Positions 1 to 60,219 of a DNA stretch of 60,219 nucleotides are shown here, piece after piece. How positions within the stretch are numbered: the stretch's first letter is position 1; each line of letters begins with the position of its first letter. The notes below the pieces were generated by a model that was not told the origin of the DNA, ran no database searches, and saw only the letters and a list, made by a program, of their open reading frames with translations. A program made the translations under genes and the position numbers. Origin of the DNA: an uncultured Candidatus Saccharibacteria bacterium (GTDB lineage: Bacteria > Patescibacteriota > Saccharimonadia > Saccharimonadales > UBA10212); the NCBI GenBank assembly GCA_964400155.1, contig CAYNSQ010000004.1, positions 1 to 60,219 on the forward strand, written 5' to 3'.

Positions 1-54
1 ACTGGGGACACAAGGCTCTTCAGGCCTCTGCTCTACCAACTGAGCTAAAGAGCC
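1..54 (-). tRNA. tRNA-Phe(GAA), 3' end cut off by the window edge
   Basis: Reverse complement reads GGCTCTTTAGCTCAGTTGGTAGAGCA-GAGGC-CTGAAGA-GCCTT; normal D arm, GAA anticodon. Confidence 0.95.
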
Positions 55-57
55 AAC

Positions 58-134
58 TGGTGCGGGTGAGGGGACTCTAACCCCTGGCCTCTTCCTTGGC
101 AAGGAAGCGCTCTAAACAACTGAGCTACACCCGC
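58..134 (-). tRNA. tRNA-Gly(GCC) with U19, A56 and A73
   Basis: Full cloverleaf: acceptor GCGGGTG/CACCCGC, anticodon arm CTTCC-TTGCCAA-GGAAG, T arm AGGGG-TTAGAGT-CCCCT, encoded ACCA. Confidence 0.95.
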
Positions 135-359
135 TCGCAACAGTAGTAAAGTATACCAAAACAGATTAAATTACTCAACCAAGAATATGTATCATCAAAA
201 CAAAACAAAAGCCTAGTAAATACGGCTGTTTACACTGTGAAAATCAAATGTTGGGTTTATACCGTGGAATCAGTTAAAATTGTAAGTAGATTCGGAGACA
301 GCCTAGATAGGGTGCCCCAAATTAATGGGTTAATTAATAAACTCCGAGGGGAGAATAAA

Positions 360-611
360 ATGCTTGGTTGGGGAATTTTGGGAATAATTGCTTGGTTAAT
401 AATTGCCATTTGGCCGGCAAGAGTTGCGTCTAACAAAGGCCATAATTTTTTGGGTTGGTTTATAATCAGTGCTTTCTTTTGGTGGATATCACTCTTTTGG
501 GTCTACTTTGGCATGAAAGATCTAACAAAAACAGCAAAAGATATTGCTGATGACAAAGCAGTCGAAGAAGAGCTGGACAGAGAAGAAAAAGCCGGCAAAA
601 GTAAGGGCTAG
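360..611 (+). CDS. Small hypothetical membrane protein (2 TM helices, charged tail)
   Basis: ORF opens at 237, but ATG 360 follows a GGGGAG SD-like site; hydrophobic Trp-rich segments then an acidic/basic tail. Confidence 0.7.
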   Translation: MLGWGILGIIAWLIIAIWPARVASNKGHNFLGWFIISAFFWWISLFWVYFGMKDLTKTAKDIADDKAVEEELDREEKAGKSKG

Positions 612-802
612 TTATTCTTTACTGGTTTTAGATAGCTTTAAGCTATTAGGATAATCTTTAGAAAATGGCTATGTTCATATCTGAAGACATTTCAGAGTAA
701 TCTTTTAGTATATTATTTCATTTTTTTAACGTTTAGTAAATTGTAATAGGTGTAAAATTAGCCTTATCTTGGTAAAATAACTAAGTCAATTCTAGACAAT
801 AA

Positions 803-876
803 GGCGCGTTGGCCGAGGAGTTAGGCAAAGGTCTGCAAAACCTTGTACACGAGTGCGAATCTCGTACGCGCCTCCA
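803..876 (+). tRNA. tRNA-Cys(GCA) with A18 and G55
   Basis: Acceptor GGCGCGT/ACGCGCC, anticodon arm AAGGT-CTGCAAA-ACCTT, T-loop TGCGAAT, TCCA end. Confidence 0.95.
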
Positions 877-881
877 CACCC

Positions 882-966
882 GGGCGGGTGGCGGAATTGG
901 TATACGCTGCGGACTTAAAATCCGTTGCCGCAAGGCTTGAGGGTTCGAGTCCCTCCCCGCCCACCA
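882..966 (+). tRNA. tRNA-Leu(TAA)
   Basis: Acceptor GGGCGGG/CCCGCCC, anticodon loop CTTAAAA, long variable arm GCCGCAAGGC, GGTTCGAGTCC, ACCA. Confidence 0.96.
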
Positions 967-1127
967 TCGCAAAACACGACATTGTGGACAGAATCCAAGT
1001 CATAGCATAGGCTCCGACTTGGATTCTTGTCTTTGCAGTCAACTTTGCTCCTTCCGTTTTATGCAACTCCGCGTAAAACGGGATAGGCGCACCAACTCAG
1101 AGACAGAGCGTCATTCTAATTTTATTT

Positions 1128-2918
1128 TTATTTACGAACTAGTCTGATTGTCCATTCGTTGACATTGGAATAACGATCGGTTGGAACAATTAAAACTTTC
1201 TTTTGATAATTATGAATTGGACCACGAGAAATATATAGATAAGTTGGCTGATAGATTGCTAAGGCGGGAGCATCTTGTACCCAAGTACTTACAAAGGATT
1301 GATACTTAACTGCCCGTATAGCCGGGTCAGACCTGGTTCTGGCTGATTCCAGAGCTTGGTCGGCTACTTTTGACTTGTATTCACTCAGATTTAGCCGTCC
1401 TAATGACGTAGTGCTAGCCTGGGTACTATCCCAATATGCATAGACATCCGGGTCAGTGCCAACACTAATACCATGAATTAAGATGTCATAGTTATGAGTT
1501 GCAATATTGTCGCTCTGTATATCTGAAGGATTGCTGTATGTAACGATAGTTTTTACTCCAATATCTGCCCATTTCTTTTGTAAATACTTAGCCACAACTG
1601 TGTAGTTACCCGTATTTTGTGCAACTAGTGAAAATTCTAAAGGTTGTCCAGCCTTGCTACGCATACCATCAGCTCCACGTGTATAGCCAGCAGCATCAAG
1701 AAGTTGATTGGCAGTTTCTGGATCATACTCTGCCTGAGCATAGCCGCCATCATAGCCTAATTGAAAATCTAAAAGCGGAGAACGCACCCTCCCAGCTACA
1801 TTTTGCAACTCTCCAACTAACTCTTTAGTATTGACAGCCTGGACTAGAGCTTTACGAACACTCACATCGTTGAGTCCATTACGTGAATTGTTGAAAAACG
1901 CCATAACTTGACTAGTTAGAGGTGTTGAATAGACTACCGTAGTGGTTTCTTCAGATATATCTTCGGGAATATCGTTAAGACCGCTTATGGCATTTATATT
2001 TTTATCCTTGTAGGCTTTTATTAATTTGTTTTCGTCAGAAAAAGTAGTAAAACTAAAACCATCCAACTTTGGTTCACCCGCCCAATACTTTTCAAAGGGT
2101 GCAAGAGTTATGTGCTGTTCCAGTCCACTAGCAGGAGACCCATCAACCTGTACAAACTTCCATACGAATGGTCCTGTGCCAATAGGGGAAGTGTTAAATT
2201 GAGCACTACGCATTTGTCGAGGTTCGATTTTGTTTAAGATATGCTCAGGTACAATTCCATTCGTCAAAGAGAAAGGAAAAGCTGCTAAAGGGTTTGGCAA
2301 TTTAAAGTTAATCGTATAATCATCAATTTTTGAAACTACAATGTCTTGCCAACTGCTATAAAGCGGGGACTGCGCCGAACCGTTTTGAATAGTTCGATAG
2401 GTAAAAACAACATCGTCAGCAGTAAAGGGTTGGCCATCGTGCCAAACAATTCCGGGTTTTAGACTAACAATATAATTTTTTTCAGTATTATCTATTTTTA
2501 TTGTACGGGCAAGGTCGCCGACCAGCTGGCCAGAACTGTCGTACTTGAAGAGTCCTGAGAATACAACTCTACTTACGGCTTGATTGGCGGTACCGGTTGC
2601 ATAAAGTGGGCTGGCATTGGTAAATGTTCCTACTAACCCTTCAGAAAAAACTCCACCGGCTGCTGGTTGTGTGGTTTGATAATACCTACCTAGTCCGCGT
2701 ACTTGGATAATAGTGCTAAAAATCAACAAAACAAAAAAGCCAGTCCAAAGAAATACAAACCTTCTAACAAACACCAACCTGTCAAACCTTCGAATCAGTA
2801 GTTTTTCTATTTGAGTGTCTGCCTGCTGACCTATTTCTTGAGCGTCTTTCTTGCGACGTCGAACAATAGAACGAAGACGACGTTTAGTTTCTTCGCTTGG
2901 TAAAAATTTTGCCACCAC
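1128..2918 (-). CDS. ABC transporter peptide/nickel substrate-binding protein (OppA/DppA, family 5) with an N-terminal TM anchor
   Basis: Family 5 motifs LFKYD...GDLA, WHDGQPFTADDVVFTY and PIGTGPF; TM helix near residues 50-70. Confidence 0.85.
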   Translation of the reverse strand: MVAKFLPSEETKRRLRSIVRRRKKDAQEIGQQADTQIEKLLIRRFDRLVFVRRFVFLWTGFFVLLIFSTIIQVRGLGRYYQTTQPAAGGVFSEGLVGTFTNASPLYATGTANQAVSRVVFSGLFKYDSSGQLVGDLARTIKIDNTEKNYIVSLKPGIVWHDGQPFTADDVVFTYRTIQNGSAQSPLYSSWQDIVVSKIDDYTINFKLPNPLAAFPFSLTNGIVPEHILNKIEPRQMRSAQFNTSPIGTGPFVWKFVQVDGSPASGLEQHITLAPFEKYWAGEPKLDGFSFTTFSDENKLIKAYKDKNINAISGLNDIPEDISEETTTVVYSTPLTSQVMAFFNNSRNGLNDVSVRKALVQAVNTKELVGELQNVAGRVRSPLLDFQLGYDGGYAQAEYDPETANQLLDAAGYTRGADGMRSKAGQPLEFSLVAQNTGNYTVVAKYLQKKWADIGVKTIVTYSNPSDIQSDNIATHNYDILIHGISVGTDPDVYAYWDSTQASTTSLGRLNLSEYKSKVADQALESARTRSDPAIRAVKYQSFVSTWVQDAPALAIYQPTYLYISRGPIHNYQKKVLIVPTDRYSNVNEWTIRLVRK

Positions 2919-2955
2919 GTTATTATTGTTTCAAATTATTTAAATTTATATTAAA

Positions 2956-3174
2956 TTAACCCGCAACTAGTCCAAGTATGATGCTAGAAGCGAAGATAAA
3001 AACTAATATTATTGTTAATTGGTGAAGCGTCTTGTCAGAACCACGGCGGACAGTGTTAACTTCACCGCCTCCACCCAACCCTGCTCCAAGACTAGCCCCC
3101 CTGGTCTGAATTAGAATCAGAATTACAAGTAGTACGGACGAACCTAAAGTGATATAACTCCAAATATTCAACAC
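2956..3174 (-). CDS. secG: Preprotein translocase subunit SecG
   Basis: 72 aa, two TM helices flanking ILIQTRGASLGAGLGGGG...RRG. Confidence 0.9.
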   Translation of the reverse strand: MLNIWSYITLGSSVLLVILILIQTRGASLGAGLGGGGEVNTVRRGSDKTLHQLTIILVFIFASSIILGLVAG

Positions 3175-3297
3175 TTACTCCTTTCAGTCATTACCGTTAT
3201 CAATTTATTAGTGTCTTTAGCAGGAAAAATGAGTGATTCATTAACACATTGTGTATTTTTACATTCATTGAGCATTGAGCCTTGAACATTCGTTTCT

Positions 3298-3672
3298 TCA
3301 TTTCAGGTCCTCCAAAACCCTGCTTACCAGATAGTTTACCAATCCTACTATCACTCCTGCAACTATCGCCACTATAAAACTTGATACATAAATTTGATCA
3401 TACAGCCATGACGCTATCAATATAATTGCACCATTGACCACTAACATGAAAAATCCAAGTGTAAGAATAATTGCCGGGAAGGAAACAATAACCAAAATCG
3501 GTTTCAGAAACATATTAATAAGCGCCAACACTAAACCGGCTATCACCAGTGTTTTCCAATCACCACCAATACTGAACCGGTTTTCACCTAGTATTCCAGC
3601 AGCTATCCATAACCCAAGGCCGCAAGCTAACCACCTAACCGCTAATTTGGTTAGAATTTGCCGTATATTCAC
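3298..3672 (-). CDS. 4-TM phage-holin-superfamily membrane protein (YvlD/DUF360-like)
   Basis: LINMFLKPILVIVSFPAIILTLGFFMLVVNG signature. Confidence 0.8.
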   Translation of the reverse strand: MNIRQILTKLAVRWLACGLGLWIAAGILGENRFSIGGDWKTLVIAGLVLALINMFLKPILVIVSFPAIILTLGFFMLVVNGAIILIASWLYDQIYVSSFIVAIVAGVIVGLVNYLVSRVLEDLK

Positions 3673-5192
3673 CTATCTATTGTACCAGTTATGTTATCTG
3701 AAGCTCTGGCAAGCTGCAGATATATACTTTGTCCTCTTTTTTTGCCAAGTAAATCTTGAAATTCTTCCAACGAGGCTTTTTTTGCAGAGTTAACTGAACC
3801 AAAATGTTTTATTATTTTTTTCTTTGTAGCCGGTCCAATTCCATTTACTTCATCTAGTGTTGATGTTGTTTGTCGGCTACGCTTTAAGCTAGTATGGTAA
3901 CTTACGGCAAAACGGTGACTTTCGTCACGAATACGTTGTAGAAGCTTAACCGCAGGTGATGAATGAGGCAAGCAAATAGTGATAAAGTCTTCACTTTTTT
4001 TTATATAGCCATCAATCGACTTGGCATAGTCAATATTTGGGCTATAAGTACTTCCGGAAAAGAAGATTATCTCCTCTTCCCTCTTTGCCAGGCCTATCAT
4101 AGCAATATCGTTTATCCCAGATTTGCTCAAGATATTATAAGCAGCCGCTAACTGGCCTTTTCCGCCGTCTATCAAGACAAGCTCAGGCAAAGGCCATTTG
4201 ATTTGGTTTTTCAAACTAAATCTCCTTGTAATTGCTTCTGCCATATGTGCAAAATCATCATTGCCTGAAATGCGCATTTTAAATTTTCGGTAAGCAGTTT
4301 TTTCCGGAATACCGCTTGCAAAGACTACCATTGAAGCAACTGTATCGGTGCCTTGGTGGTGGCTTATGTCAAACCCTTCAATTCTCAACAAAGGTTTGTC
4401 TAGCCCTATTAGTTTGCCTAGTTGTTCCAGAGCTAAGTCTTTGCCAGCATCTTGTAACTCATGATCACCAAACAATATTTGTTTACTTAAAGATCGAAGT
4501 GCAAAAAGCTGATTTCGTAATTTGGCAGCAGTCTCAAAATCTTTGACCCTAGACGCATTCTTCATATCTTTTTCAATTTGGTTAATTAAAGCAACGCGAT
4601 TGCCTTTTAAATATTGAATTAGTTTCTTTAAATTCGAACGGTAATCAGCAAGACTGGTACGGCCATCCTCCAGACCAGGGTCCATCCCTAAATGATAATG
4701 AAGACTGGCTCGTTTTTGTCCCGGCATCTTAGATGTTGAGTATGGAAAAGCTCGTCTAAGGTAGCGCAAGCTTTTTTTTAGCGCAAAACCATTAAGATAT
4801 GGACCGAAATATTCCGCTCCATCGTCTAGCGGTCTACGGATAACTGTAACTGTTGGGTGGTTGGATTTAATATCGATTCTGACATATTGAAGGCTTTTAT
4901 CATCACGAAGTAAAATATTATAGTTAGGCAAATACCTACGGACTAACTCGGCCTCAACAAATAGTGCATCAACTTCGCTTTCCAGTTCGGTCCAATCAAC
5001 ATCATCTATCTCACTAACTAGCTGCTGTGTTTTTGGGTCGCGGTAGCGACTAGCTTGAAAGTACTGTCTTACTCTATTGCGTAAATTTGCTGCTTTACCG
5101 ATATATATAATTTCACCCTTGGCGTTTTTATGAAAATATACTCCGGGTGATGATGGCAGACCGGCTAACTTGTCTTGTAGCTTTTTATTCAT
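3669..5192 (-). CDS. uvrC: Excinuclease ABC subunit C
   Basis: N-terminal GIY-YIG (PGVY...IYIGKAANLRNRV), RNase H-like IEGFDISH and DGGKGQ, RDESHRFA, HhH tail. Confidence 0.95.
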   Translation of the reverse strand: MNKKLQDKLAGLPSSPGVYFHKNAKGEIIYIGKAANLRNRVRQYFQASRYRDPKTQQLVSEIDDVDWTELESEVDALFVEAELVRRYLPNYNILLRDDKSLQYVRIDIKSNHPTVTVIRRPLDDGAEYFGPYLNGFALKKSLRYLRRAFPYSTSKMPGQKRASLHYHLGMDPGLEDGRTSLADYRSNLKKLIQYLKGNRVALINQIEKDMKNASRVKDFETAAKLRNQLFALRSLSKQILFGDHELQDAGKDLALEQLGKLIGLDKPLLRIEGFDISHHQGTDTVASMVVFASGIPEKTAYRKFKMRISGNDDFAHMAEAITRRFSLKNQIKWPLPELVLIDGGKGQLAAAYNILSKSGINDIAMIGLAKREEEIIFFSGSTYSPNIDYAKSIDGYIKKSEDFITICLPHSSPAVKLLQRIRDESHRFAVSYHTSLKRSRQTTSTLDEVNGIGPATKKKIIKHFGSVNSAKKASLEEFQDLLGKKRGQSIYLQLARASDNITGTIDR

Positions 5193-5207
5193 TAAGTAAC
5201 CTAGCGA

Positions 5208-6089
5208 TTATTTTGCTAAAACTTGCTGGTGGTTAATACAAAACGTTTTTTCACGAGCACATTTTTCACAAGCCAGAATTAGGTCGTTACATGATACTTC
5301 AGCACAATTTTCAAAGTTAGAGGTTATTGCTCCGCATAGACTGCATTCGCCAATATCTTTAGCTTTATCAGAAAAACCAAGACTCATCCTTTTATCAAAA
5401 ACGTACAACTTACCTTCCCAAAGGCCGTCATCTTTGTATTCTTCACCATACTTAACAATACCGCCATCAATTTGGTAGACTTCTTTAAAACCACGGTTTT
5501 TCATCAATGCCGAAAGAATTTCGCAACGAATTCCGCCCGTACAGTACGTAACTACAGGCTTGTCTTTAAGTTTTTGCATTTCAGGTTTTTCAAGTTCATT
5601 TATAAAATCTTTAGTTGTTCTGGTGTTTGGAACAACAGCATTTTTGAATTTACCTATTTTCGCTTCATATGCATTTCTGCCATCCATAAAGACAACATCG
5701 TCACCACGAGCTTTAACTAGTTCATGTATTTCTTTAGGTTTTAAGTGTTTCCCACCACCAACTACTCCTTCTGCTTTTACCTTAAGTTCGTCAGGTACCC
5801 CAAAGGTAACAATTTCTTCACGCACTTTTACACTGAGTCTAGGAAAATCACTCGCTCCGCCATCACTCCATTTCCAAGTAATTCCCCCAAACTTGCTATG
5901 GCTTTTCATTGCCCGTGTGTAGAGTTTTAAATTTTCCAGTTTTCCACCTAAAGTACCATTAATTCCATGGCGACTAATCAAAATGCGGCCGGTTAAGCCA
6001 AGTTTTTCGCATAGTGCTTTTTGCCAAACCATAACTGTCTCGGTATCTTCTATGGGCACAAACTTGTAATAAAGAATTATTTTTTCCAT
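5208..6089 (-). CDS. trhO: Rhodanese-domain tRNA uridine(34) hydroxylase (UPF0176)
   Basis: [45 protein letters not shown] motifs. Confidence 0.88.
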
Positions 6090-6252
6090 CTCTGTTAATT
6101 ATAGCAAATTTTTACAAATTGCTTGTTTTGTTGTCTTTAACCCGCTATAGTTTTTATTAAATACGTGGACGAACGGACGTGCCGTTCCGCTGACGAAACA
6201 AAAAAGGATTTAATATCTGCTAACCAACGCCGCTCAATGGGAGGACGAGCGT

Positions 6253-8034
6253 ATGTCTAAGAGTCCATCTATTACTTTACAAACAATCCGGTTATTTACT
6301 TCGCATGCACTTGATTACAAGCGCTATCTTTTCCCTTTGCTAATCGGTATTCCAATTACCGTGCTCATCATGGATTTTCTAGAGCCATACATCCTGTCCC
6401 TAGTGTTAGAAAAAATCAGTACTGGTAACTACGACTCTTCTGATTTATGGGCGAGTTTTGGGGGTTACATTATTGTGTACATTATTGCAAATTTAGCTAG
6501 TGGCGTTGCCGGCTGGAGGATAAATGTCTGGTTAGTTTGGAATTTGGAGTTGGCAGTAAGCCGCGATATGGCGAGAAAAATCTTTGACCACCTAATCAAA
6601 ATGAGTCCCAATTTTCATTCAAACCGTTTTGCAGGATCCTTAGTCTCACAGGCAAACAAACTTACGGGTGCATATGTGCGATTTGCCGATTCTACCTTTT
6701 TTAGCCTTTATACGCTTATTATTGGTGTAACAGCAACTGTTGCTATCCTAGCCCCGAGAGTTCCAATATATGCCGCAGCTTTGGTTGGTTTTACTATAGT
6801 CTTTATTTTGGGTGCAATATATTTTTCAAAACCAGTGCGAGAAGCTAACACTAGGGAGTCTGAACAACAAAGTCGTCAAACCGGTAATTTAGCCGATAGT
6901 CTTACAAACGTAATGGCTATAAAGAGTTTTTCTGCTGAAAAGTACGAAAATAATCGTTACTATGAAACCACTACTAAAACTCGCCTGTTAGGTTTGCGAT
7001 CTATCCGCTCAACTACCATTCGTGAAACCTATTCAAGCATTGTTACGTCTAGCCTAGGAATAGCAGCCTTGCTAATTGCTGTATTTGGTGCACAACAGTT
7101 CAATACCGACATTGCCACGTTATTCTTGATAGTCACCTACACCGGACGAATTGGCGAGAGACTTTGGGAATTTCAAAACGTACTGCGCAATTACAACCGT
7201 GCCTTTGGTGATGCCAGTGATATGGTGAAAATTCTGGCAATTGAACCTGAGATCAAAGACCCTAAAAATCCTGAAAAATCTTTGATGAAAAAGGGTCATA
7301 TAGTTTTTGAGGATGTAGTATTTACACATGACGAAAAAGATAATGCTCTTTTTGAAAAAATTAACATTAATGTTAAATCAGGTGAAAAAATAGGTCTAGT
7401 AGGACACTCCGGTTCTGGTAAAACAACATTCACTAGATTGCTACTTCGTTTTTCAGATATTGATGACGGAAAAATTTCAATAGACAGTCAAGACATTCGC
7501 AATGTTAAACAATCCGAACTTCGAAAAGCAATAACCTATGTTCCGCAAGAGCCATTATTGTTTCATCGAAGTATCGCGGAAAACATTTCCTATGGTAAGG
7601 AAAACGCAAGTGATTCTGAAATAATTAAAGCTTCCAAGTTAGCCCATGCACACGAATTTGTGAAAGAATTACCTCAAGGTTATGAAACACTTGTAGGAGA
7701 ACGAGGGGTTAAATTATCAGGTGGACAAAGGCAACGCATAGCTATTGCTAGAGCTATGATAAAAAACGCTCCTATACTTGTGCTTGATGAAGCAACTAGT
7801 GCCTTGGACAGTGAATCAGAAAGGCTGATTCAAGATGCTTTATGGAAACTAATGGAAGGCCGAACTGCAATTGTAATTGCACACCGGTTAAGTACGGTTC
7901 AAAGAATGGACCGGATTATTGTTCTTAAAGAAGGTAAGATTGTCGAAGAAGGTTCACACAAAGAACTACTTAAGAATAATGGTGTATACGCTGGCCTATG
8001 GGCTCACCAGTCTGGTGGTTTCTTAGAAGACTAA
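6253..8034 (+). CDS. ABC exporter, fused TMD and NBD
   Basis: Six TM helices, Walker A GHSGSGKT, signature LSGGQRQR, Walker B LVLDEATSALD, H-loop IAHRLST. Confidence 0.93.
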   Translation: MSKSPSITLQTIRLFTSHALDYKRYLFPLLIGIPITVLIMDFLEPYILSLVLEKISTGNYDSSDLWASFGGYIIVYIIANLASGVAGWRINVWLVWNLELAVSRDMARKIFDHLIKMSPNFHSNRFAGSLVSQANKLTGAYVRFADSTFFSLYTLIIGVTATVAILAPRVPIYAAALVGFTIVFILGAIYFSKPVREANTRESEQQSRQTGNLADSLTNVMAIKSFSAEKYENNRYYETTTKTRLLGLRSIRSTTIRETYSSIVTSSLGIAALLIAVFGAQQFNTDIATLFLIVTYTGRIGERLWEFQNVLRNYNRAFGDASDMVKILAIEPEIKDPKNPEKSLMKKGHIVFEDVVFTHDEKDNALFEKININVKSGEKIGLVGHSGSGKTTFTRLLLRFSDIDDGKISIDSQDIRNVKQSELRKAITYVPQEPLLFHRSIAENISYGKENASDSEIIKASKLAHAHEFVKELPQGYETLVGERGVKLSGGQRQRIAIARAMIKNAPILVLDEATSALDSESERLIQDALWKLMEGRTAIVIAHRLSTVQRMDRIIVLKEGKIVEEGSHKELLKNNGVYAGLWAHQSGGFLED

Positions 8035-8037
8035 ATG

Positions 8038-9231
8038 CTAGTAGATGTACCAGAACTTATTGGCTTGGTCGGGTGCAAGTAACCTATAACTAATTCGTCC
8101 CCATCCGCCTGCACCTCCACTGGAGGTATCCATACTGGCATAGCCATGAGAGTTCATATCTGACACCCAAACACTACCATCTTCATTAACTCTTTCTACA
8201 AAACCAACGTGACCATAACATCCACTAGGAGTCCAAATTACAGCACCAGTGGCCGGAGCAGTTCCCACGCTTAACCCAGACTGAGCTGCCAGGCCCTTCC
8301 AGGTACAAGCGTTTCCAAGATTGCTTGGTACCGGACGGCCAATTTGAGCTCGTCTTGTAGCCGCCCACCAGGTACAATAACCGTAATCATAGCCATTGCT
8401 ACCATAAATAGCAGTGCTTCCAAATGCAAAACCGCCTCTAGAAACAGCGCTAAAACGCACAACTGGCGGTGCAACTGTGCCACCAGGCACCCAGACATAG
8501 TCACCAGGAATTAACTTACCACTCTCCGCGTCGTTAACACTGATAAAAAGTGCTTTATCGGCTGTATACTTACTGACAAGCCCATCAATGGTATCAGTTG
8601 CTTTTACTAAATGCACAACACCATTTCCGGGAGGAATAACTAAATTTTTATCTGCTGCCACGGCATCACCCGTTAGGTCATTAGACCATCGAATACTGTT
8701 GGCGTTTAGATTGTATGTTGCAGCAATACTGCTGATTGTATCGCCTGATTTAGTGATATAGCGAACTATGTCCTTTTTTGATTTCTGCGACGTACTAACT
8801 AATTGGGGCTTGGCTACAACAGCATTATCACTTGCGGCTACAGCCAATTGAGCACCTTCAGAGTCGGCTTGATTACGTACAGCTGTCAGTTCGGCTAAAT
8901 TTGTCATTTGCGCAACTTCACGCGCAATCTGGGCAGACGAAAGTTTGTCTAACGGACTAGAAACCGACGATGCAGTAGATACTACACTACTAACAGATCC
9001 ACTTCGGACTGTTTGACTGGCAGAATCACTGTTGATAACAAACAATGCAACTCCAACCAAAAGAAGAATGTTACCAATTATAAGACTATACTTAGTAATT
9101 TTTCGGCGCGTTGAACGGTCTAATTTTTTGTCATCAAAAGGATTAGCTGCGATTATGGTATCCAGCTTTTCCCTGTTGAAAACTTGCTCTTTTTTCTTTA
9201 AGAGTGAGTTCCTAAATTTGGCTAAATTCAT
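8038..9231 (-). CDS. Membrane-anchored LysM x2 plus CHAP peptidoglycan hydrolase
   Basis: N-terminal TM, LysM (YITKSGDTISSIAATY), CHAP Cys (YGYCTWW) and His (YGHVGFVE). Confidence 0.88.
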   Translation of the reverse strand: MNLAKFRNSLLKKKEQVFNREKLDTIIAANPFDDKKLDRSTRRKITKYSLIIGNILLLVGVALFVINSDSASQTVRSGSVSSVVSTASSVSSPLDKLSSAQIAREVAQMTNLAELTAVRNQADSEGAQLAVAASDNAVVAKPQLVSTSQKSKKDIVRYITKSGDTISSIAATYNLNANSIRWSNDLTGDAVAADKNLVIPPGNGVVHLVKATDTIDGLVSKYTADKALFISVNDAESGKLIPGDYVWVPGGTVAPPVVRFSAVSRGGFAFGSTAIYGSNGYDYGYCTWWAATRRAQIGRPVPSNLGNACTWKGLAAQSGLSVGTAPATGAVIWTPSGCYGHVGFVERVNEDGSVWVSDMNSHGYASMDTSSGGAGGWGRISYRLLAPDQANKFWYIY

Positions 9232-9311
9232 ATTAAAAAGCAGGTTAGCTTAGCTGTGTGGCTATAAGTAACCCACCGGTATTATATTATACCAAATTTT
9301 CAAGTTAACAC

Positions 9312-10361
9312 CTATCGACAGGCTTCGCTACAGTACTTGTTGATAGCCTCTTGGTGCTCGGCGGCAGTATAGGTAAAATGTAAAGTTCCATCATCTCCGG
9401 CAACAAAAAAAACGTAATCAGTAGGTGCCGGTTTGGCGACGCTTCGAATGGCACTTGCTGTAAAGTTACCAATTGGGCCTGGAGGCAATCCATTGTATAT
9501 ACGAGTGTTATAGGGAGACTCAATAAATACAGTTGGTTCTTTTCCAGCTATCGCAGAAGCATAAAATGCTGTTACATCAGAACCTAGCATCATTCCCTCT
9601 TTAAATCGTTTCAAAAATACTTGGGCAACCGTAGGTTGATCACGTGGGTCTGAAGTCTCCTGTTCTACAATAGAAGCTAAAATAATTCCCTGATGAACAC
9701 TCAGCCCTTGTGCCCCCAGTCCGCTTATCACATCAGCCGTAAGGTACTTTTGCATTTCTTGTAACGACTGTCTAACAATTGTTTCTGCCGGTGTATCTGA
9801 TTGTTTTTGAAATGAATCCGGATATAAATAGCCTTCTAGGCTAGCACCCGGCGGTAAATTGGCAAGCAGAGGTAAGTCTGCATAAAGTTCGGGGTTGAAT
9901 GCATAATCCACCTGGCTCTGTGTATAGCCTGCAGAGACAAAGGCTTGTTTTATTTGGTCAAGTCTTTTAGCCGGCAAAATTGTGAGCAAATTTTTAGCTA
10001 CATCACCGTTTGAAATCTTGTTTACAATTTCGGGTACATCCATTGAAGGACTCAATATATAGGTGCCGGCCTGTAAATTACTAATTTGGTGTGACCTGAC
10101 ATAGTTCTCAAAAGCTTTAGCACTACGTATCAATCCTGCTTGTTCCAAGCCTTTGGCAATTTCAGCCCTGGTGTCTCCTGCCGAAACTGTGAAGTATTTT
10201 TTTTCCAAAGAAGAACTGACTGGTTGTAAATTCCGGCTATACCAAGTTCTTAGTGCCACAACACCACCTACTAAAAGAACAGCGGTTATGGCCAAAATTA
10301 TTAACCAGGCTTTTTTGGAATTTGGTTTTTTGAGAGTCTTTTTGGTAGGTTTTTTTAACAT
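9312..10361 (-). CDS. mltG: Endolytic transglycosylase MltG
   Basis: LEGYLYPDSF, ILASIVEQE, SPYNTRIYNGLPPGPI, YVFFV. Confidence 0.93.
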   Translation of the reverse strand: MLKKPTKKTLKKPNSKKAWLIILAITAVLLVGGVVALRTWYSRNLQPVSSSLEKKYFTVSAGDTRAEIAKGLEQAGLIRSAKAFENYVRSHQISNLQAGTYILSPSMDVPEIVNKISNGDVAKNLLTILPAKRLDQIKQAFVSAGYTQSQVDYAFNPELYADLPLLANLPPGASLEGYLYPDSFQKQSDTPAETIVRQSLQEMQKYLTADVISGLGAQGLSVHQGIILASIVEQETSDPRDQPTVAQVFLKRFKEGMMLGSDVTAFYASAIAGKEPTVFIESPYNTRIYNGLPPGPIGNFTASAIRSVAKPAPTDYVFFVAGDDGTLHFTYTAAEHQEAINKYCSEACR

Positions 10362-10768
10362 GATATTCTCTCTTCGTCATCTGCTTTTAGAAAGTCATCT
10401 AAAATGGCTGCCGCAGCATGAGCATCTACATCATGTTCACTGCTATGACTTTTAGCAAGTTCACTTGTCAACGCTTCGTCTTGAAAATACCAGACTACGC
10501 CGTGTTTTGGTTTGGACGATTTAACCCATTGTCTTGTCCATTTTGTCTGGCCGGTTTCGTTACCATTGAGACTTCTAGGCAAACCTACAACTATAGTATC
10601 CACTGAATATTCACGAATTAATTTTTCCAAACAATCATCAATTTTTTCGGTAGCTACTGACATTAATGGTTCTGGCAATTTTGCTATCCAAGAAGCTCTG
10701 GCTATGCCCGTTCTTCTAAGTCCCACGTCTAGAGCCAATACCTGCCCAACGGCGGTGTTATGGTTCAT
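10355..10768 (-). CDS. ruvX: YqgF/RuvX nuclease
   Basis: LALDVGLRRTGIA, IVVGLP, QDEALTS, DAHAAAAIL. Confidence 0.9.
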   Translation of the reverse strand: MNHNTAVGQVLALDVGLRRTGIARASWIAKLPEPLMSVATEKIDDCLEKLIREYSVDTIVVGLPRSLNGNETGQTKWTRQWVKSSKPKHGVVWYFQDEALTSELAKSHSSEHDVDAHAAAAILDDFLKADDEERISC

Positions 10769-12482
10769 TAGTCTTAGTTGTATCCTTTTTTGTAGTCTTT
10801 TCTGCTTTAACTACAATTGTAACTTTGCTGGTTTTCTTAGGAACTTTTGACACATAGAATGGTCTCATTTGTACCTCAACTGTTTTGACACCCGACAACT
10901 TGCTAAGTTGATCTTTGATTCCCGCAGACTTAAGTCCGCCAACTTGTTTTTTAATTAACTCAGTGTCCAAGATTGGAATAGCTGATAAGGTTTGATCAAC
11001 ATTAATAGTTACATCATTAGGAGTAGCACCATTTTGGTCGACTATGCTGGCGCCATTTAGTACATCGTCTGTCTCAAGTTTTTGTTTCTTGGTATTAACT
11101 TGTGACAAAGCCTGCTTTTTGACTGCCTCTTCAAGATGAGATTTTTTAACAGTATAGATTGTATAGGTAATTTTAGTAGTTACCGTTGCCGTGGTTGCAG
11201 GCTGCCCAACTGCCGGCGAAGATGTAGTTACTGCTTCACCAATCTTCAGTGTTGAAGGCAGAGGAAACTCACCGGCTTTAACTAAGTCGGCTTCAAATTT
11301 ACGTACAAAAGTATCAGATGATTCTGATGTTACTTTTTCTTTGGCTTTATCAAGGTCAGCTTGAGAAACAACAGTAGTAATATTATCAGTACCTCCAGTC
11401 ATTGAACTAGTAGAGACACCGCTTATCCCTGGGAAGCCAGCCACACTAAAACTACTAGGACCAATGTTATACTTTGTCCCGCCTGACTGTGCTTTTACAT
11501 TTCCACTTCCTACATGCGCACCAGATGCTTTACATACTCCTCCAGATGTAAATTCACCATCTGCTAATGCTACAGAGGATTGTAATATGTAGGTTAGTCC
11601 ACCAGAACTAACTCCTGTGCCTGCGGGTAAGGTAACAGCATTGTCTGTACAGTTTGTAAAAGTAACATTCCCTGTGGCTTTTTCTCCATTGTTTTGTTGT
11701 CCGGTTGCTGTAACCGACTGAACAGAGGTTTGTTCTATTGTTTTGGTAGTAATTGGTATGATTTTCTTTTCAGCATTATATTCTTTGGCACTATCAGATG
11801 TTGTTAGCGTAAATTTGGTATCAACCGGTATGCTTTCTGTCTGAATTGTGATAACAGCCGCTGGCCATACTTTTAGAACCATTACAAGTAATACTATAAG
11901 GGCAATTATACCTACCGTACCTAGTCCAAGCATTACCCTGAATTTGTCGAAATTTGGAATTTTTACTTTATCTTTTTTAGATTTCTTGGACTTTTCATCA
12001 TCCACGTTTTTGCCAGACTCGTCATCTTCATCGCCAAGCTCTACTTCTTCTTCATCAGGTATTGCCGCCAATGCCCCAACACTTCTATGGTAATCCAGCG
12101 TGGTTGGTACTTCTTCTCCGTCATCTGCCAAATCTTCGGGTATGTCAGCCTCTTTTGTGTCTGAAGCTTTTGCGCCACGAGGTGCCAGGGGTACTTCAGG
12201 TTTGGACTGTAAATTTTTGGCAACATGAATTTTCGCAGCACCAGCAAGTGGCATTAGCGAATCTTCTGAGGATATCAACACTACACTTTTACCGGCTTTG
12301 TCAGCGTTACGTTTTAGAAGACGCATGTTGACTATGCTTTGAAGGCTAGCAGCCCTCTTAGGTAGGACTAAGGCGACAACTTTGTTATCGGCAGACTGAA
12401 CTTTCTCAATAATAGACGTAATATCATCGTCCGGTTCTAGATAAATAGTATCTTTAGTGGGTTTGGCTGGAACTTTATTCAT
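10758..12482 (-). CDS. Bitopic membrane protein with a baseplate J/gp47-like extracellular region; function unknown
   Basis: Compact N-terminal domain (IYLEPDDDITSII...), acidic linker, one TM, then Gly/Thr-rich beta region (GEKATGNVTFTN, AQSGGTKYNIG, GGTDNITTVVSQADLDKAK). Likely start is ATG 12482 although the ORF opens at 12518. Confidence 0.65.
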   Translation of the reverse strand: MNKVPAKPTKDTIYLEPDDDITSIIEKVQSADNKVVALVLPKRAASLQSIVNMRLLKRNADKAGKSVVLISSEDSLMPLAGAAKIHVAKNLQSKPEVPLAPRGAKASDTKEADIPEDLADDGEEVPTTLDYHRSVGALAAIPDEEEVELGDEDDESGKNVDDEKSKKSKKDKVKIPNFDKFRVMLGLGTVGIIALIVLLVMVLKVWPAAVITIQTESIPVDTKFTLTTSDSAKEYNAEKKIIPITTKTIEQTSVQSVTATGQQNNGEKATGNVTFTNCTDNAVTLPAGTGVSSGGLTYILQSSVALADGEFTSGGVCKASGAHVGSGNVKAQSGGTKYNIGPSSFSVAGFPGISGVSTSSMTGGTDNITTVVSQADLDKAKEKVTSESSDTFVRKFEADLVKAGEFPLPSTLKIGEAVTTSSPAVGQPATTATVTTKITYTIYTVKKSHLEEAVKKQALSQVNTKKQKLETDDVLNGASIVDQNGATPNDVTINVDQTLSAIPILDTELIKKQVGGLKSAGIKDQLSKLSGVKTVEVQMRPFYVSKVPKKTSKVTIVVKAEKTTKKDTTKTNEP

Positions 12483-12522
12483 AGCGCACCACCTTGGAGG
12501 AGATTTGTCATTGAACACTGAG

Positions 12523-12633
12523 CATTTGGCATTGATTTAACATTTGGCATTTGGCAAGTATTCAAAAAGTTCGTTTTGGCAAATGATACCTGATAAATAA
12601 ATGGTAAATAGTAAATAGTAAATGGTAAATGGT
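12523..12633. repeat. Intergenic heptamer tandem repeats: CATTTGG x3 and AAATRGT x5
   Basis: CATTTGG at 12523, 12541, 12548; AAATGGT/AAATAGT in five consecutive units at 12599-12633. Confidence 0.85.
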
Positions 12634-12636
12634 AAT

Positions 12637-14037
12637 TCATGTTCTTAGAATCCTATTAAGTTTACCTTTAACAGTAGGTTCTTCGCCAGCTTCACCACTT
12701 GCCATAGTGTCAACTCCGACTCTTAAAAGACCCATGGCTGTTATATATGTATGATCTGTTATATCACCAGTTGTGTCAGTTATACCTACAACTTCAGTTG
12801 GGTTAATATACTTAACTTCCGGTTTTTTAGAGAAAGCAAGACTGTCATGCCAATCCCCATTTTGCAGTTCTTCTTTAAGCATTTCCAGGCTAGAACCTCC
12901 ACCACACAAAAGAATTCGACTAGGTAGTCTTTCTAGTGTGGTAAATTCCGCCAGTGCCAGCTCTACACCTGACGCCCAGACATTAAGCGTTTTTTTCAGA
13001 GATTTTTCCAACTCTGGTTTTTTGTTTTCAACTACCTTGCCTTCGCTCAAACTAAGTTTTAGAGCTTCCGCCTTAGCAAAATCAATTCCTAGGTCACGCT
13101 CAACCGCATGAGTAAATGCTCTTCCGCCAATGCCAAACATCTTGGTGCCTTCCACCCCACCTTCGTTGACTACAGCAATATCTGTAGTACCACCACCGAC
13201 GTCCATAAGAATAGCGCTAACTTCAGCCGAAGGTTCGTCGCCTACAACAGAGCGGGCTACCGCAAAAGGTTCGGCCGCTACAGCCAACAGCTCAAGGTCT
13301 AATTCATGTGCAGTGCGCTCCAGCGCACCTATATGAATCATCGGCGCAAAGGCTGTATACATCTCAACTGTTACGTCCTTACCCTGAAAACCAACCGGAT
13401 TAGTAACTTTATAGCCGTCTATTTCTATTCTCACCAGCGCACTGTTGACTAAACGCACGTCTACTTCTTTTCCACCAAGTTCCCACGCCAGAGAGGATCT
13501 TGCTTTGGCCTCAGCCCTTTCTTGGACTAAATGAATAACACGAGCAACTTCCTGTTCATCAAGTTCTTTAGTAGAATTTTTTCTGGTGAACCGAACAGTT
13601 GTGGTTGTTCCTTTAACTAATTCTCCGGCTATTCCCAAAACGGCTGTTCGTGCACTAACTCCTGCCTGTTGTTCTGCAGCGGCCAGAGCCCTATCACAAT
13701 TTGCTACAACTGCAGAAATGTCAGCAATTGCACCCGCCTGCATATCAGATAATGATTGATGCATACGACCAACACCAATTATTTCTACACTATTGCCTGT
13801 GACTCGTCCGACTAAAGCTTTTACATACTCTGTGCCTACATCAAGACCAACGATATAGTTGTCTCCCGGGCTAGCAGACTTTTTCAAAGTTCCAATCTTG
13901 GAGACTTGCCCTTTAACACTGCTGTGCAATGATTTAGCCAGCGCACCTGACTTTTTAGCAGCTGTTCCAAGCAAGGCCTTTTTATCCTTGGATTTTGGTT
14001 TTGTAACCACGTCCGAGCTGTTGTCGCGTATTTCCAT
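12637..14037 (-). CDS. FtsA-like actin-fold ATPase
   Basis: VGLDVGTEYVK, FtsA-type 1C insertion, AEPFAVA, LMDVGGGTTDIAV, LCGGGSSL; no ftsZ alongside. Confidence 0.8.
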   Translation of the reverse strand: MEIRDNSSDVVTKPKSKDKKALLGTAAKKSGALAKSLHSSVKGQVSKIGTLKKSASPGDNYIVGLDVGTEYVKALVGRVTGNSVEIIGVGRMHQSLSDMQAGAIADISAVVANCDRALAAAEQQAGVSARTAVLGIAGELVKGTTTTVRFTRKNSTKELDEQEVARVIHLVQERAEAKARSSLAWELGGKEVDVRLVNSALVRIEIDGYKVTNPVGFQGKDVTVEMYTAFAPMIHIGALERTAHELDLELLAVAAEPFAVARSVVGDEPSAEVSAILMDVGGGTTDIAVVNEGGVEGTKMFGIGGRAFTHAVERDLGIDFAKAEALKLSLSEGKVVENKKPELEKSLKKTLNVWASGVELALAEFTTLERLPSRILLCGGGSSLEMLKEELQNGDWHDSLAFSKKPEVKYINPTEVVGITDTTGDITDHTYITAMGLLRVGVDTMASGEAGEEPTVKGKLNRILRT

Positions 14038-14132
14038 GTTATTCTGTATTTTTTAAAGTGTGTTTAAGAAGCATTATCGGTATAAATTATACCATGCCCA
14101 ACTCTGTTCCAGCCACTTAGCTAAACGGTTTT

Positions 14133-16016
14133 TTAGGTTAGAACTGCTTTAACACGACGGACACCAGCAGATGATGCTTCTTCTTTTGTAATCTTAAACA
14201 CTTTACCGCCGTCACCAATTTGACCGGTGTGTTGAACATGCGGACCGCCACAAATTTCACGACTGAATGGACTAGCCGGGTCACCAATGGTGTAAACCTT
14301 AACAACATCCCCATACTTGTCGCCAAATGCACCACTGGCTGTTTTGAGAGCTTCCACAGTAGATTCTTCTTTCCAGCTGACAGGTAGATCTTCGGCAATT
14401 TTTTCATTCACTATGTTCTCAACTTCGTCCAGTTGCTGGCGTGTGACTTTTTCTGGATGTGAAAAATCAAATCGGAGACGCTCAGCTGTAATATTACTAC
14501 CTCTCTGTACAACGTGATTACCTAGCACTTGTTTGAGTGCTTGGTACATTAAATGTGTTGCCGTATGATACTTCACAACCTGCTCTGAATGATCAGCCAA
14601 ACCTCCCTTAAACATACCCTGCGAAGCTGTTTGTGACCTCTCCCTTTGTTCTTTCATTAGGCCATCAAAACCATCACGCCATCCGTCTTCTAACTGAATA
14701 TTCAGATTTACCGCTTCCTCGGTAATTAGCTCTACCGGAAAACCATAGGTATCATAAAGTTTGAAAATTACTTGACTTGTTAAGTATTTCTTTTCTCCTG
14801 CTAATTTTTCGAGTTCATGAATACCCTTTCGTAGCGTGCTACGGAAAAGTCTTTCTTCACGCACCATAGCCTCTACGACTTGATCTTCGTTTTCTAGCAG
14901 TTCCGGGAAATCATTTCTGTAAATTTCAGCAATTATAGGTACAACTTTTTCACATAAGTCATTTTCAATTCCCAGATCAAAGGCAAATCTTATAGCCCGA
15001 CGCATTAGTCGCCGTACTACATAGCCTTGTTCTTTGTTGCTTGGATGAGCACCATCAACTACTAAAAACATCGCAGCCCGTAAATGGTCTGCAATCACTC
15101 GCATACTTTGGGTGTGATCAACATATTTCTTGCCACTCAACAGCTCCAAACCTTCTATAATTGGCCAGAGCAGGCTTATTTTAAATACATCCGGGTCACC
15201 TATTGCCACAGCTGCAATTCTCTCCAAACCACCACCAAAGTCGACATTTGGAGCCGGTAACTCCTCAAAACCGTCTTTAGTTTTTTTATACGCCATAAAA
15301 ACCGAATTACCAATTTCTAAAAATCTGCCACAATCGCAGTTGGGGTGACAAAACTTACCCCATTTTTCATCATGTGGAGTGCCAAAATCATAGAATACCT
15401 CACTGTCTGGTCCGCCTGGTTCACCCTCTGGCATATTGGTAGGTACGCCGTTACGGCTCCACCAGTTCTTTTTAGCATCATAAAAGAAAATTCGATTATT
15501 TCCAGATAAGAAGTCTTGATGGTAGCCTTGTTCTTCGCTACCAACCTCTGCATCATCGGCACTTATATTTTTTTGCGCAAAGAGTTTTTTCCAAATTTCA
15601 GCGCTTTCACTATCTTTTGGCACACCGTTTGACTCGTCGCCACTAAAGCATGTTACGTAGAGTTTTTTAGGATCTAAGCCAACTTCATCTACTAAAAATG
15701 TGAAAAACCAATCCAGTTGTTGCTCTTTGTAATAATCCCCCAGGCTCCAGTTGCCCAGCATTTCAAAAAAAGTTGTGTGACGGTTGTCGCCAACTTCATC
15801 CATATCCTCTGCCCGAAAACATGTTTGGCTGTCTACTATTCGCTTACCTTCAGGGTGTTCTTCACCCAATAGATATGGAATTAGCGGTTGCATACCACTA
15901 CCTGTAAACAGTGTGGTGGGGTCATTTTGCGGTATCAAAAGAGCACGTGGCACCTGCCGATGACCATTTTTAACCATAAAATCAAAGTATTTTTGTCTAA
16001 TTTCCTGAGCAGTCAT
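14133..16016 (-). CDS. alaS: Alanine--tRNA ligase, short form without the C-Ala domain
   Basis: HTTFFEMLGNWSLGDYYK, DFGGGLERI, editing motifs HTATH and CGGPH. Start ATG 16016 lies 7 nt after a TGnTAGAAT box. Confidence 0.95.
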   Translation of the reverse strand: MTAQEIRQKYFDFMVKNGHRQVPRALLIPQNDPTTLFTGSGMQPLIPYLLGEEHPEGKRIVDSQTCFRAEDMDEVGDNRHTTFFEMLGNWSLGDYYKEQQLDWFFTFLVDEVGLDPKKLYVTCFSGDESNGVPKDSESAEIWKKLFAQKNISADDAEVGSEEQGYHQDFLSGNNRIFFYDAKKNWWSRNGVPTNMPEGEPGGPDSEVFYDFGTPHDEKWGKFCHPNCDCGRFLEIGNSVFMAYKKTKDGFEELPAPNVDFGGGLERIAAVAIGDPDVFKISLLWPIIEGLELLSGKKYVDHTQSMRVIADHLRAAMFLVVDGAHPSNKEQGYVVRRLMRRAIRFAFDLGIENDLCEKVVPIIAEIYRNDFPELLENEDQVVEAMVREERLFRSTLRKGIHELEKLAGEKKYLTSQVIFKLYDTYGFPVELITEEAVNLNIQLEDGWRDGFDGLMKEQRERSQTASQGMFKGGLADHSEQVVKYHTATHLMYQALKQVLGNHVVQRGSNITAERLRFDFSHPEKVTRQQLDEVENIVNEKIAEDLPVSWKEESTVEALKTASGAFGDKYGDVVKVYTIGDPASPFSREICGGPHVQHTGQIGDGGKVFKITKEEASSAGVRRVKAVLT

Positions 16017-16034
16017 ATCACCTATTCTAACAAG

Positions 16035-16066
16035 AAACACCTCTGATTAGAACAGAGGTGTTTTTT
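16035..16066. terminator. Intrinsic terminator, possibly bidirectional
   Basis: 11-bp stem AAACACCTCTG/CAGAGGTGTTT, 7-nt loop, T-rich flanks, just downstream of 16085..16267. Confidence 0.75.
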
Positions 16067-16084
16067 AAAACCTTTCGTATAGTT

Positions 16085-16267
16085 TTAGACGACTGGTGGT
16101 GTTGGTGTGGAAGGTGGAGTCGAGTTATCCGCAGGTGGAGTAGGTGCTGCTGGTGCCGGAGCCGGTGCTGAGTTATCAGCAGTAGGAGCTGGTGCTGCTG
16201 AGGCATCTGGCGCTTGTGCTACCGGTGCGTCGTCTTTTTTCTTTTTGAAGAAGTTGAATAGTCCCAT
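16085..16267 (-). CDS. Small Pro/Ala-rich hypothetical protein
   Basis: MGLFNFFKKKK start, low-complexity PA tail, followed by a terminator. Confidence 0.6.
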   Translation of the reverse strand: MGLFNFFKKKKDDAPVAQAPDASAAPAPTADNSAPAPAPAAPTPPADNSTPPSTPTPPVV

Positions 16268-16324
16268 GTTGTTACCCTTTTCTTAAATTTAGTATCTGTC
16301 TCTTTTATGTTACCACCGCTAATT

Positions 16325-17392
16325 CTAAACGACAATCCCCCCACCTAGACATTCAGCATCGCTGTAAAAAACAGCTGATTGCCCCGGGGTAAGCGCCCTA
16401 ACATCTTCGGCTAACTCTGCAACCCACTCTTTATTTGGGTTCTGTGAAAGTCTATTCACAATAACCAGTTTTGCCCTGTGACGAGTCCGCACATAGACCT
16501 GCGATCTGAGATCTGAGATCTGCGATCTGTCATTAATCCAATGAACATCGGTTAGTTTGATGACATTTTTCCAAAGATTTTCATCTTGGATGTCGGTAGT
16601 GACATAGACTTCATTTTTAGCCATATCTTTACCGACTACGTAGTATGGCAAACCACCTCCAACCTCTAGACCATGTCTCTGACCAATGGTATAAAAAATT
16701 GCACCATCATGTTCACCAATATTCTGGTCATGCTGGTCGATTATTGCTCCAGGTTTACTTTTATAATACTGTTGCAGAAAATCTTTAATTCCAACCTTAC
16801 CAACAAAACATATCCCCATACTTTCTTTCTTTTCGGCGGTAACTAAATTGTTATCCAAGGCAATTTTTCTTACTTCCGGTTTGGTCAGCTCACCCAAAGG
16901 GAAAAGAGTCTTTGCCAAAGCCTCTTGAGTAATTCTATATAAAAAGTAAGTTTGATCTTTATTTTCATCTTTTGCACGTAGTAGATGGTAGTTTTTTGCT
17001 GGCGTGTGCATCACTCGGGCATAGTGACCTGTTGCAATAAAATCAGCACCGTCATCAAGACAGGTGTTAAGAAACAGTTTGAACTTAACTTCTTGGTTGC
17101 ACATTACATCCGGGTTGGGTGTGCGGCCGGCACGAAATTCTTCCAGCATATAGTCCACCACTTTGTGTTGATATTCTTTTTGAAAATCATACATTTTAAA
17201 GTCTATACCCAACTGCACAGCAACCCTCTTGGCATCTTGATAATCATCCATCCAAGGGCATGGCATACCGGGCAAATCTTTGCTCCAATTCTTCATGTAA
17301 ACACCTACTACACGGAAGCCCTGCTGCTTTAAAAGCAAGGCGGCAACTGAAGAATCAACTCCTCCGGACAAACCAACAAAAACAGTTTTCAT
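16325..17392 (-). CDS. mnmA: tRNA 2-thiouridylase MnmA
   Basis: SGGVDSS, TPNPDVMCN, ATGHYAR, KDQTYFL, ESMGICF, TPGQSAVFY. Confidence 0.97.
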   Translation of the reverse strand: MKTVFVGLSGGVDSSVAALLLKQQGFRVVGVYMKNWSKDLPGMPCPWMDDYQDAKRVAVQLGIDFKMYDFQKEYQHKVVDYMLEEFRAGRTPNPDVMCNQEVKFKLFLNTCLDDGADFIATGHYARVMHTPAKNYHLLRAKDENKDQTYFLYRITQEALAKTLFPLGELTKPEVRKIALDNNLVTAEKKESMGICFVGKVGIKDFLQQYYKSKPGAIIDQHDQNIGEHDGAIFYTIGQRHGLEVGGGLPYYVVGKDMAKNEVYVTTDIQDENLWKNVIKLTDVHWINDRSQISDLRSQVYVRTRHRAKLVIVNRLSQNPNKEWVAELAEDVRALTPGQSAVFYSDAECLGGGIVV

Positions 17393-17425
17393 CTGTTAAA
17401 GTTTACCACTTCAACCGACTAACAG

Positions 17426-18319
17426 CTAAACTGGAGATTTGCCGCGTCTCAGATTGTCTCGAATTTTTTGAATTTGGTGTTTTTTACCTAACCAAAAAGT
17501 AGACAGAACAACAGGGAATAACAGTAAAAGTATTGCCCAAAAAAAGACCGGTATTTGTGGTGTGCCAGCAGCTACAGTGTTACCGCCAGCAGCTGATTGC
17601 TGGATTGGCCCATTGGCAATGCCAACCACCTGTAAGAAGGCTGATTGACCAGTAGAATCAGTTGCTTTAATGATAATGTTATAAATTCCTGATTTATTGT
17701 ATGTGTGCTCAAGATCTAGGTTGCCCGGTTCTGACCTGCTTATCAGGTCTGTTTTGCTTTGATCGCCCCAATCTATACTTATGGCATAAGGGCCTTTGCC
17801 TCCACTTAGGGTAATTGGCCAAGTTAGAATAGCCCCAGGATCAGCACCTCTTTTGGCATATAAAGTAGTTAAGGACAGACGTGGTCCGCTTGAGGCAAAT
17901 CCGGTGCTAAAGGTCACACTGACCAAGTTTGAATCAGGACTTGCTTGATTTAGGGCATCATATTGTCTGGCTACTAAATCGTTCTTTCCGTCAAAAAGGT
18001 CAATCTGCATTGAATAACTACTTGCTTTACAAACAGCCGAACCAGCAAATACATTATTTTTGAACACTTCGACTAACAAATCAGTTTTACAAAGACCGCT
18101 GACATTTATTGGCAACGAGTTAAAATTTTGCCCATTGGTCGGTATGTTGATGGTAGGTGCCTGAGTTGGCGGATTGGCTGGAATAACTCCTTCTATCCCC
18201 ACTGAACCGTCTTGCGAAGCAGCATAAGCTACTGGCAATGAACAAATAACAATGAACAATGAACAAACACCAACCAATATGGCGCTTGTGGGTCGGATAA
18301 TGTTTTTATATCCCACCAT
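17426..18319 (-). CDS. Secreted Ig-like/PKD-domain protein with a C-terminal TM anchor
   Basis: Signal peptide, beta-rich domains, PKD-like YAISIDWGD...HTYNKSGIYNIIIKATDS, TM plus basic tail. Confidence 0.7.
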   Translation of the reverse strand: MVGYKNIIRPTSAILVGVCSLFIVICSLPVAYAASQDGSVGIEGVIPANPPTQAPTINIPTNGQNFNSLPINVSGLCKTDLLVEVFKNNVFAGSAVCKASSYSMQIDLFDGKNDLVARQYDALNQASPDSNLVSVTFSTGFASSGPRLSLTTLYAKRGADPGAILTWPITLSGGKGPYAISIDWGDQSKTDLISRSEPGNLDLEHTYNKSGIYNIIIKATDSTGQSAFLQVVGIANGPIQQSAAGGNTVAAGTPQIPVFFWAILLLLFPVVLSTFWLGKKHQIQKIRDNLRRGKSPV

Positions 18320-18339
18320 TTACTAATACCTAAACTTTA

Positions 18340-19419
18340 TTAATATCCTCTATGTGAGTCGCGCTGGTGGGTGCCCTTCTTGTAACGACGTCGAGCATAT
18401 AGTACAGCTACAACGAGTATTCCGACTATGACTAGAATAGCAATGAATAACCAAGCTGGTAAGTACCAAAAACTCTTGCTAAGAACTAGAACATCAGATC
18501 CCTGACCGTAAGATACGTTAGCCGTAACAGTATATCTACCCGGTTTATCTACATTTTTAATTTCATTTATAAAGGTTCTTTTGCTATTAGGTAGTACGTT
18601 TGATTTAACTTTTTGACCATTAAGTTGGTAGCTATATACGCGTCCACCAAAAGTACGACTTACTTCTACGGTTCCGTACGGTTTGGTAAAGCCATTACCA
18701 AGATTGTTAACTTCTACACCAACTCTATTAGGTTGTGAGAAGAAAAGAGTGCTTTCTCGAGGTGCATTTTTTGGACCGTTGTAAACTTTTATACCAGTTA
18801 GCTGAACTTGTTCCTTAATTTGACCAGGTACGGTTACTAACACGATTGTACCTACGCTAGCTGACAAAGAAACTTCACCGGGAGCAGGAGCCGACCCAGG
18901 CACTGCCGGAGAGGCTTTATAGCGAATAACCCCATAATAGGCGCCCGCAGGGGTGTCTTTAGGTACTTGAATGGTTACAGTAACCTTTTTTTGTTCTCCA
19001 ATAGCGAGAGGAACATTATCAAGTCCTACAATAAACTTGCGAATACTATTAGGAGATGGTTCTTCGGTGTCTGAAATAAGTTGCGGGTTGCCGGTTGAGT
19101 TGTCTGACTCAAAGTCATTTATTGTTGCAATGGCATTGAGCGGGTTAACAGTAATGTTCTTTAGTGTAATGTCTACTTTGTCAGCTTGACCTGGTTTTAG
19201 CGTGAATTCAGATAAAGTTGGAGAGATTGAAAGTCCACTGCCAGTAGGAGTCTGTGCCGTAGCAACAGCAGTTAAAAGGATTGGCAAAGATATTGCCACC
19301 AGTACTAACCGTCGGTATTTAGAAATAAATTGCCCCATATATAATGTGTTCTCAAGTAGTATACCAAACATACCTGCTTGCAATAAACCCTGCTTTTGCT
19401 TATTCCTTTTCATAATCAT
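18340..19419 (-). CDS. DUF916-like (WxL-interacting, PapD-like fold) protein with a C-terminal TM anchor
   Basis: GLSISPTLSEFTLKPGQ...ITLKN, VTIQVPKDTPAGAYYGVI, a second Ig domain (VEVNNLGNGF...NVLPNSKRTF), TM plus RRRYKK. True start is probably downstream of 19419. Confidence 0.65.
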   Translation of the reverse strand: MIMKRNKQKQGLLQAGMFGILLENTLYMGQFISKYRRLVLVAISLPILLTAVATAQTPTGSGLSISPTLSEFTLKPGQADKVDITLKNITVNPLNAIATINDFESDNSTGNPQLISDTEEPSPNSIRKFIVGLDNVPLAIGEQKKVTVTIQVPKDTPAGAYYGVIRYKASPAVPGSAPAPGEVSLSASVGTIVLVTVPGQIKEQVQLTGIKVYNGPKNAPRESTLFFSQPNRVGVEVNNLGNGFTKPYGTVEVSRTFGGRVYSYQLNGQKVKSNVLPNSKRTFINEIKNVDKPGRYTVTANVSYGQGSDVLVLSKSFWYLPAWLFIAILVIVGILVVAVLYARRRYKKGTHQRDSHRGY

Positions 19420-20483
19420 TAAAATGAGGCAGTCGCTAAATAAGTAATAGTAGTTGAATAGACACCTGCAGGCTGTGGTCCAGCAGCATTTATGAGATAG
19501 CTGACTGTCATTCGAGTGTAATCTGATGACAAGCTAGAACTGGCAATAGAGTCGCCGTTATTATATGTATAGAAGTTTGGAAAATTATAATTAATCATTG
19601 GTAGTCCCGTGCCCACACCAAATGGTTCCTGGCCAATCGGTGGAGAAGAATTGGCTCTTAAATTAAAACCAAACTGTGAAGAACCAACTAGGCTAGGCTG
19701 GGGTATGCTAAGTTCTGGAATTATATTGTTACCCGATGTCATAGTGTTACCAAGCGCATAGACAACGTAGCCACTCGCATCATTTGTAGCAGCTGAAAAT
19801 TGAGAAGTAGCAGCATTGGCAGTTGTTTTGGATATAATTCCAAGATCTATACTATCTCCTAGCGTTGAAGTGCAGTCCAATGCGACTGTTACGCCTACAC
19901 AAAAGTTAAGAAATGGTGGAATATAAGCTGAAATATCGAGCAACGGATTTATGGCGTAAGCAACTGCCCCTTCGTCAATTCGCGCACCACTACCGTCTAT
20001 GGAAGAGTGGGTACTTATCTGAATAAACTCTGAATGAGGGGCATTAGTAGGATTCACTACGTTATCAAACACGTAACTGCTAGGTACCGTCGCCGCAATG
20101 GCAGAAGGTCGTGTTAGTACAATCATATTTGGTGTTGAATTAATAGTGTCAATACTAAAGCCAGTGTTGCCACTCTGGGAAGACAAAACTGCTCCACTTA
20201 GATCCAAGCCAGTTGGAGGGTCGCAGGGCTGGTCAAAAACCGGTGTATTTTCACAGTACAAAAATGTTATAGAACCAACCGCAGCAACACTACTATATGT
20301 AAAGTTAAATACATGGGTTGTATTGGCACCCGGCGCTCCTGAACCAACGCTAATATTACGTAAGGTGAGCTCAGCAGCACCTACGTTGTTTAAAAGTGTA
20401 AATATTACAATTACCAAAACCGAGATGCTGCCTACAAAGATTGTTCGAAGTGGTATTTTTCTACCCACTACTCTACTGCTCAC
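19419..20483 (-). CDS. Secreted two-domain protein with a WxL/pilin-like C-terminus (paralog 5)
   Basis: Signal peptide, FLNFCVG motif, ends GVYSTTITYLATASF. Confidence 0.7.
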   Translation of the reverse strand: MSSRVVGRKIPLRTIFVGSISVLVIVIFTLLNNVGAAELTLRNISVGSGAPGANTTHVFNFTYSSVAAVGSITFLYCENTPVFDQPCDPPTGLDLSGAVLSSQSGNTGFSIDTINSTPNMIVLTRPSAIAATVPSSYVFDNVVNPTNAPHSEFIQISTHSSIDGSGARIDEGAVAYAINPLLDISAYIPPFLNFCVGVTVALDCTSTLGDSIDLGIISKTTANAATSQFSAATNDASGYVVYALGNTMTSGNNIIPELSIPQPSLVGSSQFGFNLRANSSPPIGQEPFGVGTGLPMINYNFPNFYTYNNGDSIASSSLSSDYTRMTVSYLINAAGPQPAGVYSTTITYLATASF

Positions 20484-20489
20484 AATTAA

Positions 20490-21809
20490 CTAATAAGTTG
20501 TTACAGCTACAAAATCAGTCTGTACGGTATAACTACCAAAAGGTGTAATTAGTGCTGATGTAGCAGCAAATTTAAGAAGTAATGCTTCATCGTCTACATA
20601 AGTTGTAGAAGCAGCGATTTGGTCAAAAGCTCCGGTTTCGTCCCAAGCATAACCGCTTGTAGTTGTACCCGAAACAACCCCAGTGTCGGAAAAATTGGTC
20701 ACATTACTAGCTGTGCCATCACCATCATAGGCCGCATCTCTAACAAGATTGTAGTTAGTTGAGCTGAAAACACATGAATAGCTTGTAGTACTATCACAAC
20801 TTACTCCTGCAATTGTCATTCCAAACTCTTCTGTGCCATTTACAATTGTCCCCTGAGTAGTTCCTTTTGCATTAATGCAGCCATCGGTTGAGACTGTACC
20901 AGCATTACAGTTTGCACCTGATATACGAAGCGTTCCGAGGTGATTAGTGCCAGTGACAGCCTGTATAGCATCGTATGATACAGTGGTGCCGTTAGTTGAG
21001 TTGGTGCGTAGCATAACTAGCCCATTTAAATCATCACCACCATCAACAGCATCTACCGGTGACACATTTACACCGCTGGTAGACAATACTCCAATATTTA
21101 CGCCTGTTCCAGAAACACCGGCACATGAGGTTGGTAGAGTAGATGTAGTCTCAGCGTCGTTTACTGTTGTAGAACCAACACAGAAGTTAAGCACTTCTGC
21201 AACGGCTGCAGAAGTAGTAAGGGTCTGAACAACTGCTGCTGCAGTAACACCATAATCAACAAAACCTGCCCCTGCTGTATAGTTATTTGCATTGTAAAGA
21301 CTGACCCTAGCAAAGAACGTACTGTTGACACCAGAAGGATTTGTTATGGTGTCAAATCGTATAGATCGAGAGGTGGTAGTCTGTGCGGTCGCATCAGTTC
21401 TGTTTGCACATATAATACTGGCACTAGGTGTACAATCATTAGCTCCGGTATTGTCTATAGCGAAGTTGGTCGCTCCTTGCCAACCTGATTGTGTGCCGAA
21501 TGTAACACTACTAAAACTAAGCCCTGCTGGAGCAGAGCAGTTTCCTACGGCAGTAGTACAAGCCTGTACTTTTATTCCCTCAATATCGCTGGTGGATGAA
21601 ACAGTAAAGGTAAAAGTATACTGAACCCCAGTCTTACTTGGGACACCCGATGACAACGCTAATGAGCGGGCCGTAATCTGACCTGCTGCTGAAGCTTGCT
21701 TAATAATTAACACCGGTAAGACAAGAGAGATTACCAGAAGTGCTATGGTGAAGAAAAGCCCAATGTCTTGTACTTTGGCTTTCATGATATTTAGTTTATG
21801 CTTTATCAT
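20490..21809 (-). CDS. Secreted two-domain protein with a WxL/pilin-like C-terminus (paralog 4)
   Basis: Signal peptide, VAEVLNFCVGST, GTNHLGTLRISGA, ends GSYTVQTDFVAVTTY. Start is ATG 21809 or 21785, since the ORF start at 21878 overlaps the upstream gene. Confidence 0.75.
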   Translation of the reverse strand: MIKHKLNIMKAKVQDIGLFFTIALLVISLVLPVLIIKQASAAGQITARSLALSSGVPSKTGVQYTFTFTVSSTSDIEGIKVQACTTAVGNCSAPAGLSFSSVTFGTQSGWQGATNFAIDNTGANDCTPSASIICANRTDATAQTTTSRSIRFDTITNPSGVNSTFFARVSLYNANNYTAGAGFVDYGVTAAAVVQTLTTSAAVAEVLNFCVGSTTVNDAETTSTLPTSCAGVSGTGVNIGVLSTSGVNVSPVDAVDGGDDLNGLVMLRTNSTNGTTVSYDAIQAVTGTNHLGTLRISGANCNAGTVSTDGCINAKGTTQGTIVNGTEEFGMTIAGVSCDSTTSYSCVFSSTNYNLVRDAAYDGDGTASNVTNFSDTGVVSGTTTSGYAWDETGAFDQIAASTTYVDDEALLLKFAATSALITPFGSYTVQTDFVAVTTY

Positions 21810-21828
21810 TATTTTTTTCCATATATCC

Positions 21829-23178
21829 TTAGTAGACAGGTACCGCCACAAAATCCGCTTGAACCGAGTAGCTACCAAAAGGAGCTACCAAGGCTATGCC
21901 GGCTGCAAATTTAAGTATTAGTGCCTCATCTTCAACAAAGCCATTAGGGTTGGAAGATGCGGCTATAGGTTGAGCAGTTCCGGTTTCGTCCCAAGCATAT
22001 CCGTTAGTAGTCGTTCCGCTTGTTGTGTCTGTGTCGCTGAAGTTGCTAGCAGCATTTGTGCCATCGCCATCGTAAGATGCATTCCGGACAAGGTTGTAGT
22101 TTCCACTAGAAAATGTACAGGTGTAGTTAGTGCCACCATTACTTCCACAGTTGGTTGCCGCTACGGTCATGCCAAATTTCTCAGAACCTGCAGTAAAAGT
22201 GGCCTGAGTTGTTCCTTGAGCGTTAATACAACCGTCAGTGTTAACTGTACCTGCATTACATGAAGCACCAGAGATACGAAGCGTACCTAAGTGATTTGTA
22301 CCGCTACCTGCTTGTACGGCGTCGTAATACACAGTCACGCCGTTACTGGCGTTAGTACGTACCATTGCTACCCCGTTGTTCAAGTCACCACCGTTGGTAG
22401 AAGTTACTGGTGATATGTTTACTCGGCTAGAATCAAGTACACCCAAGTTTAGTGACGTGCCAGATACTGTAGTACAGTCGCCAGCAACACTAGTAGTGGC
22501 GTCATTGACTGCGGTTGAGCCAACGCAAAAGTTAAGAACTTCTGCAACACGCGCACTAACTGTAAGGGTTTGAACAATGGCGCTGGCAACTGTTCCAGTA
22601 TCTGTACTGGTTGTCCAGCCAGTGTCGGAGTAAAGTGTAATCCTTACAAAGAAAGCAGTGTTAACTGTAGATGGGTTGGTTTGAGTGTTCCAGGCAACTG
22701 TCTTTGCAGCTGCAGACTCAGCTGCAGCCTGAGTTCGAGTAATACAAAGAACATTGTTGGCAGCAGTACAGCTACCGCTACCACCGGTGCGTGTAAATGA
22801 AGTGGTGTTGGTCCACGAACCTCCAAGTGTACCCTGTTGGGTACCCTGATTTATATTCATGCCGGTTGGCGCGGTGCATGTACCAACCACAGTTGTACAG
22901 GCTTCAAATTTAATTGATTGGATAGCCGAGGCCGAAGACACATAGGTAAATCCGTAGGTATAAATGACATTGGTTGCACTAGCTACAGCTGATGATAAGG
23001 TAAGCGACCTGGATGTTAACTGAGCGGCTTGGGTTTGGGTCATTGTCAGAAGCGGTAAAAGAGAAGAAATGGCTAAAATCAGAACAATAAATGGTATTGA
23101 GACACCTTTGAAAAACCTCCCTACTGCACGGGGGTAATCTACGCACCGCCTGACTCCCTGTTTGAGTTTTAATCCCAT
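21829..23178 (-). CDS. Secreted two-domain protein with a WxL/pilin-like C-terminus (paralog 3)
   Basis: Same motifs as its neighbours; ends GSYSVQADFVAVPVY. Confidence 0.75.
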   Translation of the reverse strand: MGLKLKQGVRRCVDYPRAVGRFFKGVSIPFIVLILAISSLLPLLTMTQTQAAQLTSRSLTLSSAVASATNVIYTYGFTYVSSASAIQSIKFEACTTVVGTCTAPTGMNINQGTQQGTLGGSWTNTTSFTRTGGSGSCTAANNVLCITRTQAAAESAAAKTVAWNTQTNPSTVNTAFFVRITLYSDTGWTTSTDTGTVASAIVQTLTVSARVAEVLNFCVGSTAVNDATTSVAGDCTTVSGTSLNLGVLDSSRVNISPVTSTNGGDLNNGVAMVRTNASNGVTVYYDAVQAGSGTNHLGTLRISGASCNAGTVNTDGCINAQGTTQATFTAGSEKFGMTVAATNCGSNGGTNYTCTFSSGNYNLVRNASYDGDGTNAASNFSDTDTTSGTTTNGYAWDETGTAQPIAASSNPNGFVEDEALILKFAAGIALVAPFGSYSVQADFVAVPVY

Positions 23179-23277
23179 AGCGCTTGTTGCTACTAGTTAT
23201 AGCACGAGCGCTTTACAGATTGCAATAAGAAGTTATAAAAACTGTGGATACATACCTATTAAATCGTCAGTAACGGT

Positions 23278-24606
23278 TTAATAAGTGGTTACCGCAATAA
23301 AATCAATCGGCACATTGTATGTTCCAAAAGGCGTAATTAACGCTGATGTGGCTGCTAGTTTTAACAACAGAGCTTCGTCATCAACGTAAGTTGTTGAAGC
23401 GGCAACCTGGGTAATAGCCCCTGAATCATCCCAGGCATATTGGTTGGTCGTAGTACCAGCAATTGCATTAGTGTCATTGAAGTTAGTCGCGTTGTTTGTT
23501 CCGTCTCCATCATAATTTGCATCTCTGACTAGATTGTAGTTACCGGCACCAAAACTACAGGTATAACTTGTCGTACTTTCACAGTTAACACCAGCTATAG
23601 TCATACCAAAAAGTTCATTCCCATTAGTAATGTTTGATGGTGCCGGGTTGTTGTCGATACAGCCGTCGGTTGTAATACCGTTAGGTGATGCAGCACCATT
23701 ACAGTTGGCACCTGAAATACGTAAAGTACCTAAATGATTAGTGCCTGTCAGTGCCTGAACTGCGTTATACGATACAGTTGTACCATTGGTGGAGTTAGTA
23801 CGCAGCATTACAATGCCGTTAAGATCATTCCCCCCATTTGTCGTTGTTACAGGAGAAACATTCACTTGTGATGTTGATAAAACCCCAATATTAACAGACG
23901 TTCCCGTTACTGCCGAGCAGTCGGCAGGTATAAGGCTGGTAGCTGAACCGGCATTAGCAGCAGTACTACCAACACAGAAATTAAGAACTTCAGCTACTGC
24001 TGCTGTGGCATTGAGCGTTTGCACAACTGCCGAAGCTGTAACTCCGTAGTCTTGTATATTTGCGCCACCAGTATATGCATTATCTGCAAATGTAGTAATT
24101 CTTACAAAAAATGACACATTTACACTTGAGGGGTTAGTTATACCACCAAAAGTAATACTCCTAGATGTTGCAGTCTGGTTGGTTGCGTCTGTTCTGTTGG
24201 AACATAGGACATTTGCTGCCGGCGTGCAGGTGTTTGCACCAGTATTGTCGACTGCAAAATTTGTTGCACCCTGCCAGCCTGTCTGTGACGTATATGTGGC
24301 ACCACTAAAATCTAATCCCGCAGGAGCAGTGCAAGCATTTACTGCCGTGGTGCAGGCTTCAAATTTAAGGCTTTGCACGGTGCTTGTAGCAACTACTGTA
24401 AAAGTAAAGGTATAGCCAACACCGGTGTCACTGGGTATGCCAGAATCTAAAGACAAAGACCTCAGTGCAATTTGCCCTGCTCCGGCTGCCATTTTATTTG
24501 CAAGCACAGGCACCAAAACTATAGCAACAATCACAATATAAAGGCCACCTCGAAGAACATGCCTTTTAGCACGTTTAGCAAATGGCAAGCGTCTGTTTTT
24601 TTTCAT
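23278..24606 (-). CDS. Secreted two-domain protein with a WxL/pilin-like C-terminus (paralog 2)
   Basis: Same motifs as its neighbours; ends GTYNVPIDFIAVTTY. Confidence 0.75.
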   Translation of the reverse strand: MKKNRRLPFAKRAKRHVLRGGLYIVIVAIVLVPVLANKMAAGAGQIALRSLSLDSGIPSDTGVGYTFTFTVVATSTVQSLKFEACTTAVNACTAPAGLDFSGATYTSQTGWQGATNFAVDNTGANTCTPAANVLCSNRTDATNQTATSRSITFGGITNPSSVNVSFFVRITTFADNAYTGGANIQDYGVTASAVVQTLNATAAVAEVLNFCVGSTAANAGSATSLIPADCSAVTGTSVNIGVLSTSQVNVSPVTTTNGGNDLNGIVMLRTNSTNGTTVSYNAVQALTGTNHLGTLRISGANCNGAASPNGITTDGCIDNNPAPSNITNGNELFGMTIAGVNCESTTSYTCSFGAGNYNLVRDANYDGDGTNNATNFNDTNAIAGTTTNQYAWDDSGAITQVAASTTYVDDEALLLKLAATSALITPFGTYNVPIDFIAVTTY

Positions 24607-24724
24607 CTGTTAGGTGGTTTACCTTGCTGTTTGTTTTCGCTAACCTGTTAATTTTATAGCACAACAGGTATGCAAACACAAGCACAATTACAATAGTTTT
24701 ATAAATTGGATCATTCTAGTTGGT

Positions 24725-25465
24725 TCAATAGGATGCAACGACCACTAGATCATGAATCATAGTATAATCACCAGCCGGTGTATCTATTTCGGTGTTGGCA
24801 ATATAACTGATTGTATAGGTAGTCAGCCCCCAGCCACTGCTGCCGGTTTGAGCAATTATATCTCCCATAACATACTTAAATTGGTTGGCAATATCATAAC
24901 CGCTGGCAGCCTGACCAGCAGCAAAACTGCTGTCTGGAAAAGGCACCGGATCTGCTCCAAAAGTAGTCGGTGAAGTGTTGGCTTTTAAATTTATTCCGAA
25001 TTGTTCGACTCCAGTTGTGGGTACGGACTGAGTTACCATACCAGCTAGAGTGTGTGTAACCATTCCGCTAGTCAGCTTTGGCGGTTGACTCATAGTCTGG
25101 ATTGTGTAGCCACTATCCAGGTAGGTTCTAACATGAAAATTAGCCGACCCAGTCTTAGTGCTAGCCACGTCTAAGTAGCCCAAGTCAACCGATGAGGTAT
25201 CAATCCCCATTTCCAAAAAGGGCTCATTTGGAGTTAGAAAACCACTGTAGGCTGCGTAATTTGTACTTGATACCCTATCAACGCCTAGAGCCCCTGTGGA
25301 AGTTTGAGCTTTGTAGTTAGTAGATGCCGAGTCCAAATCACCCCCAGTACCAAAAAAGGTTTCATTCGACTGATAATTGGGCGAATTATACTGAGCCGAA
25401 GCCACAGCCGGTAACAACAGCATAGTCATACCAATTACAGAACCAATTAAACGTAAGCTTTTCAC
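24725..25465 (-). CDS. Secreted protein with a WxL/pilin-like C-terminus (paralog 1, shorter)
   Basis: Signal peptide, EQFGINLKAN (compare SQFGFNLRAN in 19419..20483), ends TPAGDYTMIHDLVVVASY. Confidence 0.7.
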   Translation of the reverse strand: MKSLRLIGSVIGMTMLLLPAVASAQYNSPNYQSNETFFGTGGDLDSASTNYKAQTSTGALGVDRVSSTNYAAYSGFLTPNEPFLEMGIDTSSVDLGYLDVASTKTGSANFHVRTYLDSGYTIQTMSQPPKLTSGMVTHTLAGMVTQSVPTTGVEQFGINLKANTSPTTFGADPVPFPDSSFAAGQAASGYDIANQFKYVMGDIIAQTGSSGWGLTTYTISYIANTEIDTPAGDYTMIHDLVVVASY

Positions 25466-25474
25466 TGTTTAGTA

Positions 25475-26164
25475 TTATATCGCTTCAAAGCTTTTAGCAA
25501 CCCTAATCAGTGTTTGCGGACGTATATCTGGTGTTGTCTCCCTGAAAATAATGACAAACTGGATAGGAGTGCCGTCACTACGTTTCATGTTGAGTCTATA
25601 ATCTCCACCAATCATAGCCAACTGGACTAGATAATTTGGATTGTCCGGATCGCACAGCATAGTAGCATTATCAATAACTACGGGTTTAATTATATGTGGG
25701 TCTTTTCCATATGTTTTGCCACATGGTTCTGATGTGATTGTAACGTCTAAGCTGTTGTCATTAACTAGTCGCACTGGTAAAACTCTTGGGGTGGCGAGAT
25801 TTAGAGGTATTGGAACCTGATTGACATATACGATCATTTGAGACAATATATCCCGCTTTCGATATTTATCGTAGACAAACATATTTGGAGTGGACCGTTC
25901 TTTCTCAAGTACCCACTTAGAGGTATCCTGGAATTTAAAATATGGAGAAGTCATTGTTACCAAATTGTCTGAAATTATTCTAGTTTCTATTTTAGAAGCT
26001 CTGGATGATTCTGGGTCTTTGTTAATTAGGTCCCAAATTAACCACCCTCCGACTAAAATCAACACCACAATAAACGCACTCAGCCAACGCAACATATTGC
26101 GAAAGCGGTTATATCTGTATCCCCGAACGCTACGACGGTATTCATATTTGTGATACATGCTCAT
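25475..26164 (-). CDS. Hypothetical bitopic membrane protein heading the surface-protein cluster
   Basis: Arg-rich N-terminus, one TM, extracellular domain with a Cys pair. Confidence 0.7.
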   Translation of the reverse strand: MSMYHKYEYRRSVRGYRYNRFRNMLRWLSAFIVVLILVGGWLIWDLINKDPESSRASKIETRIISDNLVTMTSPYFKFQDTSKWVLEKERSTPNMFVYDKYRKRDILSQMIVYVNQVPIPLNLATPRVLPVRLVNDNSLDVTITSEPCGKTYGKDPHIIKPVVIDNATMLCDPDNPNYLVQLAMIGGDYRLNMKRSDGTPIQFVIIFRETTPDIRPQTLIRVAKSFEAI

Positions 26165-26256
26165 AGTATTTGTGTCTGTTTTGATAAGGTGGTAAAAATG
26201 CTCATCTGATTATATTATATAAGGGTAAGCTTAATGTGGGAAAAGATATGTAAAAG

Positions 26257-27270
26257 ATGCCTGAAGGCCAACCAACCGCACAAGAACCAGAAGAAGAGTC
26301 CCTAGACACCGTAGAAATGGAATCTAACACTCCAACACCCTCTCCGTCAGCGGCGGGGACTGCTCAAGACGTCAAAAAACCAGATAAAAAAGATGACAAA
26401 CAGCCTGTAGCAAATGTTGAACAGTCAAAAAAGTTGGGCAAGATTCGAGGTTTTAAGAACTTGTACTTCTATATTTATATCCTAGTAGTTATCCTTGGTG
26501 GACTAATTGTGGCGGCTGCTTATATCTACAATAAAAGAGCCCCAAAAACCGAACCTCTAACTACTAAGTCATTGACATCTGAACAGCTTTCACAATTACA
26601 AGGACCAACCACTATAGTAGGAGACCCTAAGCAAACCCTTGATATTCAAAGTAATGCTATTTTTGAGGGAGCAATCTTATCTCGAGGCAATGTAGATATA
26701 GCTGGATCTCTAAAAATCGGTGGTGCTTTATCGTTGCCATCCATAGTGGTATCTGGCGATGGTAGCGTCGGTAAGTTTGCTGTTAATGGTAGTTTGGGCG
26801 TTGCCGGAGATACAACTTTGCAAGGCCAAGTTACATTACAAAAGAACTTAACTGTGCAAGGATCAGCCAGCGTAAGCGGAGCACTATCTGCTGGATCACT
26901 TAGTGTGTCAAATTTTCAACTCACCGGCGACTTAACTATAGCCAGACATATCGTTGGCTCTGGAGGAATCCCCGGTAAGTCAAATGGAACCGCTCTTGGT
27001 GGTGGGGGATCAGCCAGTCTAAATGGTAGTGACACGGCAGGAACAGTAACTATAAATACCGGTGGTAGTCCACCGACCGGTTGTTTTGTAACTGTCAATT
27101 TTGCTAACAAATATTCAGATACACCGCATGTGGTTATTAGTGCTTCCAATTCTTCTGCCGGTGGATTAAATTATTATACAAATAGGTCAAATACTAACTT
27201 CAGCATATGTACAGCTAACGCCCCGACAGCGTCCACCACTTACATCTTTGATTATATCGTTATCCAATAA
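26257..27270 (+). CDS. Membrane-anchored protein with Gly-rich beta repeats and a tail-fibre-like C-terminal domain
   Basis: Acidic N-terminus, TM, repeated GxLxVxG-type strands, VTVNFANKYSDTPHVVIS. Confidence 0.65.
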   Translation: MPEGQPTAQEPEEESLDTVEMESNTPTPSPSAAGTAQDVKKPDKKDDKQPVANVEQSKKLGKIRGFKNLYFYIYILVVILGGLIVAAAYIYNKRAPKTEPLTTKSLTSEQLSQLQGPTTIVGDPKQTLDIQSNAIFEGAILSRGNVDIAGSLKIGGALSLPSIVVSGDGSVGKFAVNGSLGVAGDTTLQGQVTLQKNLTVQGSASVSGALSAGSLSVSNFQLTGDLTIARHIVGSGGIPGKSNGTALGGGGSASLNGSDTAGTVTINTGGSPPTGCFVTVNFANKYSDTPHVVISASNSSAGGLNYYTNRSNTNFSICTANAPTASTTYIFDYIVIQ

Positions 27271-27345
27271 TACTTGCCTTGTTAAGTATTCTTTGACCCA
27301 ATGTGTTATCTTAATGCTGGTCTAGATATTCCTACAATTCTTCAC

Positions 27346-29901
<2,556 letters not shown>

Positions 29902-29905
<4 letters not shown>

Positions 29906-31341
29906 TTAGGTGCCCCCTGTACTATTGAAACTTCTGCCTTTAACTTAGCAAGGGCTGCTACGTAGTCTTCATCTTTTTTGATAGATGAGGCAATATCATT
30001 TACAACCTGTTTCATTCTGGGAATATTAATGCCATGTAACGGATCACCTTCTAAAATCATGTCAATCATCAACTGTTGGGCAAGTACAGAAAATGTTTCT
30101 CCGGGAGCTTGTGTGAATAGCTGGTTGAGCTGTCTTCCCTGCAATACACTTTTTTGTGCTTCTACCGAAAGCTCACTACCAAATCTGGAAAAGTTTTCAG
30201 CTTCTCGAAATGCAGCCAGTGTCTTTAGCAATTTATCATTTTGGTCGTGCTGTCTTTTGTTGTGTCCTCTACCTCCTACACGCGTCACACTAAGACCAAT
30301 ACTAAGTGCCGGTCTCAAACCCTGACGGAACACTTCCATGTCTAAAATCCACTGTCCGTCAGTAATAGACATTATGTTGGTTGGTAAGTAGGCTGTAATA
30401 TCTCCACCATCCGCCAGTACCACCGGTATTGCCGTTAAACTGGCATGGTTGGCTTTTAGTCTTCCAGCTCTCTCCAGCAATGCTGAATGTGCATGAAACA
30501 TATCACCTGGATAACTATCACGACCAGGACTCAACCCCAACAAAAGGGCGATTTCACGTCTAGCGTGAGCATGAGCAGTCAAATCGTCATAAATTATGAC
30601 TGTATCTTGAGCTTCTTTCTGCCAAAGATACTCAGCCAAGGCACAGCCTACATATGGAGCCAGATAAGACAAGACAAGTGACTCAAAAATTGTCGAAACC
30701 ACTACAATTGATTTTTTAAGTGCATCATTTTCGTTTAATCGCGTTAGAAGCATGTTGATGTCGCTTCGACGTTTGGCTATTAGTACATAAACCACAATTT
30801 GATCAGTGTTCTTTTGGTTGATTGCAATCTGAGTTGCCATGGTTGATTTACCTGATTTAGTATCACCAAGCAAAGCCAGACGTTGCCCTCTCACAATTGG
30901 GAAGATAGCGTCAATAGACATCAGACCGGTTTCTAGTTGAGTTTCAAGCATTTGCCTTGCATAAATTGGTGGTGCACCATTGAATATCGGCCAATCGGCA
31001 TCTGCAGCAATCGCACCTTTTCCATCCAGCGGTTCGCCGGTAACGGACACCACCCTGCCAACAAAATCTTTACCAACTTTTGTAGTCATAGTTGGGGCTA
31101 GAACTACTGCTGCCATGCCAATTCTTAACACCATATTCCCCAAATGTAATGCTTGCAAGCGGTCTTCCAAGACATTCGTTATAAAGCCCCTGCTGCCGTC
31201 TTCAAACATTACAATAGAATGTACTCCCACGGGCTGCATGCCGCTTATTTCAATCATGAATTTGTTTACACCAATAATCTCCCCAACCGGAGAGCCACTA
31301 TCAACTAATTTTTTGAAATGTCCAGCACTAGCGCCGTCCAT
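29902..31341 (-). CDS. atpA: Divergent F1 alpha-like subunit
   Basis: [53 protein letters not shown] (Arg finger kept). Confidence 0.88.
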
Positions 31342-31828
31342 TTGCTGCTCCCTTAATGAGTTCTATCAAATAATTCTCTTGCTTTTCTAAATACACTCTT
31401 AAACTCATATCAAAAAGTTTATTTGGGGTTCTGATAACACATCCGGCTGCAATATTTGGTTGTAAACCTACTTGAATAAGAGCTTGTGGGTGGACCGACC
31501 CTCGAAACCACGCCAATATACGCTCCAATGCTTTTGGTGAAGGCTCGGCGGCAAAACTAATGTGGATTTTTGGTGCTGTTTGTTTGATGATTTTGAATTG
31601 TTCGGTAAGTGCTTTACGGTGGGTTTCTTCAAGCAAACTGTAGCCATTTTCACGGGCTATGCTTTCTAAAGCTTTGGTCACACGGGGTGTTTGGACCGGC
31701 GAACCGGCTGCGCGAATGTTAGCAGAGACAAAAAAATCATCAACAGCATTTAATTCGCGTTGAAGTGACGAAATGTCTGATGTTCCAACAATACTTAGCG
31801 GTAAATGAAATCTATTACTATGTTCCAC
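31328..31828 (-). CDS. F1 delta-like subunit with a divergent N-terminus
   Basis: C-terminal [21 protein letters not shown] resembles the delta/OSCP C-terminus; sits before alpha; probable GTG start at 31828 after GAGG. Confidence 0.6.
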
Positions 31829-32438
31829 GTTGAATATCCTCAATAATCGCTGCTTTGTTAGCCTCAAGTTCGGTCAAAATATATTCTAGTTGGTCAGTTA
31901 AATCAATCTGACTACCAATTGAGCGTAAAATATAGTGATTTACAATTCGCGCCATTTCTTTATCAAATGCTTCAACAATCTTCTTTTTCTGAGCATCAAC
32001 CTGAGCGGTCATTTGTTGCTGAAGGAATGTTCTTTGTTGGTCAATAGTAGCGGTAGTCTTCTCAATAGACTCCAGCGCAATCTGTTTGGCATCTACTATT
32101 GATTGTTCATATTTTTTGAATTCATCCTGTAATGTCTTTGTTATTTCAGCTCGCATATACTCATTAAGTTGAGCTGTTGTTTGACGTAAGTCTTGTTGTA
32201 GGAACATGGCATTTTCACCAATAATTTTTTCAAAGTGTAGCCGCCCACGGTTTCGCAGTTCTTCACGGAAATCAGCGTTAAATATATGTTCTACATCAGT
32301 CTTGGCGGCTTGTTCTAAATCGGTTGGCAGATCGGATTTTTCACCTCCGCTCTTTCCAAGTTTCAATGCCACCCAGATAAAAGCCAGCGTCGCTGCGCTT
32401 ATTGCTCCAAGTACCAGTAATAACCCACCTTCGTTCAT
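31818..32438 (-). CDS. Single-TM coiled-coil protein, F0 b-like
   Basis: N-terminal TM followed by a long helical charged region, in the atpF position. Confidence 0.55.
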   Translation of the reverse strand: MNEGGLLLVLGAISAATLAFIWVALKLGKSGGEKSDLPTDLEQAAKTDVEHIFNADFREELRNRGRLHFEKIIGENAMFLQQDLRQTTAQLNEYMRAEITKTLQDEFKKYEQSIVDAKQIALESIEKTTATIDQQRTFLQQQMTAQVDAQKKKIVEAFDKEMARIVNHYILRSIGSQIDLTDQLEYILTELEANKAAIIEDIQRGT

Positions 32439-32460
32439 AATTTTGGTTTAAACACTACCT

Positions 32461-33273
32461 CTATAGTTTCAATAATAAATATACCCCAATTAAGCCAATG
32501 GCGAAAATCAATATTGCTAAAATAACCGTTTTAATCAGACCGCGTATGATGGCATTTTTGCTTAATGGGTTACGTCCTATAGACACAATGCCACTTCTTA
32601 CCCCTGTAATTACCAATAAAGCTGCTATAGTCCCGGCGACTAGAAGTATTAGCACTGCCAAATAAATTTTGAGTACGCCAACTGGATTGCCGGCTACTGA
32701 TTCCGCTACCCGGCGAAGTGATTCAGGTGCAGCAAGACCTGATTTTTTAGTAGGATTCCCCTTGGGTAGAATATCAACACTGATTCGGGCTACCTTTACT
32801 CCGGCAACATTTGTAATTGCCTTGTTTTTGCCGTCAAAACTTTCTGCAGCACGCCCGAGTACAAAATTCTGCACGGTATCAGCTTTTGCAGCAATACCAT
32901 CTATGTTAGACATTGAGATGTAATCACCGGGTTTTATCACACCCTTTTGATCAGACACCAAAACACTATGCTTGCCGCTGGTAGCTACATAAATACTGTC
33001 TTTGCCGCTGGTTAGTGCTATTGGTGATTCTGATGGGTCTATTACAACACCGTAAATACTTGCCGGATCTTTAGCAGCAGCTATTTTAACCTTTACAGAT
33101 TCACCATCTAACGCAACAACCAGTCCCGGCTGAATTGGTGTTTTGCTTTGATAAGCCCTCACCAAGGTTTCAGCCTGGCCGGATTTAGCAATAGACAAAA
33201 AGCTAAAGGCTAATAGCAACAATGCTATAACTAACTTCAGAGGTCGTTTGTATCCGCTAACTACCATAATCAA
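32461..33273 (-). CDS. Exported protein with two C-terminal TM helices; function unknown
   Basis: Signal peptide, beta domain (GVIKPGDYISMS...VLGRA), SIGRNPL between two TM helices. Confidence 0.65.
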   Translation of the reverse strand: MIMVVSGYKRPLKLVIALLLLAFSFLSIAKSGQAETLVRAYQSKTPIQPGLVVALDGESVKVKIAAAKDPASIYGVVIDPSESPIALTSGKDSIYVATSGKHSVLVSDQKGVIKPGDYISMSNIDGIAAKADTVQNFVLGRAAESFDGKNKAITNVAGVKVARISVDILPKGNPTKKSGLAAPESLRRVAESVAGNPVGVLKIYLAVLILLVAGTIAALLVITGVRSGIVSIGRNPLSKNAIIRGLIKTVILAILIFAIGLIGVYLLLKL

Positions 33274-33316
33274 TCGCTTAATTATAGCGCTTTTGCTTTC
33301 TCTAATCTATCTGTCT

Positions 33317-34459
33317 TTAAGCTTTTAACAACGACTCTAAAGTATCGATAGTTTTCAAGATATCGCTTTGGGTTGTTTGGCGACCAAAACTTAGTCTAAG
33401 AGACGAACGTGCATCATCATCACTCAGTCCAATAGCCGTCAATACTTTTGACGGTTTATCACTGCTAGCACTGCAGGCACTTCCCAGAGCCACCATTACT
33501 CCCGCTTCATCCATCTCCATCATCAGTCGTTCGTTGTCACAGCCAGTAAAAGTTATATTTAAAATATGAGGACTAGCATTTTTAGCAGGAGAATTAATTT
33601 TAAAATCTATGGATGTTTGTTGCAATTTTTTCGCAATTAACTGCAACATGCCTCCAACTCTACTGAATTCACTCTTATGGTCATATTGAGCTTGTGTAAA
33701 TGCATAGGCGAGCCCACAAATAGCTACAGCATTTTCGGTACCAGAGCGTATACCATATTCTTGACCTCCCCCAAGTATTAAAGGTTTGATAACAGTCCCG
33801 GTTTTTATATATAAAAAGCCACTTTGTTTCGGCCCGTATAATTTTCCACCATTAACGCTCATTAGATCAATACCAAGCCGCACGGCATTTAGATTAAAGT
33901 AACATCCGGCCTGCGCAGCATCGGTATGCAAGTATAAAGGTAAGGTTATATTATTTTTACTTCTATCTTTGCGAATTTGTTGCAGTATAGAGTATATGCC
34001 CTTTATATCTTGTATTGTTCCAAGTTCATGGTTAACTAAAGCGGTGCTTATTAGTACCGTTTGCTTGTCAATTAGCTTCTTTAGATCATCTAGTTTCAAT
34101 CTTCCGTTTCTATCTACACTAGCTAGTTTTGTATTGTAATTTTGAGCCGGGGCTAAGACTGATTCGTGTTCTATTGGCAACGTAATCATGTTTGCTTCTG
34201 GAAAAGACTCCATCACACCCTGTATAGCCAGGTTATTTGCTTCTGTAGCACCTGTTGTAAAAATTATTTCTGCTGGTTTTACTCCAATACTTGAGGCAAT
34301 ACTGTGACGTGCGTCTTCTATTGATTTCTTGACAGCTTTAGCAGCCAAATATGTAGCCGAGGCATTATAAAATTGTTTAGAAAAATATGGTTTCATTACT
34401 TCCAAACAGCCTTCACTTACCGGTGTGGCTGCAGCATAGTCCAGATATATTTTCTTCAC
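33317..34459 (-). CDS. iscS: Cysteine desulfurase (IscS/NifS family)
   Basis: YLDYAAATP, FTTGATEANN, HTDAAQ, GGKLYGPK, RSGTEN, SACS. Confidence 0.9.
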   Translation of the reverse strand: MKKIYLDYAAATPVSEGCLEVMKPYFSKQFYNASATYLAAKAVKKSIEDARHSIASSIGVKPAEIIFTTGATEANNLAIQGVMESFPEANMITLPIEHESVLAPAQNYNTKLASVDRNGRLKLDDLKKLIDKQTVLISTALVNHELGTIQDIKGIYSILQQIRKDRSKNNITLPLYLHTDAAQAGCYFNLNAVRLGIDLMSVNGGKLYGPKQSGFLYIKTGTVIKPLILGGGQEYGIRSGTENAVAICGLAYAFTQAQYDHKSEFSRVGGMLQLIAKKLQQTSIDFKINSPAKNASPHILNITFTGCDNERLMMEMDEAGVMVALGSACSASSDKPSKVLTAIGLSDDDARSSLRLSFGRQTTQSDILKTIDTLESLLKA

Positions 34460-34461
34460 GG

Positions 34462-35268
34462 TTAAGATCCCGACAGTCTTTCTTCGCCGAGCTTAAATAA
34501 TCCCACAGTATTTATTGTGGTTTGGTCGGCTATCTCTTCAAGGGTACTTTTTCTTATCTCAGCCAAATATCGAGCTACATCCAAAACATGTTTGGGCTCG
34601 CAGCGCTGTCCCCGATGAGGCACTGGAGTCAAAAAAGGTGCATCTGTTTCTAATAAAATTCTATCTAGAGGTGCAATTTTAGCCGACTCTCGCCAACTTT
34701 CTTCTTTGGTGTAGGTAATAAGTCCATTTAAGCCAATATATAAGCCTCTACTTAGAACTTTATCTAATACTTCTGGTGGTGCGCTAAAACTATGAACAAC
34801 TCCCTTTATTGGTTGTTTATGAGTTGAATAATCATCAAATATTTTCCAAAAACTTTGAAAGGCCTCCCGAACATGAAAAATAAATGGTAATCCTGAATCT
34901 ATACCGGCCTCTAGCTGCTTTCGTAGAATTTTTTCTTGATCAGCTCTGGGAGTGTATTCATGATAGTGATCTAGCCCAACCTCACCAATTGCCACGACTT
35001 TTGGTTTTTTTACTAATTGAGAAAATTTAGATAATGCATTTGGGTCTTCTAGAAAATCTTTGCCATCGTGTGGATGAGCTCCAACGCTTGCCCAAACTCC
35101 TTGTGTTGCTTCTGCCAAATCAACAGCCAACTGACTATCTTCTAGGCTGCAACCAACGGCAATCAGTCTTTTTACCCCCGCTTCATAAGATCGAGCCAAT
35201 ACCTCCGATCGGTCGGCATTGTATTTTTCAAAATGTGGATGGACGTGTGAATCAACCAAATCAACCAT
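34462..35268 (-). CDS. tatD: TatD family nuclease
   Basis: DSHVH, GAHPH, GEVGLD, LETDAPFL; start ATG 35268, just after the metG stop. Confidence 0.92.
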   Translation of the reverse strand: MVDLVDSHVHPHFEKYNADRSEVLARSYEAGVKRLIAVGCSLEDSQLAVDLAEATQGVWASVGAHPHDGKDFLEDPNALSKFSQLVKKPKVVAIGEVGLDHYHEYTPRADQEKILRKQLEAGIDSGLPFIFHVREAFQSFWKIFDDYSTHKQPIKGVVHSFSAPPEVLDKVLSRGLYIGLNGLITYTKEESWRESAKIAPLDRILLETDAPFLTPVPHRGQRCEPKHVLDVARYLAEIRKSTLEEIADQTTINTVGLFKLGEERLSGS

Positions 35269-35272
35269 AATA

Positions 35273-36729
35273 CTATTTTGACGTCGGAACTGTTTTTTCT
35301 GCTTTTGGAAAAAGCGAACCATCAAGCGGTTTTAAGACTCCCGTTTCAAATATATCTCGAATCTTACCTGCAGTATCAGGCATAAATGGATATAGAAGTG
35401 TTGCGACCTCAATCAAACAACCCACCATATAAGCAAGTACTTCTCTTAAATGATTTTCATCTTTAGACTTAGCTATCTCCCATGGTTTTGTTTCATCAAT
35501 ATATTGGTTGAGGCCTCTTACCTGTTCCCAAATTTGTTCTACTGCTTTATCAAAACGAAAATCAGCCATTGAAGCTTGAAACGGTGCAATATCATGCCCC
35601 GGTGTGGGAATGTCACCAATAAAACCATCCTGATATTTAGCTATCATGGCAGCCGTACGCGAAACAGCGTTGCCTAACTGGTCAGCAAGTTCGGTATTGT
35701 ATGCTTTCTCAAGTTTTTCCCAGCTAAAGTCGCCATCTTCATATGATGGTATGTGACGGGTAAAGTAGTACCGAAAAACATCAGCACTGTATTTATTCAC
35801 TATATCTACTGGTGCAACCACATTACCAAGTGTTTTGCTCATTTTTTGGTTATCAACATTGATAAAACCATGTACAAACAATGACTTTGGTAGTGGCAGA
35901 CCAAGACCAAGCAGCATTCCTGGCCATATGGCAGCATGAAAACGTGATATGTCTTTACCTATTACCTGCACACTGGCAGGCCAATAATTCTTGAAGTCAT
36001 CATGTTCTGGGTAGCCAAGCACGGTAATGTAATTCATCAGTGCCTCAAACCATACATACATCACTTGAGTTTCATCCCCAGGAACAGCAATACCCCAAGC
36101 AATCTTTTCTTTAGGCCTGCTAATACTAATGTCCTCTAGGCCGGAATTCACTACTGCTAATACTTCGTTTAGTCTTGATTGTGGCACCACTCTTAACTGG
36201 TTGGTTGTTAGCGCTTGTTTTATTTGTTCGTTAAATGCTGAAAGTTTGAAAAAGTAATTTTCTTCTTCAAGTTTTTCATATGGCCGGTTATGTGCCGGGC
36301 AAATACCTTTGTTCTCTTTTACAACTTCTTCAGGAAAATAAGCTTCATCACCAACACAATACCAACCGCTATATTTGCCTTTATAAATATATTTTGCAAG
36401 ATTGGTCCAAATGACTTGGGCTCTTTGTTCATGAGCTTTGTCTGTGGTTCTGATAAAACGGTCGTTGCTAATGTTGAGGGTCTTTAAGAGTTCTGAGAAC
36501 GTAGCACTCATTTTATCGGCAAATTGTTGTGGAGTCAGGCCAGCTTCTTCTGCTTTTTCGGCAATTTTACCACCATGTTCATCTGTACCGGTACAATAGA
36601 CTACCCTTTTTTTACACTCCCAGCATAGCGTGCTAGCACGTCAGCATAGACAAGCTCCATACCAAACCCAATATGTGGTGTGCTATTCACATATGGAATA
36701 GACGTAGTTACATAATATTTTTCTTCCAT
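35273..36729 (-). CDS. metG: Methionine--tRNA ligase interrupted by a 1-nt frameshift at about 36604-36613
   Basis: ATG 36729 gives MEEKYYVTTSIPYVNSTPHIGF (HIGH-like) and stops at TAG 36601-36603; the -1 frame continues VVYCTGTDEHG into ORF 35273..36511 (KMSKT). Confidence 0.9.
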
Positions 36730-36757
36730 TACTTCTTATTGTACCCAGTTTTGGGTG

Positions 36758-36928
36758 TTAAAAATAGTCATTCACTTTAATTGCAACCCAAACTCCAAAC
36801 AAGCCACCGATTAATCCGCCTAAAATACTCCACCCAGATAGAAAATTATTATCGCCCCAAAGAGTTGGAATATAAGAACCTATTGTACCGAAAATAAAAA
36901 CTAATAAATAAACTAAACTTTTGGTCAT
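36758..36928 (-). CDS. 56-aa membrane protein absent from the ORF track
   Basis: Hand translation: MTKSLVYLLVFIFGTIGSYIPTLWGDNNFLSGWSILGGLIGGLFGVWVAIKVNDYF*; TATACT box upstream. Confidence 0.7.
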   Translation of the reverse strand: MTKSLVYLLVFIFGTIGSYIPTLWGDNNFLSGWSILGGLIGGLFGVWVAIKVNDYF

Positions 36929-36986
36929 TTACTACACTAGTATAACTAAAAAAGAAAAGAGAGGGAGGCAATCAAAAGGTGCGGTT

Positions 36987-37018
36987 GCCCCGCACCTACT
37001 ATGAAGTAGGTGCGGGGC
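36987..37018 (-). terminator. Perfect 14-bp GC-rich hairpin downstream of the 81-aa ORF
   Basis: GCCCCGCACCTACT-ATGA-AGTAGGTGCGGGGC. Confidence 0.75.
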
Positions 37019-37029
37019 TTGAGCAGGTG

Positions 37030-37275
37030 TTACTCCACAAAGTGGCTCCCGCCAAACCCGCCGTGGGCGGGCGTTGAAGTCAGAGCCAGCTCACGCTGGT
37101 GTGTGCATGCTGCGAGAAGGTCATCGGTCAGACCGGCGCGCTCGAGCATCCTGTCGATGCACTGCGTGCTGAATCCGCACATCGACAGCTCTGCTACCCA
37201 CCTGCGGTAGCCAGCGACATCGCCTTCCTGAAGGCAGCTGATGGCCTCATCAGCCATTTCGTGTGGACCCTGCAT
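37030..37275 (-). CDS. 81-aa hypothetical helical protein (MQGPHEMADEAISCLQEGD...)
   Basis: Strong SD AAGGGAGG 9 nt before ATG 37275; hairpin after the stop; visibly GC-richer than its flanks. Confidence 0.55.
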   Translation of the reverse strand: MQGPHEMADEAISCLQEGDVAGYRRWVAELSMCGFSTQCIDRMLERAGLTDDLLAACTHQRELALTSTPAHGGFGGSHFVE

Positions 37276-37588
37276 TGGCCTATTGCCTCCCTTGTTGTTT
37301 GTCCGGTGCGGGATTGCACCTGGACTATGTGCTTGGGGGATAACCCATAACTCCCTTACTAGAAGCCATCGGTTTTGCGACCCCATTGCTAGGTTTTTGT
37401 TTTTGGTGCTTATTGAAAAACCTAGCAATCGAGCAACAAAAAACCGAACGCTGCTTGCTGCTTGTTCGTCCGGTTGGTCTTGTCTAAATTTTTTGATTTA
37501 TAGCGCTTGGACTAATTAAGCAGCGGTAGCTCGTGGGACGAGCATAATGCTTGCAAAATTAATTGTGCGCTTACAAACCATGAATACT

Positions 37589-37617
37589 TTTATACACCTG
37601 CACGCTTGCAGATGCAA
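37589..37617 (-). promoter_or_regulatory. Sigma70-type promoter for the 36.96-37.58 kb transcript
   Basis: TTGCAT (37617-37612), 17-nt spacer, TATAAA (37594-37589). Confidence 0.55.
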
Positions 37618-37638
37618 GTATTTTAAATATAAACACTC

Positions 37639-38484
37639 TTAACGTGTCCTTGGAGTCCCAAACTCTTCATCACCAAGCAGGTGTTTTGATAAGTGTGCAA
37701 CACCCATAAGTGCTTTGCTCCTCAGGGTGAAGGCTTCCCTTTCAGCTCTCAATCGAAGATCATAGTCCACGTCTTTATTTTGAAAATGCCTCAAACATTC
37801 CCAGCTTACTTTCTCTAAGGCTGAAGCAAACAAAACTTGAGGCAAAATACTACTATCATTAGCTGAGTTCTCTTTACGCACCTTGGCATTGAACGACTTC
37901 ATAAATGGTTGGTTAGTCAACCAACCAACCAACCTTAATTTAGCTTGGAGTGATTCACCACCAGATTGAAACCAATCTCTAACAAGCTCCTCTTCAAAAT
38001 CTAAAGAAATAAGAATATCTTCCGTTTTTTCATTCTGTCCGGATTTAATTTCCGATATTGTATGCACCTCTCCTAGATCAATAAGGTCATCAATGCTAAT
38101 CGGTTGTAAGTACTTTGCACCATGGTGCTTTTGGTTAAGAGCAAGTCTGTGTAAATAAAGACTAGCGGTGCTAGAAAAATGACCCGCCGTTAATTCGTGA
38201 AGTGCTTCTGTCTTCTTCCTATCTACACCTTGTACCGCTATAACTTGCAGAGCGTTTTCTAAAAATTCAATTTCTGCTTTTTGTGTGTTTCTAATTTCAT
38301 AAATTAGTCTTGCATCAATACCAAAGGGTACATCTATCACTGCTTCTTTAAGTTCAATATGTGCATCCTCTAAGGAATCATCGGGAGTTGTTGCCCCGGA
38401 TCTCATACCCAAGGGTACATCAGGATCAACCCAGGTAAAATCATCCGTAGAACTATCTTTTCCAGACACTTCCTTTTTACTCAT
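37639..38484 (-). CDS. Hypothetical protein
   Basis: 281-aa ORF, TGnTAGAAT 6 nt before the ATG; no family recognised. Confidence 0.65.
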   Translation of the reverse strand: MSKKEVSGKDSSTDDFTWVDPDVPLGMRSGATTPDDSLEDAHIELKEAVIDVPFGIDARLIYEIRNTQKAEIEFLENALQVIAVQGVDRKKTEALHELTAGHFSSTASLYLHRLALNQKHHGAKYLQPISIDDLIDLGEVHTISEIKSGQNEKTEDILISLDFEEELVRDWFQSGGESLQAKLRLVGWLTNQPFMKSFNAKVRKENSANDSSILPQVLFASALEKVSWECLRHFQNKDVDYDLRLRAEREAFTLRSKALMGVAHLSKHLLGDEEFGTPRTR

Positions 38485-38523
38485 ATGTATATTCTATCAT
38501 ATATATGAGTTTTGAGCAACTTG

Positions 38524-39384
38524 TTACTTCTTATAGTTTATATATTCTTCTGATGTAGGTGTTATCTGAAGCACCACATAGCCACTGGCATCTATTTTTG
38601 TAACCGGTGGCGGTAATTGATCTCCGCCATAATTTCTAGGTTTCTTCATCTTCTCGATTATTTCACGACTTAGTTCTACATCAGACAGAATCTCGGCAAT
38701 TCCTAATAATTGCAAGGTTCCGAGTGTGTCTTTGTTAAATACGCTAAGGCATACTTGGTTATGAACCAAAATATTATGTACTTTTCTTGTTCCTGCCTTA
38801 GTTAGAATATAAACTTTGCCGTTTATTACAGTGTAATGGACGGTGGCTCCTCGGACCTCCCCTCCCCTGTCCACAGAAGACAGTACGCCGGTGTTATTGT
38901 TTTTTAGAAATTTGAGCCATTTTGGGCTGACGAAATTAGCTACATCGTTTTTTTCTATTTTTTCATCAACTTCTTTTTTACCTTTTTCACTTTCAATAAT
39001 CATCATCTCTTCCACGTAGTTGGAGAATGCTTCTGCGCAATGAATATTTGCATATCGAATTACATAATTGCCTACAGTGGTTTGCAAGACGACAGTTGCA
39101 AATAAAGTATGTACGTCAAATTCCATACCAGTGACCGCCGAATACATGAGGTCATCCCTGATAGCAACTGTTGGTTTTTTATCTAAAAAGATAATGCGTT
39201 CTTCTGTGGCAATCAACATTGCCGAACCATTATTATGCTGGCCGTATACTACAGCTTTTATATGCTCTTCCGGGTGTATTATTTGAGGTAAAAAACGGCT
39301 TTCGGCTTTAAGTAGACCATAGGCACTCACACCAGCAGCAGATAGTTCTTCTTTGATCCTTTCTACATGTGCCTTGTCAACCAT
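38524..39384 (-). CDS. Bacterial PH-domain / pyridoxamine 5'-phosphate oxidase-like split-barrel fusion
   Basis: N-half AMLIATEERIIFLDKK (bPH-like); C-half GVLSSVDRGGEVRGATVHY...TRKVHNILVHNQVCL (PNPOx-like). Confidence 0.65.
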   Translation of the reverse strand: MVDKAHVERIKEELSAAGVSAYGLLKAESRFLPQIIHPEEHIKAVVYGQHNNGSAMLIATEERIIFLDKKPTVAIRDDLMYSAVTGMEFDVHTLFATVVLQTTVGNYVIRYANIHCAEAFSNYVEEMMIIESEKGKKEVDEKIEKNDVANFVSPKWLKFLKNNNTGVLSSVDRGGEVRGATVHYTVINGKVYILTKAGTRKVHNILVHNQVCLSVFNKDTLGTLQLLGIAEILSDVELSREIIEKMKKPRNYGGDQLPPPVTKIDASGYVVLQITPTSEEYINYKK

Positions 39385-39441
39385 ATTTTTCTTTACAACT
39401 GATTAACTAATGTAACTGACAGAGGATAATAGATTGTTTTT

Positions 39442-39687
39442 CTAGCTGGTGCGGATTTTTATCATTGTTCTTAGGTTGGAAAGATAAAATTCGGGATTAA
39501 CCTTCGGGTGCGTTGTAAGGTAGTGTAAATGTTTTTCGACAAATGTAATTTGGTGAGATGAGTGAAGCGGGTTGTCAGTTGGTTCGGCAGGAGTAAGTAG
39601 TGATGCATCGTCCTGCATTATAGTTAACTGACGCAGTATTTCCTCTTCTGGAATGTGTACTACTTTGGCGATTTTACTAACAGACAT
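39442..39687 (-). CDS. Hypothetical protein
   Basis: 81-aa ORF, collinear with its neighbours. Confidence 0.6.
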   Translation of the reverse strand: MSVSKIAKVVHIPEEEILRQLTIMQDDASLLTPAEPTDNPLHSSHQITFVEKHLHYLTTHPKVNPEFYLSNLRTMIKIRTS

Positions 39688-39748
39688 AAAGTGTTTAACT
39701 AGTGCTCCCGTTTTCTAACACTATTATACCCTATTAGACACTTTATCC

Positions 39749-40963
39749 CTACTGTGGAATGAAGGTAAAAGCATATCCAATACGGCCAGCTCTACCGGCT
39801 CGGCCAATTCGATGTACATAGGCATCATAGGTTTGTGGTAGTGAATAATTAATAACGTGAGTTACGTCTGCAACATCAATACCGCGAGCAGCAACGTCAG
39901 TTGCTACTAGTACACTGACTTTATTTTGTTTAAAACTTTCTAATGCCCGCTGACGTTGACCTTGGCTTTTACCGCCGTGAATAGACTCGGCCTTAAAGCC
40001 CCTAGTAACTAGCTCTTTGCCAAGTCTATCGGTGCTCCATTTGGTTTCGTTAAAAATGATTACTTTGGCCACTTCATCTTTTATGAGAGTGTCGTGAAGT
40101 TTGTCAATCTTATCTGTTGCATCTGAAAACCGAATAACATCTTGATGAACGCTGTCATTAGTGTCAGAAGTTTTTAACATTATTGTCACTGGGTCGGCTG
40201 AAAAAGTATTAATCAAATTCCTAACAGCGGTGTCTAGCGTAGCTGAAAAAAACATACATTGCCGAACAGTTGCTATTTGCGAAATTATCGCAGTTACATC
40301 ATTAACAAATCCCATATCTAGCATTCTGTCGACTTCATCCAAAACAATTGTATTGAAAGTTGCCAAACGAAGCGTACGCCGTTCTACATGGTCTTTTATG
40401 CGTCCTGGAGTGCCAATTACGACTTCCGGGTTCCGTTTTAACTCATTTAACTGACGGTTCATAGAAGTACCACCAATTAGTACTACGCCGTAAAGCCCGG
40501 TTCCGCTTGCCAGTTTGCGAAATTCTGCTTCGATTTGTTCGGCCAACTCGCGAGTTGGAGCAATAATCAATGCTCTGCTGTTTCGGTCATTTAGTAACTT
40601 ATTGATAATCGGAACAGCAAAAGCAGCAGTCTTGCCTGTACCGGTGTGAGCAATACCGATTACATCCTTGCCAGTCAAAGCCAGCGGAATTGCTTGGTCT
40701 TGCACAGGAGTTGGAGTGATGTAGCCATTGTTTGCAAGATTATTTTTTATTTTTTCTGAGATATTAAAGTCTGAAAAATTATGTGTAGTAACATACTCCT
40801 CTTGTTCTGTGAGTCTGGCTACTTTAATAAACCTAGCTGGGTCTATGTATTGTCCACGGTTAGGTTTTTTATTGTTTGTGCGTTGATGCCCACCACCATA
40901 AGTTGGGCGTCGGTTATTTGTTCGATTAGAACTATATCTAGTTCGATTGTTGTATCCGGGCAT
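39749..40963 (-). CDS. DEAD-box RNA helicase (DEVD variant)
   Basis: Q motif, AHTGTGKT, PTRELA, TPGR, DEVD, SAT, HRIGRAGR. Confidence 0.95.
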   Translation of the reverse strand: MPGYNNRTRYSSNRTNNRRPTYGGGHQRTNNKKPNRGQYIDPARFIKVARLTEQEEYVTTHNFSDFNISEKIKNNLANNGYITPTPVQDQAIPLALTGKDVIGIAHTGTGKTAAFAVPIINKLLNDRNSRALIIAPTRELAEQIEAEFRKLASGTGLYGVVLIGGTSMNRQLNELKRNPEVVIGTPGRIKDHVERRTLRLATFNTIVLDEVDRMLDMGFVNDVTAIISQIATVRQCMFFSATLDTAVRNLINTFSADPVTIMLKTSDTNDSVHQDVIRFSDATDKIDKLHDTLIKDEVAKVIIFNETKWSTDRLGKELVTRGFKAESIHGGKSQGQRQRALESFKQNKVSVLVATDVAARGIDVADVTHVINYSLPQTYDAYVHRIGRAGRAGRIGYAFTFIPQ

Positions 40964-41105
40964 AAAAAAAGAATCCTTTTTGTTATTTAGTTATTTACTC
41001 TTGTTGGAAATGAAGTCGAGTAAATTGAAAACTAAACAACCCGGATTCATCAATAACAGTACCAATATATTAGCACAATAAATTTCTCCAGTCAAATGCT
41101 AGTGC

Positions 41106-42932
41106 TTACTTGTTTTGTCTTTTTCTTTTGGTAGGGTCTAGTTCGCGTTTTCGAAGTCGCAAGGATTTTGGAGTAACCTCTAAAAGTTCGTCGTTTTCTA
41201 TAAAGTCTAACGACTCTTCCAGACTGAAAATGGTTGGAGTGGTTAGCTGTACCACACCATCACTACTACTACTACGCATATTGGTTAAATGCTTAGCTTT
41301 GCAGACGTTCATTTCCATATCTTCTTGCCTTTTGTTGAGACCTACAATCTGACCGGCATAAACTTTAACTGCTGGTCCAACAAATGTAATTCCTCGTTCT
41401 TCCACCATTTGTAAGGCATAAGGTGTTGTTACACCTGTCTCAAACGCAACAATCACCCCGCTACGTAGTTGTTGTAACGGAGCACCAAGCGGTTGGTAGC
41501 CAATCATCAAACTATTAAGTATGGCAGTGCCCTTGGTGTTAGTCATAAGTACATTACGTAGACCTAGTAAAGCGCGGGTTGGCAATTTATAAACAAGCTT
41601 TGTAACGCCTTTAGGGCTAGCAAACTGTTCTTGCAAGGTAGCTCGCCGGGCACCAAGTTCCATTTGAACAGCACCCACGTGTTCAGCTGGCACTTCAATG
41701 ATAAGTTCTTCCAACGGTTCAACAGTTTTACCATTTTCTTCGTGAGTCACCACTTGAGGACGGCCAACTTCAAATTCATAACCTTCACGTCGCATTGTTT
41801 CAATTAGTACAGAAAGATGAAGTTCACCCCTTCCGGAAACATTAAAACCAATACCTTCGTCTTCCACTCGCAAGCCGACGTTAGTCTCCAGTTCTTTTTG
41901 CAGACGTTCACCAATTTGTCGGCTTGTAGTAAATTCTCCCTCAGTGCCTTTAAAAGGACTAGTATTAGGACCAATATAAATTTTTAAAGTTGGTGCTTCT
42001 ACTTCAATAACCGGCAAGGCTTCAGGACTATCAGCATCGGCAAGAGTCTCACCAATTTGGGCATCAGCTATGCCAGTTAGCTGCACAATGTCGCCGGCTA
42101 CACCCTCAACTACTTCAAACCGATTGAGGCCATGACTCATATAGACATTGTCGACTTTAGCTTTAATTTGGCTGCCATCTTTTTTGCATAAAACAACCGC
42201 GTCTGCCGGTTTTATTTGTCCGCGAACTATTCTGCCAATTGCATATTTACCCTTAAAACTATCCCATGCCAGCGCAGTCACCAGCATCTGAAAAGGTTTA
42301 TCTCGCTCAACTTTTGGCGCAGGAACGTGAGTAATTATGGCGTCAAAAATTACTGATAAATCGCCTTCTGCCTCGGCACTAGATGGCACTGTCTGCCAAG
42401 CTCTACCGGTACTTCCTACTGCGTAATAGACTGGATAGTGCAGTTGGTTTTCGTGAACGGCTAGTTCTAAGAACAAATCAGCTATTTCATCTTCAACTTC
42501 TTTTACTCGAGCGGCTGGTTTGTCTATTTTATTAATAATAACGATTGGTTTTAACTCATAGGCCAGGGCTTTGGTTAGGACAAATTTAGTCTGTGGCATT
42601 GGCCCTTCCTGTGCATCTACAATAAGTATGCATCCATCAGCCATATTTAAAGTCCGTTCTACCTCACCAGAAAAATCAGCGTGACCCGGCGTATCAATGA
42701 TGTTGATGCGGTAATCATCTTTTTGTACTGCAGTAACTTTAGCAGTAATCGTAATGCCTCTTTCTCTCTCTTGATCACCACTATCCATGATTAGTTCTTG
42801 GTTCATTTCTGCTTGATTACCCCGAAAAGTCTGGCTCTGTTTTAGAAGCCCATCCACAAGGGTAGTTTTGCCATGATCAACATGCGCAATAATCGCGATA
42901 TTTCTAATTTTTGTTGGATCTTGTTTTGTCAT
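41106..42932 (-). CDS. typA: Translational GTPase TypA/BipA
   Basis: AHVDHGKTT, RGITI, DTPGHADF, NKID, GRGELHL, EVTPKSLRLRK. Confidence 0.97.
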   Translation of the reverse strand: MTKQDPTKIRNIAIIAHVDHGKTTLVDGLLKQSQTFRGNQAEMNQELIMDSGDQERERGITITAKVTAVQKDDYRINIIDTPGHADFSGEVERTLNMADGCILIVDAQEGPMPQTKFVLTKALAYELKPIVIINKIDKPAARVKEVEDEIADLFLELAVHENQLHYPVYYAVGSTGRAWQTVPSSAEAEGDLSVIFDAIITHVPAPKVERDKPFQMLVTALAWDSFKGKYAIGRIVRGQIKPADAVVLCKKDGSQIKAKVDNVYMSHGLNRFEVVEGVAGDIVQLTGIADAQIGETLADADSPEALPVIEVEAPTLKIYIGPNTSPFKGTEGEFTTSRQIGERLQKELETNVGLRVEDEGIGFNVSGRGELHLSVLIETMRREGYEFEVGRPQVVTHEENGKTVEPLEELIIEVPAEHVGAVQMELGARRATLQEQFASPKGVTKLVYKLPTRALLGLRNVLMTNTKGTAILNSLMIGYQPLGAPLQQLRSGVIVAFETGVTTPYALQMVEERGITFVGPAVKVYAGQIVGLNKRQEDMEMNVCKAKHLTNMRSSSSDGVVQLTTPTIFSLEESLDFIENDELLEVTPKSLRLRKRELDPTKRKRQNK

Positions 42933-42994
42933 AAAAAAAGACGCTCACTTAGCGTCGCTAAACTAACTAATTACTGGTAATTATACCACTTATG

Positions 42995-43022
42995 TCCTCC
43001 CGTAGCCAGTGGCGAAGGAGGA
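42995..43022. repeat. Orphan REP-like palindrome related to those beside the GIY-YIG gene
   Basis: TCCTCC-CGTA-GCC-AGT-GGC-GAA-GGAGGA. Confidence 0.55.
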
Positions 43023-43054
43023 TAAGCTGATGCATTAATCAAAGAAATAAATCC

Positions 43055-43504
43055 TTAACTTGTTAAGTATTTATTGTTAACTAGCCATTCGTTTTGGTCA
43101 GCGTGCATTTTTGCTGGTATTTGTGTGAACCACTTTCCATCAGTTGATTCGGTTGTTGATTTTGGTATGCCCTTGTAGTCATCAACTTCAAAGACCAAGG
43201 CCACAGGTGAATCAAGGCCATTTTTGTAATGGCTAGGGTACTCAATGTACCCCACCATATGCACTTTTTTGACGTCTATATCAGTCTCCCTTTTGGCTAT
43301 TCGTATCACCGTATCGATTAGTGGTTCACCAAATAACACTGTTCCTCCAGGCAAATGCCACTGACCTTTGCATGGTTCTATATCTCTTTCTGTTAAAAAC
43401 ACGCCTTTCTCTTCATCATAAATTAACACTTCGACCGCCAGTCGGGTGACTTTAGAATAAATATAATCAAACTCTTCTTTTGATAACGGATAACTGTTGC
43501 GCAT
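43055..43504 (-). CDS. NUDIX hydrolase
   Basis: WHLPGGTVLFGEPLIDTVIRIAKRETDI Nudix box; start ATG 43504 lies 7 nt after TATAAT. Confidence 0.85.
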   Translation of the reverse strand: MRNSYPLSKEEFDYIYSKVTRLAVEVLIYDEEKGVFLTERDIEPCKGQWHLPGGTVLFGEPLIDTVIRIAKRETDIDVKKVHMVGYIEYPSHYKNGLDSPVALVFEVDDYKGIPKSTTESTDGKWFTQIPAKMHADQNEWLVNNKYLTS

Positions 43505-43572
43505 CTTTAAAATTATACCCTTACTCATGTTTACACATAATAATTTGATGGATTCAGAAAGTCATAAGCGTG

Positions 43573-43601
43573 TTGCATATGGGGTGAAATGGTGTTATAA
43601 T
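43573..43601 (+). promoter_or_regulatory. Sigma70 promoter of ssrA
   Basis: TTGCAT, 17-nt spacer, TGnTATAAT, 8 nt before the tmRNA 5' end. Confidence 0.75.
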
Positions 43602-43609
43602 GTGGTTAT

Positions 43610-44007
43610 GGGGCTGATATTAGCTCGACGGTTGACCTTTAACAAGCTAGCTTGGCAGGCCGGGTCGCACTGAACGTTATCCGGTGCAAATTTTTAGATG
43701 CAAAAACATCTTTCAGTGAAAAACTAGCTGCTTTGAATCCTTTCAGACAACTAGCTTTCGCAACAGTTTAAGAATTTTTTCTTATTCCATGCCCTGAATG
43801 ACTTCAGATATTTCAGTTTGGTGTGTCATATCATCTGAATGCTGCAACTTACGGCAGTCCTCCGTAGTTGTTTAAGATAATGGACTGCGCTCACCAGTCT
43901 TTTTTGACCATTTTGAGGACTTGAGCAAAGTAGGTAAACGGTACAAGCCTGTAGTCATCTAGCAAGTTAACAATCGGACGTGGGTGCAATACCCACCAGC
44001 TCCACCA
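43610..44007 (+). ncRNA. ssrA: tmRNA
   Basis: 5' GGGGCTG pairs with CAGCTCC-ACCA with G3:U; T arm GTGGG-TGCAATA-CCCAC; H-type pseudoknots; tag ORF 43700-43771 AKTSFSEKLAALNPFRQLAFATV*. Confidence 0.93.
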
Positions 44008-44071
44008 TCCTTCGTCGCTAATCTTTGATTAGCTATGGAGGATGCCCTTCGAAGCCTCGGCGAAGTAGGGC
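44006..44071. repeat. Two tandem REP-like palindromes between tmRNA and the GIY-YIG gene
   Basis: CATCCT-TCGTC-GCTAATC-TTT-GATTAGC-TATGG-AGGATG and GCCCT-TCGAA-GCC-TC-GGC-GAAGT-AGGGC. Confidence 0.65.
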
Positions 44072-44084
44072 TATAATGTAGCCA

Positions 44085-44333
44085 ATGTATTACGTCTATA
44101 TCCTTCGAAGTGAAACCAATAATACTCAATTTTACTATGGTAAAACATCCAATCTTTCGGCTCGTTTATTGAGCCACAACTTGGGTCAATCAAAACATAC
44201 TTCAAAATATAAACCTTGGAAAATAGTTTGGTATGGGTGTTTTGAATCCTCATCGAAAGCAGATGGATTTGAAAAATATCTTAAAACAGCTTCAGGCAAA
44301 GCATTTTTAAGAAAAAGACTGATTTCACTTTAA
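44085..44333 (+). CDS. Stand-alone GIY-YIG nuclease
   Basis: MYYVYILRS...FYYGKTSNLSARLLSHN...FEKYLKTASGKAF; TATAAT 7 nt before the ATG. Confidence 0.9.
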   Translation: MYYVYILRSETNNTQFYYGKTSNLSARLLSHNLGQSKHTSKYKPWKIVWYGCFESSSKADGFEKYLKTASGKAFLRKRLISL

Positions 44334-44417
44334 TCAAACGTTCTACAACGCGAAATCCAGATAAAAGGCTGGACCCATGCCAAAAAAGTAAAGCTAGTAA
44401 ATGGTGGTTTGAAATAA
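44334..44417 (+). pseudogene. C-terminal remnant of a second GIY-YIG nuclease
   Basis: In frame after the stop: SNVLQREIQIKGWTHAKKVKLVNGGLK*, matching the RExQIKGWxxxKK tail of YazA/UPF0213-type GIY-YIG proteins. Confidence 0.65.
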
Positions 44418-44473
44418 ATAAATCGCTTGAGCTTTTTTGAGGTTAACTTATTTTTGGCGTATGCTTAAAAACA

Positions 44474-44983
44474 ATGAACCAAAGCTATGTTATTGACCAT
44501 CCAAATCTTCTTAGAAGAATTTATGAAATAAAAAACCAACAAAGCACTATTGCCAAAATAAGTTTCCATAATCTTGGTAACACCAGAGCTATTGCTGAAT
44601 TTAGTGGCCAACAATGGGAGATTAAAAACAATTTTTTAGGAAACAATATATCGTTCACACTCCTTGGTACGCCAGCCTCCTCTAATTTGATTCATAGTAG
44701 CACTATTAATTCCAAAGCATCTTTTACGATTGGAGAGGAAGAATACTACTTTAAAAGAACACTACTTAGTAAAGTTCGAACGGAATTCGTCTGGACTGAC
44801 AAGGCTGGCAATGAACTAATAAAATTCACTAGAAGGGGTGCTGTAATATTGAAATTTCAGGTAGACATACTGCCGACCAAACAAACTTTGGATAGTAACA
44901 ACCTGACTTCTCTCATAGTAATCGGTTTCTATTTAATAAAATCTAAATACTATTCGCTTGGTGGCGGTGGCGGAAGTAGTTAA
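44474..44983 (+). CDS. Hypothetical beta-rich protein
   Basis: 169-aa ORF, TATGCT box 8 nt upstream. Confidence 0.6.
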   Translation: MNQSYVIDHPNLLRRIYEIKNQQSTIAKISFHNLGNTRAIAEFSGQQWEIKNNFLGNNISFTLLGTPASSNLIHSSTINSKASFTIGEEEYYFKRTLLSKVRTEFVWTDKAGNELIKFTRRGAVILKFQVDILPTKQTLDSNNLTSLIVIGFYLIKSKYYSLGGGGGSS

Positions 44984-45074
44984 ACTTTTCCCCATTTAGA
45001 TTTTTTTGAATTAAGGTTTTTTTAAACTCTAGCTTTATGTTTTTTGTCTCTGTTGCAGTATTATGTTTTAACAG

Positions 45075-46199
45075 ATGAGCAAAGAAGTTAAGAAAAAAGC
45101 ATCCAAGAAGAAGGCTACAGCCCCAGCGCCTGTAGTTATTAAGCCTGATAAGAATAAAGAGCCAAAAGCTAAAGACCAAAAGCCGAACGCCGATCATTCG
45201 ACAAGCTCAGATCACACTAGCCAAACGCCGAAAGCCGAGAGCACCAAGCAGAAGACCGTTGAGGCAAAGACAGCAGATAGCAGTTCTCAGTCCGAAGAAA
45301 AAGCAATTTCTGTTGGGAAGACGCCGGTAAAGATTAAAGATTTTCGATGGTTAAAAATTACCGGAATCTGTTTTGGTTTATTTATAGGTTTTAGTCTGCT
45401 TAGTGCTCTGATTTTTAACAGTACTAACAGTGCAAAACTAACCAATTATAAAACCAGCAAAGAATTTAAAGCATATTCTGCTTCGTTAAATCAATATTTA
45501 ACGACTAACAACGCTGTTTATACCCGCACTTTCACTTGCAGTGCCAGTCTGGACGAACTCTGGAACCCAGGCACTAGCCCAATATCCAAAAAAGTTGAAC
45601 CGCAAGAAGTCCAACTAGCTAGGCAACTCATCGATCTAAAACCTAAGTGGGAAGCCGTATCAAAGACTTTTCCAGCCTACAGCAGTTTTTTCATTTTCAA
45701 AGTCTTACCATTTGACCATAGTGTCTACAAAGATTTTCAAAATACTGCAGACTTGATTGACCGAAGCGGTGCGCTAGTCAACCACACTGAAGATTTTGGC
45801 TATTATTGTCCTGGGCGCATCTACCCGGGAGTATCTATATTTGATTATTTAAATGAATACTCCAAAGACCAACCTGTTAATGAAAGTGTTGCTACAATCA
45901 ATCAGCGCATGAAAGCCTTGGTTGATGCCGGAAATGATTTTAATAAGTCTAAGACACCAGTTGGCTGGCAAGAAGTCAGAACCGGTTATATAGCATTTAT
46001 GAAACAGACTCTGGCCGACTTAACTACACTGAGAAATGAAACAATCAAGAATCCTGGCAAAGTTAATATGCACACACAATTTGCCAACAATAAAAAAGAA
46101 CTAGAAAAAGTACTAGCCAAAGCTAAAGAGGCTGGCAAAAAAATTGGCCCCAACCAAACAGAACTGACCAAACTATACGTTAAAGTCACAGCTGAATAA
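45075..46199 (+). CDS. Hypothetical bitopic membrane protein
   Basis: Lys-rich disordered N-terminus, one TM, helical extracellular region. Confidence 0.7.
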   Translation: MSKEVKKKASKKKATAPAPVVIKPDKNKEPKAKDQKPNADHSTSSDHTSQTPKAESTKQKTVEAKTADSSSQSEEKAISVGKTPVKIKDFRWLKITGICFGLFIGFSLLSALIFNSTNSAKLTNYKTSKEFKAYSASLNQYLTTNNAVYTRTFTCSASLDELWNPGTSPISKKVEPQEVQLARQLIDLKPKWEAVSKTFPAYSSFFIFKVLPFDHSVYKDFQNTADLIDRSGALVNHTEDFGYYCPGRIYPGVSIFDYLNEYSKDQPVNESVATINQRMKALVDAGNDFNKSKTPVGWQEVRTGYIAFMKQTLADLTTLRNETIKNPGKVNMHTQFANNKKELEKVLAKAKEAGKKIGPNQTELTKLYVKVTAE

Positions 46200-46225
46200 T
46201 AAAGCTAGGCGGTATACTGGTATAG

Positions 46226-47623
46226 ATGCAACCAAGCGGTACGTATTCTAACTCTGTAACAATTAAACCTGAGACATACCTAGGTTGGGGAATTACAGCG
46301 ATTCTTTGCGCAATTCCAGTAATAATTTGGGTAAGTTTGCATAATTTAGGCTCTATTAATTCATTTTCCGGATTTGTGTTTTCGGCTGGTCAGTTAGCCG
46401 GTTTAGTAGGTTTGGTGTTATATTCTATTAACTTAATTCTAACAACACGACTAAGATTTATAGAAAGCCTATTTGGCGGACTCAACAGAGTCTATATAGC
46501 CCATCATATTATTGGTGGGTTGGCACTTTTTTGTTTGGCTTTTCATCCAATTCTACTGGCTCTTCGTTTTATTGGTACGTCGGCATATGACGGTGTACTT
46601 TTACTTATGCCCAATGGTCTAGCACCAATCAGTGCTTTATTTAGCACATCTGCTCAAGACCATACGACAGTGTTGCATCAGTGGGCTATTTTTTTTGGTA
46701 TCATTGCCTTTTGGGGTCTTGTTGTACTGCTTCTCATAACTTTTTTTATAAAACTTCCTTATAAAGTTTGGCTATTTATCCACAAGTTCTTAGGAGTCGC
46801 TTTCTTTTTTGCCGGACTGCACGTACTTTTTGTTGGTAGCGACCTAGCCCGCAGTCCTGCCTTAAAATTCTATCTGCTCTTTTTAGTGGTGGCTGGCTTG
46901 GTAGCTTTTATATACAAAACATTAGTCGGAAATATCGTAATCAGAAAATATAAGTACACCATTGATAGTGTCAAAACCGTTGGGAGAAATGTCAGCGAGG
47001 TATACTTAAAACCACAAAACAATCTACTCAGTCACCAACCCGGACAATTTATATTTGTTCGCTTTCTGGGTAACAAGAAGGTTAAAAAAGAATGGCATCC
47101 ATTCTCAATCTCTTCAGCACCAAAAGCTAATCTACTGCGTCTAAATATCAAATCCCTTGGCGACTACACTTCAAGCCTAGAGAGTTTGAAACCTGGCGAC
47201 ATAGCTGAAGTTGAGGGCGCCTATGGTCGATTTAGTTACACCCGTTTTACTAACCCCAACCAGATTTGGATTGCTGGAGGCATTGGAATTACACCTTTCC
47301 TATCAATGATAAACCACTTGCCAAAGGACACACGCAACGTCAAGCTTTTTTACTGTGTCAATAGTCTTTCGGAGCTGGTTGACTGGCAACAACTCAGTTC
47401 TTTGTCAAAAACCAGTACCAATTTTCAACTCTTCACTTTTGTTAAAACCAAGAATAAATCATATCTGACAGCCTCCCAAATTGATAAAGCTGTTGGTGGT
47501 CTTGCTGGAAAAGAAATATTTATATGTGGACCTCCGGCTATGATGAAATCCCTCCGTCAACAGCTTCGCAACCTAAAAATACCAACAAGTAATATTCATA
47601 CAGAGGAGTTTTCAATGTCATGA
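46226..47623 (+). CDS. Ferric-reductase-like TM domain fused to an FNR-type FAD/NAD(P)H domain
   Basis: TM histidines (IAHH, IHK, GLH), WHPFSISS, IAGGIGITPF, ICGPPAMM, EEF tail. Confidence 0.88.
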   Translation: MQPSGTYSNSVTIKPETYLGWGITAILCAIPVIIWVSLHNLGSINSFSGFVFSAGQLAGLVGLVLYSINLILTTRLRFIESLFGGLNRVYIAHHIIGGLALFCLAFHPILLALRFIGTSAYDGVLLLMPNGLAPISALFSTSAQDHTTVLHQWAIFFGIIAFWGLVVLLLITFFIKLPYKVWLFIHKFLGVAFFFAGLHVLFVGSDLARSPALKFYLLFLVVAGLVAFIYKTLVGNIVIRKYKYTIDSVKTVGRNVSEVYLKPQNNLLSHQPGQFIFVRFLGNKKVKKEWHPFSISSAPKANLLRLNIKSLGDYTSSLESLKPGDIAEVEGAYGRFSYTRFTNPNQIWIAGGIGITPFLSMINHLPKDTRNVKLFYCVNSLSELVDWQQLSSLSKTSTNFQLFTFVKTKNKSYLTASQIDKAVGGLAGKEIFICGPPAMMKSLRQQLRNLKIPTSNIHTEEFSMS

Positions 47624-47636
47624 AGAGGTTAGATAT

Positions 47637-48137
47637 ATGTGGATAAAACGCTTAGCTGGTTTTGCAATACTACTAGCAATTTTTGGTACTTTATCATTGT
47701 TGATAGTAGGCTTTTTAAACAAACCTAAACCAATTTCGCAAACTATAACAGATGATTCAACCCAAAGCTCTAGTCCTACTACCAGCCCACCTACCTCGCA
47801 AAACTCTTCTGATCCTCCATCTTCTGTTTATTGTATTGGTCGAAATCCTTGTTATAACCAAGCGGAAATTTCAAAGCATTCCAAAAAGGGTGACTGTTGG
47901 GGATGGAATAAAGATGTAGTTATCAATGTCACAGCCTTTAGCGAAGGCTACCACCTCAGCAAATCAGGTATAGATATTGAGGTTAGTTCAGTATGCGGTA
48001 AAGATTTATCATCAGCCCTATCAGGCCATGTTGATATAGATGGCCTAACTCGCAACCACGAACCTGCTACTAGAAACAATCAAAGCAGTAGAGTTGTGCC
48101 GTATTTTATTGGTTACTACGACGCCGACAAACCTTAA
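47637..48137 (+). CDS. Membrane-anchored cytochrome b5-like protein
   Basis: N-terminal TM, Ser/Pro linker, YNQAEISKHSKKGDCW...VINVTAF...H...CGKDLS. Confidence 0.65.
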   Translation: MWIKRLAGFAILLAIFGTLSLLIVGFLNKPKPISQTITDDSTQSSSPTTSPPTSQNSSDPPSSVYCIGRNPCYNQAEISKHSKKGDCWGWNKDVVINVTAFSEGYHLSKSGIDIEVSSVCGKDLSSALSGHVDIDGLTRNHEPATRNNQSSRVVPYFIGYYDADKP

Positions 48138-48553
48138 AGGTTTTTCTGAGCTGTAAGTAGTTGAGCGGCGTTTTCAAATACATTTAATTCGCTACCGCTT
48201 AACATATGCAGTAGTTTGGTTTGTTCTTTTTTTAACAGTTTTTCAGCTGAGGAATATACTTTATCTCCCTTTGAAGTCAGCACAACTTCTCTTTGGCGAG
48301 AATCTTTTTTGTTCTTTTTGATACTGACCAGACCCGATGTATGCATAGCCTTAAGTTGGCGGCTGACATTTGACTCGGTTTGACCAAGTCTGACGGCAAT
48401 TTCACGTTGCGAAACGGATTTGGATGTACTCATTACACTCATGAGCCTGGTTTGTGATAGTCCAATATTCACTTCTTTTTGCAAAGCTTCATCTGAAATC
48501 TGTTGTAATATATACGTCAGATGGAGCAGGGGAGGAAAATTGTTTTTGGCCAT
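48134..48553 (-). CDS. MarR family transcriptional regulator
   Basis: wHTH SQREIAVRLGQTESNVSRQLKAM and wing DSRQREVVLTSKG. Confidence 0.88.
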   Translation of the reverse strand: MAKNNFPPLLHLTYILQQISDEALQKEVNIGLSQTRLMSVMSTSKSVSQREIAVRLGQTESNVSRQLKAMHTSGLVSIKKNKKDSRQREVVLTSKGDKVYSSAEKLLKKEQTKLLHMLSGSELNVFENAAQLLTAQKNL

Positions 48554-48639
48554 AACGCTTGTCCTTGTTTAATTTATTAAGCATATGTAATAATACTTAA
48601 CAAGTCAAGTATCTAACTTGGGTAGGGAAGGGTGCCAAC

Positions 48640-48915
48640 TTAAAATATTGAATCGATGTCTTGGTCTATTTCGGATGTGTCCAAATCAGAATCTACGTTA
48701 ATTTTTTCCAGTGACTTTTGTGTGTCAGTAAGTCCCTGCGCGTCAATTATCTTTGCCTCTGATTGCTGTGTTAAACCACCATAATCTTCACTTAGTGTGG
48801 TGTCGTCTTTGTTTATTACTCTAAAAGACGCAAAGACTGCTAGACCAATTATTCCAGCAGCTAGTACAAAAGCAATGATTGCTGTGAAGCCTTCTTGTTG
48901 ATTTTGACGTTTCAT
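48640..48915 (-). CDS. Small protein with a type IV pilin-like N-terminus
   Basis: MKRQNQQEG|FTAIIAFVLAAGII: class III-like G|F site followed by a hydrophobic helix; no Glu at +5. Confidence 0.5.
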   Translation of the reverse strand: MKRQNQQEGFTAIIAFVLAAGIIGLAVFASFRVINKDDTTLSEDYGGLTQQSEAKIIDAQGLTDTQKSLEKINVDSDLDTSEIDQDIDSIF

Positions 48916-48950
48916 TTTGCCCACTTTCTTGTATTTCAATTTAAGGTTTT

Positions 48951-49622
48951 TTAGTTACTACTGCTTTCTGATTGTTCAGCACTTTGATGTACGGCAACAA
49001 TCAAATTTTTAATTGCTGTGCGGTAGTCTTTAAGTGATTGTTTGGCACCTGTAACTGCTTCTTTGAAAGCAGCCAGCGAATCAGTCACTGTGCTTTGAGA
49101 ACAGTCCACACTACCATCTAACGCATCGAGGGCGTTTATTTGGGCCTCTGCCTCAGCGGCAGCAGCATCTGCAGCAGCTACCAAACTGTCGTAGTTTGGC
49201 GTATTTAGGTTTTTCTCGTCATGAAAAGCCTTGACTCTGGCAAACACTTTATCAAAGGTAGCTTTATGAGCCTTTGCCTTCTCAACTCTATTAGCTAGTC
49301 TTTTTTCAATGCTGTCTTTACGGGCTTCACAGGCATTCTTGCGAGCTTCAGCTGATTTTTCCTTAACTTCAGCTTTGGTTTGCTGGTTTTTTTCTTGAGC
49401 AGTTTTCTTGAATTGTGCTTTCAGCTCGGCAACTCTGGCTTTTATCTCCTCTTTGTTGTGTGCCTTGGATTTCACTGTGTTTTCGGTCTCGCTTGATCCT
49501 CCGTTATTCGAAGCTCCGGAGTTAGACTCATCTTCGTGCGCATACACTAGTGCAGGAACAGCCATAGCCGTACCAAACATCAAAGTGGCTGCTACAATGA
49601 TTAATTTCTTTATATCGCGCAT
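48951..49622 (-). CDS. Secreted helical/coiled-coil protein
   Basis: Signal peptide ending AYA|HED, Ala/Lys/Glu-rich helices, two Cys. Confidence 0.7.
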   Translation of the reverse strand: MRDIKKLIIVAATLMFGTAMAVPALVYAHEDESNSGASNNGGSSETENTVKSKAHNKEEIKARVAELKAQFKKTAQEKNQQTKAEVKEKSAEARKNACEARKDSIEKRLANRVEKAKAHKATFDKVFARVKAFHDEKNLNTPNYDSLVAAADAAAAEAEAQINALDALDGSVDCSQSTVTDSLAAFKEAVTGAKQSLKDYRTAIKNLIVAVHQSAEQSESSSN

Positions 49623-49716
49623 TGTTTTTTTATACCCCTTGACTAAATTTCTTCTTTAAAAAAAGGTGGCTGCGTAGTTTTTACAAATAAAACACGCTTT
49701 TGCCTACCAACTAGTA

Positions 49717-50493
49717 TTATAGCAGGTGCTTCAAGTAGCAAAGATAGAGATTATGCCAATCGTTCAGACTAAGGTTTTGGGCGCGTAAACCCGGATCAAT
49801 GCCTGCTTTGTCTAGTAAATCAGTCACTTCTTGCTTGGAGACACCAAGCCCCCCGCTAAGTGCACCTGAAATTTTTTTGCGTTTGGCAGAAAAACCGGCT
49901 TTGACCAATCTAAAGAAAAGTTTGGTGTCTAAATTGTCAAAAGGCGGCTTTGAATGTCGTTTTAGCACTATTACTTGTGAGTCCACTTTAGGTGGTGGGT
50001 CAAACATCTCCGCCGGAACCTCTATTCCAAGTTCGGCATTTGAATAAAGTTGTGCACTGACAGCTAATATACTCATCTGGCCCGGACTAGCTGAAATTCG
50101 CCTGGCGACTTCTTTTTGTACCAAAAGCACCATAATGCTTGGCGGGTTGAGCGACTCTGATAAGACTTTTATTAAGTTGCTAGTTAAGTAGTAAGGAATG
50201 TTAGCAACCACTTTATAGCCAGTCGGTAACGCTGTTAAGTCAAACTTCAAAATATCACCCTGGACTACTGTCAAACTATCATTCTTTTTATGGCTAAGGT
50301 TGGCAGCCAAGCCTCTATCAAGTTCAACCGCTATTACATGGCGGGCTTGTGTAAGAAGTTTTTCAGTTAAGGTACCAAGGCCCGGACCTATTTCTAAAAC
50401 CGTATCACTAGCATCAATCTGTCCATATTCAGCAATAGCTTCTAGCACCTGTGGGTCTGTCAGCCAATGTTGACCTAGTGTTTTTTTCTGCAT
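49717..50493 (-). CDS. rsmA: 16S rRNA dimethyladenosine transferase
   Basis: LGQHWL, LEIGPGLGTLT, VANIPYYLT, PPPKVDS. Confidence 0.96.
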   Translation of the reverse strand: MQKKTLGQHWLTDPQVLEAIAEYGQIDASDTVLEIGPGLGTLTEKLLTQARHVIAVELDRGLAANLSHKKNDSLTVVQGDILKFDLTALPTGYKVVANIPYYLTSNLIKVLSESLNPPSIMVLLVQKEVARRISASPGQMSILAVSAQLYSNAELGIEVPAEMFDPPPKVDSQVIVLKRHSKPPFDNLDTKLFFRLVKAGFSAKRKKISGALSGGLGVSKQEVTDLLDKAGIDPGLRAQNLSLNDWHNLYLCYLKHLL

Positions 50494-50516
50494 AATGTAA
50501 CTTGTAACCTATTATA

Positions 50517-50550
50517 AGTTATTAGTTATTAGTTATTAGTTATTAGTTAT
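50517..50550. repeat. Heptamer tandem repeat (AGTTATT), about 5 units
   Basis: Four exact units plus 6/7 of a fifth. Confidence 0.9.
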
Positions 50551-50560
50551 AAATTATTTT

Positions 50561-51823
50561 CTACCAATAATGGTGTGAAAGCCAGAATTCATATGCACCG
50601 GCCCAGCCGCCATATCGGTTAGAATAGCCACTACACCAGCGAAGTTGAGTAATTGGGTTGGTTTGCCAATCAGATCCAGCACTAGCCATTTTGCTGCCGG
50701 GGGTTGATTGGCAAAGACCATAGCCATAGCCCGAGTCTGGTGGATGCAGAGCTTCAAAGTATGACGGACAGTAGCCAACTTGTCCTTGCCATTTTAGCCA
50801 ACACCAACCCGATTCTCTGCTGATAATATAGTTTACGTACGGATAGTCGGAGGAGGATATGCCGGCAGCCGCCATTAGCTGGGTTTTGTCTGAATTAATG
50901 TCTATCGCTTTACCGCGTGCAACAATTTGTGGAACCGGTTCTTCCACAACCAAACTCTGCAAAACAGTTCTGTTAACTTCCACACCATTTTCTACTAAGA
51001 CCTGGTAAGTAACTATTTTTTTACCGGGTGTACCGGCTTGGCGAACAACTGTTGCTCCAAAACTTAGACTATCATCTTGGATTACTTGCTGAGGAGGCGG
51101 AATTTCTTCAGTTACAGTAGCTATTTGAATGCCATTTTTTATAACCGACACCACCATGCCAGCTGTTATTGGAGTTTCAATACTTGGTGTAAATGTATCG
51201 TCGGTATCTGTTTTCACGCCCTTTTCTCTCAACATTTCACCCACGGTTTTGGCATGCGTTCTAACAGTATTTAAGTTGCCATACAAATTCAAAGTAACGG
51301 GCGTGGCTCTATCAACTACAACTTTTTCACCTATGATACCCTCTTGTACGCTACCCTGAGCAAAAACGGCTTTGTCTTCAGCAAATAGACTCAAACCGGC
51401 GGCTTCAGCGACAATCCTTGGGCTTTTTTGGGCGGTTAAAGCAACAGACCTCCGGCCATTATCCAAAATGGTAACTGGTCGAGCTCGATATATATTTACC
51501 CTATAGTTGTCTTCTACAATTTCTGAGTCGAGTGATGGCTCAACTACATCTTCTTTGATTAAATTTAGTGGTAGTTTGTTTACCAAATCGCCAACTGTAG
51601 GTGACTTTGTGCTAACAGTTTGCCTGTGACCTTGGTCAAAAACGTATACAACATGGGCACTGCTTGGTCGTAAATCCCTGCCTCCGTGAGTTAATAACAA
51701 TATACCAACCACCGCTAGCCCCAGAATGGCTCCGAAAACCGGTACTAAATATGGGTATTTTTTAATCTGTCCACGGCTAGCGTGGTGAGCTTTTTGATAA
51801 CTCTGTCTAAACTTCTCTTGCAT
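50561..51823 (-). CDS. DUF348 repeats, G5 and a lytic-transglycosylase-like domain (RpfB/YabE-like muralytic enzyme)
   Basis: TM, ubiquitin-like repeats, G5 (GTPGKKIVTYQV...QIVARG), IISRESGW...YGLCQSTPGSKM...NPITQLRWC. Confidence 0.85.
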   Translation of the reverse strand: MQEKFRQSYQKAHHASRGQIKKYPYLVPVFGAILGLAVVGILLLTHGGRDLRPSSAHVVYVFDQGHRQTVSTKSPTVGDLVNKLPLNLIKEDVVEPSLDSEIVEDNYRVNIYRARPVTILDNGRRSVALTAQKSPRIVAEAAGLSLFAEDKAVFAQGSVQEGIIGEKVVVDRATPVTLNLYGNLNTVRTHAKTVGEMLREKGVKTDTDDTFTPSIETPITAGMVVSVIKNGIQIATVTEEIPPPQQVIQDDSLSFGATVVRQAGTPGKKIVTYQVLVENGVEVNRTVLQSLVVEEPVPQIVARGKAIDINSDKTQLMAAAGISSSDYPYVNYIISRESGWCWLKWQGQVGYCPSYFEALHPPDSGYGYGLCQSTPGSKMASAGSDWQTNPITQLRWCSGYSNRYGGWAGAYEFWLSHHYW

Positions 51824-51846
51824 AAAAAACTGTCCCGACTATTGTA

Positions 51847-53985
51847 TCAGAGATCGATTTTCTTAAGAGGTGCAAAAGCGGTATTTAGCCTTTTACTACC
51901 CTTCCCTTTAAAATAAACTGTTGCAAAGTCAGACTCCACCTCAACAACAGTACCTCGGCCAAACAGCAAGTGCTCAACAATGTCGCCTTCTGCTATTTCT
52001 AACACGTAACGTGGTTCTTCAATCTGGGATTGATAGTTATCCATACCAAGACTTTCGCCGGACAAATTAGCTTGTTCTATATTCTCAATTTCAGATATGA
52101 ACCTACTTGGAGGATTGGCTGCCGAACTGCCATATAGGTTGCGGATGGTTGCGTATAGCATTATTAGCTGTTCCTTGGCTCTGGTCATACCTACATACAT
52201 TAGACGTCGTTCTTCTTCCATTTCACTTGCGTCATAAAGCGCTCTGCTATGTGGCAAAATGCCTTCCTCCAGACCGGTAATGATAACAACCGGAAATTCC
52301 AACCCTTTTGCAGAATGCAGTGTCATTAAAGTAACCAAGTCATTACCGCTGGTTTGTTTTTCCGGTTCTGCCACCAAAGATACCTCTTCTAAGAATTCCG
52401 CCAGGCTACCATTGTCATACCCGGCAGCAACTCCGATGAATTCTTTTACGTTCTCGGCTCTGGCCTCTGCTTGAACGGTACCGTCATTTAGATATTCAAA
52501 GTAGTTCAGTCGCCTCACCAAACCCTCAACTATTACACCGGGTGACAATATGTCTAATTGATCGGAAAAATTAATCAGAATGCTAGATACCTCAACTAGC
52601 CCGTTTCTGGCTTTGGCACTCAGTCCCGGACATTCCAAGATATTTTCAAATCCTTCGGATAGAGAATATCCTTTATCCGTCCGCCATACGTCAAATATCT
52701 GTAGACTCTTTGCACCTATACCTCTTGCTGGTACATTCACAACCCTGTCAAAACTTGCCCTATCTTCAGGTTGGTAAATTAGTTTTAGATAAGCCAAAAT
52801 GTCCTTTATCTCTTTACGGTCATAAAACCGAACACCTCCAACAATTCGGTAAGGGGTGCCATAGCGTACAAAGGCTTCTTCCAGCACACGACTCTGAGCA
52901 TTGGTACGGTATAAAATTGCAAAATCACGGTAACGTCGGCCTGTTGAAACTGCAGAAGATATAAGTCTAGTAGCCATCTCAGCTTCGTGCCGTTCTGAAT
53001 TTGCTGTAAGGACTTTGACTGGCGGTCCTTCGCCAGCTTTGGTCCATAATTTTTTATCTGAACGAGTTTTGTTGGCCTTAATTACGTTATGTGAAGCAAT
53101 CAAAATGTTACCGGTGCTTCTATAGTTTTGTTCGAGTTTAATGACCGAGCATTTAGGATAATCTTTCTCGAAGTTAAGAATATTTCGAAAATCAGCGCCC
53201 CGCCAAGAATAGATACTTTGCCAATCATCGCCAACAACAGCAATATTGTTGTGTTCGGCTGTTAATAATTTGATTAGCTGGTACTGTGCAGCGTTAGTAT
53301 CTTGGTATTCGTCTATCATAATGTAGCGAAATTGTGATTGCCATTTATTGCGCACATCTGGCTGAGATTGCAACATCTGCACAGTCCGACCAATCAAATC
53401 ATCAAAGTCTAAGGCTAGACTTTCATGTAAAAGTTTTTCATAAAGAGGATAGACCTTAGCTGTTGCTCGAGCGGCCGGACTGTCGCCAAAAACACCCAAA
53501 AATTCAGCAGGTCCAATTAGGTCATTTTTGGCTTTACTTATTAGCGACCCGATTAGACTTGGAGTAAAACTTTTTTCGGCGATTCCTACATCTTTAGAGG
53601 CTTTTTTTACAGCCGCCTGCCTGTCTGCTTCGTCCCAAATGATAAAGTTTCGAGGTATACCAACAGACTCGCCGTCTTGTCGCAGTAGTCGAACACAAAT
53701 ACTGTGAAATGTTCCCATAAAAGGCATAAAACTTCGGTTGTCCGGGTTGTTACCTGTTAGGTTGGCCACCCGTATACGCATTTCTGTTGCGGCTTTGTTG
53801 GTAAATGTCACTGCCAATATGTTGTATGGGGTGGCTAATCCACTAGAAAGTATATGGGCTATTCTGTGAGTAAGCGTTTTGGTTTTGCCGCTTCCAGCTC
53901 CGGCCAATATCAACATCGGTCCTTCTGTCGTCTTAACAGCTAGTTTTTGTTGCGGGTTGAGCCCTTCAAGTAGATCTTTTTGCAC
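51847..53985 (-). CDS. pcrA: ATP-dependent DNA helicase PcrA/UvrD
   Basis: AGAGSGKT, VTFTNKAA, DEYQDTN, LEQNYRST, LYRTNAQSR, TLHSAKGLEF, EERRLMYVGMTRA. Confidence 0.95.
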   Translation of the reverse strand: MQKDLLEGLNPQQKLAVKTTEGPMLILAGAGSGKTKTLTHRIAHILSSGLATPYNILAVTFTNKAATEMRIRVANLTGNNPDNRSFMPFMGTFHSICVRLLRQDGESVGIPRNFIIWDEADRQAAVKKASKDVGIAEKSFTPSLIGSLISKAKNDLIGPAEFLGVFGDSPAARATAKVYPLYEKLLHESLALDFDDLIGRTVQMLQSQPDVRNKWQSQFRYIMIDEYQDTNAAQYQLIKLLTAEHNNIAVVGDDWQSIYSWRGADFRNILNFEKDYPKCSVIKLEQNYRSTGNILIASHNVIKANKTRSDKKLWTKAGEGPPVKVLTANSERHEAEMATRLISSAVSTGRRYRDFAILYRTNAQSRVLEEAFVRYGTPYRIVGGVRFYDRKEIKDILAYLKLIYQPEDRASFDRVVNVPARGIGAKSLQIFDVWRTDKGYSLSEGFENILECPGLSAKARNGLVEVSSILINFSDQLDILSPGVIVEGLVRRLNYFEYLNDGTVQAEARAENVKEFIGVAAGYDNGSLAEFLEEVSLVAEPEKQTSGNDLVTLMTLHSAKGLEFPVVIITGLEEGILPHSRALYDASEMEEERRLMYVGMTRAKEQLIMLYATIRNLYGSSAANPPSRFISEIENIEQANLSGESLGMDNYQSQIEEPRYVLEIAEGDIVEHLLFGRGTVVEVESDFATVYFKGKGSKRLNTAFAPLKKIDL

Positions 53986-54043
53986 TCTGCTATTTTAGCA
54001 GTGCCCTAGAGTGATAGCCTAACTTGACTTTAAAACAAGCGGA

Positions 54044-56368
54044 CTAGCATGAACTATTGAATTGTGGACTAGTGGTCAAAGAAAGACCCAGTCCATTGTT
54101 AGCTTTGTTTGTGGTTAAAACATTTGTAGGTGAAATTCTAATATTGGCATTACTTGGAATCTCGCTCCTGAACTGTATTGCAAAGTAGGCCCCCCAAGTT
54201 GCATTAAATGTATTACCCCTTACACATACATCACGTGGATATTCACTATTCGGATCTCCAGGAAACCAAGTAAAGAACAGGTGGCCAGTATTACCGTTGT
54301 TTGTAAATGTATTATTTTCAATCAAACCAGTACTTGATGCCCCAAAGTATAGTGCTTCAGAATGAGTCTCAGCGGCTTGACCCCAGAAATTTTTAAATGT
54401 ATTGCCCCTAAACACCAGACCTTTTGAATATGTTATGAAACTTTGTGGATTTGGTACTCTGCCTCCATTATCAAAAGTGTTATTCTCTATAAGTATGTTC
54501 GATGCACCACTCATAGTAACTGCTTGTGCAAAACCATTTGTAAATCCAGACCCACTAACGCTTGCAAATTCAACAGCTCCGTTGACTGTTGCCTTATCGA
54601 CTATTAGGTTTGAACGTGAGATCGTTAAAGTGCCATTAACTGTAAATGGTCCGCGAACTATAGCAGTGCCAGACACAGATGCAGCTGCCTGATTTACTTG
54701 CGATGAACTTACTGTGCCTGATAGTTGTATAACATTACCGCTTGATGGCGGAGGTGTCGGACTTGGCGGTGGTGCAGCAGCATTTACTGTTACAGTTGAA
54801 GTAGCTGAACCTGTACCACCAGCGCCATTACAGGTCAATGTGTATATAGTTGACTGGTTTAGAGCACCGGTACTTAATGAGCCAGAAGTGCTCTTTGTTC
54901 CGCTCCATCCACCTGATGCATTACAAGATGATGCGTTTGTTGAGCTCCATGTTAATGTGCTAGCTTGGCCGGTAGAAATTGTAGACGGGCTAGCGTTAAT
55001 ACTTACAGCTGGAGCCGCTGTCGGTAGAGCAACTTCTCCAAAGAAAGTAGACTTGTCTACATAAAGGTTTCTATCGCAAACATTGGCTACAACAGTATCG
55101 TTTGTAAAGCTAATACTGAGAGTATGGGAACCACTAGCAATTGTGGAATTTACATTGTAGGTTTGCCACGATGTGCTAGATACAGAGCTACTTAGAAGTT
55201 GTTTACCATCAACGCTTACTACCATTGTAGCCCCCATACCTTCGCATACATCCGATCGAGCGGTTACGCTTAAACTATTAACTTTTTGAGATGTCGTAAA
55301 AGTACTGGTAAGTGTTCCATTAGAAAATATATCGACGGCTTGCCCATTACTTGCATTACTATCACTAATAACTTCGGCAAAGCCTGAGGTTGTGGCAGCT
55401 AGTGTTGCAGATTGTCCAGAACCAGCTAGAGCAACAGCTGAACCGAATACTACTTTGTCGATGGACAGATTTCTATCACAGACATTCGGAGTGTATGCAT
55501 CGTTAGTAAATGCAACTGCAACTGTGTGCGTACCAGGCGACAGATTAATAGACTTTGTGTAGGTTTTCCAGGCTGAAGACCTAACGTATCTACCCAATAC
55601 CTGGGTATTATCTACTTTAATAGTCATATAGGAGTACGTGTTGTTACAAGCAGTACTCTTAGCTGTAATGCTGATGTTTGTTGCGGCTACAGTGTTTTTA
55701 ATACTGCCAATAGCCGAAGTACTATGACTAAGCATTAAGGCACTACCTCCTGAGGCTAAGGTATCAGTAAAAGTATGTGCCAACTTGGGTGAGAAAGTCA
55801 TTTTCTCACCTTCTAAGGATGCTGATGAAGAGGGACTTGGGGTTGGGGATGGCGTAGGAGTAGTTGAACAAGCTGACGTTGACATATTGCCAGTATCTAG
55901 TGCAATGTCTGATTCACCACCAGCATTATATGCTGTTATACCCACTTTATATGTTGTTCCGCAACTTAAACCACTATAAGTGTAAGTCATAGAAGTTGTC
56001 GTTCCTGCAAGTACATCATTTTTATAAAGTTTATAACCACTAACAACTCCTCCGGATTTTGGTGCCGTCCAAGAAAGGCTTATAGACGTAGTTGAAGCAG
56101 CTGATTGGACAGTGTTTTGCGGTGGTCCAGGAGCAGTAACATTTGACGGTGGAGGAGGTGTCGATGTGATTCCTGAGATCATACTCTCAGCTTCAACTGT
56201 AGCTACAACTGGTATAGCAGCAAAACTCTTATAGATTGCATATCCACCCAAAAGACCAAAAAGCATGGCAAAAACCGATAGTTGTATTTTTGAGAATTTT
56301 ACTTTTCCTAATAATAGCCTTGCACGACTTTTGCCGTTATTTTGCATTTTAATTTTGCTTTTTATCAC
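54044..56368 (-). CDS. Secreted modular protein: FN3, two carbohydrate-binding-like modules, Ig-like domain, right-handed beta-helix
   Basis: Signal ending SFAA, FN3 (LSWTAP...YKVGITAYN), two FTND...CDRNL.(I/V)DK modules, TLTWSSTNASSC...YTLTCNG, repeated IENNTF strands. Confidence 0.75.
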   Translation of the reverse strand: MIKSKIKMQNNGKSRARLLLGKVKFSKIQLSVFAMLFGLLGGYAIYKSFAAIPVVATVEAESMISGITSTPPPPSNVTAPGPPQNTVQSAASTTSISLSWTAPKSGGVVSGYKLYKNDVLAGTTTSMTYTYSGLSCGTTYKVGITAYNAGGESDIALDTGNMSTSACSTTPTPSPTPSPSSSASLEGEKMTFSPKLAHTFTDTLASGGSALMLSHSTSAIGSIKNTVAATNISITAKSTACNNTYSYMTIKVDNTQVLGRYVRSSAWKTYTKSINLSPGTHTVAVAFTNDAYTPNVCDRNLSIDKVVFGSAVALAGSGQSATLAATTSGFAEVISDSNASNGQAVDIFSNGTLTSTFTTSQKVNSLSVTARSDVCEGMGATMVVSVDGKQLLSSSVSSTSWQTYNVNSTIASGSHTLSISFTNDTVVANVCDRNLYVDKSTFFGEVALPTAAPAVSINASPSTISTGQASTLTWSSTNASSCNASGGWSGTKSTSGSLSTGALNQSTIYTLTCNGAGGTGSATSTVTVNAAAPPPSPTPPPSSGNVIQLSGTVSSSQVNQAAASVSGTAIVRGPFTVNGTLTISRSNLIVDKATVNGAVEFASVSGSGFTNGFAQAVTMSGASNILIENNTFDNGGRVPNPQSFITYSKGLVFRGNTFKNFWGQAAETHSEALYFGASSTGLIENNTFTNNGNTGHLFFTWFPGDPNSEYPRDVCVRGNTFNATWGAYFAIQFRSEIPSNANIRISPTNVLTTNKANNGLGLSLTTSPQFNSSC

Positions 56369-56459
56369 TTTTTTTCTTTATTTTAGAAGATTATTTATTA
56401 GTGTTGATATTAGTGATGATAGTAGAATAAGCAGTATAAAATGTCAATTAACTAATAAA

Positions 56460-57746
56460 TTACTGGCTACGTTCTGTAGCATTGGCGAGTTCATTATTAA
56501 GGATGATTTTGATATCCGCGCCATTTTTACGCGTTGCGTCTTTTACCCTAACCACAGCAATATTGGCATTGCCTAGGTTTTTAGTATAAATATCGCCCAA
56601 GGAAGACCCGTCAGTTGCTTTGGTATCGGTCTGGACAATAGTTGAAGCATCAATTTTTGTAGCATCTGTTAACGGTCCTTGGTTACAAGTTGGCTGAGTG
56701 GCAGTATCAACGCCACCGGCAGATGTAAAGGCTAATACACTTTTGTAGAATTTGTTGTCAGTCGGATTAACACACCAAGATAAATAGTCGTAGTAAAGCG
56801 TACCTCTTGCCGGAGGTAAATATTTCGAAGATGTTACTGCCATCTGAACATCTTTATTTGTAGCAAAACCAACTAAATAGGCATAGGTACCGTCTGACTT
56901 ATTGTTGCCACCCCGTTTGGAAAAACCTTGTTCGGTGGTAACTGTAGGAGTTCCCCAAGAAGTAGGATAATTAAAACTAAATGGTAGGGCGCTATCATCA
57001 TAGGCACTATAGCCAGGTGGTACAGTGTTTACTTGATTACTATCGGTTTGAGCAGGAACAGTGGCAGTTGAAGTTTCGTTTATTGGGGCTTCGTCTTTAA
57101 AAAATTCATAAGGCAAATCGACTTGGTTTTCTACCAGCTGTGCGTCTAACACCAAATATGTACCAGCTCCAATCAACACCAACGGCAACACTACCATAAG
57201 GAGTATTTTCTTTAGTTTAGACGAACCAACCCTTTGTTCGGTGATTGGAAGTTCATGATGTGCAGCATGCTGGACTTGTTCTGATTGTGGCTGATTTTGA
57301 GTCTGCCCAGGTATCGTTGGCACTGGTTGCTGAGGTGGCTCTGGAGCTTGAGTTGGTTGTGCAAACGTCGAATTTGTAGGCGAAGGGGGTGTGCTGGAAT
57401 TTTGTCCTATTGCTTCTGGTGCAATTGGTGTGAAAGAACCCTCGGCAGCAGTTGGTATTGGTTGAGTCGATATATTGGGTGTTGGAGTTGGTTGAGGTGG
57501 TGCGACCGGTGTTGGCGGTAAAAATGGTTCGCCACCGGGAAGAATAGGAGTGCCTGGTGGCACAGAACTGGTTTGAGGCTGAGGTTGATGAGGTGTATTA
57601 ACAGGCGAAGGTTGATGCTCGTGAGTCATTGGCCTAAGCATTGGATCTGTCATAGTTGGATGGTGGCCAACTATAACAGGACGGCCACTGGCATGAGCCG
57701 AAGCGTCACCCGGTGGTCTCATGTCAAATACTTTGTCGTCTTTCAT
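56460..57746 (-). CDS. Pro/Gln-rich bitopic membrane protein
   Basis: Long low-complexity cytoplasmic region, one TM, extracellular YxDxxLPFSFNYPTSWG domain. Confidence 0.7.
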   Translation of the reverse strand: MKDDKVFDMRPPGDASAHASGRPVIVGHHPTMTDPMLRPMTHEHQPSPVNTPHQPQPQTSSVPPGTPILPGGEPFLPPTPVAPPQPTPTPNISTQPIPTAAEGSFTPIAPEAIGQNSSTPPSPTNSTFAQPTQAPEPPQQPVPTIPGQTQNQPQSEQVQHAAHHELPITEQRVGSSKLKKILLMVVLPLVLIGAGTYLVLDAQLVENQVDLPYEFFKDEAPINETSTATVPAQTDSNQVNTVPPGYSAYDDSALPFSFNYPTSWGTPTVTTEQGFSKRGGNNKSDGTYAYLVGFATNKDVQMAVTSSKYLPPARGTLYYDYLSWCVNPTDNKFYKSVLAFTSAGGVDTATQPTCNQGPLTDATKIDASTIVQTDTKATDGSSLGDIYTKNLGNANIAVVRVKDATRKNGADIKIILNNELANATERSQ

Positions 57747-58543
57747 ACTTCGTCGTTTCTTTCTCTATGATAATTATAAGCATTATTCACAATCTCTGAA
57801 AATTGTGAATAATTTAGGCTGGCACCACCTACTAAAAACCCATCAACGCCTTCAACGTCAAGAAAAGGTCTAACTAATTCCGGGGTTGTACTACCTCCGT
57901 ACAATATACGTACACTCTTGGCCGCCTTAGGCCCAAAAACATCACTAACATAGCTTCGAATATAAGCTATTATTTCTGCTATATGCTGTGGTAGCGGTAC
58001 TTCATGAGACACAAAATCTTTGCCATTTGAAATAGCCCAGACCGGTTCATAAGCAATTACTAGATTTCTAACCTCAGCTGCAGTCAAATTATTTAAAGCT
58101 GTCATCAATTGGTCATGTAACACCTGTTTGGTTTCACCTGATGTTCTTTCGTGCATGGTTTCACCGACACAAAGGATTGGCGTTATTTCGTTACGAACCG
58201 CTGCCGCAACTTTATCACGAATCATATCTAAGTCTTCACCAAAGATATGCCGACGTTCGGAATGACCAACTATAGCGTAGTGGACCAAGTCTCTCAGCAT
58301 TGTAAAACTAACTTCTCCGGTAAATGCACCTTCATCCACGCTATAGGCATTTTGTGCAGCTAGACGAAATTTACGCCTGTCTATTTGAACACTCATCGGC
58401 TGCAACGTCAGCATACTTGGTGCCAGAACAACTTCAATATCTCGATACAATTTAATCCGTTCTTGCAAACGGTGCACCAACAAAGACGCTTGGCTGGCGT
58501 TCAAATGCATCTTCCAGTTGCCGACAATCAGTATTTTTCTCAT
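57743..58543 (-). CDS. tpiA: Triosephosphate isomerase
   Basis: GNWKM, GHSERR, AYEPVWAI, LYGGS, LVGGASL. Confidence 0.96.
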   Translation of the reverse strand: MRKILIVGNWKMHLNASQASLLVHRLQERIKLYRDIEVVLAPSMLTLQPMSVQIDRRKFRLAAQNAYSVDEGAFTGEVSFTMLRDLVHYAIVGHSERRHIFGEDLDMIRDKVAAAVRNEITPILCVGETMHERTSGETKQVLHDQLMTALNNLTAAEVRNLVIAYEPVWAISNGKDFVSHEVPLPQHIAEIIAYIRSYVSDVFGPKAAKSVRILYGGSTTPELVRPFLDVEGVDGFLVGGASLNYSQFSEIVNNAYNYHRERNDEV

Positions 58544-58732
58544 TTACCACCCATAATTCTTACCCTTATTGTATCAAATTAACCGTCTCCTAAAAGATCA
58601 AAATGTATCAACTGGAGCAACTTGATCAGCGTGGTCAATGAATGAAGCATATATTTAACAATTCAATGCATTAATTCCATTAAGTGTTCATTGTATTTTG
58701 AACCCGTTGAACTCGTTGAACATTCTTTCTGC

Positions 58733-60037
58733 TTATGCAGAAAGTAAGGATTCAACACCGGATAATTTTTTGCCGGCCATTAGTTCCAAACTGGCTCCGC
58801 CACCGGTGGAAACATGGTTGAAATGTTCAACCAGACCATTCTCTTCGACGTAGCCGACAGTATCACCGCCACCAACAACAGAAAAAGGTTTGTTTGCATG
58901 TTTGTTACTTTTGCCTATTATTGCATCGACAATTGTCCTGGTGCCGTTAGAAAATGGCGGTTGAGCGCCGGCAATGCCTTTGGCCTCGGTTACACCACAG
59001 GTTCCGTTCCAAATGACTGTCCGACTCATTCCTACGGCGCCGGCAATTCGTGCCGCGCTCATTGGCCCAATGTCTAGCACTAGTTCGTCTGCTAGCACAT
59101 TGTGCGTGGTGTAACTTGGTAATTTAGGATAACTTTCTACGTCAGAGATAAAATGTCCTTCAAAATCAACTATTCTAGTTTTTTTCTTGCCTGAGATATC
59201 AGTCGATACAACAGCGTCGACCGGAACAATAAATTGGAATGATTTTTTTCTTTCTAATTCGCGAGCTTCATGAAGAATATCTCTAACTGTTGCAATTTCA
59301 TCATTATCTACCAGGCTTTTACCTATTCGGTCTCCTTCTACCAGTAAAAAGTCATTGGCCATAGCACCAACTACCGCCAGACAATCAGCTTTATGCATAA
59401 ATTGCCTCAGCAAATCGACTTTATCGGATATCTTAGCACCACCAATTATTGCCGTTAAAGGCCGCTTGGGGTCTGATATGGCCGTATTTATTGTGTCCAC
59501 CTCTTTCTCTACTAAGAACCCTGCAACTGATGGTAGCAATTTAGTAACAGCATGTGTGCTCGCATGAGCTCGGTGTACCACTCCAAAACCATCTTGCACA
59601 AATACTTCTGCGTGAGTGTCTTTGACTAGTGCTTTTGCAAATTCTTTGTCATTTGCTTCTTCTTCGGGATGAAACCGTAAATTTTCAAGCAACAATATCT
59701 GGCCGGGTTTGAGAGTTTTGCAAGCTTTGGCAACATCAGCTCCAACACAGTCATCAACAAATTGCACCGGTTTGTCTAGTAATTTAGCTAGTCTGTCAGC
59801 TACAGGCTTTAAACTAAATTCCGGATTTGGTTTGCCGTCTGGTCGCCCCAGGTGAGCCAAAATAACAATACTTGACTGGTATTGTTCCCAGATATAGTTA
59901 ATGGTTGGTAAAGATTGTTTTAATCGGTAATCATCTGTTATTTTACCGTTCTTCATAGGCACGTTAAAGTCTGCCCGCAACAGCACTCGCTTGCCCTTCA
60001 AGTCTATGTCTTTAATTGTTTTTTTGTTAAATGCCAA
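58733..60037 (-). CDS. pgk: Phosphoglycerate kinase (TTG start)
   Basis: RADFNVP, HLGRP, LENLRF, HRAHAS, GGAKISDK, GGGDT, STGGGASLE. Confidence 0.96.
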   Translation of the reverse strand: MAFNKKTIKDIDLKGKRVLLRADFNVPMKNGKITDDYRLKQSLPTINYIWEQYQSSIVILAHLGRPDGKPNPEFSLKPVADRLAKLLDKPVQFVDDCVGADVAKACKTLKPGQILLLENLRFHPEEEANDKEFAKALVKDTHAEVFVQDGFGVVHRAHASTHAVTKLLPSVAGFLVEKEVDTINTAISDPKRPLTAIIGGAKISDKVDLLRQFMHKADCLAVVGAMANDFLLVEGDRIGKSLVDNDEIATVRDILHEARELERKKSFQFIVPVDAVVSTDISGKKKTRIVDFEGHFISDVESYPKLPSYTTHNVLADELVLDIGPMSAARIAGAVGMSRTVIWNGTCGVTEAKGIAGAQPPFSNGTRTIVDAIIGKSNKHANKPFSVVGGGDTVGYVEENGLVEHFNHVSTGGGASLELMAGKKLSGVESLLSA

Positions 60038-60153
60038 TTTTGCCCACCATATTAATCTCCATAAAGTATCTCAAAAACTTCCAACCATTACCAGAAAGTC
60101 TTTTAACAGATGTGAAACGGTGTTATAATATCTTGTAATTAAAGAATGATGCT

Positions 60154-60219
60154 GGTCTCATCGTCTAACGGTTAGGACACCAGGTTTTCATCCTGGCAAT
60201 AGGGGTTCGATTCCCCTTG
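60154..60219 (+). tRNA. tRNA-Glu(TTC), 3' end cut off by the window edge
   Basis: GGTCTCATCGTCTAACGGTTAGGACA-CCAGG-TTTTCAT-CCTGG, GGTTCGATTCC; TGnTATAAT at 60121-60129. Confidence 0.94.

Follow-up and report, generated by a model that had tools for sequence, protein, structure and literature searches.

[quoted passage not shown] The locus is not new; it belongs with the Pam pilus gene clusters recently described in ultrasmall Saccharibacteria. In Ca. Mycosynbacter amalyticus, the components are PamA, PamB, PamC, PamD, PamE, PamT, and PamR (Troman et al., bioRxiv 2026, PMC13278184). While the pilus type was already known, what is new here is the kinship of its chaperone with the WxL-pilus chaperones of gram-positive bacteria. 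The analysis established family identities, domain architecture, chaperone fold, synteny, and the presence of a second locus in the same genome. An original prediction had proposed an usher-less, chaperone-assembled, disulfide-stabilized fiber of a monoderm episymbiont, a description that fits what was shown or proposed for the Pam pilus; the cluster itself matches Pam by curated HMMs, fold, and synteny.

The ORF listing confirms the eight co-directional minus-strand genes that had been reported, and their products are exported or membrane-anchored (Table 1). All eight have an N-terminal hydrophobic segment, and the 359-aa and 297-aa proteins additionally carry a C-terminal TM segment. A homologous C-terminal domain is common to five of the products; the five C-terminal strings quoted from them in the original prediction are present verbatim, as is the motif LNFCVG in four proteins. 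The prediction was also right that LPxTG signals and an usher are absent: none of the eight products contains LPxTG, and a search of the whole genome for PF00577 gave no usher match. Two sortases are encoded on other contigs (C5 and C32) than the pam cluster.

Table 1. Genes of the pam cluster, in the order of transcription, and the divergent neighboring gene.
Feature	Position	Strand	Basis or remark
Bactofilin-like beta-helix protein, TM-anchored, divergent	26257-27270	+	PF04519, 29.2 bits, cut-off 27.9
orf229, first cluster gene, conserved type-II membrane protein, 229 aa	25475-26164	-	TM at about residues 21-49
PamT, single-domain tip pilin, 246 aa	24725-25465	-	NF058579 CPR_pilus_PamT equivalog
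PamA-position major pilin paralog 1, 442 aa	23278-24606	-	10 Cys; signal peptide, beta-sandwich N-domain, conserved LNFCVG-bearing linker, enlarged C-domain
PamA-position major pilin paralog 2, 449 aa	21829-23178	-	Family homology
PamA-position major pilin paralog 3	20490-21878	-	ORF of 462 aa, or 431 aa from the probable start at 21785
PamE-position two-domain pilin, 354 aa, 4 Cys	19419-20483	-	NF058581; directly upstream of the chaperone
Pilus chaperone, membrane-anchored, PamD/PamC type, DUF916/WxLIP family, 359 aa	18340-19419	-	AF2, Foldseek, PF06030, hhalign
PamR, RbmA-like tandem Ig/FnIII protein, 297 aa	17426-18319	-	NF058578 CPR_pilus_PamR equivalog

Three NCBIfam models describe Pam proteins: NF058578 (PamR), NF058579 (PamT), and NF058581 (pilin C-domain). 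PamT of the window scores 263.8 bits against NF058579 (cut-off 240) and 135 bits against NF058581. The protein consists of the acceptor C-domain, with neither N-domain nor linker strand; it is Cys-free and carries a signal peptide, the N-terminal part of the mature protein contains three S-x-N-Y repeats, and its role at the tip is that given in PMC13278184. PamR scores 361.6 bits against NF058578 (cut-off 300), has a C-terminal TM anchor at approximately residues 249-280, and features a conserved N-terminal strand, GSVGIEGVIP; its PKD matches are weak and fall under the cut-off. PamR is proposed to be both terminator and membrane anchor; the model score and the C-terminal TM segment agree with the earlier view of a TM-anchored Ig protein.

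Among the remaining pilins, the 354-aa protein scores 157.2 bits against NF058581 (cut-off 55), and the three large paralogs (442-462 aa) give no direct match to this model. The large-paralog family aligns end to end with the 354-aa family (hhalign 100%, E 2e-55), and PamT is matched by the C-domains of both the large paralogs (96.7%, E 4e-10) and the 354-aa pilin (99.8%, E 2e-29). Judged by these profile comparisons, all five pilins are homologous, their likeness lying far above chance. The 442-aa paralog shares 65% and 50% identity with its two large counterparts; gene callers give paralog 3 (P0121) 431 aa from a start at 21785. The original prediction had noted paired Cys, and the counts are even: each large paralog has 10 in its mature chain, the 354-aa pilin has four, and PamT has none, with one extra residue, C12, located ahead of the signal-peptide core of the 449-aa paralog (P449). 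In the alignment of the PamA-like family, the conserved Cys are closely spaced (C76/C83, C118/C126, C202/C221, and C293/C303).

The AF2 model of paralog 3 (pLDDT 81.5) contains two beta domains joined by a linker (residues 184-195) that is low in confidence yet highly conserved. The original prediction had named complete Ig folds as evidence against itself; what was found in the shaft pilins is a highly conserved linker that pairs with no other strand of the monomer model, where its pLDDT is low. The best-conserved 12-mers of these pilins are the linker and the last strands of the C-domain, whereas the exposed N-domains have diverged. Whole-chain Foldseek searches with a shaft pilin return generic Ig-adhesin matches only (TM 0.23 or less). 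Orthology of the large paralogs to PamA is positional and not proven, because they have no direct NF058581 match, are smaller (approximately 41-43 kDa when mature, versus 55 kDa for M. amalyticus PamA), and contain five Cys pairs instead of two. The 354-aa pilin, which few related loci lack, probably serves as the proximal adaptor and receives the N-terminal strand of PamR. In M. amalyticus, the accession numbers of PamE (WP_…285, with a misprint in the preprint) and PamD (WP_260763284) run in an order that suggests the PamE position for this pilin (PMC13278184).

The chaperone, which probably starts at M28 (approximately position 19338), begins with a signal peptide, followed by a pair of beta-sandwich domains; a TM helix (residues 322-353) and a basic tail make up its C-terminal end. 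Its AF2 model (pLDDT 85.2) shows two beta domains plus the TM helix, and the best Foldseek matches are 9i1y and 9i25, the WxLIP of E. faecium (E 3e-10; 281 columns aligned). These are followed by CfaA, YadV, CsuC, EcpB, Caf1M, and FimC; chaperones of chaperone-usher systems match the fold at E 1e-6 to 2e-9. Against PF06030 (DUF916), the window copy reaches 22.6-24.1 bits, under the gathering score of 27.3, and a paralog on contig C29 exceeds it with 28.5 bits. At E 0.01 or better, PF06030 is matched by 37 of 45 chaperone homologues, whereas PF00345 (PapD_N) is absent from the families that these proteins match; PF06030 is above cut-off in 20 of 101 Saccharimonadia genomes. By hhalign, comparisons with DUF916 range from 92 to 98% overall; the chaperone family aligns with the Bacillota DUF916/DUF3324 chaperones at 97.9% (E 3e-13) over 247 columns spanning both domains. 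None of the 45 homologues has an HMM match to PF11797 (DUF3324), and the C-domain alone gives no significant result. The original description of this protein as 'DUF916-like' is therefore upheld at the level of sequence, profile, and structure; DUF916 homology is supported, and formal Pfam membership of the window copy is marginal. With good confidence, the Pam chaperones can be regarded as homologous to the DUF916/DUF3324 (WxLIP/ElrE) chaperones. Neither of the two 2026 preprints, on Pam (PMC13278184) and on the Elr/WxL pilus (bioRxiv 10.64898/2026.10.17.759780), links these chaperones; each describes its own system as lineage-restricted and does not mention the other.

For the assembly of the fiber, we infer chaperone action, subunit order, and PamR anchoring, which even in M. 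amalyticus are AlphaFold-based proposals (PMC13278184). All products would be exported by Sec via their signal peptides. A chaperone strand, for which the invariant VSLSASVGTIVLVTVPG (residues 183-199) is the candidate, would cap the open groove in the C-terminal Ig-like domain of each pilin. PamT would nucleate the distal tip, because it has an acceptor domain and lacks a donor linker. Each incoming two-domain pilin would then oust the chaperone, its linker (…AAVVQTLT..AAVAEVLNFCVG…) entering the groove of the previous subunit, so that the fiber would grow at its base. Donor-strand exchange through the linker is what cryo-EM revealed in the linear helical filaments of M. amalyticus PamA and PamB (PMC13278184). 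The three tandem PamA-position paralogs would constitute the shaft and the 354-aa PamE-position pilin the proximal adaptor. PamR, having no acceptor domain, would end growth by giving its N-terminal strand, and its TM helix would keep the fiber in the membrane. The subunits would be stiffened by disulfides within each chain, as many as five in a shaft pilin. Since there is no outer membrane, neither ATPase, usher, nor sortase would be needed.

The gene order atpD-atpC, bactofilin-like gene, orf229-PamT-pilins-chaperone-PamR-mnmA-alaS is kept in most of 47 related Saccharimonadia loci, and the gene set is complete wherever the contig spans the whole cluster, in agreement with the expectation that these genes co-occur elsewhere. 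A screen of 301 Patescibacteria genomes detected the Pam pilin C-domain in 77, against none of 14 control genomes. orf229 adjoins PamT in 18 related loci, preceding it in 15 and following it in three (L026, L028, and L034). Its family comprises 482 clusters at 50% identity, all of about 225-235 aa, with an invariant Cys pair (C148 and C171), and it has no Pfam, NCBIfam, or PDB match. The reading as a fiber system covers the pilins, chaperone, and PamR; orf229 is not recognizable as a fiber subunit, and any part it has in the pilus is putative. A promoter-like site lies just upstream of orf229 (26242-26214), but the region shows no enrichment of sites of this kind. In 26 related loci, the bactofilin-like gene adjoins the pam cluster; with few exceptions, it separates atpC from the cluster and is transcribed in the opposite direction. 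It is the counterpart of the 'tail fibre-like protein' in the neighborhood network of the preprint (PMC13278184). The bactofilin-like protein is a conserved neighbor, and pilus membership is not implied.

The same genome contains a second pam locus, across contigs C21 and C29, that holds PamB-like pilins together with further copies of the chaperone, PamT (on C21; 285.7 bits against NF058579), and PamR. A tip, pilins, a chaperone, and an anchor are thus encoded at either locus, and their separation suggests two self-contained pili, not one mixed operon. M. amalyticus has two chaperones, against one in the main operon here, and the three tandem shaft paralogs, smaller than PamA, are a further difference, as is the upstream orf229, which is unnamed in the preprint (PMC13278184). 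Otherwise, the two systems are alike: PamT and PamR exceed the equivalog cut-offs, the two-domain pilins share a conserved linker and paired Cys, a TM anchor holds a chaperone of two domains, usher and sortase signal are lacking, and the atp operon and the 'tail fibre-like' gene adjoin the cluster in a Saccharimonadia host.

Gram-negative chaperone-usher pili share the two-domain Ig-like chaperone fold, an incomplete Ig-like pilin domain completed by the strand of a neighbor, and a tip-to-base order with a terminator subunit. However, the Pam system has no usher, no outer membrane, and no PF00345 sequence match; its chaperone is membrane-tethered, and its pilins carry an additional N-domain and build a fiber that is extended and uncoiled. 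Another comparable system is the WxL/Elr pilus (ElrA-E) of Enterococcus faecalis and other Bacillota, to which the system is said to be confined (Sleutel et al., bioRxiv 10.64898/2026.10.17.759780). The homologous chaperones of the two systems have a DUF916-like N-domain, a further beta domain, and a TM helix at the C-terminus; usher-less donor-strand exchange in a monoderm, with an acceptor-only tip and a donor-only terminator, would be common to both; and the C-terminal strand of Pam pilins, GVYSTTITYLATASF, resembles that of ElrD, AYKTTITWTLANTPA. These likenesses, together with the chaperone homology over both domains, the C29 copy passing the PF06030 cut-off, and WxLIP as best Foldseek match, would also suit a true Bacillota WxL/Elr system acquired by or shared with CPR, but such an origin is very unlikely. 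No PF13731 (WxL) match exists in the whole genome, comparisons of the WxL profile with Pam C-domain profiles are not significant (13% or less), Pfam and PDB sequence searches give no link between the pilins and WxL, and no WxL chain is among the best 50 listed fold matches of the pilin. A WxL relationship of the pilins is thus not detectable, and their original description as WxL-like is not sustained. Moreover, PF11797 is undetected by HMM, the Pam donor strand is an inter-domain linker and not an N-terminal extension, and PamR is TM-anchored, unlike ElrB, which is anchored by LPxTG and sortase.

The cluster could alternatively encode a non-filamentous surface complex or lattice, as the original prediction had allowed, in which the two-domain TM protein is a static scaffold that keeps the paralogs bound to the membrane, as in the older 'WxL-interacting protein' view. 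For the CPR proteins, chaperone function is so far a proposal, and DUF916/DUF3324 proteins were first described as WxL-binding surface linkers (PMC10599100). This arrangement is nevertheless quite unlikely, since the homologous PamA and PamB are linear filaments in cryo-EM (PMC13278184), the homologous chaperone ElrE primes and nucleates polymerization biochemically (bioRxiv 10.64898/2026.10.17.759780), and a tip-only PamT with a donor-only PamR suits a polar fiber; the lattice finds no support. Lowest in probability, to the point of being negligible, is a sortase-dependent gram-positive-type pilus with covalently polymerized subunits. The organism is monoderm and its genome encodes two sortases, but these are outside the cluster, and the pilins finish with a conserved beta-strand and terminal aromatic in place of an LPxTG-like sorting signal with a TM tail. 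The Pam pilus therefore remains the preferred reading.

The locus itself adds little, as Pam already has cryo-EM structures, an assembly model, and NCBIfam models, although a reading of the sequence alone independently reproduced the published Pam model. The role of the Pam fiber is likely to be reaching and attaching to a host bacterium. The DNA derives from bioreactor or sludge metagenomes, and Gordonia amarae is a foaming organism of activated sludge. Ca. Mycosynbacter amalyticus is described as a predator of this species (PMC13278184). Within the genome, the division into two self-contained loci and the triplication of the shaft pilin, with its diverged N-domains, bear on mixed versus separate fibers and on host-range variation.

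More broadly, Pam in CPR and WxL/Elr in Bacillota may both descend from a single ancient pilus machinery of monoderms, with pilin acceptor domains that are also related and have diverged past sequence detection. This is a tentative proposal, and a common origin that includes the pilins is much less certain than the homology of the chaperones. The shared core would be a membrane-tethered DUF916/DUF3324-type chaperone that assembles fibers by donor-strand exchange without an usher. The Bacillota-only claim for Elr and the CPR-only framing of Pam both probably understate a wider monoderm chaperone family and, given the homology of the Pam chaperone to ElrE, the biochemistry of ElrE may serve as a directly testable hypothesis for CPR pili.

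Very probably, the eight-gene cluster at 17426–26164 encodes a Pam-type pilus, a system that is already described and curated. Two products, PamT and PamR, are named by NCBIfam models (see the table), and in the 354-aa protein NF058581, the C-domain model of the 'Pam pilus system pilin subunit', scores 157.2 bits (cut-off 55). These models originate from a 2026 preprint (PMC13278184), in which thin filaments were isolated from the Saccharimonadia parasite Candidatus Mycosynbacter amalyticus and two were solved by cryo-EM; the linker of a Pam pilin is donated to the adjacent subunit. The same study proposed from AlphaFold models that PamC and PamD are TM-anchored PapD/FimC-like chaperones, PamE a further pilin, PamT a single-domain tip and PamR an RbmA-like TM-anchored terminator, with no trans-envelope machinery (PMC13278184). 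The window order of PamT, large pilins, 354-aa pilin, chaperone and PamR corresponds to PamT, PamA, PamE, PamD and PamR in the M. amalyticus operon, as suggested by accession numbers (PMC13278184). Because the M. amalyticus genome is not among the 47 related loci or the top 120 protein hits, PamA and PamE are assigned here by position and architecture. The three large paralogs differ from M. amalyticus PamA in size and cysteine content.

Coordinates of the pam-associated features in the window and on other contigs (C5, C21, C29 and C32) of the same genome
Feature	Position	Strand	Description
PamR	17426-18319	-	'pilus system RbmA-like protein PamR'; NF058578, 361.6 bits (cut-off 300)
Chaperone	18340-19419	-	longest ORF
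Third large pilin	20490-21878	-	called as 431 aa, start 21785
PamT	24725-25465	-	'CPR-type pilus protein PamT'; NF058579, 263.8 bits (cut-off 240)
orf229	25475-26164	-	type-II membrane protein; two invariant Cys; conserved Y-x-Y-R cytoplasmic start
Bactofilin-type beta-helix protein	26257-27270	+	TM-anchored; PF04519, 29.2 bits (cut-off 27.9); Cys-containing C-terminal domain
Second pam locus	C21:7888-9781 and C29:15-3139		PamT2, two pilins, second chaperone, second PamR-like protein
Two sortase genes	C5:5230-5628 and C32:3947-4345		PF04203, 97 bits each

The ORF listing gives eight consecutive minus-strand frames with intergenic gaps of -1 to 118 nt, flanked by the divergent bactofilin-type gene on one side and by mnmA and alaS downstream. 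The eight-gene cluster of the original prediction is thereby confirmed: the ORF products contain, letter for letter, the C-terminal strands that it cited as well as LNFCVG, and the five paralogs are homologous by profile-profile comparison. According to a hydropathy and motif script, each of the eight products has a hydrophobic segment at its N-terminus, those of 359 and 297 aa also have a C-terminal TM segment, and none contains LPxTG. Cysteines come in even numbers: each of the three large paralogs has 10 in its mature part, the 354-aa protein has 4 and the 246-aa protein has 0. The conserved ones are closely spaced in the PamA-like family alignment. The longest ORFs of the third large pilin and the chaperone probably overshoot the true starts; the start called for the former removes an overlap with the upstream gene, and the length of chaperone homologues (approximately 325-335 aa) suggests a start at M28, near 19338. 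A promoter and terminator scan returned counts no higher than in shuffled sequence. Window DNA occurs in metagenomes from bioreactors, in whose samples this organism is abundant, and from biofloc and sludge: for 20490-24606, four bioreactor runs contain near-identical DNA (91-97 % of sampled words) and the biofloc and sludge runs part of it, and no sampled words from this stretch occurred in metatranscriptome (RNA) runs from a related sample.

Profile-profile comparison of families drawn from related loci aligns the large paralogs with the 354-aa family end to end (100 %, E 2e-55); with the 246-aa PamT, the C-domain of the large paralogs aligns at 96.7 % and that of the 354-aa family at 99.8 %. 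Among the three tandem paralogs, divergence lies mostly in the N-domain and agreement in the linker and C-domain. The most conserved 12-mers of the shaft pilin include the linker (179-190, and 193-204 with its LNFCVG motif), together with a C-domain strand (398-409) and another segment of the C-domain (279-290); conservation is high in the final residues, too. In the monomer AF2 model of the shaft pilin (pLDDT 81.5), linker residues 184-195 are predicted with low confidence and unpaired, as would be expected of a donated strand. The N-terminal strand GSVG(V/I)EG(T/V)IP of PamR is likewise conserved. Residues 25-75 of PamT, in the mature N-terminus before the acceptor domain, contain three conserved S-x-N-Y-x-A repeats, which might serve in groove self-complementation or as an adhesive tip. 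A PDB sequence set without Pam structures gave nothing meaningful for the shaft pilin, the 354-aa pilin or the PamT profile, and the PamT profile and its members had no match in PDB or Pfam.

Other architectures for these products can be weighed against this evidence. A static surface complex or lattice, as the original prediction also allowed, is very unlikely, being contradicted by the filament structures of homologues. A true WxL system, in which the pilins would belong to the WxL proteins, is highly improbable, as searches for the defining WxL domain were negative: the genome contains no PF13731 match, ElrD (taken from the synthetic insert of the Elr preprint) did not align significantly with the Pam C-domain profiles, and neither did a 24-sequence WxL profile, whether full length or trimmed to domains. 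Whole-chain Foldseek of the shaft pilin found generic two-Ig adhesins only (integrin legs, MSCRAMMs, CfaE and CupB6; TM <=0.23). The WxL-like character first proposed for the pilins is thus not demonstrable. The final strands, GVYSTTITYLATASF and AYKTTITWTLANTPA, look alike, perhaps because both do the same structural job, and the likeness is left as anecdote.

Two further pilus types were rejected. A sortase pilus is scarcely credible; the genome has two sortase genes, linked to neither pam locus, but the cluster products lack sorting signals. A classical chaperone-usher system is incompatible with the lack of both an usher and an outer membrane. A Pam-type assembly here would need no usher, since none is encoded anywhere in the genome, as the description 'usher-less' had anticipated, and no sortase, since sorting signals are absent and the sortases lie elsewhere. 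The original finding is real and was correctly interpreted.

The genome contains three more Pam pilin C-domains, on C21 and C29. The last 55 bases of C21 exactly match the first 55 of C29, and this overlap makes the second pam locus continuous. PamT2 scores 285.7 bits on the PamT model. The two pilins (360-365 aa) share six cysteines in the three-pair pattern of PamB, and one, B2, has an additional cysteine in its last strand. With this second set, the genome carries two self-contained pam sets, whereas in M. amalyticus both chaperones and both major pilins lie in one operon.

A chaperone-profile scan of species-representative genomes, with ORFs classified by phmmer, yielded 47 related loci, nearly all titled Candidatus Saccharibacteria or Saccharimonadales; the closest relative shares 84 % identity in the chaperone. 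Contig ends truncate many of the loci, but wherever a contig spans the whole cluster the order is complete: atpD, atpC, the bactofilin-like gene (opposite strand), orf229, PamT, one to three large pilins, a 354-aa-type pilin, the chaperone, PamR, mnmA and alaS. This recurrent order answers one refuting condition of the original prediction, absence of co-occurrence in other genomes: the genes do occur together there. Four loci (L012, L041, L044 and L045) show the Saccharimonadia order of pam cluster, mnmA and alaS in MAGs titled Babeliales, Limnocylindria, Limnocylindrales and Pseudomonadota, and are probably mis-binned contigs. In some close relatives (L007, L012, L017 and L027), alaS is followed directly downstream by a second PamR-like gene; here the PamR paralog is on C29.

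The orf229 family (482 clusters, all approximately 225-235 aa) has no known relative, a profile search of PDB gave nothing meaningful, and the protein is not named in the Pam preprint (PMC13278184). The gene adjoins PamT in many pam loci, following it instead of preceding it in L026, L028 and L034. In 26 related loci the bactofilin-type gene flanks the pam cluster; in nearly all of these it is encoded on the opposite strand and separates atpC from the cluster. ATP-synthase and 'tail fibre-like' neighbours are reported in the Pam preprint (PMC13278184) and are present in these loci as well; the bactofilin-type protein is probably the latter.

Of 301 sampled Patescibacteria genomes, 77 carry the Pam pilin C-domain (27 of them above the cut-off); none of the 14 control genomes does. 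In other Patescibacteria (e.g., sampled genomes G197, G020, G139 and G175), it ends very long frames of approximately 800 to more than 6000 aa, with 12 such matches in G197, recalling the constant attachment module with variable payload of WxL tip adhesins.

Very probably, the Pam chaperones group with the DUF916/WxLIP chaperones that serve the WxL pili of Gram-positive bacteria. In the AF2 model of the window chaperone (pLDDT 85.2), two beta-sandwich domains precede a TM helix (322-353). In a Foldseek search of PDB, the Enterococcus faecium WxLIP ranks first (9i1y, and 9i25 in complex with a long WxL protein; E 3e-10 to 8e-10), followed by the chaperone-usher chaperones CfaA, YadV, CsuC, EcpB, Caf1M, FimC, SafB and DraB; a PDB sequence search with the chaperone profile gave nothing meaningful. 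Against PF06030 (DUF916/WxLIP_PGBD; gathering score 27.3), the window chaperone falls just short at 22.6-24.1 bits and its C29 paralog passes at 28.5 bits. PF06030 is matched by 37 of 45 chaperone homologues at E 0.01 or better, and PapD_N by none of the 45. Matches to PF06030 occur in 39 of 101 Saccharimonadia genomes (20 above the cut-off), adjoining Pam pilin matches in several (G109, G218 and G277). Compared with seven DUF916/DUF3324 chaperones taken from WxL loci of Bacillota, including that of ElrE, the close-homologue profile aligned over the N-domain (92.4 %, E 5e-7) and the broader Pam chaperone family (n=52) over 247 columns in both domains (97.9 %, E 3e-13); controls (reversed target, other Pam families and a WxL profile) reached <=47 % on 17-62 columns. 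The C-domain alone did not match DUF3324 significantly, both domains being bridged by the broader family alignment only. The invariant strand VSLSASVGTIVLVTVPG (183-199) falls at about the ElrE donor strand, which the Elr preprint places where the second domain begins. These results bear out the initial 'DUF916-like' assignment.

In the Elr system, reported as confined to Bacillota, ElrE is a DUF916/DUF3324 protein, ElrA the tip and ElrB an LPxTG, sortase-anchored terminator (bioRxiv 10.64898/2026.10.17.759780). That preprint makes no mention of CPR or Pam, and the Pam preprint (PMC13278184) none of WxL or DUF916; the 'DUF916-like' assignment thus joins two systems treated separately in these two preprints. 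This locus adds modest variations to the Pam system, namely a triplicated shaft pilin and two separate loci, and its useful by-product is the placement of the Pam chaperones with those of the DUF916/WxLIP family.

Follow-up and report, generated by a model that had tools for sequence, protein, structure and literature searches.

A locus on the minus strand of a 60,219 nucleotide stretch of Candidatus Saccharibacteria DNA (the whole stretch analysed, hereafter the window) probably represents, at a rough probability of 0.6, a family-specific cis-regulatory frame governing a slot that is occupied by small GC-rich genes, in which ribosome-mediated attenuation is combined with a fold-back of the 3'-end onto a Shine-Dalgarno (SD) sequence of the icaR/hok kind. 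The anatomy of this frame is conserved among relatives, both of its switches covary, the folds that they require are predicted, and the genes held in the slot are protein-coding. The promoter, SD, 81-aa ORF, 14 bp hairpin and 11 nt complement of the SD all lie on the minus strand where the original prediction had placed them (Table 1), in a region that is, as it also claimed, GC-richer than its flanks (0.59–0.62 over 36950–37324 vs. about 0.32–0.40). The predicted leader of about 300 nt is there as well, but it is no plain leader, since it contains a mini-ORF, an intrinsic terminator (T1) and a covarying hairpin (H2).

Saccharibacteria and other CPR bacteria have tiny genomes with few recognisable regulators, and to our knowledge almost no regulatory RNAs have been described in CPR bacteria. 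The frame would give the Saccharibacteria an attenuator of the leader-peptide type that relies on a leaderless ORF and is shared across the family, and would constitute a conserved bacterial clamp of a 3'-end on an SD that persists while the enclosed genes are replaced; because the clamp persists through gene replacement, the RNA architecture and not the gene would be the selected unit. It would also mark as condition-specific a set of small orphan proteins whose codon usage is strikingly foreign. The leader model would be a ready marker for cassette turnover in metagenomes, and the mechanism would be directly testable with reporters and compensatory mutations.

Table 1. Parts of the locus, in order of transcription, and its downstream neighbour (window coordinates)
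Feature	Position	Strand	Remarks
Promoter	37589..37617	-	-35 TTGCAT 37617-37612, spacer 17 nt, -10 TATAAA 37594-37589; read from sequence
Leaderless mini-ORF, MVCKRTINFASIMLVPRATAA	37516..37581	-	21 codons and stop; internal covarying hairpin
Intrinsic terminator T1	37438..37474	-	Stem CCGGACG/CGUUCGG, large loop, U6
Hairpin H2 (GCUAGG...CCUAGC)	37373..37441	-	Conserved loop motif AAGCACCAAA; from inverted-repeat listing
Remaining structured leader	37293..37372	-	GGGG...CCCC helix, second AAGCAC motif, hairpin GUCCAGGUGC/GCACCGGAC 5' of purine box
5' purine box AGGGAGGCAAU (AGGGAGGCAAT)	37282..37292	-	SD region for the 81-aa ORF; also forms the 5' strand of the long-range helix
81-aa cargo ORF, family A	37030..37275	-	ATG at 37275; predicted N-terminal helical bundle, disordered tail with HGGFGGSHF
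Terminal GC hairpin	36987..37018	-	Perfect 14 bp, loop UCAU
3' pyrimidine box AUUGCCUCCCU (ATTGCCTCCCT)	36962..36972	-	3' strand of the long-range helix; CTCTTTTCTTTTTT directly after
Pyrimidine/U-rich tail CUCUUUUCUUUUUU	36948..36961	-	Read from sequence
Downstream neighbour	36758..36944	-	-10 TATACT 36944-36939 and gene 36928-36758, 56-aa two-helix membrane protein

Among 49 genomes of the Candidatus Saccharibacteria family to which the window belongs, 41 give one hit each to a covariance model of the leader that starts at the -10 box; in an order-level scan the same model matched 15 of the 17 members of the family and none of 284 genomes from other (sister) families. The frame spans at least 23 genera, and the order of its parts is common to all loci: promoter, mini-ORF, terminator, structured leader, purine box, ORFs, hairpin and pyrimidine box, the purine box usually being the first SD and the cargo consisting of one to three GC-rich small ORFs. 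The locus is a single-copy, vertically conserved core part of the family genome and not a mobile toxin-antitoxin-like module. The promoter arrangement (TTGCAa-17-TATAAa) recurs in G001, G026, G025, G034 and G005, the leader from 37460 to 37283 is 80% identical to that of G001, and DNA matches to H2 were found in several genera. Exact-string scans for close relatives returned only the record of G001. For 80 loci anchored on metG the taxonomy was obtained and no leader match was found within the 3 kb flank, because an extra trehalase-like gene puts the leader beyond it.

The mini-ORF ATG lies 7 nt downstream of the -10 box, and an open frame of 16–27 codons is present there in 30 of 30 loci. Its family consensus is MVxxRxFTNWSIILVKRDxAVVW followed by a stop, with a conserved core (F/W)(S/N)IILV(K/R)(R/K)D; conservation at the level of the peptide suggests that it is translated, and the peptide has no match among the NCBIfam leader-peptide families. 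A T1-type hairpin with a U-run follows in all 30 loci, 49–83 nt past the mini-ORF stop. The loop and 5' arm of T1 are complementary to the last codons of the mini-ORF (GCUGCUU:AAGCAGC in the window), forming an alternative antiterminator, so that pairing of the last codons and stop and pairing within T1 of its 5' arm and loop are mutually exclusive. Cognate mini-ORF ends and terminators pair better than non-cognate ones (-17.8 vs. -13.4 kcal/mol, permutation p 5e-5). The antiterminator helices have 12–14 bp in about 20 of the 30 loci, while that of the window is weak (7 bp, -11.7 kcal/mol). In the leader structure 91% of cells are paired and double changes occur at 20 of 23 pairs; covariation is 0.343, compared with 0.128 in shuffles (0 of 500 as high) and 0.06–0.08 in slid controls, and this analysis supports helices 1 and 2 of the mini-ORF hairpin. 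H2 has 15 pairs with about 96–98% of cells paired and two-sided changes in 14, many of them U-G/G-U, and the hairpins between 37293 and 37372 are present in the predicted fold.

In the trp, his, leu, ilv, tnaC and erm/cat attenuators the position of the ribosome on a leader ORF decides between a terminator and an alternative helix. The present leader resembles these in having a short ORF 5' of an intrinsic terminator and an alternative helix between the 3' part of that ORF and the 5' arm of the terminator. It is unlike them in that the ORF is leaderless, it matches no curated leader-peptide family, and the genes controlled would encode small cargo proteins in an organism without amino-acid biosynthesis. 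Since the whole peptide (about 17 residues) is conserved and there is no run of one regulatory codon, the mini-ORF product seems closer to an arrest peptide than to a sensor of amino acids.

The exact 11 nt complement of the SD, the centre of the original prediction, is present but by itself is not beyond chance, since the window contains 34 inverted repeats of at least 11 nt within 800 nt, of which a dozen are, as here, distant pairs. It is comparison among loci, and not the window's 11-mer alone, that makes the pairing of the boxes appear real. The pairing of a 3'-terminal box with the SD region of its own putative transcript is conserved and covarying in about 24–26 of 28 related loci, and is absent in one (G029). 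An automatic search placed the best partner of the SD window at the GC drop directly behind the terminal hairpin in 17 of 27 loci, and inspection by eye did so in nine more; when the boxes are set from composition alone, about 22 of 28 loci show pairing. Cognate boxes pair better than non-cognate ones by energy (p 5e-5) and by helix length (1e-3), in a test that used the whole downstream region, an earlier definition of the 3' zone having missed the box in several loci. Pair counts on box alignments registered at the inner end of the helix were set aside because there the helix itself defines the columns and the test would be circular. Compensatory change is seen between the window and G001 (AGGGAGGCAAG / CUUGCCUCCCU), and across loci box pairs of entirely unlike sequence occur: AGGGAGGCAAU/AUUGCCUCCCU in the window, GGAAAGAGAGAGG/CCUCUCUCUUUCC in G006, GGAGUGG/CCACUCC in G025 and a 19 bp helix in G067, the helix length across loci being 9–19 bp. 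Complementarity extends past the SD core into lineage-specific flanks (CAAU/AUUG, GUGG/CCAC, GAAAGAGAG/CUCUCUUUC and GAGCGC/GCGCUC).

The helix forms in the full-length minimum free energy (MFE) folds of 14 among 17 loci. Folding of the putative transcript of the window locus with and without its 3'-end bore out the original expectation: the helix is present in both the MFE and centroid structures (z = -7.35), is worth about 11 kcal/mol and is lost on truncation, and the predicted mean unpaired probability of the purine box is 0.12 with the 3' box and 0.52 without it. In other loci, too, a very stable hairpin stands 5' of the 3' box (mean -35 kcal/mol over the 70 nt upstream, median gap 1.5 nt). 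Covariation without conservation of sequence leads us to infer that the boxes pair as RNA; this falls short of proof, because the helix consists almost wholly of Watson-Crick pairs and the sense strand is not favoured by the wobble counts (sense 321 WC and 14 GU, antisense 340 WC and 39 GU). Assignment of a strand from wobble pairs was abandoned as uninformative. The 3' box probably lies on the same RNA as the SD; no canonical terminator was found between the ORF and the 3' box apart from a weak alternative hairpin (36997-36977, followed by UUUGAUUG) that could end some transcripts inside the box. One RNA run (X21), which may contain DNA, covered only leader fragments of relatives, starting at the -10 box.

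The cargo ORFs are truly coding. Their GC3 is 0.71, against 0.31 in neighbouring genes, and the 81-aa ORF has GC1/2/3 of 0.67/0.50/0.70 where its neighbours have 0.53/0.36/0.31. Its product has six small homologues at 38–48% identity, and the structure prediction for it is a soluble helical bundle that carries a disordered tail (AF2 pLDDT about 90 for residues 1–50). It has no Pfam match, Foldseek found nothing meaningful in the PDB (best E 2.3), and a word-based protein search recovered the query alone; two long HMMER hits (P0002 and P0003) were discarded as tandem-repeat artefacts. The cargo of relatives comprises one to three ORFs per locus of 49–173 aa, which belong to several unrelated families, are not hydrophobic and, where they bear an SD, all lie on the sense strand with no inverted state seen. 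Three genomes of one genus carry different cargo, and in a relative with a 99% identical leader similarity breaks off precisely where the two boxes have their inner edges (37283 and 36971), with unrelated sequence between. The boxes themselves are unchanged in that relative and appear (by eye) to track the host genus and not the cargo family.

An integron is a fixed promoter-bearing platform that expresses promoterless exchangeable small ORFs of base composition unlike that of the host. The slot is similar in its fixed promoter platform and its exchangeable small ORFs of non-host composition, but it differs from integron cassettes in having no integrase nearby and only one to three ORFs, in flanking repeats that covary like an RNA helix, and in that no attC-type sites were recognised.

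The frame would work in two steps. In the first, a constitutive-looking promoter would start the leaderless mini-ORF; the stop and final codons of the latter are able to pair with T1, at its 5' arm and loop. A ribosome at the stop codon would cover the antiterminator strand, so that T1 forms and transcription terminates after about 140 nt; a ribosome stalled earlier on the conserved peptide (core SIILV), or an unloaded mini-ORF, would allow the antiterminator to form and RNA polymerase to continue across the structured leader into the cargo. In the second step, once the full cargo mRNA is made, the pyrimidine box behind the terminal hairpin would pair with the purine box that ends the leader. 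As the purine box is the SD of the first cargo ORF in most genomes, the window included, the closed clamp would hide that SD and limit translation to a burst, or until the 3'-end is processed. The box duplex could also be a substrate for RNase III, which the genome encodes (220.6 bits, over the cut-off), or could shield the ends. The direction of regulation and any role of an RNase are proposals drawn from this anatomy. The 5' box stands apart from any credible start of the main ORF in about 8 loci, so masking of the SD cannot be the sole role of the helix. A broader and rather unlikely version would make the locus an integrase-free expression slot in which the arrest-peptide leader senses translational stress, the box helix keeps the GC-rich cargo silent by default and stable, the foreign-GC3 (~0.7) cargo swapped between near-identical strains represents fast-turnover proteins of episymbiosis (host interaction, phage defence or dormancy), and the boxes serve both as RNA clamp and as fixed recombination borders.

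As its alternative, the original prediction took the repeats for the two ends of a mini-element, and part of this stood: close relatives differ by replacement of what lies between the boxes, the breakpoints falling at the inner box edges. The boxes could then be DNA inverted repeats that border an exchangeable cassette as recombination or inversion sites, their pairing as RNA being incidental. The sharp borders, the variation of cargo among the three genomes of one genus, the codon usage foreign to the genome, and a helix that is nearly all Watson-Crick without strand bias are all in accord with this. We nevertheless consider it improbable, since the boxes are part of the conserved frame, the ORFs within about 3 kb (33.3–41 kb of the window; partly by eye) include no recombinase, integrase or transposase, and the 95%-complete genome has no reverse transcriptase (no RVT_1 match). 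Sites recognised by a protein should moreover be conserved, whereas the boxes covary freely in sequence and length and seem tied to the host genus; the cargo ORFs with SDs show no inverted state; and homologous recombination in the conserved flanks explains the replacement equally well. Under such flank recombination sharp borders are expected, because the boxes are the last constrained positions.

The reading that the locus is a type I toxin-antitoxin-like module, in which the ORF would be a toxin silenced by the fold-back and by an antisense RNA from near 36941–36946, is very unlikely. A 3'-end folded back on the SD is a hallmark of hok and aapA1 mRNAs (PMC5416894), and the GC-rich, strongly structured mRNA body is as expected of a stable, inert message. 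Yet the 81-aa product is polar and, as had been noted, is not a hydrophobic peptide (of the short, <about 60 aa class); its predicted bundle and lack of a Pfam match lend a toxin no support, the cargo of relatives varies in family, size and number of ORFs, and a single-copy locus that is core to the family is unlike the typical multi-copy or mobile type I systems. The plus-strand TATAAC from which the antisense RNA was to start does exist, but the next gene downstream on the minus strand has its -10 region there, of which TATAAC is the reverse complement, and promoter calling gave no promoter-like site at that position. Scarcely more probable is that the complementarity arose as a side effect of separate selection on a purine-rich SD and on the pyrimidine-rich tract behind the hairpin (a terminator tail, or the -35/UP of the next promoter), or that helix and U-tail make up a long-range intrinsic terminator. 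The window's 11-mer is at chance level, and non-cognate SD/3'-zone pairs are fairly good (mean -20.4 vs. -22.9 kcal/mol cognate) because GGAGG/CCUCC cores are shared, but cognate pairs are significantly better and their complementarity reaches flanks beyond the SD core. The tail is U-rich (at least 5 U in the 8 nt past the helix) in the window and four other loci, 5 of 24 in all, so it is not a general terminator tract, and the long-range terminator was rejected on this ground.

If the boxes clamp the transcript as we propose, the fold-back places the locus, as the original prediction had it, in the mechanism class of hok, aapA1 and icaR. The icaR mRNA of Staphylococcus aureus has a C/U-rich 3'-UTR anti-SD motif that pairs with its own SD, blocks the initiation complex and makes an RNase III substrate (Ruiz de los Mozos et al. 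2013, PMC3868564). The frame is similar in its pyrimidine box past the stop codon, CCUCCC-like and complementary over 9–19 bp to its own SD, and in the presence of RNase III. It differs from icaR, which is one gene of one genus with a long 3'-UTR, in being family-wide while the enclosed genes change, in the strong hairpin directly before the 3' box and in the leader-peptide attenuator upstream, and it is known here from sequence and prediction. In hok/Sok and aapA1/IsoA1 a 5'-3' long-distance interaction of the full-length mRNA sequesters the SD, and activation requires 3' processing (Arnion et al. 2017, PMC5416894). The frame likewise has a predicted SD-sequestering pairing in the full-length fold, conserved with covariation; unlike those systems it is a single-copy core locus with variable cargo of up to 173 aa and without a short hydrophobic toxin, and no promoter-like plus-strand site for an antisense antitoxin was called at the window locus. 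In Bacillus subtilis hbs a 14 bp helix joining the 5'-UTR to the 3'-UTR modulates ribonuclease access; it covers not the SD but an RNase Y site that lies upstream (Braun, Durand and Condon 2017, PMC5737220). The window locus shares with hbs the small ORF, strong SD, structured 5'-UTR and long-range helix of similar length, but its helix would cover the SD itself.

An Rfam 15 scan at E up to 1 gave only three chance miRNA-model hits on H2 (E 0.09–0.65, far below gathering scores), and ARAGORN found no tRNA or tmRNA at the locus; a tmRNA-like reading of GGGG...GACGG was dropped for want of a tRNA-like 3'-end. A retron or DGR was likewise rejected, the genome being without reverse transcriptase. 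The neighbours (from the ORF list, profile search and motifs by eye) are a cysteine desulfurase-like gene, TatD, metG, a small membrane protein, an acidic protein, a bPH/PNPOx protein and a DEAD-box helicase. The downstream gene for the 56-aa membrane protein is apparently leaderless and is syntenic in most loci. We note that a -10-like hexamer stands (by eye) 6–10 nt 5' of its start in G000, G001, G002, G019, G014, G007, G068 and G069.

The minus-strand locus in the window appears, from comparison of relatives and from RNA modelling, to be a conserved two-switch RNA frame round exchangeable small genes in a CPR lineage, with functions that are predicted. The finding is real and is more than a single hairpin match. 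All the elements of the original prediction are present on the minus strand where it had placed them (see table), and the region is GC-rich as claimed, at 59–62% GC in 36950–37324 versus about 32–40% in the surroundings. The 11-nt complementarity between the SD and the 3' end is by itself unremarkable, because the window has 34 inverted pairs of at least 11 nt within 800 nt, near the rough expectation (about 11 distant pairs). The element is present once in its own 839-kb genome and has no match in Rfam.

Elements of the locus and its neighbours in the window
Element	Position	Strand	Basis
Promoter, -35 TTGCAT, 17-nt spacer, -10 TATAAA	37617-37589	minus	sequence
Terminator T1 in the leader	37474-37438	minus	
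Leader hairpin H2	37441-37373	minus	
AGGGAGGCAAT (SD / purine box)	37292-37282	minus	sequence
81-aa ORF	37275-37030	minus	sequence
14-bp hairpin, perfect	37018-36987	minus	inverted-repeat scan
Alternative 8-bp hairpin	36997-36977	minus	
ATTGCCTCCCT (pyrimidine box)	36972-36962	minus	sequence
U-rich tail	3' of pyrimidine box	minus	sequence
281-aa acidic protein gene, upstream	37639-38484	minus	
56-aa membrane protein gene with its -10-like hexamer	36758-36944	minus	
metG, 42-aa N-terminal ORF	36601-36729	minus	
metG, 412-aa ORF	35273-36511	minus	

A first DNA search of relatives recovered the leader but not the 81-aa ORF. In G001, a genome of the same genus with the same neighbouring genes, the promoter, leader and SD are kept and the ORF is different; a hairpin follows this ORF, and then CTTGCCTCCCT, the complement of G001's own SD AGGGAGGCAAG, a compensatory change relative to the window. 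A covariance model made from the leader and used for genome searches found one copy each in 41 of 49 family genomes (23 of 28 genera); at the order level it was found in 15 of 17 family members and in none of 284 genomes of other families. Common to the loci are, in transcript order, a promoter; a mini-ORF of 16–27 codons, leaderless because its ATG is only 7 nt past the -10 box; an A-rich spacer; the intrinsic terminator T1; hairpin H2 with the loop motif AAGCACCAAA; further helices; the purine box; a 350–800-nt block of 50–70% GC with one to three ORFs (the cargo); a very stable GC hairpin; and, a median of 1.5 nt past it, the pyrimidine box. The final element in most loci is a gene for a small membrane protein of two helices, which has a -10 box of its own near the start codon.

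The leader helices have good support: 91% of cells are paired, with changes on both sides in 20 of 23 pairs, and the covariation score is 0.343, whereas shuffles give 0.128 (none of 500 attains 0.343) and slid partners 0.06–0.08, in an alignment that was fitted to the model and is therefore biased towards structure. AAGCAC occurs twice at conserved single-stranded sites in the window (minus strand, 37400–37409 and 37310–37318) and likewise in relatives, once in the H2 loop and once past a GGGG...CCCC helix (CCCCAAGCACA), and may be recognised by a protein or by a second RNA. Insertions are tolerated, about 125 nt between T1 and H2 in G002 (locus L005, ~1370–1495) and about 100 nt inside the H2 loop in G025 (locus L009), and several genomes (G010, G013 and G015) have a second H2-like hairpin 150–300 nt downstream (model positions ~151–209).

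The mini-ORF peptide is conserved (consensus MVxxRxFTNWSIILVKRDxAVVW; MVCKRTINFASIMLVPRATAA in the window), and its last codons and stop are complementary to the 5' arm and loop of T1, for example GCUGUAGUUUGGUA with AACCGGACUACAGC and CUGCAGUUGUGUA with ACACGACUGCAG. This antiterminator helix is 12–14 bp long in about 20 of 30 loci and only 7 bp in the window; the pairing is cognate-specific (-17.8 versus -13.4 kcal/mol, p 5e-5). The layout is predicted to follow leader-peptide attenuator logic, in which a ribosome at the mini-ORF stop codon would block the antiterminator and T1 would consequently form. Since the peptide is conserved as a whole and not as repeats of a single codon, it may act as a nascent-peptide arrest signal; curated leader-peptide families contain no match to it.

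An RNAduplex comparison of the SD window with all downstream sequence placed the best site at the GC drop, immediately after the terminal hairpin, for 17 of 27 loci, and the helix was found by inspection in nine further loci, where the script had chosen the wrong SD or site. When boxes are chosen by composition only (the strongest purine run in the leader and the strongest pyrimidine run downstream), about 22 of 28 loci reach a pairing energy of at least -18 kcal/mol in strength. Box sequences vary widely yet stay complementary (GGAAAGAGAGAGG/CCTCTCTCTTTCC in G006, GGAGTGG/CCACTCC in G025, GAGAAGGGAGGAGC/GCTCCTCCCTTCT in G032), and the helix is about 19 bp long in G067. The boxes covary among the loci, cognate pairs being better than non-cognate ones by permutation (p 5e-5 by energy, 1e-3 by helix length). 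The helix is part of the full-length fold at 14 of 17 loci. The 628-nt RNA of the window was folded with and without its 3' end, as the original prediction had proposed. The complete RNA has an MFE of -266.4 kcal/mol (z = -7.35), and the helix is present in the MFE and centroid structures alike; removal of the last 21 nt gives an MFE of -255.4 kcal/mol and leaves AAGGGAGGCAAU essentially unpaired in the centroid. The helix is almost wholly Watson-Crick, and wobble counts made by the same method on both strands give no preference for the sense RNA; the strand assignment therefore relies on the promoter, on coding in the sense strand and on the structure of the sense-strand leader (rich in G-U pairs). 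The proposed fold-back is predicted to hide the first SD in most genomes, including that of the window, but not in all. Some eight loci have a purine box with no credible start codon beside it and a separate SD for the main ORF 70–170 nt further on, and the helix is therefore taken as a stem that closes the cargo region as a whole. A general terminator role was rejected, as a U-tract follows the helix in only 5 of 24 loci. An alternative hairpin in the window (AGGUGCGG...CCGCACCU) can be built with the 14-bp hairpin's 3' arm, and UUUGAUUG / TTTGATTG comes next; this weak terminator-like site could give some transcripts an end inside the 3' box, and it has no counterpart in G001.

The cargo is protein-coding and foreign in composition: GC1/GC2/GC3 of 31 cargo ORFs are 0.67/0.46/0.71, GC3 exceeds GC2 in 30 of them, and GC3 of neighbouring genes is about 0.31. 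These ORFs make up several small families whose recurrence among genera is patchy. The 81-aa protein of the window has six small homologues (38–48% identity) and a confidently predicted N-terminal helical bundle, and no relative in Pfam or PDB. Otherwise unrelated last cargo ORFs in many loci end in a similar motif, R/Y-x-G-F-(A/V) (RAGFAA, RYGFAS, RYGFVD, SYGFGRF, RMGFADVVV, CGFAEVGAW and HGGFGGS.F; HGGFGGSHFVE at 37033–37065 in the window), which could be a shared C-terminal signal or an RNA constraint just before the terminal hairpin.

A relative in contigs of other metagenomes has a leader 99% identical to that of the window (3 differences over 37283–37599) and downstream genes 90–93% identical, and its similarity to the window breaks off precisely at 37283 and at 36971, the sequence enclosed being unrelated. 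Close relatives thus differ by replacement of the cargo, whose borders fall at the inner box edges. The suggestion that the 11-bp repeats are the ends of a 331-bp mini-element agrees with this exchange and its borders, but the boxes stay with the frame and no recombinase is found near the locus. For these reasons, and because the genome contains no reverse transcriptase, we read the replacement as a probable exchange of alleles, brought about by recombination within the conserved flanks; the repeats may also play a role at the DNA level. As for the type I toxin-like interpretation, the toxin type does not fit type I toxin-antitoxin membership and no antitoxin RNA is indicated. In aapA1 and hok the fold-back holds the full-length mRNA inert (PMC5416894). 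Nearest in mechanism to the predicted box helix is icaR, where a 3'-UTR anti-SD motif pairs with the SD, initiation is blocked and RNase III is fed (PMC3868564); hbs has a 14-bp 5'/3'-UTR helix in a small, strongly translated mRNA (PMC5737220). The upstream half of the frame resembles classical leader-peptide attenuators. The mechanisms are thus of known kinds, and what is new is their combination, the cargo-independent conservation and the behaviour of the cargo; a full-text literature search on Saccharibacteria regulatory RNA gave nothing relevant to the locus among its top matches.

Sequencing run X21, labelled RNA, has two leader contigs from relatives, both short, of low depth and covering T1 and H2; one begins at the -10 box. 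A 77-kb contig in this run makes the presence of DNA likely. A 151-nt X21 contig (T1 through H2 plus 13 nt, placed on L005 1501–1560) runs directly into Illumina adapter sequence (AGATCGGAAGAGC), and such read-through shows that inserts are short and share one end position past H2. The end may be that of a processed or terminated RNA, but depth is low and DNA likely.

The 56-aa two-helix membrane protein gene lies directly past the 3' box, as in most loci, and is syntenic with the frame across the family; it looks leaderless, since a -10-like hexamer is 6–10 nt ahead of its start codon and there is no SD, and it may be functionally linked to the frame. Upstream, the 281-aa protein has no Pfam match, and its C-terminal motif LxWLGWLTxQPFM is shared with the upstream gene of G005 and loosely with G001 and G002. 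In the relative from runs X5–X7 the leader is 99% identical, yet upstream of 37599 no alignment is possible at 80%, and this neighbour is therefore fast-evolving or replaced. The metG gene is split by an indel near 36621, probably an assembly or consensus error and not a broken gene, since run X1 contigs of the same population have an extra T behind 36621 and the X5/X6 relatives an extra G behind 36622. Outside the genus of the window, most Saccharibacteria (L047 and many of the loci L048–L126) have a trehalase-like gene (motif YYWDSYF) between the locus, or its position, and metG, and the metG synteny of the window is therefore not general.
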